A DNA stretch of 64,000 nt from Eledone cirrhosa (lineage: Eukaryota), in the NCBI GenBank assembly GCA_964016885.1, contig OZ024750.1:30194001-30258000 (forward strand), written 5' to 3'. Under the pieces are notes generated by a model. The model saw only the letters and a list, made by a program, of their open reading frames with translations. It was not told where the DNA came from and made no database searches. A program made the translations under genes and the position numbers. Below are positions 1-64,000 of this stretch, piece after piece. The first letter of the stretch is position 1. Each line of letters begins with the position of its first letter.

Positions 1-468
1 CCTTATCTAGCCAAAATTGTTGTCACACTCAAGCCTGGAGTGGAACTCATACAAACTTAGAGACCTAGTTGTTCAATGTTTCTTTAGTATTCTTTACTTT
101 GTCTGATGAACACCTAACAAAACTGGAAACTACTCAGAGCAGATCAGACATTTCCTGCTAATGAGAGAGAGCATGACTTTATTTTTCACATCACTACAAT
201 GGAGCTAACACTTTATGTTTATCAAAGAAGACATATTACATTACATTTCAAATTATACAAAACCTTTGCAGATTATAAATTAATTTATATAAATACAAAG
301 AGAGGGTGATGATGGGGTGAAACCCTAAAGCAATAGAGACGCTTGAGATCACGAAACAAATGAAATTTCTATTGATTAAAAATATAAAATATAGCATAAG
401 AGTGTCAGCTTGTGCATTGAGATATATATATGTATATATATATAGATATACATATGTGTGCGTGCTTT

Positions 469-531
<63 letters not shown>

Positions 532-607
532 AGAAGTATGCTAGAAGCCAAATGTAACAGAAACCGCACCAATATATGAATACAGATATAACATATATAT
601 GTGTGTA

Positions 608-1294
608 TATGATATTAAATAAATGGAAACTATATTTATAAAACCATATTTATTTCGTTATATATATTTCACTTTTTCATTTTCTCTTTTTTTTTTTTTT
701 TTCTCTCTATATAACGGCTATTTTCTCTCTTAACTACATACATCTCTCTTTACATTAATACTAGAGCTAAATAAATAAATAAATAAATAAATAAATGTAT
801 CAACCGATACTCAACTTCCTAGTTTCTCTATCTATCTCTATCTATCTCTTTCTTTATTCCTCTCTCTATATATATTTCTCTCTGTTTCTTTACATGAAGT
901 TCTTCTCTTTATCTATCTTTCTATATCTCTCTATTTAGTCACATGCATTTCTTCTTTTTCTTCGTTTCTCTTTCTTTCTTTCTTTCTCTCTTTCTTTTTA
1001 CAACTGTCCACAATATTTTTTACTGCCAAATCAACCTCCCAAATGCAAGGTGATTGAAAGGTATGTCGTATCTATTTATTTATAAGACTGTTTATATTGT
1101 ATTTTGTCTGAAGAAGGCATAACATATTGTTAATATGATATCCCTGAAATATATATAACGAAATAAATATGGTTTTATAAATATAGTTTCCATTTATTTA
1201 ATATCATAAATATACTCCAAATACTTGTTGAGTGCTTTTATATCAGTTATAAATATTTACTCGTTGTTAACCCAACAATTTAAATATAACTTTC
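608..1294 (+). mobile_element. Penelope-like pLTR remnant, family A, with inverted partial copy
   Basis: 608-671 is the exact reverse complement of 1145-1208. The direct copy carries a hammerhead motif and ends near TA/TG microsatellite. Confidence 0.65.
1100..1165 (+). ncRNA. Minimal type I hammerhead ribozyme (family A)
   Basis: Stem I TATTTTGT/ACGAAATA; CTGAAGA 1108-1114; stem II AGG..CATATT-GTT-AATATG..CCT; GAAA 1146-1149; palindromic TATATA stem III; predicted cleavage after AUA (1157). Confidence 0.75.
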
Positions 1295-1651
1295 CATGTG
1301 TGTATATATATATATATATGTATCATCATCATCCAAGATAGATGTTAAACGATGATGATGATGATGATGATACATATACATATAAACACAATATATATAT
1401 ATATACATATATATATATACACACACAAATATACATATATACACATATATATACACACACACACAAACACACACATATATATATATACACCCACACATAT
1501 ATATATATATATATATACACCCACACATATATATATAACAAATGCAGCACATTTGACACCAAATATAACTGCCATACATTGAGAAATTACAAATCAGTCA
1601 TTCATTATCTCCTAGCATTTCCATGATGCTTTACAATCCTTGCTAAATATG

Positions 1652-2707
1652 TGACCAATACACCACTAGTATGACCAATACACCACTAGTATGACCAATA
1701 CACCATTAGTATGACCAATACACCATTAGTATGACCAATACACCATTAGTATGACCAATACACCATTAGTATGACCAATACACCATTAGTATGACCAATA
1801 CACCACTAGTATGACCAATACACCACTAGTATGACAATACACCACTGATATTACCAATACACCACTAGTATGACCACCAATACACCACTAGTATGACCAA
1901 TACACCACTAGTATGACCAATAGACCACTAGTATGACCAATAGACCACTAGTATGACCAATACACCATTAGTATGACCAATACACCATTAGTATGACCAA
2001 TACACCATTAGTATGACCAATACACCACTAGTATGACCAATACACCACTAGTATGACCAATACACCATTAGTATGACCAATACACCATTAGTATGACCAA
2101 TACACCATTAGTATGACCAATACACCATTAGTATGACCAATACACCACTAGTATGACCAATACACCACTGATATTACCAATACACCACTAGTATGACCAC
2201 CAATACACCACTAGTATGACCAATACACCATTAGTATGACCAATACACCATTAGTATGACCAATACACCACTAGTATGACCAATACACCACTAGTATGAC
2301 CAATAGACCACTAGTATGACCAATACACCACTAGTATGACCAATACACCATTAGTATGACCAATACACCACTAGTATGACCAATACACCACTAGTATGAC
2401 CAATACACCATTAGTATGACCAATACACCATTAGTATGACCAATACACCATTAGTATGACCAATACACCACTAGTATGACCAATACACCACTGATATTAC
2501 CAATACACCACTAGTATGACCACCAATACACCACTAGTATGACCAATACACCACTAGTATGACCAATACACCATTAGTATGACCAATACACCATTAGTAT
2601 GACCAATACACCACTAGTATGACCAATACACCACTAGTATGACCAATACACCACTAGTATGACCAATACACCACTAGTATGACCAATACACCACTAGTAT
2701 GACCAAT
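1652..2707. repeat. 20-bp minisatellite (ATGACCAATACACCAYTAGT), about 52 units
   Basis: Direct reading; a variant block recurs at 1845, 2168 and 2491. Confidence 0.97.
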
Positions 2708-2786
2708 ATTGTGGTTCTGAAGATGACACCATGAAGACTTTTCAACGTTAATCTCCAGAGAACTAATATGGAAATATAAATTATCT

Positions 2787-3311
2787 TTAACCCTTTAGCA
2801 TATAAACCAGTCATATCCAGCCAGATTTCTCTCACCTCTTTTTGTTCAAACCGGCTGTAATTGGCCGCTCATACTTATGTTAAGGTATTGTTCTCAAAAT
2901 ATATATCAAAATCTCGTAGATTCAATATTATGCCAGATCATTGTGTAAGGTAAACCTTTACCATGAAAATACAATAGTAAATATAGAGTAATCGTTTCTA
3001 CTTTAGGCACAAGGCCAGAAATTACCCAGTACATTACTGGTACTTTATTTTATTGACCCCGTAAGGATGAAAGGCAAAGTCAACCTCGGTGCGATTATAA
3101 TAATGATGATAGAAAGTATTCTTGACTCATCAAAAGAATGTGTTTGACCCCCAATATATATATGTATATATGTTATAATTGTTTCTACTTTAGGCACAAG
3201 GCCAGAAATTACCCAGTACATTACTGGTACTTTATTTTATTGACCCTGTAAGGATGAAAGGCAAAGTCAACCTCGGCGGGATATAGAGTAATGTGAATGG
3301 TAAAGGGTTAA
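2787..3311 (+). mobile_element. piggyBac-type MITE (TTAA-CCCTTT...AAAGGG-TTAA) interrupted by two SINE fragments
   Basis: TTAA-flanked CCCTTT/AAAGGG termini; body shared with 35811, 37458 and 39920; SINE pieces at about 2990-3090 and 3175-3282. Confidence 0.7.
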
Positions 3312-3394
3312 TAAATATGACCCAATTGGAGGAATACAGTTGTGTATTTACTATAACATGTCTGGAGAGAAAGCTGTTCCCTATTTATAGACAT

Positions 3395-4062
3395 GAGAGT
3401 GTGTGTTTGTGTGTGAATGTGTGTGTGTGTCTGTGAGTGTGAATGTGTGAGTGTGGTGTATTTGTGTGTAAAAATACTTTTGTTTTAACCCCCCCACACA
3501 CACACAGGCACACACCCCCACACACACACAGGCACACATACAGAGAATGGTGACAGCTGGAGGAGCCTTAAGAAAGAAGGTAGATTGTTATGTCTGTAGA
3601 GTAAGACTTAGAGAGACAAAGACAGAGAGAGAGAAGAGAGAGAGAAAGCAAGAGAGAGAGAAGAGAGAGAGAAAGCAAGAGAGAAGAGCGAGGGAAAGCA
3701 AGAGAGAAGAGCGACGAAAAGCAAGAGAGAGAGAGAGGAAGAGAGAGAGATAAGAAAGAGAGAGAGAGAAGGGAGAAGAGAGAGAGAGAGTGGAAAAGAG
3801 AGACAGTGGAAAAGAGAAAAAGAGAGAAGAGAGAGAGGTTGGACACAAAATTTAACAAATGTTACCTGTGTTGTTATGTGTGTGTGGTTATGTGTGTGTA
3901 TGTGTGGTTATGTGTGTATGTGTGGTTATGTGTGTGTATGTGTGGTTATGTGTGTGTATCTGTTATGTGTGTGTGGTTGTGTGTATGTGTGTGTGGTCGT
4001 GTGTATGTGTGTGTGGTCATGTGTGTGCGTGTGTGGTTGTGTGTGTGTGTTGTTATGTGTGT
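3395..4062. repeat. GT/CA/GA microsatellite cluster
   Basis: Dinucleotide-derived low complexity. Confidence 0.9.
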
Positions 4063-4064
4063 AT

Positions 4065-4930
4065 ATACAATATATATTATACATACATTACTTTACAATA
4101 TATATATTATACACACATTACTTTACAATATATATTATGCATACATTGTCTTTACAATATATATTATACAAACATTACTTTACAATATATATTATACACA
4201 CATTACTTTACAAAATATATTATACACACATTACTTTACAATATATATTATACATACATTACTTTACAATATATATTATACACACATTACTTTACAATAT
4301 ATATTATACATACATCACTTTACAATATATATATTATACATACATTACTTTACAATATATATTATACACACATTACTTTACAAAATATATTATACACACA
4401 TTACTTTACAATATATATTATACATACATCACTTTACAATATATATATTATACATACATTACAATATATATTATACACACATTACTTTACAATATATATT
4501 ATACAAACATTACTTTACAATATATATTATACACACATTACTTTACAATATATATTATACATACATTACTTTACAATATATATTATACACACATTACTTT
4601 ACAATATATATTATACAAACATTACTTTACAATATATATTATACACACATTACTTGACAATATATATTATACATACATTACTTTACAATATATATTATAC
4701 ACATTACTTTACAATATATATTATACACATTGTCTTTACAATATATATTATACACACATTGTCTTTACAATATATATTATACACACATTACTTTACAATA
4801 TATATTATACACACATTACTTGACAATATATATTATACACACATTACTTTACAAAATATATTATACACACATTACTTTACAATATATATTATACACACAT
4901 TGTCTTTACAATATATATTATACATACATT
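4065..4930. repeat. About 28-bp minisatellite (TACAATATATATTATACACACATTACTT)
   Basis: Direct tandem repetition; explains the overlapping 283-382 aa ORFs. Confidence 0.95.
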
Positions 4931-5170
4931 GCCATTCCTTTCCTAAAGCACACATACACACACACATCATAAAGGGCAAGAGATTGAGTGAGAAAGGGAC
5001 AGAATAAGGGACAATATTAGTACAGAGGGACAGAATAAGGTAACAGGAGATATAACTCTATGGTCTATATATATATATATATACGTAGGTCCTGGGTTGA
5101 GTCGGGGATAACCACAGTAAGTAAGGTACTCAATACATGGCAGAGTAAAATTTTTTTATTTTATAGAAGG

Positions 5171-5221
5171 AGCTTCTACAGGACTAGTACTGTTTCATTC
5201 AGATGAAATCTTCAGGAAGCT
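5171..5221 (-). ncRNA. Type I hammerhead ribozyme (family B), minus-strand copy
   Basis: Exact reverse complement of 5253-5303. Confidence 0.85.
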
Positions 5222-5252
5222 CGGTGTCATATTAAGTTCTAATATGACACCC

Positions 5253-5303
5253 AGCTTCCTGAAGATTTCATCTGAATGAAACAGTACTAGTCCTGTAGAA
5301 GCT
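5253..5303 (+). ncRNA. Type I hammerhead ribozyme (family B)
   Basis: AGCTTC-CTGAAGA-TTTC(ATCT)GAAT-GAAA-CAG(TACTAGTC)CTG-TA-GAAGCT; GUA cleavage triplet 5295-5297. Confidence 0.85.
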
Positions 5304-5361
5304 CCTTCTATAAAATAAATATATATATATAGGGTAACAGAAGATAAAACTCTATGGTCAA

Positions 5362-5522
5362 ATGGTAGATGGTTGGGCGCCATGCTTTGACGCATAGAGT
5401 TACAACTCTTGCCATTCTGAGTTCAAATCCCATCGAGGTTAACCTTAATGGGGGTTGATAAAATAAAGTACCAGTAATACACTGGGATATTTGCTGGCCT
5501 TGTGCCTATTGTAGAAACAATT
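5362..5522 (+). mobile_element. Nin/Deu-domain tRNA SINE (family S1), internally deleted
   Basis: B-box GAGTTCAAATCC, GATAAAATAAAGTACCAG core, TTGCTGGCCTTGTGCC tail. Confidence 0.8.
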
Positions 5523-5559
5523 ATATATATATATAGAGTAGCAGAAGATATAACTCTAT

Positions 5560-5608
<49 letters not shown>

Positions 5609-5708
5609 ACAGGAGATATAATTCTATGGTCATCACATATATATATATATATATATGTGTGAGTTTATATATCTATATATAATATATATATATATATATT
5701 CATTAGAA

Positions 5709-5931
5709 CAGGTATGTCAAACATGCGGCCCTTTACAGGCACACCTCAAAGGTTTTTACAGCGTGAGCATGTTTTATCTTCTTAATATAAAATTTAAAAA
5801 AATTAGTTGTAATGTGCGCAATTATTTGTCGTGTGTGGCCCTCAGACAACACATATGTGACCTATGTGGCCTTCAGACAACACATATGTGACCCATGTGG
5901 CTCTCAGGAGACCCTCAGTTTGACATGCCAG
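5709..5931. mobile_element. hAT-type MITE
   Basis: TIRs CAGGTATGTCAAAC / GTTTGACATGCCAG; GCGGCCC/GTGGCCC subterminal motifs; degenerate 8-bp flanks CATTAGAA / CATAAAAG. Confidence 0.7.
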
Positions 5932-6097
5932 CATAAAAGATTCCACAATTCTATGATAAGCTGTTGATTCCAGAGTTGGGTGTGATCACAACCAATCATA
6001 CCTTGAGCTCATCAATCATGAAACATGTGTCACGTGGTAATAAACACAATAGTGTTATATTAATACTTTATTGATATTATTATTATGATATTAACAG

Positions 6098-6292
6098 CGA
6101 TGGATTGATTGGCAGTATTGGTAGAGGGTCGGACGCCATGCTTTGACGTATAGAGTTACGTCCCTTACCATTCTGAGTTCAAATCCCGCCAAGGTTAACT
6201 TTGCCTTTCATCCTTACGGGGTCGATAAAATAAAGTACCAGTAATGCACTGGTGAATTGCTGGCCTTGTGCCTAACATAGAAACAATTATTA
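6098..6292 (+). mobile_element. SINE S1, full length
   Basis: A-box-like TGGCAGTATTGG, B-box GAGTTCAAATCC, GCCTTTCATCCTTACGGGGTCGATAAAATAAAGTACCAG (Nin/Deu-like core), (ATT)n tail. Confidence 0.85.
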
Positions 6293-6949
6293 TGATATTA
6301 ACACTCTGCTTCTTAAGGATACCGACTACGGTAAAATACCAAACATAGAATATCATATCAACAGCCAGACTCATTTTAGCATTGAGTGTTCAAACTGATG
6401 AATCAATGGTAACTGAACGTAACATACCAATAAACAATGTATGTGTGTATGTATATATCATCATTGATTAACATCTATCTCCCAAGCTAGCATAGTTTAG
6501 ACGGGTTTGTCCCATGTCTTGTTCATATAGGAAAGTTTCTGGCTGGTTTTCAATGGCTGGATGCCCTTCCTAACGCCAACCACATTTACAGTGTGTTCTG
6601 GGTGCTTTTTGGCGTGTCTTTTACATGTAGACTTTACAAGTATATGTATACACATCCACTTTTATGTATATATACATATATATATATAAATACACAGGTA
6701 TCTACCTGTTTATGGTAGTGTCAATAACATTGTTAGATTTATATTGATTTATCATGATCAATCAACCTTCTGAAACAATCTGAAAACAATGAACTGATTA
6801 AGTACTAAACTTTACATTTTGTTTTCTTTGTTCAACACACACATTATATATATATATATATATATATATCCCACTCTCACCAAGCGTGAAACTAACATTT
6901 GTAACACACTCCAGCATTTGTCTGTTTTTTTGTTTTCTGTTATTCTGAA

Positions 6950-7016
<67 letters not shown>

Positions 7017-7335
7017 ATGGTCTTTATTCTCTCTCGTTCATGATTTCACTGAACTTATATTCATGGAAATCTGGGACTTGACTCTTTCTTCCTCACTTTT
7101 CGTTGCTTTACCATCTTTGTTTGTTTACATTCTCGCTCGTTCCCCTTATTTACGTGTCCCAACGACTTTCTTTAGCCGTTGCTCGCACCAACCGGAGGTA
7201 AATGGTCTTTAAAGCGATGAAATACCAATGATGGTTGGAAGATCACTGATGAAGGACTAACTTTATTCATATGTAACCCATTTGCAACCACGCAGCACGT
7301 TTGTTTTCATATTCACATAAATATATATATACACT

Positions 7336-7481
7336 AGAAGAGGAAGACCAAGGTTAACGTATGTTGATGCCCTAAGGCCAGACACTGGTCTGTTGGAGAC
7401 GCGGGACATGGCAGCGATAATGAGGGACAGAGACCGCTGGAGAGAACTCGTCCATGGATCTCGGGAATTTTACCCGCCTTA
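7336..7481 (+). pseudogene. 3' fragment of an RTE-type LINE ORF
   Basis: Translates RRGRPRLTYVDALRPDTG..MRDRDRWRELV, a typical RTE C-terminus. Confidence 0.75.
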
Positions 7482-7705
7482 GATATAGATATATATATAT
7501 AAAGAGAGAGAGAGAGCCGTGTAAAAGTAAGCAGTTGTTGATTCTTCTCTCTCTCTCTCTCCCTTCTCACTCTCTCCACTCTCTCCTCCCTCCACTCTCA
7601 CCATCTCCAACCAGACATGAGAACTCCTCCATTTCCTAAAATAAATAATAAATAAAAATAGTTTCAACCTGGTTCAGAAGTGACAAGTTTTCTCTATGTA
7701 ACATA

Positions 7706-7736
<31 letters not shown>

Positions 7737-7744
7737 GCTCTTGA

Positions 7745-9035
7745 CCAGTAGCAACAGCTCCTGTAACAGTAGTAGTAGCAGCACCACCACAAACTCCAAC
7801 AGCACACTACCAGCAACAGTAGTACCAGCACCACAACCACGACCACCTCAGCAGCACCAACACCACACCACCAGCAACACCAACACTACACTGGCACCAC
7901 CAACACTCCCACCCCCCTCCCACCAACAACACACCCCCACCACCAGGATTAGCAGCAACAACAGTGCTACTTCCCTCCCCTCCTCCACTTCTCTGGTTAT
8001 TTTCAGACCCAACCTAAATCTAGGTGGGAGCTGGCAGGTCAACAAGGTGAAGTTCCAGGAGTTAATATACTGTCATGGCAGTTTAACACCTGTCTACTTC
8101 AACACTAACGACAACAACAATACCACTAACACTACTACTACCACCACTAACACCACTGCTACAACTACCACTACCAACAACACCACCACCACCACTAACA
8201 CCAACCACATCACACCACCACCACCACTAACAATACCTCTACCACCATCACTAACACCAACCACATCACACCACCACTCCCACCACCACCACAACGACAA
8301 CAGCACCACTAACACCACAACCACCAACACCAACAACACTACCACCAGCACCACCACTAACACCAACCACATCACACCACCACCACCACCACCACCAACA
8401 ATACCTCTACCACCATCACTAACACCAACCACATCACACCACCACTCCCACCACCACCACCACCACCACCACAACAACAACAGCACCACTAACACCACAA
8501 CCAACAACACCACCATCATCACAACCACAACATCAGCACCATCCATCCCTACTACCACTACCATCAACACCACCACCACCACTAACAATACCTCTACCAT
8601 CATCACTAACATCAACACCACCACCACTAAAAACATGACACCTTAACTACCACTGCTAATGCCAACACCACCACCACCACCACCACAATTAACAACACCT
8701 TTACTTCCACCAACACCCCTACTACCACCACCACCATCAGCAATACTGCTGCCACCACCACAAATATCACCACTCACACCCCCACCCTATCATAACTACT
8801 ACCCCCTCTACCAATCACCTCACCACTACTATCCTCTCACCACAACTATCAACACCAGCAATACCACCACCTCAGCCGCCAATACCACTCCCCCACCCTA
8901 CCCCTATTATCACCTCAACCACCACTATGTCCACTCCCCACCACTGTCACCACCGCCACTACCTACTACCCCTACTCCAACACTTCTACTACCTACTGCC
9001 TCCACCACCACCACCAACTCCACCATCACTACAAG
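7745..9035. repeat. ACC/AAC trinucleotide-derived low complexity
   Basis: Composition; internal duplication of about 150 bp near 8180 and 8350. Confidence 0.9.
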
Positions 9036-9551
9036 GTAAAGATAATAAGAGTGGTTGACTTGAACTAATGACCTAATGACAAGCAAGGTCACCACTAGTC
9101 AGTACAGTCAAACTGACTAAAACAGTGAGTAGATAATTAGTAATCAATGAATACCTACCCCGACACTACACCACACCACCACACCCACCTTACTGTGAGA
9201 TATACAGGGAGCAAGATCACCCTACAACCATTACCAACATCATCATCATCACCACTACCACTACCCACCTGGACAAGGTGTTTTTGTGGAGGACAAGTAG
9301 TTATCCATCCATGCCAGTCCCCCTTTCACTATCCAAGCCACCAATGATGTCCAAGGAAAAGGTAAAAGCCAATACAATTTGGCACCTGTTTTATCACAAC
9401 TCATTTTTTTTTTCAAGCTGAGTGAAATGGATCTATGTGAAATAAAGTGTTTGGTTCAAAGACACAGTGAACTGGAGAAACATGAAATAAAGTGTCTTGC
9501 CCAAGGAAACAGTGAACTGGAGAAACATGAAATAAAATGTCTTGCTCTTAG

Positions 9552-10820
9552 TCTCTAAAATATAACAGTTATTGGTCTTTAAAATACAACAGTTATTAAT
9601 CTCTAAAATATAACAGTTATTACCCTCTAAAATACAACAGTTATTGGTATCTAAAATATAAAAATATAACAGTTATTACTCTCTAAAATATAACAGTTAT
9701 TGCTATCTAAAATACAACAGTTATTGGTATCTGAAATACAACAGTTATTGGTATCTAAAATATAAAAGTTATTAATCTCTAAAATATAACAGTTGTTGGT
9801 ATCTAAAATATAACAGTTATTAATCTCTAAAATATAACAGTTATTGGTATCTAAAATATAACAGTTATTGGTATCTAAAATATAACAGTTGTTGGTATCT
9901 AAAATATAACAGTTATTACTTTAAAATATAACAGTTATTGGTATCTAAAATATAACAGTTATTATTCTCTAAAATATAACAGTTATTACTCTCTAAAATA
10001 TAACAGTTATTGGTATCTAAAATATAACAGTTATTGGTATCTAAAATATAACAGTTATTATTCTCTAAAATATAACAGTTATTACTCTCTAAAATATAAC
10101 AGTTATTGGTATCTAAAATATAACAGTTGTTGGTATCTAAAATATAACAGTTATTGGTATCTAAAATATAACAGTTGTTGGTATCTAAAATATAACAGTT
10201 ATTACTCTAAAATATAACAGTTATTGGTATCTAAAATATAACAGTTATTACTCTCTAAAATATAACAGTTATTGGTATCTAAAATATAACAGTTATTACT
10301 CTCTAAAATATAACAGTTATTACTCTCTAAAATATAACAGTTGTTGGTATCTAAAATATAACAGTTATTATTCTCTAAAATATAACAGTTATTACTCTCT
10401 AAAATATAACAGTTATTGGTATCTAAAATATAACAGTTATTACTCTCTAAAATATAACAGTTATTGCTATCTAAAATACAACAGTTATTGGTATCTGAAA
10501 TACAACAGTTATTGGTATCTAAAATATAAAAGTTATTGGTATCTAAAATATAAGTTATTACTCTCTAAAATATAACAGTTATTGGTATCTAAAATATAAC
10601 AGTTATTACTCTCTAAAATATAACAGTTATTACTCTCTAAAATATAACAGTTGTTGGTATCTAAAATATAACAGTTATTACTCTAAAATATAACAGTTAT
10701 TGGTATCTAAAATATAACAGTTATTACTCTCTAAAATATAACAGTTATTGGTATCTAAAATATAACAGTTATTACTCTCTAAAATATAACAGTTATTACT
10801 CTCTAAAATATAACAGTTGT
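9552..10820. repeat. 24-bp minisatellite (TCTAAAATATAACAGTTATT-GGTA/ACTC)
   Basis: Direct tandem repetition with two interspersed unit variants. Confidence 0.96.
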
Positions 10821-11119
10821 TGATCACTTTCGTGTTATTCCAATATTTGGCAAAACTTTTCAATTGGAAAAAAAAAAGAATTTATTTTATTTTTATTTTA
10901 TTTAGTGTTTCTTTTTTTGTTTTCTTATCTAAAAAATATAAAGCTTTTGTTGATTTCCAAAGGAATAGCAAACAGCACGTAACTATCACTGTCTCTCTTC
11001 CATTTCTCTCACCCCTTTTCATTGTTTACTCTATTATACTCTCTCTCCCTTTCTTGCTCTCTCTTTCGTTTATATATCTTTCTCTCACTTCTACACACAC
11101 ACACACATATATATATATA

Positions 11120-11560
11120 CAATGATATTAAATAAATGGAAACTCTATTTATAAAACCATATTTATTCTATTATATATATTTTAAGGGTACCAAAAATGT
11201 TGGTACGCTATCATCAGATAAAATACAAAATGTTTTATAAATATTTGACATGACCAAGGATAATATACCTTAACGGTTCAAGTTATCCCTGGAAACTTGA
11301 GGGATAACTTGAGCCGTTAAGGTATATTATCCTTGGTCATGTCAAATATTTATAAAACATTTTGTATTTTATCTGATGATAGCGTACCAACATTTTTGGT
11401 ACCCTTAAAATATATATAATAGAATAAATATGGTTTTATAAATATAGTTTCCATTTATTTAATATCATTGAATACTTACTCCAGAAATCTGTCGAGTGCT
11501 CTGAATCAGTTATAAAACATCTACATTTGTTGGATTTCCAACAAATTAAATATCTCTTCT
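11120..11560 (+). mobile_element. Fold-back Penelope-like pLTR module, family A variant
   Basis: 171-bp inverted arms 11120-11290 / 11300-11470 (2 mismatches seen); extension 11471-11560; homologous to 1090-1294; flanked by (TA)n. Confidence 0.75.
11365..11426 (+). ncRNA. Hammerhead-like motif with GAAA changed to AAAA (mirror copy on minus strand)
   Basis: Stem I TATTTTAT/ATAGAATA; CTGATGA 11373-11379; stem II GTACCA/TGGTAC; AAAA 11407-11410; TATATA-TA. Confidence 0.6.
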
Positions 11561-12292
11561 ATATATATATATATCCTATTTCTATATATCTATATATGTA
11601 TATATAACTTGCTTATATATATATCTATATATAATATACATCACTTGCTTCTCTCTCTCTCTCTCTCTCACCCACCCTGATACACTCTCTTTCATTATAA
11701 CATTCTCTACTAATTTCCATTCTCATTCACAGTACCTTGAAAGAAACAAACAGTTTCTTTATCTTCATTAAACCCTTCGTTATCACATTTATAATAAAAC
11801 TTATGGCTGATTATTTTCAAATAATTTTGAAAATATTCAAGACTTTGGGAGGATCTAATGATATAACCAACTTTCTCATTATTAAGCTGGTGTTTAGAAC
11901 ATAACCAAGATTCTTATGTAAAATTATGATGAAAGGTCTCTAGACAAAATATAAACACTTTAAAACAGGTTTGTATCATAGAACCAGGGGTGGATTTAGG
12001 CAGATTAGTATTAAAAGAGTTAACTATTACATTACTATAATTCTAATGAAAGGCACGCTGCTGTTAGAGGCTGACCTTATGTGGCAGACTGGCATCCCAA
12101 CCAGGGGCAAGTCTTCAACTCTCTTGTTACATAACTCCTTAGTTACTATATTTCTCATGAAAGACACTGCCTATGGGTTTCAAATAAGTTTGGAAAATAA
12201 TCAAGAATGTGGATGGATTTAGTAATAAATGTAATTTTCTCATTATCAAGCTGGTGTCTGGAGCATAACTTAACAGAGGTTACTATATAAAA

Positions 12293-12480
12293 TAATTGTT
12301 TCTTCTGCACAAGGCCAGCAATTATCCCAGTGTATTACTGGTACTTTATTTTGTCGACCCCTTAAGGATGAAAGGCAAAGTTAACTTCGGCGGGTTTTGA
12401 ACTCAGTCCGTAAAGGGACGTAACTGTGCTGTAAAGCATGGCGTCCGACCCTCTACCGATACTGCCAATCCACCGCCCTG
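12293..12480 (-). mobile_element. SINE S1
   Basis: Reverse complement of the S1 consensus. Confidence 0.85.
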
Positions 12481-12769
12481 GTTACTATATAAAATAATAA
12501 TCAAAAGTGTGGGCACCAAGGCAGTAGAGAAGAGCTAGAGGGCAACCACATGGTGTGATGATCTGACCCAATGCTGTAGCCCTACATGATGCAGTATGGC
12601 CAGAAATAGGAAGTGGTTGAGGTTACCCAGAGAGGGGTTCTTCCAAAAGAATTGAGAAGGATTTGGAGATAAATACAAACATTTTAAAACAATCAGTTTT
12701 GTATCATAGAACTGGGGGTGGTTTCAACCACATTTATATGAAGAAGGACAAAAACTATTTATACATAAG

Positions 12770-12990
12770 GGTTTCTTATTTAGGCACAAAGCCAGCAATT
12801 TGAAGGGGAGGGGAAAGTCAATTAAATCGACCCCAGTGCATTACTGGTGCTTTATTTATCATCAACCCTGTAAGGATGAAAAAAAAGCTAATCTTGGCGA
12901 GATTTAAACTCAGAACGTAAAGGGCCATAACTCTATGCTTGCAAAGCATGGTGTCTGACGCTTTACTGATACTGCCAATCCACCACCCTC
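12770..12990 (-). mobile_element. SINE S1, long subfamily
   Basis: S1 with an extra GGGGAGGGGAAAGTCAATTAAATCGAC segment. Confidence 0.8.
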
Positions 12991-13237
12991 AAACTATTTA
13001 TACATAATAAAGTCTTTATTATTTCGCTGATGTCAGCTAATATTAAGAAAAACCAACAGCTTTATATTGGTGAATATATATTTGTTTATTGACTAGTGGC
13101 CTTGGTTTGATTTATATATCTTCACAGTAGAAATTCTACAACAGAGATTTCTGCTGATGTTGCTGTTAGCAGCTTCTCAAATAGAAACAATCAGCAGATG
13201 TTTGGTTTCTGATCAATGGCTTATCATATCAGATTAT

Positions 13238-13422
13238 ATTGGCAGTATCGGTAGAGGCTCTGACGCCATGCTTTGCAGCGAAGAGTTACGGCCCTTTATG
13301 GTCTGAGTTCAAATCCCGCTGAGGTTAACTTTTGCCTTTCATCCTTACGGGGTCGATAAAATAAAGTACCAGTAATACACTGAGATAATTGCTGGCCTTG
13401 TGCCAAAAGTGGAAATAATTAT
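13238..13422 (+). mobile_element. SINE S1
   Basis: Matches the S1 consensus. Confidence 0.85.
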
Positions 13423-13554
13423 ATTACCTATAAAATGTTTTTGGTTTCAGTTTCTTGTTTATCTTATCAAATAGCCATATCATCTTTAACAATAGATATT
13501 CTGTCAATATCCTCTTCATAACACAGGATGGACCAATATCATACACTCACATAA

Positions 13555-13772
13555 TAATTATGGTTTCTGATTTAGGCACAAGGCCAGCAATTTGAAGGGA
13601 AGGGGAAAGTCAACTAAATCCACCCCAGTGCATTACTGGTATTTTATTTTATTGAGCCCATAAGAATGAAAGGCAAAGTTGACCTTGGCGGGATTTGAAC
13701 TCAGAGAGCAGAGAGTCAGAATGAATACCACAAAGCATTCTATCCAAAGTAATGACTGCCAATTCGCTGCTT
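13555..13772 (-). mobile_element. SINE S1, long subfamily
   Basis: Matches S1 in reverse. Confidence 0.8.
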
Positions 13773-14872
13773 GATATCAAATAAATAATAATAATAATTG
13801 CATAATTGCATTTTACATATATAGATATATATATCAATGGTTGCGTGGACCCCTCTTAAAGATTCGTTGGATTTTCTAATTGGATACCCCGAAACTGGAT
13901 ACCAATTACTGAATACACCTGAACTTCTACCAGGAAATCTTTCATATCAGTGAAAATTTTCTTTTCTTTGCTTCATATATATATATTATATATACTTGTC
14001 CGCCATTGCAAAAGGCCATCAATTCAAAATTTTGAAGAGAGAGGAAAAGAGAGAAGTGATCTATGAACTTGTAACATCTCACTGACCCCCCCCCCCCCGT
14101 CACCACACTAACAATAACGCCTACACTCGCTCCCCACCATCACCACATTACTCTAAGGTCGCTGTCCTGTCCCCTGTTGACATACTGCTGACTCTCTTTT
14201 GATGTATGTATGTGTATATACATATGTGTATGTGTTTGTATATGTATATCTCAGTGGATGCGACCAGATTTCAACACAGCAACAACTACAACAACAACAG
14301 CAGCAACACCAACAACAACAACAACAACAGCAACAACACCATCGTCTGTGTTGAATGTGTGTGTATGTATTTGTATATATGCGACAGCAATAACAGCATC
14401 AACACCATTGTCTGCAGCAACAGCAGCAGTGAAATGAAGGACAACAACAACAGTAACAACTACAATAACAACTACAGCACCAACAACTGCCACCACCATC
14501 ACTGACCATCCACCACCACCACGCTGATACCATCCACCACCACCACACTGACACCATCCACCACCGCCATTACCAGCGTAAACAAACAATTATTATTGTT
14601 ATTGTTATTATATACAAGCCGAACTGGACTGGGAAAGGTCAACAGTTGACATGATAGTGATTTTGACGATTTTGATTTTGATTTTGACTTTGATTTTGAT
14701 TTTGTATCAGTACTGTCGGTAATATATGTATATATATATATGTTTGTGAGTGGTGTGCGTGATTGTATGCATGAATGAGTGTTGGTATGTGTGGTTGTGG
14801 TTTGTATGCATGAGTATTAGTGTGTGAGTCGTGTCAATAAGTTTCCTTTTTTTTTTTTTTTTTTTTTTTTTT

Positions 14873-17800
14873 AATGACCATGCTGTAAAATGGAGGGGTA
14901 GAGAGGGCCCTTGAGTCTAGTAAGACATCCTCTCTAGTGCTGGTGGCACAAATAAAAGCACCCAGTCCATGCTGTAAAGTGGCGCTGGTGTTAGGAAGGG
15001 CATCCAACCAGTGTATCAATGCCAAAAAGCTTATCAGCACAGCAACAAAACAGCATAGAAAAATATGAAGACGTCGCATCTCAGAGTTGCAACACTTAAT
15101 GTTGGCACTCTCAGAGGTAGGTCTGCTGAAATAGCGGAGATGCTGGAGAGAAGGCAGGTGGATGTGTGCTGCGTGCAAGAGGTGAGATGGAGGGGTGCCT
15201 CTGCGAGACTAGTCGTAGGCAAGCGTCTTAGCTATAAGCTATTCTGGGTAGGTAAGGATGATGGGTTAGGGGGAGTAGGCATTTTCCTGGCTGAGAAATG
15301 GATCAATAAGACAATAGAGGTAGTTCGAGTTAGTAATCGAATAATTAAGCTTAGATTAGTTGTAGGTAGGAGACTACTGACAATCATCTCGGTCTATGCT
15401 CCCCAAGCAGGCCTAGGCAAAGATGAGAAAGACTGCTTTTATGAGCAACTTTTGCAAACAACCACAATGACAGAGGACGGAGACATCGTTATGCTAGCAG
15501 GAGACTTCAATGGTCATGTTGGACAGCTCCAGGATGGTTACACTGGGGTACATGGTGGGCACGGTTACGGTTCAAGAAATGAAGAAGGAGTGAGACTTCT
15601 TGAATTTTGTGATGCAAGTACATTGACTATTTGCAACACAAACTTCCAGAAACCTGCCAATCACCTAATAACCTACAAATCTGGTGAGCACATAAGCCAG
15701 ATTGACTTCCTGCTAGTTAGGCAGCGGGACAGGCAGATAGTGTCTAATACCAAGGCATACCCTGGGGAAGAATGTACCCCACAGCATAGGTTAGTTGTTA
15801 GTGATATCTCAGTAAGCAAGAGATGGAATGAGACATATAGGAAGGTGTGGAGAAGAAAGGTCTGGAAGCTAAAAGACCTTTCACTAAAATTCAAATTTAG
15901 GAAAGCCCTTCAAGATGTATATGACGAAAAAGAAGACGATTTAGAGACGTATGACATAGATAATAACTGGAAGTTCTTACGTGACAACTTGCTGAAGGCT
16001 ACTGATGAAACCTGTGGCTGGAGCAGAGCTCCAACCAGACAGAGAGTGACCTGGTGGTGGAACAGCAGTGTAGATAAGGCTATTAGAGACAAAAGACTAG
16101 CATGGAAGGCTTGGAATAAGGGTGGGAGTAGGGAAGAATATACAGCCACTAAGAGAGAAGCTAGACGTCAGGTGTACTTAGCACGCAGGGAGGCAGAGAG
16201 TAGGAGGTTTGCCAATGTTCTGCGACGGGAAGATCAGAGGCGTGCGGTGTTCCACATTGCAAGGCAGTGTGTCAATGCAAATCAGGATGTTGTTGGTGAT
16301 AAATGTGTCCGGGATGATGCCGGTGTACTTAGTGTCACGAATGACCAGAAAAAGGAGGCCTGGAAATGTCATTATGAGAGACTGATGAATGTGGAGAACG
16401 AATGGGAGAAATTACCCTTGGTAGATCCGACAGAGGGACCAGCTATTGAGATTGACGAATATAGGGTCCAAGAGGCGATTAGGGAAATGAAAAATGGTAA
16501 GGCGGCCGGACCATCGGGAATAGTTGCTGAGATGCTGAAGGCATCAGGGGACGTAGGCACTAAACTGGTTGCACGCATAATCAATCAGGCTATATATGGT
16601 GGTGTCATACCCAAAGACTGGTGCAGCAGTATTCTCATAAATTGCTACAAAGGTAAAGGGGATGCTTTGGAGAGGAGCAATTATAGGGGTATAAAACTGA
16701 TAGATCAGGTTATGAAAGTGGCAGAAAGGATTCTAGCACAACTAATTAGAGAAAGGGTCAAACTAGATGAGATGCAGTTTGGTTTTGTGCCTGGGAAGAG
16801 TACAACAGATGCCCTCTTCTTGGTGAGACAAATGCAAGAGAGGTTCTTAGAGAAGAATAAGCCACTATACTTAGCCTTTGTTGACCTAGAGAAGGCCTTT
16901 GATAGGGTACCCCGATCTGTCATCTGGTGGTCCCTAAGGAAGCTGGGTGTTGAGGAATGGCTTGTAAGGACAGTGCAAACTTTGTACAGAGGTACTCTCA
17001 GTAAAGTCAGGGTAGGAATGGAGTTTAGTGAGGAATTCCAGATACAAGTAGGAGTACATCAGGGTTCGGTCCTCAGCCCGCTCTTGTTCATTATAGTCCT
17101 CCAAGCCATAACAGAGGAGTTTAAGACTGGCTGTCCATGGGAACTTCTCTATGCTGACGATCTGGCTCTTATGGCAGAATCAGTAGAGGAGCTAGAGAAT
17201 AAATTCCGGCTATGGAAACAGCAGTTGGAAGCAAGAGGACTGAGAGTAAATCTAGCTAAGACAAAAGTGTTGATGAGTAGAAAAGAGGACAAAACCCTGA
17301 TTCCGTCAGGGAAATGGCCATGTTCGATATGCAGAAAAGGAACTGGCATAAATTCTATAAAATGCACACAATGTAGGTCCTGGGTACACAAGAGATGTAG
17401 CGGGATAGCAGGCAAACTAACAGGTAGGGAGAAATATGTATGCAGTAGATGTACAGGGAAATTAGACAGTAGAAGTCGCACTGATAGACACATTTCTCAA
17501 ATGCGAGAGGGCGCTATAGAAGTGGTGGATAGCTTCCGGTACCTAGGAGATCAGATTAGCATGGGAGGAGGGTGTTCCGAGGCCATAGTATCTAGAATAA
17601 GGACGGGTTGGAAGAAGTTTAGGGAGCTGCTTCCTCTGTTGACGAAGAAGGGTTTCTCCCTGCGTACGAAAGGCCGGTTGTATGATGCCTGTGTGAGGAG
17701 CGCGATGCTGCATGGTAGTGAGACATGGGCAGCTACCGCAGAAGATATGCGACGGCTGGAGAGAAATGAGGCAAGCATGCTCCGTTGGTTGTGCAGTGTA

Positions 17801-18153
17801 AATGTGCGTGAACGACCCAGCATAAATGTGTTGAGAGAGAAACTGTGTCTGAGAGGGATAGAATGTAGTGTACGGGAGAGGAGACTGAGGTGGTATGGAC
17901 ATGTGATGCGCATGGAGGATGACCGATGGGTGAAGAAGTGCCAGGAAATGCCAGTTGAAGGAAGACGTGGTAGAGGTAGACCACGAAAAACATGGGCGGA
18001 GGTGGTGAGAACAGACCTCAGATCATTGAAGCTCACGGTGGAGATGACGAGGGACCGTGACGAGTGGAGAGATGCTGTGCTGAATAAGACCCGTCCCACC
18101 CTTGCAAGCAGGGAAAAGCGGACGTAAAATGATGATGATGATGATGATGATGA
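14873..18153 (+). mobile_element. RTE-clade non-LTR retrotransposon, apparently intact
   Basis: About 190-bp 5' region, single uninterrupted ORF, almost no 3' UTR, (ATG)n tail 18129-18153. Confidence 0.93.
15065..18127 (+). CDS. LINE ORF, 1020 aa: APE endonuclease + reverse transcriptase with an inserted PHD-type zinc finger
   Basis: APE motifs TLNVGTL, CVQEVRW, VYAPQ, GDFNGH, QIDF, QHRLV. RT motifs KAAGPSG, NYRGIKL, QFGF, FVDLEKAFDRV, GVHQGSVLSP, YADD (17150-17161), FRYLG. RTE C-terminus RRLRWYGHVMR..GRRGRGRP. Confidence 0.96.
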   Translation: MKTSHLRVATLNVGTLRGRSAEIAEMLERRQVDVCCVQEVRWRGASARLVVGKRLSYKLFWVGKDDGLGGVGIFLAEKWINKTIEVVRVSNRIIKLRLVVGRRLLTIISVYAPQAGLGKDEKDCFYEQLLQTTTMTEDGDIVMLAGDFNGHVGQLQDGYTGVHGGHGYGSRNEEGVRLLEFCDASTLTICNTNFQKPANHLITYKSGEHISQIDFLLVRQRDRQIVSNTKAYPGEECTPQHRLVVSDISVSKRWNETYRKVWRRKVWKLKDLSLKFKFRKALQDVYDEKEDDLETYDIDNNWKFLRDNLLKATDETCGWSRAPTRQRVTWWWNSSVDKAIRDKRLAWKAWNKGGSREEYTATKREARRQVYLARREAESRRFANVLRREDQRRAVFHIARQCVNANQDVVGDKCVRDDAGVLSVTNDQKKEAWKCHYERLMNVENEWEKLPLVDPTEGPAIEIDEYRVQEAIREMKNGKAAGPSGIVAEMLKASGDVGTKLVARIINQAIYGGVIPKDWCSSILINCYKGKGDALERSNYRGIKLIDQVMKVAERILAQLIRERVKLDEMQFGFVPGKSTTDALFLVRQMQERFLEKNKPLYLAFVDLEKAFDRVPRSVIWWSLRKLGVEEWLVRTVQTLYRGTLSKVRVGMEFSEEFQIQVGVHQGSVLSPLLFIIVLQAITEEFKTGCPWELLYADDLALMAESVEELENKFRLWKQQLEARGLRVNLAKTKVLMSRKEDKTLIPSGKWPCSICRKGTGINSIKCTQCRSWVHKRCSGIAGKLTGREKYVCSRCTGKLDSRSRTDRHISQMREGAIEVVDSFRYLGDQISMGGGCSEAIVSRIRTGWKKFRELLPLLTKKGFSLRTKGRLYDACVRSAMLHGSETWAATAEDMRRLERNEASMLRWLCSVNVRERPSINVLREKLCLRGIECSVRERRLRWYGHVMRMEDDRWVKKCQEMPVEGRRGRGRPRKTWAEVVRTDLRSLKLTVEMTRDRDEWRDAVLNKTRPTLASREKRT

Positions 18154-18156
18154 TTA

Positions 18157-18675
18157 TTACAATTTACCACATTCTGAGAAGTGGTATGAGGATAAGCCAG
18201 AGTTGGTGATAGAAAACAATCAAGTGAAGTTGCTATGGGATTTCAGGATACAGACAGACAAGAAATTAGAACACAATAGGCCTGGCCTGGTGGTTTTGGA
18301 CAAGGAATAAAAATCGTGCCTGATTGTAGATGTAGCCTGCCCCTTTGTCACGAGAGTGCAAGAAAAGGAGAAGGAGAAAATTAACCGATACCAGGATTTA
18401 AAGCGGGAGTTAAAAAGGATTTGGGACTGTCATGAGATCAAGGTCATCCCGATTGTTATAGAAGCACTAGGTACTATATCAAAGACTTTTCAAGGATGGT
18501 TAAAGAACATTAGTCCAGCCCCTTTTTTGGAACACTTCAAAAGGCATGCTTGCTTAGAACAACAAGACCCTCCGATATGTCCTGAATATCTGAGGCTGCA
18601 GGTAGCAGCTTGATGTTCATTTGAACAAACTTTCCAGTTAAATAACATCAATGATTGAGACTCCAAGAAAAATAA
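18157..18675 (+). pseudogene. 3' fragment of an R4/Dong-like LINE (restriction-like endonuclease domain)
   Basis: KWYEDKPELVIEN..LLWDFRIQTDKKLEHNRP..IVDVACP..KINRYQDL..IW..VIPIVIEALG with an in-frame stop; ends in (TAA)n. Confidence 0.85.
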
Positions 18676-18697
18676 TAATTATTATTATTTATTTGAT

Positions 18698-18903
18698 AGG
18701 GCGGTGAATTTGAAGGGCGGTGAATTGGCAGTATCGGTAGAGGGTCAGACATGCTTTCCAGCATAGTTACGTCCCCTTACGATCTGAGTTCAAATCCCGC
18801 CGAGGTTAACTTTGCCTTTCATCCTTACGAGGTCGATAAAATAAAGTACCAGTAATGTACTGGGTAATTGCTGGCCTTGTGCCAAAAGTAGAAACAATTA
18901 TTT
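18698..18903 (+). mobile_element. SINE S1
   Basis: Full-length consensus match. Confidence 0.85.
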
Positions 18904-18909
18904 ATTTGA

Positions 18910-19232
18910 TATCTCAATCATTGATGTTATTTAACTGGAACATTTGTCCAAATGAACAAAAAGCCACTACCTGCAGCCTCAGATATTCAGGACTTATTGG
19001 CAGGTCCTTTCTGTTACAAGCAAGCATGCCTTTTGAAGTGTTCCAAAAAAGGGGCTGGGCTAATGACTTTTAGATAGCCTTGGAAACTCTTTGAGATAGT
19101 ACCTAGTGCTTGTATGACAATGGGGAAGACCTTGATCTCATGACAGTCCCAAATCCTTTTCAGTTCCCAATTTAGATCCTGGTGCTGGTTAATTTTCTTC
19201 TCCTTTTCTTGCACTCTTGTGTCAAAGGGGCT
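18910..19232 (-). pseudogene. Second R4/Dong-like 3' fragment, inverted
   Basis: QEKEKKINQHQDLNWELKRIWDCHEIKVFPIVIQALG; homologous to about 18340-18660. Confidence 0.85.
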
Positions 19233-19980
19233 ATGAGGTTAACTTTGCCTTTCATCATTACCAGGGTCGATAAAATAAAGTACCAGTAATACACTGGGAT
19301 AATTGCTGGCCTTGTGCCAAAAGTAAAAACAATTATTAATATTATTATTATTAGGGCAGTGGTTTGGTAGAATCGGTAGAGCATCAGACACCATGCTTTG
19401 CAGCATAGAGTTATGGCTCTTTACGTTCTGCATTCAAATCCCACCTCAGTTAACTTTGCCTTTCATCCTTATTGGGTTGATAAAATAAAGTACCAGTAAT
19501 ACACTGGGTAATTGCTGGCCTTGTGCCAAAAATAGAAACATTATTATTATCATATAGGGCGGTGGATTGGCAGTATCAGTAGAGGGTCGGACGCCATGCT
19601 TGGCAGCATAGAGTTATGACCTTTTACATCCTGAGTTCAACTCCTGCCGAAGTTAGCTTTGCCTTTCATCCTTACAGGCTCGATAAAAGAAAGTACCAGT
19701 AATGCACTGGGGTTGATTTAATCAACTTCCACCTCTGCCAAAATTGCTGGCCTTGTGCCTAAATCAGAAACCATTATTATTATTTGACAGTATCGGTAGA
19801 GGGTCGGACACCATGCTTTGACGCATAGAGTAACGGCCCTTGCCATTCTGAGTTCAAATCCCGCCGAGGTTAACTTTGCCTTTCATCCTTATGGCGTCGA
19901 TAAAATAAAGTACCAGTAATACACTGAGTAATTGCTGGCCTTGTGCCAAAAGTAGAAACAATTATTATTATTATTATTAT
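19233..19980 (+). mobile_element. Head-to-tail cluster of four S1 SINEs
   Basis: Copies start near 19233, 19353, 19556 and 19785, separated by (ATT)n. Confidence 0.88.
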
Positions 19981-20084
19981 TTTATGTCTGCTTTCCACAC
20001 AGGCCTGAATTAAGCAGTTTGTCACAGTCAGAGACTGGATAGGTCGGAGTGACCTCATCTTGCTCATACATTTTAGATTTGGTA

Positions 20085-21428
20085 TTATAAAATGCACTCA
20101 GTACATTCTGTAAGGTGGTAATGTCAGTGCCATGATAAAATGCACTCAGTACATTCTGTAAGGTGGTAATGTCAGTGCCATGATAAAATGCACTCAGTAC
20201 ATTCTGTAAGGTGGTAATGTCAGTGCCATGATAAAATACACCCAGTACATTCTGTAAGGTGGTAATGTCAGTGCCATGATAAAATGCACTCAGTACATTC
20301 TGTAAGGTGGTAATGTCAGTGCCATGATAAAATGCACTCAGTACATTCTGTAAGGTGGTAATGTCAGTGCCATGATAAAATACACCCAGTACATTCTGTA
20401 AGGTGGTAATGTCAGTGCCATGATAAAATGCACTCAGTACATTCTGTAAGGTGGTAATGTCAGTGCCATGATAAAATACACCCAGTACATTCTGTAAGGT
20501 GGTAATGTCAGTGCCATGATAAAATGCACTCAGTACATTCTGTAAGGTGGTAATGTCAGTGCCATGATAAAATGCACCCAGTACATTCTGTAAGGTGGTA
20601 ATGTCAGTGCCATGATAAAATGCACCCAGTCCACTTTGTAAACTGGTAGAGTTAGTGCCATAATAAAATGCACCCAGTCTACTCTATAAGGTGATAGTGT
20701 TAGTGCCATCATAAAATGCACCCAGTCTACTCTATAAAGTGATAGTGTTAGTGCCATAATAAAATGCACCCAGTACATTCTGTAAGGTGGTTAGTGTTCG
20801 GAAGGGCATCCCCCTTGCGAACACTAACCACCTTACAGAATGTACTGGGTGCATTTTATTATGGCACTAACACTATCACTTTATAGAGTAGACTGGGTGC
20901 ATTTTATGATGGCACTAACACTATCACCTTATAGAGTAGACTGGGTGCATTTTATCATGGCACTAACACTATCACCTTATAGAGTAGACTGGGTGCATTT
21001 TATCATGGCACTAACACTATCACCTTATAGAGTAGACTGGGTGCATTTTATCATGGCACTAACACTATCACCTTATAGAGTAGACTGGGTGCATTTTATC
21101 ATGGCACTAACACTATCACCTTATAGAGTAGACTGGGTGCATTTTATCATGGCACTAACACTATCACCTTATAGAGTAGACTGGGTGCATTTTATCATGG
21201 CACTAACACTATCACCTTATAGAGTAGACTGGGTGCATTTTATCATGGCACTAACACTATCACCTTATAGAGTAGACTGGGTGCATTTTATCATGGCACT
21301 AACACTATCACCTTATAGAGTAGACTGGGTGCATTTTATCATGGCACTAACACTATCACCTTATAGAGTAGACTGGGTGCATTTTATCATGGCACTAACA
21401 CTATCACTTTATAGAGTAGACTGGGTGG
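20085..21428. repeat. Two opposed 42-bp minisatellite arrays joined by a fold-back
   Basis: Unit ATAAAATGCACYCAGTACATTCTGTAAGGTGGTAATGTCAGTGCC-like; orientation flips at about 20800-20818. Confidence 0.93.
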
Positions 21429-22529
21429 CTTTTAACAATACACATTCTGTCAATGTCCTCTTCATAGCATTGAAAGAATCAATAACACACAGAGATATTT
21501 TAGCCCTTAATTTCCTCTATCACATAAAACCACATTAACAAGATATTTATTGTATGGTGAGTACAAAACAGCAATATGACTGTGTCACATTAAACATTAA
21601 AGTAGTTACTTTAATACTACAAATCTGACAATGGTCTGTCCACAAGGATATTATAAATATTTGATACTATAAACATTTGAATTAGAAAATGGAAAAAAAA
21701 GCACCCAGTCCATCCTGTAAAGTGGTCATTTTAGTGCCACAATGAAAAAGCACTTAGTCTAACTTGTCAGTTGGTTATTTTGGTGCCATGACAAAAAGCA
21801 CCCAGTCCACCCTGTAAAGTGATCATTTTGGTAGCAGAATGAAAAAGTACCCAGTCCAACCTGCCAGCTGGTCATTTTGGTGCCGTAGACACCAAGCAAG
21901 AAACAGTTCTGTGTGGGCAAGACACGGTCATATGATCTGACTTGTCTCACAGATAGACAACTCATCTAACCCATGCTAGCATGGAAAAATGGACATTAAA
22001 CGATGATGATGATGATGATAGTGATTTGTAGATATTTTCCACGAAATTGTTACAAGATGTTAAGAGTTATATTCCAATTACAGTTGATATTATCAAGATG
22101 ACATTTCAGAGTGAGATATATTACTAGTTTTTTTTTACAACACTTCATAGGTTTCAATGTTTCAAATTTAAATAGCAAACACTATCTAAAAATACTTGCA
22201 GGCATTTTACAAACTTTCTCATGATAATCACTATCATCATCATCATCGGCATCATTACTTTTATGTCAGCTTTCTACACTGGCATGGGTTGGACAGAGTG
22301 TCATATTCTGAGATTAGATTGGTCAGGGGACCATGTGTGGCTCATGTGTTCTATATTTGCTATAGTTCTATAACTGGATGTCTTTCCTAACACCAAACAA
22401 CCTTACAGCATGTACTGGGTGCATTTGTACCGTGCACCAGCACTACCATTTTACAGGATGTACTTGGTGCACATTATGGTGGAAGTAGTGATGATGATGA
22501 ATGTGATGGTGCTGTTGCTAATGTTGATA

Positions 22530-22926
22530 ATAATTGTTTCTACTTTTGGCACAAGGCTAGCAATTACCCCCAGTACATTACTGGTGCTTTATTTTATCGA
22601 CCCAGTAAGGACGAAAGGCAAAGCTAACTTTGGTGGGATTTGAACTCAGAACGTAAAGGGGCATAACTCGATGCTGCAAAGCATAATGTCTGACACTCTA
22701 CCGATACTGCCAATCCACTGCTAATGTTGAAAATAATTGTTTCTACTTTTGGCACAAGGCCAGCAACTACCCCAGTGTATTACTGGTACTTTATTTTATC
22801 GACCCCCCGTAAGGATGAAAGGCAAAGTTAACCTCGGCGGGATTTGAACTCAGAATAGCAAGGGCCGTAACTCTATGCGTCAAAGCATGGCGTCCGACGA
22901 CCCTCTACCGATTATTGCCAATCCAC
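22530..22926 (-). mobile_element. Two tandem S1 SINEs
   Basis: Consensus matches at about 22530-22722 and 22733-22926. Confidence 0.85.
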
Positions 22927-23389
22927 ATAATGATGATGATGATGATGTTGAAAAGAACTGCTTCAATACACACTGCAGTGTATTTTGACATACTTCACTT
23001 GCCCCCTGTCTTCCAGCACCCCTCTTGAGTCCTCTAAGTGGGGAGAAGTAGGGTACAGCACCCACTTTGGTGGTGGAGGTGGGTATCACAGGTCTAAGTT
23101 ATAGCTAGTTTTCTAATTTACATTATTGACACACTCCATTCTCTTATGAACAACACACCCAAACCCACTATAAATGCGGCTTGTTAGTCTTGTGTAGAGG
23201 TCTTAAACTCAAAAGGGCCATTACCCCCTGGGGGGGGCAACAGTGGGATGAGGGGGTGGGGACTATGATGTCCACCAGTTATAACACTAATCTACAATAC
23301 AGCTGATAGGCTGCTATTTATTTTTCATGAAAATACACACATGTTAGTAAGCAAGATATGGGAATTAGTACAAAATGTAGGGGGACATC

Positions 23390-24050
23390 CATATACACTA
23401 TATATTTTATATACACGATATATACTATATATACTATATACACTATATATTGTATATACACTATATATACTATATATTTTTTATATACACTATATATACT
23501 ATATATTTTATATACATATTTTTTATATACACTATATATACTATATATTTTATATACACTATATTTTTTATATACACTATATATACCATATACACTATAT
23601 ATTTTATATACACTATATATACTATATATTTTATATATACTATATATTTTATATACACTATATACACTTTATATATACTATATACACTATATATGCTATA
23701 TACACTTTATATACTCTATACACTTTATATATTATATACTCTATATACACTATATATACTATACACACTATATATACTATATATACTATATATACTATAT
23801 GTACTATATACACTATATATACTATATACACTATATATACTATATACACTTTATTATATACACTATATACACTTTATATATTATATACACTATATACACT
23901 ATATATAGTATATACACTATATATACTATATACACCTTATATATTATATACACTATATGTAGTATATACACTTTATATATTATATACACTATATTATATA
24001 CACTATATATATTATATACACTATATATATTATATACACTACATACATAC
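23390..24050. repeat. TATATACAC-type low-complexity satellite
   Basis: Direct reading. Confidence 0.9.
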
Positions 24051-24185
24051 TTACATAAATATACAGGGACAAATTACCAAGATATAGGAATATATTAGTC
24101 ACAACATAGCTCTGCCTCTACCACACACATTGTAAACTACTTTAACATTTAGTGAGTGGTCTTGTCAACAATTTATACACCATTC

Positions 24186-27158
24186 CACATCTATATACCA
24201 ACACACATCTATACACCAACACACATCTATATACCAACACACATCTATATACCAACACACATCTATATACCAACACATCTATACACCAACACACATCTAT
24301 ACACCAACACACATCTATATACCAACACACATCTATATACCAACACACATCTATACACCAACACACATCTATATACCAACACACATCTATATACCAACAC
24401 ACATCTATATACCAACACACATCTATATACCAACACATCTATACACCAACACACATCTATACACCATCACACATCTATACACCAACACACATCTATACAC
24501 CAACACACATCTATACACCAACACACATCTATATACCAACACACATCTATATACCAACACACATCTATATACCAACACATCTATATACCAACACATCTAT
24601 ACACCAACATACATCTATATACCAACACACATCTATATACCAACACACATCTATATACCAACACATCTATACACCAACACACATCTATACACCAACACAC
24701 ATCTATACACCAACACACATCTATACACCAACACACATCTATACACCAACACACATCTATATACCAACACACATCTATATACCAACACATCTATATACCA
24801 ACACATCTATACACCAACACACATCTATACACCAACACACATCTATACACCAACACACATCTATACACCAACACACATCTATACACCAACACACATCTAT
24901 ACACCAACACACATCTATACACCAACACACATCTATACACCAACACACATCTATATACCAACAAACATCTATACACCAACACACATCTATATACCAACAC
25001 ACATCTATATACCAACACACATCTATATACCAACACACATCTATATACCAACACATCTATACACCAACACACATCTATATACCAACACATCTATACACCA
25101 ACACACATCTATACACCAACACACATCTATATACCAACACATCTATACACCAACACACATCTATATACCAACACATCTATACACCAACACACATCTATAT
25201 ACCAACACATCTATACACCAACACACATCTATACACCAACACACATCTATACACCAACACACATCTATACACCAACACACATCTATACACCAACACATCT
25301 ATACACCAACACATCTATACACCAACACACATCTATATACCAACACACATCTATACACCAACACACATCTATATACCAACACATCTATACACCATCACAT
25401 CTATACACCAACACACATCTATATACCATCACATCTATACACCAACACACATCTATACACCAACACACATCTATACACCAACACACATCTATACACCAAC
25501 ACACATCTATATACCAACACACATCTATACACCAACACACATCTATACACCAACACACATCTATATACCAACACACATCTATATACCAACACACATCTAT
25601 ACACCAACACACATCTATATACCAACACATCTATACACCAACACACATCTATATACCAACACATCTATACACCAACACACATCTATATACCAACACATCT
25701 ATACACCAACACACATCTATACACCAACACACATCTATACACCAACACACATCTATACACCAACACATCTATACACCAACACACATCTATATACCAACAC
25801 ACATCTATACACCAACACACATCTATATACCAACACATCTATACACCATCACATCTATACACCAACACACATCTATATACCATCACATCTATACACCAAC
25901 ACACATCTATACACCAACACACATCTATACACCAACACACATCTATATACCAACACACATCTATATACCAACACACATCTATACACCAACACACATCTAT
26001 ACACCAACACACATCTATATACCAACACACATCTATACACCAACACATCTATACACCAACACACATCTATATACCAACACATCTATACACCAACACACAT
26101 CTATACACCAACACACATCTATACACCAACACACATCTATATACCAACACACATCTATATACCAACACATCTATACACCAACACACATCTATATACCAAC
26201 ACATCTATACACCAACACACATCTATATACCAACACATCTATACACCAACACACATCTATACACCAACACACATCTATACACCAACACACATCTATACAC
26301 CAACACACATCTATACACCAACACACATCTATATACCAACACACATCTATACACCAACACACATCTATATACCAACACATCTATACACCATCACATCTAT
26401 ACACCAACACACATCTATATACCATCACATCTATACACCAACACACATCTATACACCAACACACATCTATACACCAACACACATCTATATACCAACACAC
26501 ATCTATACACCAACACACATCTATACACCAACACACATCTATATACCAACACATCTATACACCAACACACATCTATATACCAACACATCTATACACCAAC
26601 ACACATCTATACACCAACACACATCTATACACCAACACATCTATACACCAACACACATCTATATACCAACACACATCTATACACCAACACACATCTATAT
26701 ACCAACACATCTATACACCATCACATCTATACACCAACACACATCTATATACCATCACATCTATACACCAACACACATCTATACACCAACACACATCTAT
26801 ATACCAACACACATCTATATACCAACACACATCTATATACCAACACATCTATACACCAACACACATCTATACACCAACACACATCTATACACCAACACAC
26901 ATCTATACACCAACACACATCTATACACCAACACACATCTATATACCAACACACATCTATACACCAACACACATCTATACACCAACACACATCTATACAC
27001 CAACACATCTATACACCAACACACATCTATACACCAACACACATCTATACACCAACACACATCTATACACCAACACACATCTATACACCAACACACATCT
27101 ATATACCAACACACATCTATACACCAACACACATCTATACACCATCACACATCTATAC
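24186..27158. repeat. 18/16-bp minisatellite (ACCAACAC[AC]ATCTATAY), about 3 kb
   Basis: Direct reading; lacks stops on the + strand, giving spurious 1000-aa ORFs. Confidence 0.97.
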
Positions 27159-27529
27159 ATTGCTGGCTTTGTGCCTAAATTAGAAATTATTAAAAGCAAC
27201 AAGGAATCCATTGAATTTTTGTCAAGTCATGTAAATGAAGTAAACAGCCATATTGTGACAACTTACATGTGAATTTATTTAGTTTAGTGGTTCAAGAGTT
27301 CTGTTCACAAACTGAAAGATCAGCGTTCACCTCCTGCTGGCATATGATGGCCTTGGGCAAAACACTTTATTTCATGTTGCTCCAGTCCACTCAGCTGGAA
27401 CAAATAAATTGTACTTAAGCTGAATCTCCCTGAGAATTTACATTAAAGTCTACTTGCGCCTGTGGAATGTTCAGCCACTTGCATGTTAATTTCACAAGCA
27501 GGTGTAACTCATGCTTTTTTTTTTATGGG

Positions 27530-27786
27530 CATGAGGTTAGAATGTCTCAGGAAAGAATCGCTGGACAGATTTTATGGGCAAAAACCAACAGGCAGGAGAC
27601 CCAGAGGTACACCTCGAGCAAGATGGTTGGATAATATCCATGAGCTTGGCTGGTCTCACTTGGTGATGAAGCCGGATTAGTTGGTGACGGTTGGTTCTGA
27701 CAGGACATGCTGGAAGGTGTGGTTGAGGACTCTTCCCTCTGTCGACACTCTCAGGAATATGTGGGTGAAGAACAAGAAGAAGAAGA
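27530..27786 (+). pseudogene. RTE (Expander/Rex3-like) LINE 3' fragment
   Basis: PTGRRPRGTPRARWLDNIHELGWSHL..DRTCWKVWLRTLP; (AAG)n tail. Confidence 0.8.
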
Positions 27787-29029
27787 CGGTGTAACTCGTT
27801 GATCAAACAACTAGAAAAGTTGACGTTAGAACTGACTCAAATGAAATAATAACATTTCCAATGTTGTCCACCCATCCATGCTTCCTCCAACTATAACTAC
27901 TCAACCATAACAGACTTGAATCAGGTCATTAACTCTAAACATCCTGTCATAATGCAGTAGAAGATAACGAAAAACAGGTTCATTCATTCAACTGTTGATA
28001 AATATCTTTACTAAAATATACAGCTTTGTACAAATTTGTAAACACTCGTGTTTTTCATGTAATGCCGTCATAGTTTTTCGTATTTTTCAAGAATGTCTTG
28101 GTAATGTGGTTTCATGTGGAACAGGATGTTAAGAGTTAAGTATGTGTGCATGTGTGTGGAGGGAATTGTGTTTATTGTTTAACTTAGCGGTTCAACAAAA
28201 AAGAAATCAACAAAATAAGTACAGAACCGTTTCTGACTTAGTTTCTACAGCTGGATGTCCTTCTTAACACCAACCACATTTACAGTGTGGGCTGGGTACT
28301 TTTTATCATGGCACCAAAACAACCACTTTACAGAGTGGGCTGGGTACTTTTTGCTTTGACACCTACATGATCACTTTACAGTGTAGACTAGGTACTTTTT
28401 GTCGTGATGGCCACTTTATAGTGTGGACTGTGGGCTGGAGCGAGGTGGTGGTGTAAGGGCGTGGGTGAAGGGTGGGGTGTCAGGCATGGGAGGTGTACGG
28501 AAGGTGATGGGATACGAGTAAAGTGGTGCATACTAGATGTATGCTTCAACGCATGCACATGGGAAGACGGGCCTTCTGTATACACTCACATGGAACAAAA
28601 AGCGCTACCTATATAAATATGCCACAAAAGGTTGAGAGTACGATTCAGTTGTGTCAAAAGTAATGCAACCTCTCTAGTATTGGTGACATGATAAATTCAC
28701 CCAACACTGTAAAATAATTGATGATAGGAAAGAAATCCAGCCATAGAAAACTTGCCAATCAAAGTCAAGAGGACTCTTCAACTGGGTCGATAGACTGAAG
28801 AGGGCAAACAGTCCAAGTATCGGTCACTCACTGATAGGTTTGTGGTGACCCCCGACCACATCCCTACTCACTGCTATCGGAGCAGAGTTGGTGGAGTGAA
28901 TGGTTCAGCATGTCTCCCTTGTCATCCTCCAGGGCAATATATTCTCCATCATGTCAGCCATGACCCAGAGGCAGAGGGTAAGTTAGTTGGAGGTGGAAGA
29001 TACATCTTTGGATGTCACAAATTTACATA

Positions 29030-29172
29030 TACTTCCTCTTCTATTCTTCTCCCACTTATTCCTGAGAGGGTTGTGGGGGCAGAGTCCTCAAACACTCCCT
29101 CCAGCGAGTCCTGTCAGAAGCAGCCGTCTCCAACTGATTCGGCTGAATCCCCAAGTGTGACCAAAGTACCAG
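29030..29172 (-). pseudogene. RTE (Expander/Rex3-like) 3' fragment
   Basis: LWSHLGIQPNQLETAASDRTRWRECLRTLPPQP. Confidence 0.75.
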
Positions 29173-29656
29173 ATTGGTGACAGGTGTGAATAAGACCACT
29201 GAAACTGCAATATGATGAGGAAAAGAAAGAAAAACCATACCGCACTGTCCTTTGCATGGGTTAAAAAGGGACGCGTCCAAGCCTTAGGTAGAGGAGCCTG
29301 TTCGAAAAATATATTGCAGTCTCCATTTCATGCTGCAAAAATTGGCAATGGGCCTGCAACCAGTCCTGTGAGGCATGGGATGGACGCACAAAGGTTGCAT
29401 GACCCGAGACCCCATCACATATACATCATATGGAAATTGATAGATTTTTCGTGATTTCTTTGAAGACTTACTAAATGACAGTCAGTCTTCCTAATGCTGG
29501 TGTCATGATAAAATATACCCGGTACACTCTGTAGATTGTAGGAACATATTTAAGTGAGATGTGGGCACCTCCAACCTATCTGAGAGGTAAGTAGAGATGA
29601 CACATCCAAGCCTTGTTAATAGGGAGAATGGGTGTTAAATGATGATGATGATGATA

Positions 29657-29939
29657 TCATCATCATCATTTTACGTCCGCTTTTCCCTGCTTGCAAGGGT
29701 GGGACGGGAACTATTTCTGGCTTGATTTCTACAGCTGGATGCCCTTCCTAACACCAACCTCATTTACAGTGAGTGGTAGGTGCTTTTTTTTTTGCCTCTA
29801 CAACCACTTTGCAGTGGAATGATAGGGACCCTAGTCCCTATCATCTCATTTCTACAGCTGAGTAAACTGGAGCAATGTAAAATAAAGTGTCTTGCTCAAG
29901 GAAACAACACATCACCCGGTCTGAGAATTGAACTCACAA
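29657..29939 (-). mobile_element. SINE S2 (RTE-tailed), 5' truncated at the B box
   Basis: Tail CCCACCCTTGCAAGCAGGGAAAAGCGGACGTAAAATGATG is identical to the LINE 3' end. Confidence 0.85.
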
Positions 29940-30068
29940 GATGATTTCTAAAGAATGAAACAGTTCTGGTCCTGTAGAATCTCATCTATATTAAAACTTT
30001 TATACTCTGCAATGTATTGAGTACCTTACTTACTGTGGTTACCTCCGATTCAACCCGGAATAACGTAC
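29940..30068 (+). mobile_element. Family B pLTR, truncated inside the hammerhead core
   Basis: GATGA-TTTCTAAAGAAT-GAAA-CAG..CTG-TA-GAATCTC plus extension; near-identical to the reverse complement of 44544-44669. Confidence 0.8.
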
Positions 30069-30194
30069 CTATATATATAAGGATTAAAATACTGGAGTGT
30101 GTTGGAGTTAAACACCCTCTTCGTATTATAAAAATGACAGTAAAAGGTATAGCTCAATGTAATTAAACAGAGCCGAAGAATTATGAAAATAAAT

Positions 30195-30246
30195 TTTAAT
30201 TGCCCTGATGAGTCCTAAATAGGACGAAACATTGTTGGCTAATAAA
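30195..30246 (+). ncRNA. Minimal type I hammerhead ribozyme (family D)
   Basis: GCC-CTGATGA(30205-30211)-GTCCT(AAAT)AGGAC-GAAA-C(ATT)G-TT-GGC; canonical G-C stem II closure; GUU triplet; followed by AATAAA and (TA)n. Confidence 0.8.
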
Positions 30247-30284
30247 GACTTTTGATGTATTGAAGGCTTCTTTGTTTTATTTTC

Positions 30285-30320
<36 letters not shown>

Positions 30321-30484
30321 TTATCATTACTATTATTAGCACTAAAAGTTTAAGCAAACAATCTCTGCTTTCAACCATAAAATATATCAATACAGATATA
30401 AATATATATACACAGATGATGGAGTATGTTTAAGTTATGGGATCATACATAAAACTAAGAACATTTAATTTATGGATCACAAAA

Positions 30485-30779
30485 TGATAATGTTCGTGAT
30501 GGTGATGATAGTGATGCTTATGATAGTGATGAAAGTGATGGTGATGATAACGATGGTGATAGTGATGATAGTGATGGTGGTGGTGATGGTGATGGTGGTG
30601 ATGATATTGATGGTGACAGTGGTGATGGTGGTGATGGTGATGATGATGGTGGTGATGGCGATGATGATGGTGATGGTGATGGTGATGATATTGATGGTGA
30701 CAGTGGTGATGATCGTGATGGTGGTGATGGTGGTGATGATGGTGGTGATGATGGTAATGATGATGATGGTGATAGTGTC

Positions 30780-30811
<32 letters not shown>

Positions 30812-30860
30812 GTAGTGGTGATAGTGGTGATGATGATGGTGATGGTGATGATAGTGATTT
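30485..30860. repeat. GAT/GGT trinucleotide repeat
   Basis: Direct reading. Confidence 0.93.
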
Positions 30861-31209
30861 CAATATAATTCAGAAATAAAGATAGTAACAATATGTAACA
30901 GAGAGTGAATGTATTGTCCAATTTATAGTAAGGGAATCTGATATATTCAAATACGATGGAAGGATAAAGACTTTGAAGTAGGTTTTATGGATGTTTTAGA
31001 TAGCAGATGATACCAGTAATATATGTTGATAAATAACAAAGAAATACATAAAACTGAATTGTTCACTCTATGATGTGTAAATATAACAAGAGATTGTTAA
31101 GTTTTTATGATCTGAATTATGTTAAACTGTGTAGTTATGATATAACTGAGAGCAACATTAGTTGAATTGTTGGCTTTTATTATATGAAACAACAACCCAA
31201 GAATAGAAT

Positions 31210-32015
31210 AGATACCAGCCTAGTCAAAAGCAGCTCTGGTTCTATGAAACACACTTTATAAACCCTTTAGATACCAACCTAGCCAAAAGCAGCTCTGGTT
31301 CTATGAAACACACTTTATAAACCCTTTAGATACCAACCTAGCCAAAAGCAGCTCTGGTCCTATGAAACACACTTTATAAACCCTTTAGATACCAACCTAG
31401 CCAAAAGCAGCTCTGGTTCTATGAAACACACTTTATAAACCCTTTAGATACCAACCTAGTCAAAAGCAGCTCTGGTTCTATGAAACACACTTTATAAACC
31501 CTTTAGATACCAGCCTAGTCAAAAGCAGCTCTGGTTCTATGAAACACACTTTATAAACCCTTTAGATACCAGCCTAGTCAAAAGCAGCTCTGGTTCTATG
31601 AAACACACTTTATAAACCCTTTAGATGTCAACCTAGTCAAAAGCAGCTCTGGTCCTATGAAACACACTTTATAAACCCTTTAGATACCAACCTAGTCAAA
31701 AGCAGCTCTGGTTCTATGAAACACACTTTATAAACCCTTTAGATACCAACCTAGCCAAAAGCAGCTCTGGTCCTATGAAACACACTTTATAAACCCTTTA
31801 GATATCAACCTAGTCAAAAGCAGCTCTGGTTCTATGGAACACACTTCATGAACTCTTAAGATACCAACATCACCAAAACAGCTCTGCTTCTATGAAACAC
31901 TTTATAAACTCTTTAGATATCAGCCTAGCCAAATAAAGCTCCATTTCTATGAAACACACTTTATAAACCCTTTAGATACCAACCTGGCCCAAACCAGCTC
32001 TGGTTCTATGAAACA
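31210..32015. repeat. 59-bp minisatellite, about 13 units, built from a MITE-like terminus (AACCCTTTAGATACC)
   Basis: Period 59; followed by three degenerate units of about 175 bp ending in AAGGGTTAA near 32538. Confidence 0.92.
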
Positions 32016-32730
32016 AAACCAACCATTTTAAAGGGTTTATATTTAAATAAAAATCTTATAACGTGAATTTATATAAGAACCATATGTTAAGTTACTACAC
32101 TAGTAATAACATAATTTCAGTAAATTTCAGTAAATTCAAAATTCTTCATTAATTAAGTGAAATAGTGTCTTTCATTAAAGATACAGTAACAAGAGAGTTA
32201 AAAGGTTCCTATTTAAATTAAAATCTTCAATATAAATTTATATAAGAAACATATGTTAAGTTACTACCTTAGTGATAAAATAATAATTTTAGTAAATCCT
32301 TCAAAATTCTTCATTAATTAATTGAAATAGAATATCTTTCATTAGAAATACGGTCGCAAGAAGTTTAAAGGGTTCCTATTTAAATTAAAATCTTCCAATA
32401 TAAATTTATATAAGAACCGTATGTTAAATTACTATCTTCATAATGAAATAATTAAACAGTTAGGTAAAGCCTTTAAAATTATTCATTAATTAATTAAATT
32501 ACAATCTTTCATTAGAAATCTGACAAAGAAAGGGTTAAAGTGATGAAAACATGAGAGAGTGAAAGAGCCCCTAATATGTTGTTGTTGATGTTGTTGTTGT
32601 TTAGCAACAGACTAACCCAATTGTTACCATACTTCTAATGAAATACACTATGTGTTAACAATGAGCTGTGATCTCTCAAGTCGGAGAATAGTGGATCTAC
32701 TTGGAGTGATTCTCTGATCTCCGAGTTACG

Positions 32731-33237
32731 TGATGATGACGATGGTGATGACAATGGTGATGATGATGTTGATGATGATGATGATGATGATATGATGAGG
32801 AGGACAATGATGATGATGATGATAATATGATGAGGACAATGATGATGATGATGATGATATGATGAAGACAATGATGATGATGATGATGATATGATGAGGA
32901 CAATGATGATGATGATGATAATATGATGAGGACAATGATGATGATGATGATATGATGAGGACAATGATGATGATGATGATGACAATGATGATGACAATGA
33001 TGATGATGATGACAATGATGATGATGACAAAGATGAAGATAACAATGACTGCAATGATAATGATGATGATGATAATATGATGAGGACAATGATAATGATG
33101 ATGATGATAATATGATGAGGACAATGATGATGATGATGATGATAATATGATGAGGACAATGATGATGACGATGATGATGATGATGACAATGATGATGATG
33201 ACAAAGCTGAAGATGATGGTAACAATGACTACAATGA
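32731..33237. repeat. (ATG)n-derived repeat
   Basis: Direct reading. Confidence 0.93.
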
Positions 33238-33400
33238 TAATTGTTTCTACTTTTGGCACAAGGCCAGCAATTACCCCAGTGTATTACTGGTACTTTATTT
33301 TATCGACCCCCGTAAGGATGAAAGGAAAAGTTAACCTCGGCGGGATTTGAACTCAGAATGGCAAGAGCCGTAACTCTATGCCTCGAAGCATGGCGTCCGA
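33238..33400 (-). mobile_element. SINE S1
   Basis: Consensus match. Confidence 0.85.
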
Positions 33401-33420
33401 GACTACAATGATGATGATGA

Positions 33421-33760
33421 TATGCCCACAAAGTAAGAAAACAGCACAGTTCCCATGACTTTCGGAAACATTTTTTCACGCTCAGAGTTGCTGAAGCATG
33501 GAACAAACTACCGGCATCAGTTGTTAGCTGTCGAGACACTGCATCCTTTAAGGCCTCCATGGAACAAACAACCTGCATCAGTTGTTAGCTGTCGAGACAC
33601 TGCATCCTTTAAGGCCTCCATGCTTCCCGAGATCCGCCAACACTACAGCTAACACATACACACATGTACTTCCCTGACATTTGTGTATTATTCTATGTAC
33701 TATACATACACCTTTGACGAGTTGTAGTGCACCTGAGCACTTTACACAATAATTTCATTA
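33421..33760 (+). pseudogene. CR1-like LINE 3' fragment with an internal tandem duplication
   Basis: AHKVRKQHSSHDFRKHFFTLRVAEAWNKLPASVV..FK (CR1 ORF2 C-terminal motif); about 60 bp duplicated. Confidence 0.82.
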
Positions 33761-34139
33761 TATATATGATCATTAAATAATTGTCAACAACAAGAATGAT
33801 AAAGAACTTTCAAAGAATTGTCTGACTGTTATTTTATATTTGTGATTTCTTGATGATTTCTTGAAGTCAGAGAAAATCAGATTTTGTTCTTGGTAAGCAA
33901 ATAGTTCTAGAATGAAAACAAAATTCCATTTGATGAAGAGAAACAGAAATAGCTGAGCTACAATATATAATAAGTAAAGAAATACTAATAAACACGGTAC
34001 ATAGATATCATGCTGGCTTTATTAAAAAAAACTATCTAAAATACAATTATTCGTATTCAAAATATAAAAAAATAATTAGATTTTTTTTCACATTTTAATA
34101 GAAATAGATTTTCTCCCAGCGAGATTTAAATAAATAAGT

Positions 34140-34620
34140 AATAATTGTCTCTATATTTGGCACAAGACCAGCAATTGCTCAGTGTATTACTGGTACTTTA
34201 TACTGGGTGGAGAGGAAAGTTGATTAAATTGACCTCAGTGCATGACTGGTACTTTATTTTATCGACTCCAAAAGGATGAAAGTCAAAGCTAACTTCGGCG
34301 GGAAATGAACTCAGAACGCAAAGGGCCAAAAACTCTATGCAGCAAGCAAAGCATGGTGTCCGATGCTCTACCGATTCTGCCAATCCAATAATAATAATAA
34401 TTGTTTCTACTTTAGGCACAAGGCCAGCAATTATACCAGTGTATTACTGGTACTTTATTTTATCGAATGGTTTCTGATTTAGGCACAAGGCCAGCAAATT
34501 TTTTGTGGAGGGGAAAGTCGATTAAATCGACCCCAGTGCATTACTGGTAGATTATTATATCGACTCCATAAGGATGAATGGCAAAGCTAACCTCAGCAGG
34601 ATTTGAACTCAGAATGTAAC
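34140..34620 (-). mobile_element. Nested or tandem S1 SINEs
   Basis: Three to four partial consensus matches. Confidence 0.8.
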
Positions 34621-35672
34621 AAGCTTACATCACTACTGGACAGGACACCAGTCCATTGCAAGCTCACCTCACCACTGGACAGGACACCAGTCCATTGCAA
34701 GCTCACCTCACCACTGGACAGGACACCAGTCCATTCTAAGGTCACCTCACCACTGGACAGGACACCAGTCCATTCTAAGGTCACCTCACCACTGGACGGG
34801 ACATCAGTCCATTGAAATGTTACCTCACCACTGGACAAGGCACCAGTCCATTGCAAAGTCACCTCACTACTGGACAGGACATCAGTCCATTGTAAGGTCA
34901 CCTCACCACTCGACAGGACACCAGTCCATTGAAATGTTACCTCACCACTGGACAGGACACCAGTCCATTGAAATGTTACCTCACTACTGGACAGGACACC
35001 AGTCCGTTGCAAAGTCACCTCACCACTGGACAGGACACCAGTCCATTCTAAGGTCACCTCACCACTGGACAGGACACCAGTCCATTGTAAGGTCACCTCA
35101 CCACTCGACAGGACACCAGTCTATTGAAATGTTACCTCACTACTGGACAGGACACCAGTCCGTTGCAAAGTCACCTCACCACTGGACAGGACACCAGTCC
35201 ATTCTAAGGTCACCTCACCACTGGACAGGACACCAGTCCATTGAAATGTTACCTCACCACTGGACAAGGCACCAGTCCATTGCAAAGTCACCTCACTACT
35301 GGACAGGACATCAGTCCATTGTAAGGTCACCTCACCACTGGACAGGACACCAGTCCATTGTAAGGTCACTTCACCCCTTGACAGGACACCAGTCCATTGA
35401 AATGTTACCTCACCACTGGACAGGACACCAGTCCATTGAAATGTTACCTCACCACTGGACAAGGCATCAGTCCATTGCAAAGTCACCTCACTACTGGACA
35501 GGACATCAGTCCATTGTAAGGTCACCTCACCACTGGACAGGACACCAGTCCATTGTAAGGTCACTTCCCCCCTTGACAGGACACCAGTCCATTGAAATGT
35601 TACCTCACCATTGGACAGGACACTAGTCCATTGAAATGTTACCTCACCACTGGACAGGATGCTAGTCCACTA
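34621..35672. repeat. 39-bp minisatellite (CCACTGGACAGGACACCAGTCCATTG..TCACCTCA)
   Basis: 13-aa periodic ORFs; the array runs into an S2-like SINE segment at 35672-35810. Confidence 0.95.
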
Positions 35673-37457
35673 CAAGATTAACTTCCACCTGCTTTTGTTA
35701 CACATTTTCCAGCTGAGTGGCCTGGAATAATGTGGAATGAAGTGCCTTGCTTAAAGACACCTGGGTTGAAGATTAAACCTTTAACCTTATAAATATGAGA
35801 CCAACACCTTACCCTTTAGCATTTAAACAGGCTGTATCCAGACAGAATTATCTTACCTCTTTCTATTCAAACTGGCCATAACTGGCTGTCCATACTGATA
35901 TTAAGATATTGTTCCCAAAATAAATAAAATAAAAATCTCATAGATTCGATATTATGTGAGATAAAGCCTTTACCATGAAAATACAATTGTATATTTAGAG
36001 TAATGTAAATGCTAAAGGGTCAAACATTAAGCTACACAGCATCTCTTTGTCAGATCTAGTGAAACATTAAACTACAGAGCATCTCTTTGTCAGACCTAGT
36101 CAAACAGGTTTACCACTTAGACTACTAACTGACCAAAACCTCTCATTTAAAGTAGTCATATTTAAATTAAAACCTCCCATCATAATTTCATGTAATAACT
36201 CACGTTAAATTATCTTTCAAACACCAATTATATAATAATAAAATTAATTATTTCATACAATCCATCTAAATTGTTGATTACTTTCCAAATTAATTAAATC
36301 ACATAGGCAGTGTATTTAATTAGAAATACAGTCACGAAAGGGCTAAAGAGCAGTAGTATCTGATTAAGTACATACAGTATGATGGTGGGGGGGGGGGGGG
36401 GGCTACCCCCCCATATAATAGCTGTGATGAGGATTATAATAGTTAAATTAATGTAATACTACAGAGAGATATTGTGATGGATGAAATCCTGGACCTGAAT
36501 CATCATCATCATCATCATCACCATCACCATAACCAGCTTTGACTTCATCATCATCATCATCATCATTGTTTAATACCCGCTTTCCCAGCTAACAAGGGTT
36601 AGACGAGTTTACTTAGACCAAGTCAGTACTGTAGCTGGGCCACAGACCTCGCAGGGGAGGTCGGTATCCTGCTTAAATATGGTCATTATCAAGTGCAGAC
36701 AAGAGGTTGCCCTTTCTACAGTGTGACCAAAGTTTTAAAAGGTAAATCCTCTTTTAGTTCTATCACTCTCACAGACAATCTTACAATCCTCGATCCATAA
36801 AAATTTGGTGTTCACTGCCGTAAACACTACCACCACCACCAGAACTACCACTACCACCACCACCAGAACTACCACTACCACCACCACCACCACTACCACA
36901 ACCGCCACCTCACACCACGACCACCACTACCACCACCGCCATCACCTCACACCACCACCACCACCTCACAACTACTGCCACCACACCCACCACTACCACC
37001 ATCACCTCACACCACCACCACCTCACACCATCACCACCACCACAACTACCACCATGATCACCACCACAACCACCACCACCACCACCACCACCACTCTCTA
37101 TCACATACACACACTTTTACCATCTCCCTCCCACAGCATGACTGACTTTTTACAGCACATGTAATTTATTATCTGTACCTTAATATAATAGATAAAAATA
37201 GAGAGAAGGTCAGTCTAAGTAGGAAGAAATAATTATTATAATAAGACCTTGAATCACAAAATGTTCTGCTACAAAAGACTGCCTTGTGTGGCACTGCACC
37301 ACCAGGAAACTACTGTTTGTTTAAATAGGTCGTTCTCCAACAAGTTTGTGGTTGAGTCCATAGCAGTAGAGAGCTCTGGTGTCCTTCGCCCTAGGATCAC
37401 CTCCCTACTCACCACCATCGGCATATATACCCAGAAAACTACTGTTTAAGGTCCTTG

Positions 37458-38125
37458 TTAACCCCTTTAATGTTCAAACCGGCCAAAACTGGCCAGAATT
37501 CTCTACCTCTTTCTGTTGAAACTGGCTGTAACTGGTAACTCAAACTGATGTTAAAGTATTGTTCTCAAAATAAATACTTTCAAAATCTCATAGATTCGAT
37601 ATTATGTGAGATAATTATGTGAGGTAAAGCCTTTACCATGAAAATATAATAGTATATATAGAGTAATGAGAATGTTATGTGAGATAATTATGTGAGATAA
37701 AGCTTTTACCATGAAAATATAATAGTATATATAGAGTAATGAGAATGTTATGTGAGATAATTATGTGAGATAAAGCTTTTACCATGAAAATATAATAGTA
37801 TATATAGAGTAATGTGAATGTTATGTGAGATAATTATGTGAGGTAAAGCCTTTACCATGAAAATATAATAGTATATATAGAGTAATGTGAATGTTATGTG
37901 AGATAATTATGTGAGGTAAAGCCTTTACCATGAAAATATAATAGTATATATAGAGTAATGTGAATATTATGTGAGATAATTATGTGAGGTAAAGCCTTTA
38001 CCATGAAAATATAATAGTATATATAGAGTAATGTGAATGTTATGTGAGATAATTATGTGAGGTAAAGCCTTTACCATGAAAATATAATAGTATATATAGA
38101 GTAATGTGAATACTAAAGGGTTAAA
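37458..38125 (+). mobile_element. piggyBac-type MITE with internal 73-bp tandem expansion (about 7 units)
   Basis: TTAACCCC...AAAGGGTTAA termini; period 73 (37602, 37675, 37748...). Confidence 0.8.
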
Positions 38126-38189
38126 GCCTGACAGGCAGAAGAAGATCCAGGAAATATCATATTTATCATCAATAATGATAATAATAATA

Positions 38190-38800
38190 ATAATTGTTTC
38201 AAGGCCAGCAATTACCCAGTGTATTACTGGTACTTTATTTTATCGACCCTGGAAGGATTGAAAGGCAAATTTAACCTCGGCAGGATTTGAACTCAGAATG
38301 GAGTTCAAATCCTGCCGAGGTTAACTGTGATAATAATAATGATTTCATTTATTGGCCACAAGGGGACAATATAAAGATAGGGACAGTGAGGGCTTACAAT
38401 AAAATCAAGTAAAAATACACAATAAAAAACAATTAATGAAAATATATACAAATATAAATAATAATTGCTTCTATTTTTGGCACAAGGCCAGCAATTTTCC
38501 CAATACATTACTGGTACTTTATTTAATCGACCCCGTAAGGATGAAGGCAAAGTTAACCTCGGCGGGATTTGAACTCAGACCACAAAGGGCCATAGCTCTA
38601 ATTATAATAATTGTTTCTACTTTTGGCACAAGGCCATCAATTACCCAGTGTATTACTGGTACTTTATTTTATCGACCCCGTAAGGATGAAAGGCAAAGTT
38701 AACCGCGACGGGATTTGAACTCAGACCATAAAGGGCCGAAACTTTTTGCTGCAAAGCATGGCGTCCAATCCTCTACCGATACTGCCAATCCACCACCCTT
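38190..38800 (-). mobile_element. S1 SINE cluster with a Tx1-like 3' end (38338-38458)
   Basis: Three S1 matches; minus-strand CCCCTTGTGGCCAATAAATGAAATC terminus. Confidence 0.75.
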
Positions 38801-38812
38801 AATAATCATAAT

Positions 38813-39140
38813 CATCATCATCATTTTACGTCCGCTTTTTCCCTGCTTGCAAGGGTGGGACGGGAACTGATTCTGGCTTGATTTCTACAGCTGGATGCCC
38901 TTCCTAACACCAACCTCATTTACAGTGAGTGCTGGGTGCTTTTTTGCCGTGGCACCTCCACGACCACTCTGCAGTGGAATGATAGGGACCCCAGTCCCTA
39001 TCATCTTATTTCTACAGCTGAGTAAACTGGAGCAATGTGAAATAAAGTGTCTTGCTCAAGGAAACAACACATCACCTGGTCTGAGAATTGAACTCACAAC
39101 CTTTCGATTGCAAGGCCAATGCTCTAACCACTAAGCCATG
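38813..39140 (-). mobile_element. SINE S2, full length
   Basis: tRNA-like head TGGCTTAGTGG..GAGTTCAATTC, CCTTGAGCAAGACACTT body, GGAAGGGCATCC segment, RTE tail. Confidence 0.87.
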
Positions 39141-39172
<32 letters not shown>

Positions 39173-39807
39173 TGTTTCTATTTTGGAAATCTAACAGAAA
39201 AATTATAAAAATAATAATAATGATGATGATGATGATGGTGGTGATGATGATACTGATGATGATGATGTTTTGTTGCTGTAATAACAAATAATTGTGTAAG
39301 AAAAGTAATCAGGAAGCCCCAGTAACAGATTCAACCTATCGAATTGACAGGAAGAGATGACACAAGATTCATCTGACAAAAAAGAATGTAATAGTTTGTG
39401 AGAGAGCTATTTAGTAGGTTAGTAGAGAAGAATGGACTCTTCTCTCTCTCATTTTCTCTCTTGTCTCCATACTTTCCTATTATTTATAGAAAAATGACTG
39501 GAAGGATAAAACAGTGCCACATTTGTTATGAGTAGCTTCAAGGCTATACAAACTATTGAGTTACAAACAGACTTGAAACTGGGTTACATATTTATTCATA
39601 AACATTACGGAGTTATCTGGTGCAATGGTACTGGACTGATTATAGCCATTTAATAAGAAAATACACAACAAATAGAGTTTATAAGTGACATTAATGAAGT
39701 TGTAAACCCTTTTGTTATCATATTTCTAATGAAACCCACTGCCTATGATTTTCAAACCATTTGGTGTCATTTCATGATTAATCATTATTCAGTAAGTGTT
39801 TGGAATT

Positions 39808-40207
39808 TTAATCCTTTACCATTTACATTACTCTATATTTACTATTTTCATGGTAAACACTTTACTTCACATAAATGTCTCACATAACATTGAATCTATG
39901 TAATTTTGATAACAATACCTTAACCCATTAATGTTAAAACTGGCCAGAATTCTCTACCTCTTTCTGTTGAAACTGGCTGTAACTGGTCGCTCAAACTGAT
40001 GTTAAGGTATTGTTCTCAAAATAAATACTTTCAAAATCTCATAGATTCGATATTATGTGAGATAATTATGTGAGGTAAAGCCTTTACCATGGAAATATGA
40101 TAGCATATATAAAATAATGTGAATGCTAAAGGGTTAACATAAATATGAATAGAAAGAGGTAAGAGAATTCTGGCCAGATACGGCTGGTTTAAATGCTAAA
40201 GGGTTAA
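39808..40207. mobile_element. piggyBac-type MITE nested, inverted, in a copy of its own family
   Basis: Inner element about 39920-40137 is bounded by duplicated TTAA; the outer minus-strand copy resumes after it. Confidence 0.75.
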
Positions 40208-40404
40208 AGGTTCTTGCATATATATATATCCCCATCATCATCAACACCATTTAACGTCTATTTTTCCACACTGGCATGGGTTAGACGAGTTAACCTGTTG
40301 TGAGTAATGCTAGGTCAGGTGACCATGTCATGCTCATACAGGATTAATTTTGGTTTGGTTTCTACAGTTGGATGCCCTTCCTAGTGTCAACCTCATGTAC
40401 AGCA

Positions 40405-40642
40405 TAGATTGAGAGATGATGATTGTTGGATGAAGATGTACCAAGTGTTAACAAGGAAACTGTTGGGTGGAGAAGTACCAAGAGTGACCAAGGAAAACTT
40501 GAGCAGAAATGGTGAGAGCCGATCACAAATAACTGAATCTCACACAGATTATGATGAAGGAATGAACAAATTAAGGGATGCTGTGCTTGAGAAAACCCAT
40601 CCAACTCATGTAAACATGGAAAAACAGATGTAAAATGATGAT
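40405..40642 (+). pseudogene. Decayed RTE 3' fragment
   Basis: DDCWMKM..RDAVLEKTHP, similar to the C-terminus of the intact ORF. Confidence 0.7.
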
Positions 40643-40715
40643 AATCAGGACACACACACACACATGCCCCCCTCCCCCAGCTGTCAACCACATATACATA
40701 CATACATATATATAC

Positions 40716-40770
<55 letters not shown>

Positions 40771-40772
40771 AC

Positions 40773-41480
40773 CATGCATGGCTTAGTGGTTAGAGCATTG
40801 GGCTTGTAAGGGAGGTTGTGAGTTTGATTCTCGAACTGGGTGATGCGTTGTGTCCTTCAGCAAGACACTTTATTTCACACAGCTGAAGAAATGAGTTGCA
40901 ACGTCACTGATGCCAAGCTGTATCAGCCATTTCCTTTACGTTAGACATCATGGACGGTGTGCAAGACATGGTCACCTGACCTAACATTGCCCACAACATG
41001 CATGGGTGACTGCTGGTCTTCCACAAACAACTACGCCTGGACTTGTGCTTCAGAGGGGGAACTTTCTAGGTGCAAATCCCATGGTCATTCATGACTGAAG
41101 GGTGAGACTAGTGTCCAGTCGGCTGACCTTGTCGTGCTCATACGGGAACTGATTCTGGCTTGATTTCTACAGCTGGATGCCCTTCCTAACACCAATTTCA
41201 TTTACAGTGAGTGCTGGGTGCTTTTTTTCTGTGGCCCCTACACGTCCACTTTACAGTGTGGGCTGGGTGCTTTTTTGCCATGGCACCTCTACGACCACTT
41301 TGCAGTGGAATGATAGGGACCCCAGTCCTATCATCTCATTTCTACAGCTGAGTAAACTGGAGCAATGTGAAAATAAAGTGTCTTGCTCAAGGAAACAACA
41401 CATCACCCGGTCCAAGAATTGAACTCACAACCTTTCAATTGCAAGCCCAATGCTCTAACCACTAAGCCATGTGCCTTCAT
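40773..41480. mobile_element. Two opposed S2-type SINEs
   Basis: Plus-strand head at about 40775; minus-strand copy about 41145-41480. Confidence 0.75.
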
Positions 41481-43332
41481 ACATATATAAAGTGGTCATG
41501 TATGTGTCACGACAAAAAGCACCCAGTCCGCACTGTAAAGTGGTCATGTTGGAGACATGACAAAAAGCACCCAGCTGGATGGTGTTAGGAAGGGCATCCA
41601 GCTGTAGAAACCAAGCGAAAATCAGTTCCGTATGTGCAAGTAATGGTCACCTGACCTAGCATTGCCCACAACAGGACAACTCGTCTAACCCATGCTAGTG
41701 TGGAAAAATAGACTTAAAATCGTGATGATGATGATAATATACTTGGCATTGTAGGAATAGATAAACAGATAAAGATAGGTAGACAGATGGGTAAATAGAC
41801 AAATAAGAAGGCAGATTGATAGAAAGATATGTTTCTTTATTAGCCAAAGGGGCACAAAAGAAGGGGACAAATACAAAGGGGGATGTTTACATACAATAAA
41901 AACGTGTAAAATATTATCACAAATGCAATTTAAAAATTAATCGATTTTCCCCAATAGGGGGAGACATTACATATGGGTAACACATACCCCCGAAAAAAAA
42001 ATGTGCAACCCTCATCTCCAGGAGTACAAAGAGATATAGACAGATAAGAAGGCAGACAGATTGACAGAAAGCAGCAGATAAAAAGGCAGGCAGATTGACT
42101 GAAAGACTGTCAGACAGATAAATAGTTTTTTTTTAAATATCTGAAGGTAAACATTTCTGAGGAATTTTTCAATTATAGCAACTTCCACATTTATATACAT
42201 ACTTACACATACATACACACATACATACTTACACACACATTGATACAAACACACACACATACATTGATACATATACACAAACATACATACATACATACAC
42301 ACACATACACATAATTACACACACATACACATAATTACATAGATACAAACATACACACACATACACACATAATTACATATACACAAACATGCATACATAC
42401 ACACACAATTACATATACACAAACATAGATACATACACACACACACATAATTACATATACACAAACATACATACACACACACACACATAATTACATATAC
42501 ACAAACATACATACATACACACACATACACATAATTACATATACACAAACATACACACACATACACACATAATTACATATACACAAACACACATACATAC
42601 ACACACAATTACATATACACAAACATACATACACACACATAATTACATATACACAAACATACATACATACACACACATACATAATACATATATATATACG
42701 TACATTTGATCTCTCTCTCTCTATATATATATATATAATATATATATATAGTATACATATATAATATATATTATATAAAATATATTATATATATATATAT
42801 GATATGCATGTGTGAATATATATATATGATATATGTATATATATATCTATTGTGTCTACCAAACTACACATGCTATCACTCTACTCCTCTCTCTGTCTGT
42901 TTGTCTCTCTCTCTCCAAGACTTCATAACCAACTTTAACACCATCTCAACGGCAAATCTAATATTTGTTTTCCAAAGCTTGCTATTACAGTCTGAAGACT
43001 GTTTGTCTTGATATAGCAGTAACTACGGCAACCACCGTATCATCACTTTCCTACCACCACCACCACTACTACTACTACTACTACACACCACCACCACCAC
43101 TTTCCCACCACCACTACTACTACTGCTACTACACACCATCACCACCACACAACTACTACTGCACCGCACCACCACCACCACCAATACCGTCACCCCCCAC
43201 CCCTACCACCTCCACTACTATCCCACCACTACCGCCACTTCCCCACCACCACCACTTCTACTACACACCACCACTATCACCACCTGATTGAAGCAAAAAC
43301 ATATGTATTGACTACACAACTAATACATATAA

Positions 43333-43470
43333 ATAATTGTTTCTACTTTTTGGCACAAGGCCAGCAATTACCCAGTGCATTACTGGTGCTTTATTTTATC
43401 GACCCCGTAAGGATGAAAGGCAAAGTTAACCTCGGCGGGAATTGAACTCAGATCGTAAAGGAACGTAACT
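43333..43470 (-). mobile_element. SINE S1
   Basis: Consensus match. Confidence 0.85.
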
Positions 43471-43486
43471 AATCAGTTCACAACTG

Positions 43487-43520
<34 letters not shown>

Positions 43521-43525
<5 letters not shown>

Positions 43526-43717
43526 AAAAAGTATGACCCCGACGGCAGAGCTCAAGCCGTTTCGACGGCTATTTCTGGCCGCCAGAAATAGCCGTCGAAA
43601 CGGCTTGAGCTCTGCCGTCGGGGTCATACTTTTTCCTATTTCCCACTCTTCTACCCTAAGTATTGAGTACTCTGGTGCGTTATGGTCATCTGGTTCCTTA
43701 CCACAATTCCTTTGTTA
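43521..43717 (+). mobile_element. Fold-back pLTR module, family C, with the 3' half of a hammerhead
   Basis: Perfect 59-bp arms around C43580; GAAA-CGGC(TTGAGCTCT)GCCG-TC-GGGGTC; extension with ACTC..GAGT; flanked by (TA)n. Confidence 0.7.
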
Positions 43718-43729
43718 TATATATATGTA

Positions 43730-44001
43730 TGCACATGGCTTAGTGGTTAGAGCATTGGGCTTGCAATCGAAAGGTTGTGAGTTCAATTCTCAGACCGGGT
43801 GACATGTTGTTTCCTTGAGCAAGACACTTTATTTCACATTGTAGAGTGGATGTGTAGGCGCCACGGAAAAAAAGCACCCAGCACTCACTGTAAATGAGAT
43901 TGGTGTTAGGAAGAGCATCCAGCTGTAGAAATCAAGCCAGAATCAGTTCCTGTCCCACCCTTGCAAGCAGGGAAAAGCGGACGTAAAATGATGATGATGA
44001 T
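43730..44001 (+). mobile_element. SINE S2
   Basis: tRNA-like head; RTE tail ending in (ATG)n. Confidence 0.85.
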
Positions 44002-44089
44002 ATAACATAATGTGGAGCTAGTCTCTAGAATAATAGCTAGCTTGGACTCAGAAATTGTAAGACATGATGATGATGCAGACATATATATC

Positions 44090-44305
44090 ATCATTATACA
44101 TCTGCTTTTCCCTGCTTGCAAGGTTGGGACAGGTCCTCTTCAGCACAGCATCTCTCCTTTCATCACGGTCCTTTGTCATCTCCACTGTGAGCTTCTGCGA
44201 TCTGAGGTCAGCTCTCACCTCCTCTGCCCATTTTTTCATGGTCTTCCTCTAATGCGTCTTCATTCCACTGGGATTACCTGGCACTTCTTCACCCAGCCAT
44301 TATCT
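44090..44305 (-). pseudogene. 3' fragment of the same RTE family as 15065-18127
   Basis: WAEEVRADLRSQKLTVEMTKDRDERRDAVLKRTCPNLASREK. Confidence 0.88.
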
Positions 44306-44543
44306 TAAGCCCCCAAAGTGGTCGTGGAGGTGCCACGGCAAAAAAGCACCCAGCACACACAGTAAAGTGGACGTGCAGGCGCCATACAGAACTAATTTTG
44401 GCTTGATTTCTACAGCTGGATGCCCTTCCTAACACCAACCTCATTTACAGTAAGTACTGAGTGCTTTTTACTGTGGCGCCTATATATATATTATGGAATA
44501 CTGTTGGCTTCTTGCTACAATAATTTCTATACATATATATATA

Positions 44544-44772
44544 CGTTATTCCGGGTTGAATCGGAGGTAACCACACTAAGTAAGGTACTCAATACATTGC
44601 AGAGTATAAAAGTTTTAATATAGATGAGATTCTACAGGACTAGAACTGTTTCATTCTTTAGAAATCATCAGGAATCATGAGGTTCCTGATGAGAATCATG
44701 AGGTTCCTGAATCAGAGATTCCTGATGATTTCTAAAGAATGAAACAGTTCTAGTCCTGTAGAATCTCATCTA
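44544..44772 (-). mobile_element. Fold-back pLTR module, family B
   Basis: Arms about 44621-44676 / 44717-44772; extension 44544-44620; TA and GA microsatellite flanks. Confidence 0.78.
44715..44767 (+). ncRNA. Type I hammerhead ribozyme (family B); mirror copy 44628-44676 on minus strand
   Basis: GAGATTC-CTGATGA-TTTC(TAAA)GAAT-GAAA-CAG(TTCTAGTC)CTG-TA-GAATCTC. Confidence 0.87.
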
Positions 44773-44799
44773 GAGAGAGAGAGAGAGAGAGAGAGATAA

Positions 44800-45275
44800 C
44801 TGAAACTCCAAGACGCTGCACACTTATGTGCAGTGTACAGAGAATATTACTGCAAGCCACTGCAAATATATGTGTAGCATAAAGATGATATCACTGCTAG
44901 ACATTGCACAAATGTGCAGTATATCGATGATATCACAGGTAGATACTGCAGACATATGTAAAACAGAGATACTATCACCAGACACAGTATATATTGGTGC
45001 AATATATTGATATCACTGCTAGACACAGCACAACACATATGTGCAGTATAGAGATAATGTCATTACTAGATGCTGCACACTTATGTAAGATAAGGATACA
45101 ATTACCAGAAACTGCACACACATATGCAACACAGAGTTTTTTTTTATCACTGCTAGGTATTGCACATATAGGTGCAGTATAGAGATATCATTGCTAGATA
45201 TTGCACATATAAGTGCAGTGTAGAGATAATATCGTTACTAGAAATTGCACACATATGCAGAATAGAGATACTATT
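44800..45275. repeat. Degenerate tandem repeat of about 42 bp
   Basis: Recurrent ACTGCACACATATGTGCAGT..GAGATA..CACTGCTAGA. Confidence 0.75.
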
Positions 45276-45329
45276 GTGGTACCAGCTCTAGAAAGGTTGT
45301 CATTCCTTCAACAAATCGAAAGTGTCCTT

Positions 45330-46160
45330 TCTAACCTTTCTATTTGATTGACAAACACTTTACAGAGTGTACTGGGTGCATTTTATTGTGGCACCAACGA
45401 TAGAGAGGTCGTTTTGTCCTCGACACGATGAAAGAGTCCTTTCTAACCCATATAGTTTCTATTTGATTGACAAACACTTTACAGAGTGTACTGGGTGCAT
45501 TTTATTGTGGCACCAACAATAGAGAGGTTGTCATGTCCTCGACACGATGAAAGAGTTCTTTCTAACCCATATAGTTTCTATTTGATTGACAAACACTTTA
45601 CAGTGTGTACTGGGTGCATTTTATTGTGGCACCAACGATAGAGAGGCTGTTTTGTCCTCGACATGATGAAAGAGTTCTTTCTAACCCATATAGTTTCTAT
45701 TTGATTGACAAACATTTTACAGAGTGTACTGGGTGCATTTTATTGGGGAACCAACGATAGAGAGGCTGTTTTGTCCTCGACACGGTGAAAGAGTTCTTTC
45801 TAACCGATATAGTTTCTATTTGATTGACAAACATTTTACAGAGTGTACTGGGTGCATTTTATTGGGGAACCAACGATAGAGAGGCTGTTTTGTCCTCGAC
45901 ACGATGAAAGAGTTCTTTCTAACCCATATAGTTTCTATTTGAATGACAAACACTTTACAGAGTGTACTGGGTGCATTTTATTGTGGCACCAACAATAGAG
46001 AGGTCATCATGCCCTCGACACGATGAAAGAGTTCTTTCTAACCCATATAGTTTCTATTTGATTGACAAACATTTTACAGAGTGTACTGGGTGCATTTTAT
46101 TGTGGTACCATCTCTAGAGAGTTTAATGTCCTTGACACAAAGAATTCTCTCTACCCTACA
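45330..46160. repeat. 119-bp minisatellite, about 7 units
   Basis: Period 119 (45338, 45457, 45576...). Confidence 0.93.
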
Positions 46161-46351
46161 GAGTGCCTTTCATTTGTCAACTACTTCATCCAATATTTCA
46201 TTCACAATCCAATTCAATCATTCACAAAAATAGCCTATATAATAAATATATCTAGAGATCTCCATGTTAGAATAAAGTTATATATATCTGGGAACAAGTT
46301 ACAATGATGACTCATACAACCCATCCCGCCAGTATGGAAAGCAAATATAAA

Positions 46352-48235
46352 ATGGTGGCAACCATGATAATGGTGGTGGTGGTAGTAGCAATGATGGTGA
46401 TGGTGATGGTGATGGTGGTGGTAGTAGCAATGATGTTGATGATTGAGGTGGTGGTGGTGGTGGTGGTGGTAGCAATGATGGTGGTGATTGTGGTGGTGGT
46501 GGTGGTGGTAGTAGCAATGATGATGATGGTGATGGTGGTGGTGGTAGTAGCAATGATGCTGATGATTGTGGTGGTGATGATGGTGGTGGTGGTGGTGGTG
46601 GTGGCAATGATGGTGGTGATTGTGGTGGTGGTGGTGGTGGTAGTAGCAATGATGGTGATGGTGATGGTGGTGGTGGTAGTAGCAATGATATTGATGATTG
46701 TGGTGGTGATGATGGTGGCAATGATGATGGTGATTGAGGTGGTGGTGGTGGTGGTGGTAGCAATGATGGTGGTGATTGTGGTGGTGGTGGTGGTGGTGGT
46801 GGTAGCAATGATGGTAATGGTGAAGGTGGTGGTGGTAGTAGCAATGATATTGATGATTGTGGTGGTGATGATGGTGGTGGTGGTGGTGGTGGTGGCAATG
46901 ATGGTGGTGATTGTGGTGGTGGTGGTGGTGGTAGCAATGATGGTAATGGTGAAGGTGGTGGTGGTAGTAGCAATGATATTGATGATTGTGGTGGTGATGA
47001 TGGTGGTGGTGGTGGTGGTGGTGGCAATGATGATGGTGATTGTGGTGGTGGTGGTGGTAGTAGCAATGATGTTGATGGTGATGGTGGTGGTGGTAGTAGC
47101 AATGATATTGATGATTGTGGTGGTGATGATGGTGGTGGTGGTGGTGGCAATGATGATGGTGATTGTGGTGGTAGTAGCAATGATGTTGATGGTGATGGTG
47201 GTGGTGGTAGTAGCAATGATATTGATGATTGTGGTGGTGATGATGGTGGTGGTGGTGGTGGCAATGATGATGGTGATTGAGGTGGTGGTGGCAATGATGA
47301 TGGTGATTGAGGTGGTGGTGGCAATGATGATGGTGATTGTGGTGGTGGTGGCAATGATGATGGTGATTGTGGTGGTGGTGGCAATGATGATGGTGATTGA
47401 GGTGGTGGTGGCAATGATGATGGTGATTGAGGTGGTGGTGGCAATGATGATGGTGATTGTGGTGGTGGTGGCAATGATGATGGTGATTGTGGTGGTGGTG
47501 GCAATGATGATGGTGATTGAGGTGGTGGTGGCAATGATGATGGTGATTGAGGTGGTGGTGGCAATGATGATGGTGATTGTGGTGGTGGTGGCAATGATGA
47601 TGGTGATTGTGGTGGTGGTGGCAATGATGATGGTGATTGAGGTGGTGGTGGCAATGATGATGGTGATTGTGGTGGTGGTGGCAATGATGATGGTGATTGT
47701 GGTGGTGGTGGCAATGATGATGGTGATTGAGGTGGTGGTGGCAATGATGATGGTGATTGAGGTGGTGGTGGCAATGATGATGGTGATTGTGGTGGTGGTG
47801 GCAATGATGATGGTGATTGAGGTGGTGGTGGCAATGATGATGGTGATTGAGGTGGTGGTGGCAATGATGATGGTGATTGTGGTGGTGGTGGCAATGATGA
47901 TGGTGATTGTGGTGGTGGTGGCAATGATGATGGTGATTGAGGTGGTGGTGGCAATGATGATGGTGATTGAGGTGGTGGTGGCAATGATGATGGTGATTGT
48001 GGTGGTGGTGGCAATGATGATGGTGATTGAGGTGGTGGTGGCAATGATGATGGTGATTGTGGTGGTGGTGGCAATGATGATGGTGATTGTGGTGGTGGTG
48101 GTGAGGATGATGGTGATGATGGTGGTGATGGTGGTGGTGGTGGCGGTGTTGGTAGCAATGATGGTGGTGGTAGCGGCGGCGGTGGTAATAATGGTAACAA
48201 TGATGATGGTCATGGTGGAGAAGATGATGATGGGG
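46352..48235. repeat. GGT/GAT-derived satellite with a near-perfect 30-bp array (about 47255-48100)
   Basis: Unit GGTGGTGGTGGCAATGATGATGGTGATTGW. Confidence 0.96.
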
Positions 48236-49489
48236 TACACTGATTTAGAAAATAGTTTATGAAACAACCCTGAAATACATTCCTTAAAGACTTCATTTTA
48301 CTAACTTTTCTTCTCAAAACAAGAACAAAGAACAAAAATGAATTTATAAAAACAAACAAAACCATCCACCATAGAAACTGGTAAATACCACCTTAAGGAA
48401 TTTGGGTGCCCGCCTAAAATGGCGGTATCATTATTTGTAATTGCAATGGAAACAGTTCCCTCCCTTAATCTGATATGATCAGCTCTTTTGCTTCTTTTTG
48501 TTTTTAATCAGTATAACGCGAAGCTTAGAAAAGGTTGCAGTATATTTTATAACAGGAGTTGCGACTGGTAGATAGTATCAGCAATGGAAAGACCAATGGA
48601 AACATTGTTTCCTTGGTCTGATTTCACAAGTTCTACCCTAATCAGTAAGCAAATGAGGTCTGGAATCTTGTTGATGATGATGATGATGATGTTTGGAGTT
48701 AAAGTTTGTTGCTGCACTGTCATTTTAATATTGCTTACCCCACAACACCCCCATAGTAGCCAGAGGCTTGACACACGTTATCTATAAATATCTTAAAAGA
48801 TACTTAGATAGGGTTTTGATAAATAATGTAAGTCTGTTTTCTGAATAGTTTCCAAATAACTTCCTAAATCTATTGACTACTTAGTATTGATTACAGAATC
48901 AAAGAGAATACTTATATAGAAATATTTTATGTTGTTTGTTGTTCACAACACCCAAGGGATAACAGGTTTGATGGATAATATTTTATATGGAAAGTGAGTA
49001 CAATTTGGAAGATGTTATATACAATGTAGATGGGAGTTGTATTACTAAATTCATCCAAATATTTAATTTTTTTCAGTATTATTAGGAAATTATAGGCAGT
49101 GTCTTTCATTAGAAATATGGTAATGAAAGAGTTAGTGTTTATATTTATCTAATACCCATCCGTCTAAAAGGAAAAAAGAAAAAAGGAATCAATCAACAAG
49201 TTCCCAGACCTCATTCGGTTACTGAGTCAGGTGGAATACATCAAATTGGACCAAGCAAGCAAGGTTTCCATTGTTCTTTCCATTGCTGGTACTATCTACT
49301 GGTTGTAACACCTGGCATAAAAAGCCACATGAAATAAGGTGAAATAAGGTGTTCAAGGACACAATGCATTGCCCAACCCAGGAATTAAACTTGCAACCTC
49401 ATGGTTGTGAATCCAATTCTCTAACCACTAAACCACATGCCTTCATTCTATCTAAGAACTCTGTTAAATTATGTTCCAAATATAACTTT

Positions 49490-49682
49490 AATAATTGTTT
49501 CTACTTTTGGCACAAGGCCAGCAATTACCCCAGTGCATTACTGGTGCTTTATTTTATCGACCCCGTAAGGATGAAAGGCAAAGTTAACCTCGGTGGGATT
49601 TGAACTCAGACCGTAAAGGGACGTAACTATGCTGCAAAGCATGGTGTCCAATCCTCTACCAATACTGCCAATCCACAGCCCT
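49490..49682 (-). mobile_element. SINE S1
   Basis: Consensus match. Confidence 0.85.
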
Positions 49683-50437
49683 TTAATATCACTTTAACAA
49701 TAACAACTTTAGTTGTATCGCTAAATTTTTTTATTTTTTTCAATATTATTTGCAAATTATAGGCAACGTCTTTCATTAGAAATATGGTAATGAGAGAGAA
49801 AGTGTTTATATTTATCTAAAATCCATCCAACACAATTCTATCTAAGAACCTTTGTTAAACTATGTCCCAAATATCTGTTTAACAATGACTAAGTTAGTTA
49901 TATTGTTAAATACATTCAAATATTTGATTATTTTAAAGATTATTTGGAAGTGATAAGCAGTATATTTTATTAGAAATATGTTAACAAGTGTGTTAAATAG
50001 AACACATCATTTTTACGCATGTTAAGTTAACCAGGTAAAAATGAGATTTCAATTTCATACTTTAGCTCTTGAGAGTTTCAGGTGTTAGGTTGATATAGAA
50101 CAGCCATCTGTAAACTATTTTCCCTAGTACTCCACCACCACCATCACTATTATCACCAGCATTATCATCACCATCATTAACACCCCTACCACCTCCATCA
50201 CTATCATCACTATCGCCATCATTAACACATCCACCACCACCATCACTATTATCACCAGCATTATCATCACCATCATTAACACCCCTACCACCTCCATCAC
50301 TATCATCACTATCGCCATCATTAACACATCCACCACCACCATCATCATCATCACTATCATCACCAACATTATCACCACTGTCATCATTACCATCAACATC
50401 ATCATCATCACCACCATCACTCCCCCACTACCACTAT

Positions 50438-51510
50438 CAGTAACGATGGACAGAGAAATGTGGTAGATGTGATGTCACATATAGTGTCAGCTTGAAGCCA
50501 GAGACTGGTCTGGAACCTGTTCAGGAACTGATTACAGTAACGATGGACAGAGAAGTGTGGTAGATGTGATGTCACATATATTGTCAGCTTGAAGCCAGAG
50601 ACTGGTCTGGAATCTGTTCAGGAACTGATTACAGTAACGATGGACAGAGAAGTGTGGTAGATGTGATGTCACATATATTGTCAGCTTGAAGCCAGAGACT
50701 GGTCTGGAATCTGTTTAGGAACTGATGATGGCAGTGATGGGCAGAGAACTTTAGTGGACGTCATGTCACCTACATTGTCAGCTTGAAGCAGCAAGATAAT
50801 GGCCTGGAATCTATCCAGGAACTGAGGATGGTGACAATTGACGAAGAACTGTAGTGACAACTTGAAGTAGGACACTGGTCTGAAATTTATCCCAGGAATA
50901 AATAAGTGCAATGATGGAGAGAGAAGTGTGGTGGACATCATGTGACATACATTGACCACCTGACTGAGGACACTGGTCAGGAATATATCCCAGGAAGTAA
51001 AGATGGTAATGATGGACAAACAAGTGTGGTGGACATCATGTGACATACATTGACCACCTGACTGAGGACACTGGTCAGGAATATATCCCAGGAAGTAAAG
51101 ATGGTAATGATGGACAAACAAGTGTAGTGGATGTCATATGACATACATTGACCACATGACTGAAGACACTGGTCAGGAATATATCCCAGGAAGTAAAGAT
51201 GGTAATGATGGACAAACAAGTGTAGTGGATGTCATATGACATACATTGACCACATGACTGAAGACACTGGTCAGGAATATATCCCAGGAAGTAAAGATGG
51301 TAGTGATGGACAAACAAGTGTAGTGGATGTCATGTGACATACATTGACCACCTGACTGAGGACACTGGTCAGGAATATATCCCAGGAAGTAAAGATGTCA
51401 ACAGTAGACAAAGAAGTGTAGTAGACACCATGTCACATATATTGTCAGCTTGAAGCCAAATAATGGCCTGGAACTTGTTCAGGAACTGATGATTGCAATG
51501 ATTGACAAAA
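50438..51510. repeat. 97/98-bp tandem repeat with two unit subtypes
   Basis: 97-bp units at 50438, 50535 and 50632; 98-bp units about 50920-51400; diverged units between and after. Confidence 0.9.
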
Positions 51511-51745
51511 AAGAGTGGAATAGAGACTTTGGTGTTTAGGCCTGGATGGCACCCAGCTTAATACATGTGTATCATTTCTACTGTCTTGTCTGTTGTATAA
51601 GATACTTCTTTGATTTATCTCTCCAATATACCAGTCTTCAAAATAGAATTACCTATTCCATTTGGACATATTTAAACAAACATTCAACCATCTCATCTCT
51701 TATCAATCTCTCTACAAACCATTCCTTCTCATCAATCAGTCTGAT

Positions 51746-51780
<35 letters not shown>

Positions 51781-51995
51781 TAACCAGACTGACATTCTGT
51801 CATATATCTACATATACATGCACACACACACACACACATATGTATATACATATACACACACACAACACATATATATAAATATATATATATATACACACAT
51901 ATACAAATGCATATATACACGTGTATACACATATATATATATCATCATCATCCTCGTTTAACGTCCACTTTCCACGCTAGCATGGGTTAGACGGC

Positions 51996-52027
<32 letters not shown>

Positions 52028-52099
52028 CACATAAACATACATAAATATATATCACTATCAGCATCACTGTTTTATGCCTATTCTTCCACGCTAGCATGG

Positions 52100-52138
<39 letters not shown>

Positions 52139-52871
52139 CACACATACACTCACACACATATACATACATAGACACATACACACATAAATACATACATATG
52201 TAGAATTTCTTGAAAGAAATGTTTTCACTGAACTTTACACACACAGAGAACAAAGCAACCCAGTTTGTAATGGAGTTGCCTCTAGCAATATTTTCAGTAT
52301 TATGTAGTTAAAATGTATTGAATATGAGCTTTCTCTTCATCCCCTCTCCCTCCTTCTACCTTACATCTGCAGCAGAGAGGAGCTGTCTTACAATGTGTGT
52401 TCATCTTGTTAAATATCTCAGATATTTTTAGAAACATCCATTGCCTCATCTTATAATAATTCATTTATATAATTATTAGTATTATTATTATTATTATTAT
52501 TAATGGTAATAGTGATAATAATAAGAAGAAGAAATCATTATGATTATTACGGGGTCGATAAAATAAAGTACCAGTAATGCACTGGGTATTTGCTAGCCTT
52601 GTGCCTAAAGTAGAAACAATTATGATTATTATTATTACTGTTGTGGAATTTTTCATTGTTTCAATTTTCATTTTTATTGTTTATATATATATATATATAT
52701 GTTTCTATGTCTTTTTTTTCTTTTCTTATATAAATAATAAAAATCTTTACACGCACAAAACCCACATCGTACCATCCTGTGCCGGCTGTAATGTTTTTCT
52801 TGATGTCAGCCCTTGTGGCCAATAAAGAAATCAAATAAAGAAATCATTATTATTACTGTTGTTGTTGTTAT

Positions 52872-53478
52872 TATTATTATTAGTGGGTTTATGTCAAACA
52901 CCTGCTGTAGAATGGATCTGACTATCAGCTGAGTCCATCGTGAGGATTGCTCCGCCCTCTTCCTTTAGCCGGGAAGGGCAGGCAGTTTTTATCTGTCTGG
53001 TGGCCATGGCGAAAGAGATAGTATGGTGGACACGTTTGAAAGGGCTGAAGACGATCACTTACCTCTTCGGTGATGCCCTGATTAACTTTTTCCAATTTCA
53101 TTTGAAAAGGAAAATCATAGTAGAGAGGGAGGTGCTCTCTTCCCAGCTTTTTGTTGAAAGATGGGTGAGAGAGGCAAGAATGGCCCGAGTGAATGGGCCT
53201 ACTCTGAGTATGTGTCTGTAAATTGAAGGTGGAAAACTGGGAGAGGACAATTGCCCTGGTGGTCAGGGTCACCGTGGCTTTTTTTAATGGGCTTTCTCCA
53301 CGATGGCCCTCGGAAGTCTCCCCCCCCTATTGGGGAATTTTTCATTGTTCTTTTATTACATCCTCTGTTTTTTTTTGTTTTTTTACACACAGAAATGCCC
53401 ATTTGTACCATCCTGTATTGTCCTGTACTGTCCTTAATGTCTACTTTGTGTAAACCCTTGTGGTTAATAAAGAAAGCA
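52872..53478 (+). pseudogene. Tx1/L1-like LINE 3' fragment (ORF2 C-terminus + 3' UTR)
   Basis: VFICLVAMAKEIVWWTRLKGL..FHLKRKI..FVERW; ends CCCTTGTGGTTAATAAAGAAA; both flanks are (TTA)n. Confidence 0.75.
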
Positions 53479-53489
53479 TTATTATTATT

Positions 53490-53690
53490 GTGAATTGGCA
53501 GTATTGGTAGAGGGTCGGACGCCATGCTTTGACGCATAGAGTTACGGCCCTTGCCATTCTGAGTTCAAATCCCGCCGAGGTTAACTTTGCCTTTCATCCT
53601 TACGGGGTCGATAAAATAAAGTACCAGTAATACACTGGGAAATTGCTGGCCTTGTGCCAAAAGTAGAAACAATTATTATTATTATTATTT
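53490..53690 (+). mobile_element. SINE S1, full length
   Basis: Consensus match. Confidence 0.87.
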
Positions 53691-53914
53691 TATTTAAGAC
53701 CACCATTATCATTATTACCATTATTATTATTATTTCTTTTTTATTTCATTTCATTCCTTTTCCTTTTCTTTTTCTTTCTTTTTCATTGCTATTTCTAAGT
53801 TTCCCCGTTGTGATATTGAAAGGGTTAAACCAGAATTTTCTGCATTCATTGACATAATTGTCTTTGAAATATATTGGAATTTTAGCAGTTTGTTTATCAC
53901 TGTTTCTATATTTA

Positions 53915-55565
53915 AAATGGTGATACCAAAATTGATATATATATATATATAATGGTGATATCAAAGTTACTATATTGAAAGGTGATATTAATTGCTATCT
54001 ATCATGTTGGCATCAAAGTTACTATATCTAAAGTTGATATCCAAATTATTATATTTAATTTAATATCAAACGTGGTATATATAATGGTGATATCAAACTT
54101 AGTATATATAATGGCAATATAAATGGTGTTATATTTAATGTTGATATCAAACTTACTCTATTAAAATGGCAATACCAATGGTGCTATATTCATTGCTGAA
54201 ATCAAACATAGTATATTTAATGTTAATATCAAAATTGCTAAATCTAAAGTTGAAATCAAAATTTTTATATTTAAGTCAATATCAAACTTTCTATATTAAA
54301 ATGGCATTGTAACACTTGCGGTATCAATAGTACGATACTCAAGTTGATATCAGAAGTAGTATATATAATGGTGATATCAAACTTAGTATATATAAATGGT
54401 TATGTAAATGGTGCTTTATTGAAAGGTGATTTTAATTGCTATATGGAATCATAATATCAAAATTGCTATATATATAATGATGGTATCAAAATTACAATAT
54501 CTAAAATTGATATCAAACGTAGTATATATTATAATAGTGATATATCTAAAAGAATTATTATAAGTTGATATTAAAGTTACTATATTAAAATGGTGATACC
54601 AACGGTGTTGTTTGATGGTTGTACTTATGGTGATATTAATGGTGCTATATATAATGGTGATACCAACAGTGTTATATTTAATGGTGATACCTATGGTGAT
54701 ATATATAATGGTGATATTAATGGTGTTATATATATTGGTGATACCTATGGTGACATTAATGGTGCTATATATAATGATGATATCAAAGTTACTATATTTA
54801 ATGGCAATATTATATTTAATAGTGATATCAAGTTTGCTCTATTAAAATGGTATCAATGGTGATATATATATAATGTTGATATCAAAGCTACTATATTAAA
54901 ATTGCAGTACTAATGGTGCCATAATTAATGTTGATATCAAATGTAGTATATAAAAATATTGATATCAAACATAGTATATATAATGTTGATATCAAATGTA
55001 GTATATATAATATTCATATCAAACATAGTATATATAATGTTGATATCAAACATAGTATATATAATGGTAATATCAAATGTAGTATATATAATGGTGATAT
55101 CAAATGTAGTATATATAATGTTGGTATCAAACATAGTATATATAATGGTGATATCACACATAGTATATATAATGTTGATATCAAACAGTATATATAAAGT
55201 TGATATCAAACAGAATATATAATGGTGATATCAAACACTGATTATATAATGGTGATATCAAACAGTATATATAATGATGATATCAAACATAGTATATATA
55301 ATGGTGATATCAAACATAGTATATGTAATGGTGATATCAAACATAGTATAAATAATGGTGATATCAAACATAGTATATATAATGGTGATATCAAACATAG
55401 TATATATAATGGTGATATCAAACATAGTATATATAATGGTGATATCAAACATAGTATATATAATCGCAATATTAAACTTGCTCTATTAACATGGTATCGA
55501 TGGTGATATATAATGTTGATATCAAAGTTACTATATCTATTGGTGATATCCAAATTGCTATATTT
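53915..55565. repeat. Degenerate AT-rich satellite of about 30 bp (ATAATGGTGATATCAAACATAGTATAT)
   Basis: Direct reading; homogeneous about 54930-55460. Confidence 0.88.
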
Positions 55566-55931
55566 AACCTTTCCATGCCAGTATTTCTACTGAAACACTC
55601 AAGAGCAATAACAATATCATCAATAACAACAACATCAATATCAACAACTGATACAACAACAACAGTAACAACAACTAAAAACAACAACAGTAACAACAAC
55701 TAGAACAACAGTAACAACAACTAAAACAACAGTAACAACAACTAAAACAACAACAACATCAATAACAACAGTAACAAAAACAACAAAGCAATTTTCCAGT
55801 CATTAACTCCCCAATTAATATTAACTACAAATACACAATAAAACACACCCAGTACACCCAGTGGCTCTGCTTCAATAATGACTTGGTCTATGTAGACCCA
55901 TCAAACCCTTATTTATATATATATATATATA

Positions 55932-56110
55932 TTTAATATAGAAATGGCTTCTACAGGACTAGAACTGTTTCATTCAAAGGAAATCATCAGGAAACCCCAA
56001 TTCCTTTGAATGAAAGTTCTAGTCCTGTAGAAGCCATTTCTATGTTAAATATTTATACTCTGCTATGTATTGAGTACCTTACTTACTGTGGTTACCCCCG
56101 ATTGAACTCG
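55932..56110 (+). mobile_element. Fold-back pLTR module, family B
   Basis: Inverted arm 55932-55996, direct truncated arm from 56001, extension to 56110; TA/CA flanks. Confidence 0.75.
55946..55996 (-). ncRNA. Type I hammerhead ribozyme (family B)
   Basis: Minus strand GGTTTC-CTGATGA-TTTC(CTTT)GAAT-GAAA-CAG(TTCTAGTC)CTG-TA-GAAGCC. Confidence 0.85.
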
Positions 56111-57029
56111 ACACACACACACACACACACATATATATACATATCATCATCATCGTTTAACGTCTATCTTCCACGCTAGCATGGGTTTAGACCAGAATTA
56201 TCCCACTTGAGGCAAGATTGGTCGTCTCGCTCGTATAGGATTGTCATATATATATATACACATACACATATATATATATATATATATTTATTAAAATAAC
56301 AGATTAAAGTTTAAGCAAAGAATCGCTCTTTTCACCCTTAACGGGATCTTCTGAAACTAAAAAAAGTCAATCTGTGAATGCAGAAGTAAATATTTCGAAA
56401 AACGTTGCAACCGAAAGAAGACAGGAAGACGATACTTTGGTTCGTGGAGACGTTCCCTGGCAACGAATGGAAAAAAGCGAAGATAATACGTCGTTATGTG
56501 GAGCGATGAGAACAATTACACGCAAAGATAAAACTACGTTCATGGTATAAATGGAGTAGTAGACTAATATTCTATTCTGTAAATAAATTAGTAGAACGAA
56601 AATAGTACCCAGTCCAACCTGTCAGCTGGTCATTTTTGTGCCACAATAAAAAGCACCCAGTCCTCACTCTAAATGTGGTTGACATTAGGAAGGACAACCA
56701 GCTGTAGAAACCAAGCCAGAAACAGTTCTGAGACAACTTGTCTAACCCATGCTACCATGGAAAATGGATGTTAAATGGTGATGATGATGATGATGATACA
56801 AACACACATGGTGTATAATTATGATTAACTTTTATCATCCTATATTGATTTAGCAGAATATATATAACTTAATTCAAATGTTTGTAGTATCTTAATTAGT
56901 GGACAGATCATTGTTGAAATGTTCGTTAAACTAAAGTAAACACTTTAATTATATGAGAAGCAGTCATTGTGCTGTTTTGTACTTTTGAAGAATGTCTCGC
57001 TAATGTGGTTTGACGTGGTGCAGGACATT

Positions 57030-57290
57030 AAGATGATGATGGCAATGGTATTGATGATGGTGATGGTGATGGTAATGATGATGATGATGATGATGATGAT
57101 GATGGTGATGATGGTGATATTGATGATGATGATGGTAATGGTGGTGATTGTGATATTGATGATGATGGTGATGGTGATGATGATGATGATATTGATGATG
57201 GTGATGGTAATGATGATAGTGATATTGATGATGATGGTAATGATGATGGTGATGATGGTGATGATAGTGATGATGGTGATGATAATGATT
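57030..57290. repeat. (GAT)n-derived repeat
   Basis: Direct reading. Confidence 0.92.
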
Positions 57291-57419
57291 TGTATGTTTT
57301 GTTTGATAATTAACAATGGGTGGAGGATAATTTGGCAACACTTCCTCTAACAACAACAACAACAACATAGCTGGCCATTTTGTTGTCTTCCAAAAATAGA
57401 TGTGATGTTATGTAGTGGT

Positions 57420-59260
57420 GAGGGTGGTGGTGGTGGTTGGGTGGTAGTAGTAGAGATGGTGGTGGTGGGGTGGGGCTAGTTGTAGTAGAGATGGTGGTTG
57501 TGGTGGTTGTTTGGGGTGGTAGTAGTAGAGATGGTGGTTGTGGTGGTGGTGGTGGTTGGGGTAGTGGTGGTGGAGGTTGGGGTGGTAGTAGTAGAGATGG
57601 TAGTGGTGGGGTGGGGCTAGTTGTAGTAGATATGCTGGTAGTAGTAGAGATGGTGGTTTGGGGTGGTAGTAGTAGAGATGGTGGTTGTGGTGGTTTGGGG
57701 TAGTTGTAGTAGATGTTGTGGTTGTGGTGGTGGTGGTTGGGGTGGTAGTGGTAGAGATGGTGGTGGTGGTGGTTTGGGGTGGTAGTAGAGATGGTAGTGG
57801 TGGGGTGGGGCTAGTTGTAGTAGAGATTTTGTTTGTGGTGGTGGTTTGGGGTGGTAGTAGTAAAGATGGTGGTGGTTGGGGTGGTAGTAGTAGAGATGGT
57901 AGTGGTGGGGTGGGGCTAGTTGTAGTAGAGATGGTTGTGGTGGTGGTGGTGGTGGTTGGGGTGGTAGTAGTAGAGATGGTAGTGGTGGGGTGGGGCTAGT
58001 TGTAGTAGAGATGGTGGTTGTGGTGGTGGTGGTGGTTGGGGTGGTAGTAGTAGAGATGGTAGTGGTGGGGTGAGGCTAGTTGTAGTAGAGATGGTTGTGG
58101 TGGTGGTGGTGGTGGTTGGGGTGGTAGTAGTAGAGATGGTAGTGGTGGGGTGGGGCTAGTTGTAGTAGAGATGGTTGTGGTGGTGGTGGTGGTGGTTGGG
58201 GTGGTAGTAGTAGAGATGGTAGTGGTGGGGTGGGGCTAGTTGTAGTAGAGATGGTTGTGGTGGTGGTGGTGGTGGTTGGGGTGGTAGTAGTAGAGATGGT
58301 AGTGGTGGGGTGGGGCTAGTTGTAGTAGAGATGGTTGTGGTGGTGGTGGTGGTGGTTGGGGTGGTAGTAGTAGAGATGGTAGTGGTGGGGTGGGGCTAGT
58401 TGTAGTAGAGATGGTTGTGGTGGTGGTGGTGGTGGTTGGGGTGGTAGTAGTAGAGATGGTAGTGGTGGGGTGGGGCTAGTTGTAGTAGAGATGGTTGTGG
58501 TGGTGGTGGTGGTGGTTGGGGTGGTAGTAGTAGAGATGGTAGTGGTGGGGTGGGGCTAGTTGTAGTAGAGATGGTTGTGGTGGTGGTGGTGGTGGTTGGG
58601 GTGGTAGTAGTAGAGATGGTAGTGGTGGGGTGGGGCTAGTTGTAGTAGAGATGGTTGTGGTGGTGGTGGTGGTGGTTGGGGTGGTAGTAGTAGAGATGGT
58701 AGTGGTGGGGTGGGGCTAGTTGTAGTAGAGATGGTGGTTGTGGTGGTGGTGGTGGTTGGGGTGGTAGTAGTAGAGATGGTAGTGGTGGGGTGGGGCTAGT
58801 TGTAGTAGAGATGGTTGTGGTGGTGGTGGTGGTGGTTGGGGTGGTAGTAGTAGAGATGGTAGTGGTGGGGTGGGGCTAGTTGTAGTAGAGATGGTGGTTG
58901 TGGTGGTGGTGGTGGTTGGGGTGGTAGTAGTAGAGATGGTGGTTGTGGTGGTGGTTGGGGTGGTAGTAGTAGAGATGATAGTGGTGGGGTGGGGCTAGTA
59001 GTTGTAGAGATGGTGGTGTGGTGGGGGTAGGGGTAGTAGTAGTAGAGAAGGTGGTGGTGGTAGTGGTGGGGTGGGGGTAGGGGGAGTAGTAGTAGAGAAG
59101 GTGGTGGTGGTTGTAGTATTAGTAAAGATGGTTGTAGTGGTGGTGGTGATGAAAGTAGTAGTAGGTGTAATAGTAGAGGTGGTGGTGGTAGTGATGGTAG
59201 TATTAGTAGCAGTGGTTGTGTTGGTAGTATTTTTAGTAGTAGTAGTAGTAGTAGTAGTTT
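57420..59260. repeat. G-rich satellite with a 60-bp near-perfect core array (about 57900-58920)
   Basis: Lines repeat with period 60. Confidence 0.95.
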
Positions 59261-59775
59261 TTTAACTTGATTGTTCACTTTTAGACAACAACAACCTCAA
59301 CAACAAAGTAAATCTATTGTAGCTATCATCTCTGATAACATCTATCATCATAAGCAGCAGCATCATCATCACCATCAACACCATCATCATCATCACCACC
59401 ACCACCATCGACACCATCACCATCATTATCATCATCACCACCACCATCGACACCATCACCATCCTTATCATCATCAATCACCCCCCATCATCATCATTAT
59501 CACCACGACAACCACCATCACAATCATCACTATCACTATCACCACGACCACCACTACAACCAGCATCATCACCATCACCACTACCGTCATCACCACCACC
59601 ATCATCACCATCACCACCATCACCACTACCATCATCATCACCATCATCATGCATGGCTGGAATGAAAATCAGTGCTGCAAAGACACTCGTCCTCTCAAGG
59701 AAGCCTGTACTGAACAATCTCCACTCCATCTCAACGTCCTCAGTTTGCCCAGGGAATTCTCCGAATTTGGATACA

Positions 59776-59890
59776 ATAATTGTTTCTACTTTTGGCACAA
59801 GGCCAGCAAATACCCAGTGTATTACTGGTACTTTATTTTATCGACCCCGTAAGGATGAAAGGCAAAGTCAACCTTGGCGGGATTTGAACT
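59776..59890 (-). mobile_element. SINE S1, 5' truncated
   Basis: Consensus match up to the B box. Confidence 0.82.
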
Positions 59891-60770
59891 TGGATGCAAT
59901 AATATCTGATTTGAACTTCGATGCAATAATATCTGATTTGAACTTAGATGCAATAATATCTGATTTGAACTTAGATGCAATAATATCTGATTTGAACTTA
60001 GATGCAATAATATCTGCATACTTGGTCCTGACTTCCTTATCCATCAACGCTTCCCACTTTATCCTGTAGTTCGCCCTGGATCTGCCAGGTTTGTAGGCTT
60101 CTTTGGCTTTAGGTAGCCTCAAGTTGCAGGTAACTAGATGGTGATCAGTTGACAACTCAACCCCTTTCTTAACACCTACATGCAGCAGAGAATCAAAGAG
60201 ACCAGAGACAATTACAAAATCAAGTATTGATTTCTGTCCTTGATTTCCACTATACCTTGTATATTTATAAATGTGTCTGTGCTGGAAGAAGGTGTTTATA
60301 ATAAAGAGTCCATTGCTAGAACAGAAGTCCAGCAAGGCCTCTCCATTTATATTTAGATTGGGTCACCATTCCTTCCAATCACTCTTTTCCATGTCAGGTA
60401 ATCAGTGCCAATATGTGCATTGAAGTCTCCCATCAGGATATATAACTCAGTCAATCGCTGCAGTGACTTCATCAAGGAAGGACCTGTATTCAAACTCCTT
60501 GTTTGGTGAATAAACTTGCACCACCCACAGAGACTTATCTTTAAGCCTAAGCTTCAAGAGGCAAATCCTCCCTCCTAATGGGATCCAGTCCATAACACAT
60601 TCTAACAGCCGGGGGGCTTGTGAGTATCCCCACTCCTGCTTGTGCAGTCATTTCTGGCACCGCACCTGAATAGTGGAGTTTCCATCCTCCTTCCAAATCT
60701 ACAGTATCGGAGTCATGGAACTTTGTTGAGGACAACCCGACTATATCTAGCTGGTAGCATCCAGCCTACC
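59880..60770 (-). pseudogene. Decayed RTE (Expander/Rex3-like) APE endonuclease region
   Basis: DIVGLSSTK, GWKLHYSG, QAGVGIL, GDFNAH, LLDFCSSNGLFIINTFFQH, SILDF, STDHHLV; frameshifted. Confidence 0.87.
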
Positions 60771-60809
60771 CCACTAGTACTGTTGTATTAAACCTCTTCT
60801 ATAGAGGGT

Positions 60810-61545
60810 GATGTATATAGTTGTGTATAGCAGGTGGTGTATATATTCTCATCTGTAGAGAGTGTGGTGTATATAGCTGTGTATAGCAGGTGGTGTATAT
60901 ATTCTCATCTGTAGAGAGTGTGGCGTATATAGCTGTGTATAGCAGGTGGTGTATATATTCTCATTTGTAGAGAGTGTGATGGATATAGCTGTGTATAGCA
61001 GGTGGTGTATATATTCTCATCTGTAGAGAGTGTGATGTATATAGCTGTGTATAGCAGGTGGTGTATATATTCTCATCTGTAGAGAGTGTGATGTATATAG
61101 CTGTGTATAGCAGGTGGTGTATATATTCTCATCTGTAGAGAGTGTGATGTATATAGCTGTGTATAGCAGGTGGTGTATATATTCTCATCTGTAGAGAGTG
61201 TGGTGTATATAGCTCTGTATAGCAGGTGGTGTATATATTCTCATCTGTAGAGAGTGTGGTGTATATAGCTATGTATAGCAGGTGGTGTATATATTCTCAT
61301 CTGTAGAGAGTGTGATGTATATAGCTGTGTATAGCAGGTGGTGTATATATTCTCATCTGTAGAGAGTGTGATGTATATAGCTGTGTATAGCAGGTGGTGT
61401 ATATATTCTCATCTGTAGAGAGTGTGGTGTATATAGCTGTGTATAGCAGGTGGTGTATATATTCTCATCTGTAGAGAGTGTGGTGTATATAGCTGTGTAT
61501 AGCAGGTGGTGTATATATTCTCATCTGTAGAGAGTGTGGTGTATA
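60810..61545. repeat. 56-bp minisatellite, about 13 units, fading into diverged units to about 61990
   Basis: Period 56 (60841, 60897...). Confidence 0.94.
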
Positions 61546-62629
61546 TAAATGAGTATAGTGAGTGGTGTATATAGATGTGTATAGTGGATGGTGTATATAT
61601 GGATGTGTATATATTCTCATCTGTAGAGAAGGTGGTGTGTATACATTTTAATCTCATCAGTAGAAAAGGTGATATGTATATATTTGTACATTTATTCTCA
61701 TCTGTTGAGAAGGTGATGTGTATATAGCTGTGTATATTGGGCGGTGTGTATATAGCTGTACATTTATTCTCATCTGTTGAGAAGGTGATGTGTATATAGC
61801 TGTGTATATTGGGCAGTGTGTATATAACTGTACATTTATTCTCATCTGTTGAGAAGGTGATGTGTACAATTTTATATTTATTTGTGTCTGGAGAGAAGGA
61901 GATGTATATAGATGTGTCTGGTTGTCTTTTTATTTGAGAAGGTGAAGCATTTATTTGCGAATTTATTTGTGTCTGTTGAGAAGGTGATGCTAGGTGATAA
62001 AGATCTTAAATCTCTCCTGAAACAGAGCAGAAGTGATAGTGTATTGATCTTTTAATTCTACTCCAGTAAGTTACCATTAAATCTGACACATTCGATACTG
62101 TATTCCTAGATACACTGGCTGGAACATATTTAATCATAGGTCTTTTCACTCACGGTTGACTTGCAGCCAAGAATCTACATTAATGAGTATTAAATCTAAA
62201 GTTGCGTAACTTTTATAGATGCAACTACATAATACATTGTTTTATGGATGAAATAGGAAATATTAGGTTTCTTCAACAAACTTTAACAAAGCAATGTTTG
62301 TGGATCATATATATACTACACTATTACCCATCATACAAAGGGGAAATTTGTTAAAATTGCATATGTATAGATGCAAGTACATAATACATTGTTTTATGGA
62401 CGAAATAAGAAATATTAGGTTTCTTCAACAAACTTTAACAAAGCTATGTGTGTGGATATATATATGAGACCAGAGGTTTTCAAACCTTTTGGGTCATCGC
62501 CCCCCTCACAACCACGTAATATCCTCAGTACCCACACCCCTATTTCCAGAGAAACCTGCCTACACGCAAATTGTAAATAATATACAAAGAATAAAATCGT
62601 TAATTTATATAATAAGTAATATAATATAT

Positions 62630-63050
62630 ACTGAAACCCTATAAACACCTGTACACCTTTTGGTCTACTATCACTGAAGCCCCAGAAACACCTGCACACC
62701 TTTAATCTACTATCACTGAAGCCCTATAAACACCTGCACACCTTTTGGGCTACTATGGCCGACGCCCCAGAAACACCTACACATATTTTGGTCTACTATC
62801 ACTGAAGTCCTATAAACACTTGAACACCTTTTGGTCTACTATCACTGAAGCCCCAGAAACACCTGTATACCTTTTAATCTACAATCATTGAGGCTCCACA
62901 GACACCTACACACTTTTTGGTCTACTATCACTGAAGCTCCCAAAACACTTGCACATATTTTGGTCTACTTTCACTGAAGCCCTACAGACACCTGTACATA
63001 TTTTGGTCTACTGTAATTGAAGCCCCAGAAACACCTGTATACCTGTATAA
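62630..63050. repeat. Degenerate tandem repeat of about 43 bp
   Basis: Recurrent CACCTG..CACCTTTTGGTCTACTATCACTGAAGCCC. Confidence 0.85.
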
Positions 63051-63654
63051 TTTTGTAATTTCATTAATATTGTGTCGTTAACCAAATTTAATTAAAGAGT
63101 CATGCAAATATCAATTTTAAAAAAGTATATCACCTGTTAAAAGGTAGACAATTGGATGAATTGTTAGAGCGTCCAATTAAAAATACCTCAGTACTTGTTC
63201 TGGTTCATTGCACTTTGAGTTTAAAACCCACCCAGGTCAACTTAATCTTTAATTCTTTTGAGGTTGATAAATGAAGTACCAGCCTAGTATAGAGGTTGAT
63301 TCTCGCTCTATCTATCTTCTTCTAGAAAAACAATCAGTTGCATTTCAACCTGGAGAAAGATGGGCTCTGCCAGTTTTAAGTGTCCAAAACAGAGTATCAG
63401 GATGACGCCCCTAAGACTCCATGAAGAGTTAAGGGCCATCTGTTTCTCTGTCTCCAGTTTAGAAAGTTCTCAACCTACTAGAAATAGCAGGAAAATCCCC
63501 CTGAAATCACAGCCTACTGTCATTAAAAAAATGCACATTAGATATTGTAGCTCTAGATATACTATGCCATCTAGTGGTACTCTCCTCTATAGTCATAACT
63601 TATCTACAGAGTAAAGGACCTTTACAGAGTAAAAGACCTTTAAAGATCACAAAT

Positions 63655-64000
63655 GTTGGTTGTTGTTATTAGAGTGTTATTGTTACTATTATTGTTATTG
63701 TTGTTGCTGCTGTTGTTATTGTTGTTATTGTTGTTGCTGCTTTTGTTATTGTTGCTGATGTTAGTTGCTATTGTTTTAGGTAATGTTGTTGGTGTTATTA
63801 TTATTGTTATAATTGTTGTTGATGTTGCAGTTGTTGACGCTATTGTTGTTGTTGCTGCTGTAGTTGTTATTACTGTTGTTTTCATTGTTGTTATTCTAAT
63901 TGTTGTTGTTGTTGTTATCGTTATTCTAGTTGTCATTGTGGTTATACTAGTTGCTGCTGTTGTTGTTGTATTCTATTTGATGATGTTGTTGCTATTGTAG
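63655..64000. repeat. (GTT)n-derived repeat
   Basis: Direct reading. Confidence 0.92.

Follow-up and report, generated by a model that had tools for sequence, protein, structure and literature searches.

Hammerhead modules of the window

Four non-coding modules lie in the window, the 64-kb stretch of Eledone cirrhosa DNA analysed here (GenBank assembly GCA_964016885.1, contig OZ024750.1), at 5084, 29940, 44544 and 55932, and all of them are present as a preliminary description of this DNA had them. They fall into three subfamilies, A, B and C, which differ in the loop of stem II (TAAA, ATCT and CTTT, respectively), a loop as free to vary as that description claimed, and they consist of a long arm alone or of a long and a short arm in opposite orientation:

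5084..5240, minus strand: long arm of subfamily B (loop ATCT), with about 24 nt of native leader, a hammerhead at 5221-5171, a predicted cut after 5177 (minus strand) and a tail up to (TA)n
5241..5320, plus strand: short arm of subfamily B, with a hammerhead at 5253-5303 and a predicted cut after 5297
29940..30068, plus strand: solo long arm of subfamily A (loop TAAA), with its 5' end inside the core and without C3-U4
44544..44676, minus strand: long arm of subfamily A, with a hammerhead at 44676-44628 (5-bp stem I) and a tail
44677..44715, no strand assigned: junction filler of short re-copied stem I and core pieces, the last letter being a non-native G at 44715
44716..44772, plus strand: short arm of subfamily A, with a hammerhead at 44716-44766 and a predicted cut after 44760
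55932..55996, minus strand: short arm of subfamily C (loop CTTT), with a hammerhead at 55996-55946
56001..56100, plus strand: long arm of subfamily C, with its 5' end in stem II, a 2-nt deletion in stem III and a tail up to (CA)n

The motif is a type I hammerhead, with CUGANGA, GAAA and UH core elements in a three-stem junction. A descriptor scan of both strands identified five complete motifs, with cores at 5259 (+), 5215 (-), 44722 (+), 44671 (-) and 55990 (-), whereas 50 block shuffles, which served as a control, gave on average 0.08 loci and never more than 1. These five hammerheads are distributed over three of the four modules, which bears out the claim of a complete ribozyme in three copies, with the qualification that the 29940 copy begins inside its core. 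At 5084 and 44544 each strand carries a full ribozyme, as proposed, and the GUA triplet of the expected cut site was located at 44758-44760. The modules are flanked by (TA)n as claimed, except that the 55932 copy ends in (CA)n. The search with hammerhead models that had been suggested recovered the motifs by structural descriptor, and Rfam at E ≤ 1 returned no match to them. No RT or EN match was found in the 64 kb by tblastn (E 0.01), in agreement with the statement that the modules have no coding partner within the window, and the output of a repeat search of the window was dominated by satellites.

Details of the stems had to be revised. Three pairs (TTC/GAA) form stem II, which had been described as 4 bp, and a U·U adjoins the core. 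Among the stem I sequences that were said to vary while staying paired, GAGATTC includes the outer G at 44715, which is a junction letter; untruncated copies carry C at this position, and stem I of this copy is therefore 6 bp long. GGTTTC of the 55932 module is a junction or decayed form of the native GGCTTTC. Two of the three stems thus contain junction or decayed letters, and what stands of the claim is that two pairs covary among a few related subfamilies. Across 12 untruncated copies, 97.4% of the cells are paired, the four unpaired cells lie in stem I, stems II and III are invariant, and two-sided changes occur at two stem I pairs (A-U/G-C and A-U/C-G). Both the covariation score and the paired cells of these 12 rows exceed those of shuffles (0/500); the number of covarying pairs is no higher than in shuffles (401/500). 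As the rows, which span subfamilies, are mutually related and were selected with an eye to the core, covariation supports selection without proving it. Among 52 young copies chosen regardless of the ribozyme, mismatches in the core (3/624) were not clearly less frequent than in the flanks (24/2548). At two loci elsewhere (L077, 1478-1536, minus strand; L255, 671-729, plus strand), stem I has a C·A mismatch that is fixed in the subfamily concerned.

Minimum free energy (MFE) folding of the module sequences did not yield the hammerhead. The active fold, at -4.2 kcal/mol, lies 3.4 kcal/mol above the MFE structure (-7.6 kcal/mol), and folding z-scores range from -2.2 to +1.4 and are mostly non-significant. 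A stem III dimer via the CTAG loop is predicted at -12.8 kcal/mol. In the 5084 module, the short arm stops at (TA)n about 20 nt past its predicted cut and the stretch 5156-5320 folds as a single hairpin of -135 kcal/mol, in which the ribozyme of a fold-back transcript is predicted to be hidden. During insertion the ribozyme probably remains largely silent, and its cutting would depend mainly on dimer formation via the CTAG loop or on the help of a protein.

The window holds other hammerheads as well. One at 30199-30243 (plus strand) lies 130 bases after the 29940 copy, passes the Rfam Hammerhead_1 cut-off with 35.1 bits and is probably the pseudo-LTR (pLTR) of another family at the same (TA)n site. 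The descriptor scan also found a minimal hammerhead of another family at 1100-1165 (plus strand; core at 1108), and a 175-bp inverted repeat at 11116-11474, from a related family, apparently has the same short-arm/long-arm build.

An autonomous Hydra-clade element elsewhere in the genome

Sequence further upstream is common to three of 30 loci resembling the 29940 copy, and the whole element was recovered by searching with this shared stretch and then with adjacent RT DNA. It consists of a pLTR, the tail, a short leader, a 714-aa open reading frame (ORF), 1.3-2.3 kb of largely (TA/TG)n sequence and again a pLTR, so that the same pLTR and hammerhead recur 1.3-2.3 kb downstream of the ORF. Within the pLTR, a CCAAT-like box is followed by a C-rich tract, TATAAATA and the hammerhead. 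The hammerhead of the modules is found 130 bases upstream of an intact 714-aa frame encoding RT and GIY-YIG. Copies joined to such ORFs, for which the preliminary description had advised looking, thus exist: locus L102 comprises an inverted partial pLTR, a pLTR with the module hammerhead and an unbroken 714-aa ORF at 597-2741, and the frame is unbroken in at least four of the 30 loci retrieved by RT DNA. Subfamily B has an ORF of its own, 73% identical over 371 aa and located 1.86 kb upstream of a B hammerhead. For subfamily C, no intact ORF was found in L257 or L258, and its sole tie to an ORF is an N-terminal fragment between subfamily C arms at L181.

The protein carries the features by which the Hydra clade of C-terminal EN+ Penelope-like elements (PLEs), exemplified by Hydra-1_Obim and Penelope-n_HM, is defined in Craig et al. 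2021 (PMC8557442): a single ORF with RT and C-terminal GIY-YIG domains, the motifs RW[KR], DKT, CxCx5C, CxxC and CxH, and (TA)n targets. The RT motif YRDD is at position 347 and YIG at 603. RWR is present at 38 (K to R; RW[KR] occurs in 112 of the 120 homologs listed) and GxK[FY] is absent; DKT at 116 takes the place of DKG; the linker CNCLNKEAC at 567 matches CxCx5C, without Cx2-5CxxC; and no CxxC precedes YIG, CDLC and CMH following at 667 and 695. There is no fingers insertion, the spacing between RT3 and RT4 being 63 aa, about that of Hydra-1_Obim as read by eye. A hammerhead near the 3' end and insertion into (TA)n complete the picture. Pfam did not name the ORF: the full 714-aa protein gave no GIY-YIG match, and the C-terminal part gave a weak one (E 0.001) below the cut-off. 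A protein search yielded 1081 relatives at E ≤ 1e-30, the best 53% identical, none of which is named among the 120 listed; in a cluster look-up of five relatives, only the jellyfish members of one cluster bore a name. The unit of about 4.3 kb (L136) is longer than the <3 kb given as general for the clade, which PMC8557442 treats as a tendency and not as a criterion, and this length is due to the microsatellite-rich 3' region.

On this sequence evidence, the modules are very probably 5'-truncated pLTR ends, comprising hammerhead and tail, of a young Hydra-clade group of PLEs. The feature is real and represents a new family of the known Hydra clade. The earlier reading as a ribozyme-bearing PLE was right and can be refined to this clade, with autonomous partners elsewhere in the genome. 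The alternative of a non-autonomous derivative, also raised there, is not needed, as the same ribozyme precedes an intact RT and GIY-YIG frame elsewhere and the modules are pLTR ends truncated short of the TATA box.

Several observations concern the surroundings of the element. The (TA/TG)n mosaic of its 3' region, 1.3-2.3 kb long and with conserved landmarks, is seen at L056 (5720-7560) and L053 (3972-5233); with such a region, each long insertion spreads microsatellite and thereby the element's own target. The microsatellite 3' region of family A harbours another Hydra family, whose hammerhead is of the U3-A8 type with a long stem II (L069, 1403-8325; L061, 5552-7876). At L069 the composite appears as a single inverted unit that terminates in family A arms, and at L061 the ORFs of both families form a chimera. 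More than ten further hammerhead families were encountered by chance in the flanks of retrieved loci, often at the same (TA)n tracts.

Ends of the copies and a proposed mechanism

The first 100 core matches listed, a sample unbiased for ends, include 64 A/B cores. Twenty-three of these run on through the TATA box. Among the 41 that do not, 39 have their end within the 5' strand of stem I, 0-7 nt ahead of CTGA, and the remaining two end 12 and 45 nt before CTGA. From the first T of the TATA box to stem I the distance is 30 nt in A and 29 nt in B, and the spacer keeps its length (about 29-33 nt) as its sequence diverges between subfamilies. A distance of about 30 nt from a TATA box is usual for a start site. 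These data suggest a capped RNA with its 5' end at stem I, some 30 nt downstream of the TATA box. Among other PLEs, rotifer pLTRs have been noted to carry TATA and Inr motifs (PMC3846280), and the promoter of D. virilis Penelope has been described as TATA-less (PMC2377424).

The stem I boundary could instead be a splice acceptor or a site of RT stalling. A pyrimidine tract and CAG occur at the boundary in A and B, and the intron of D. virilis Penelope ends at the 5' end of helix I (PMC4209133). Subfamily C, however, lacks that AG (GTCGG) and still has its boundary at stem I, non-inverted short copies share no upstream exon, and the TATA-stem I spacing is held despite divergence of the spacer. 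We regard this explanation as decidedly unlikely.

A start at stem I may also have left its mark in the letter preceding it. In subfamily C, position -1 is G in 47 of 69 non-native contexts; the native letter is C, and T, the letter expected from fold-back, occurs in three. The other arm could be the source of 33 of these 47 extra Gs. A hand tally of the 26 contexts that the other arm does not explain gave 14 G, 6 A, 4 C and 2 T. An RT that copies the cap leaves an extra G, and RTs also add untemplated letters. We infer that the extra G is a copied cap.

A genomic footprint of ribozyme cutting, i.e., copies starting at the cut site, was not found among the first 100 3'-product matches listed, of which at most four start within 4 nt of this site. 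As almost no copies start there, the template appears to have been uncut RNA. The 3' ends are of two kinds, with 31 located 13-23 nt past the cut site and 26 in the tail; elsewhere, one lies 7 nt past the cut site and none at 24-67 nt. In subfamily A, a weak hairpin follows each of the two end sites (-4.0 and -5.1 kcal/mol). In subfamily B, the far site has one of -4.8 kcal/mol, and the near-site hairpin competes with another fold. Folding z-scores of the junction RNA are not significant, and twin hairpins behind the two end sites are, as folding models, only partly supported in A and B.

The exact 26-letter core has 14,841 + 12,144 = 26,985 matches in the 3.0-Gb genome, as compared with none for the reversed pattern used as a control; the A-type sequence downstream of the cut site has 12,764 and a tail motif common to the copies 15,048. 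That short copies, by the core and tail-motif counts, vastly outnumber ORF copies might indicate that the unit of about 135 nt propagates itself as a non-autonomous, retrozyme- or SINE-like element through ribozyme-cut, circularised RNA. Contig depth is in keeping with this, as in one sequencing run of unknown kind contigs cover the module about 1000 times as deeply as the ORF (four such contig runs were compared, and the holders listed include no RNA run), and animal retrozymes were derived from pLTRs according to a preprint (bioRxiv 10.64898/2026.07.22.740005). Against such propagation, the copies are mostly dispersed and tandem only in rare local arrays, they do not start at the cut site, and the short ones have neither a TATA box nor the hairpin that follows the far end, which makes it very improbable. 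One such array, at L170 (1600-1900), consists of four head-to-tail subfamily C hammerhead units of about 88 bp and is possibly a nascent retrozyme-like satellite.

Fold-backs are built asymmetrically. Of 37 examined, 32 combine a long with a short arm and five two short arms, and none combines two long arms; the long-plus-short build holds in 54 of 56 fold-backs of a larger A/B set, which is partly biased, as its subfamily B loci favour an intact long arm. In the unbiased loci, the short arm holds at least 3 nt more native 5' sequence in seven cases and the long arm in six (L007, L023, L025, L030, L080, L090 and L243 were treated as uninformative because of point mutations or deletions). That either arm may reach further 5' argues for two cDNAs and against the short arm being a simple copy-back. 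The loop II variant is common to both arms in 51 of 54 fold-backs, suggesting that they derive from one RNA or one source locus.

The same element might produce fold-backs by self-priming, if the cDNA (or an antisense template) folded back at stem I and the endonuclease trimmed the second arm. Such priming has been argued for PLEs, with an antisense template proposed (PMC3846280), and the tail has been ascribed to EN resolution (PMC8557442). The loop II variant, nearly always shared, speaks for it, common junctions with 3-5-nt loops suit hairpin priming, and most single junction strings fit it equally well. However, native letters absent from the long arm are present in the short arm of the seven unbiased fold-backs mentioned above, in several fold-backs filler separates two complete stem I ends, and folding back through stem I would leave arms starting at the cut site, which is seen in at most 4 of the 100 matches listed. 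Self-priming is, in our judgement, unlikely.

We consider it likely that the modules are truncated Hydra-clade pLTR ends generated by nicking of both strands of (TA)n and by copying of uncut RNA, from two fixed starts, up to stem I; for the mechanistic part by itself (two start sites, both strands, uncut RNA copied to its 5' end), the balance tips slightly in favour. The pLTR promoter would start the RNA at stem I, the enzyme would nick both strands of the (TA)n target, and one cDNA would be primed per strand, from a near and a far start site. Both cDNAs would extend 60-135 nt to the 5' end of the uncut RNA, and the two arms would be separate cDNAs joined head to head by microhomology. Long insertions would require read-through RNA from an upstream unit. 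It is tempting to go further, with somewhat less than even confidence, and to view the fold-back as a frozen transposition intermediate, in which a dimeric enzyme would hold one capped, uncut RNA with one subunit at each hairpin-marked site. Priming would proceed from opposite (TA)n strands and both cDNAs would extend as far as the cap, where the ribozyme begins with its first base, leaving pairs of 'strong-stop' cDNAs by the tens of thousands; the ribozyme at +1 would then be a decapping switch and not a replication step.

Relation to known elements

As a ribozyme discovery, the family is ordinary, and its novelty was initially overrated. Hammerheads within the pLTRs of PLEs, as well as truncated solo copies and close opposite-strand pairs, had been reported before (PMC4209133), and File S2 of PMC8557442 lists hammerheads of the Hydra clade that have the same ctgatgaT...Tgaa core. 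Literature searches found no description of the Eledone family or of the long-plus-short rule; Repbase and Dfam may hold prior annotation. The added value lies in a mechanistic, testable system. To account for the head-to-head inversions and one-sided tail of PLEs, previous proposals invoke EN resolution, self-priming or a pair of internal RT starts, and the Eledone family offers intact ORFs, copies that are 97-99% identical and thousands of junctions. These junctions predict the exact positions of the RNA start and of two RT starts, together with a rule of one site per strand, and the family suggests a ribozyme that occupies the extreme 5' terminus of the RNA and is bypassed when the element inserts.

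Like members of the Hydra clade, the element has a type I hammerhead near its 3' end, and the U·U of its core recurs in the File S2 entries for Penelope_HM and Ajap (PMC8557442). It differs from the clade, as far as the data listed there go, in its clear pLTRs ('no pLTR' is listed for Obim), a tail of about 70 nt instead of the typical 30-40 nt, and a loop III of 8 nt instead of 1-3 nt. Hydra-1_Obim has a different hammerhead, and its protein differs by eye in the supplementary alignment of that paper; because of this different ribozyme, the Eledone element is a family separate from Hydra-1_Obim.

In the metazoan PLE hammerheads described by Cervera and de la Pena 2014 (PMC4209133), the type I motif likewise lies in pLTRs, loop III is palindromic, and one additional base is left unpaired between A9 and stem II; solo truncated copies again number in the thousands, and there are pairs on opposite strands close to each other. 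Low activity and dependence on dimers were reported for these hammerheads. In contrast, stem II in Eledone has 3 bp and lacks G10.1-C11.1, and its 4-bp stem III is predicted to permit folding as a monomer. Fixed 5' ends at stem I and the long-plus-short rule are Eledone features without counterpart in the portion of PMC4209133 considered here.

A biochemical parallel to the proposed mechanism comes from Poseidon_Ac, an anole PLE studied by Frangieh et al. 2024 (PMC11167929), in which two internal RT starts bound the tail, both strands are cut and extended, a dimer is predicted, and uncut RNA is the dominant template. Two start sites bounding the tail and AT-rich targets are shared features, read in Eledone from DNA alone, and cutting and extension of both strands on an uncut RNA template would be shared as well, judging from the insertions. 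Poseidon_Ac, however, belongs to a different clade and its starts lie inside the ORF. In vitro it used the same sites for both strands, whereas Eledone insertions point to one site per arm; shared start sites on both strands would not by themselves predict the asymmetry of a long and a short arm.

Finally, non-LTR retrozymes (PMC7229834; bioRxiv 10.64898/2026.07.22.740005) resemble the modules in being short, non-coding units with a pLTR-related type I hammerhead. Retrozymes are defined in these sources as tandem arrays of hammerhead monomers without a linked ORF, an arrangement that in Eledone was seen in one local array (L170), whereas the copies described here occur dispersed and inverted and have a link to an autonomous ORF.
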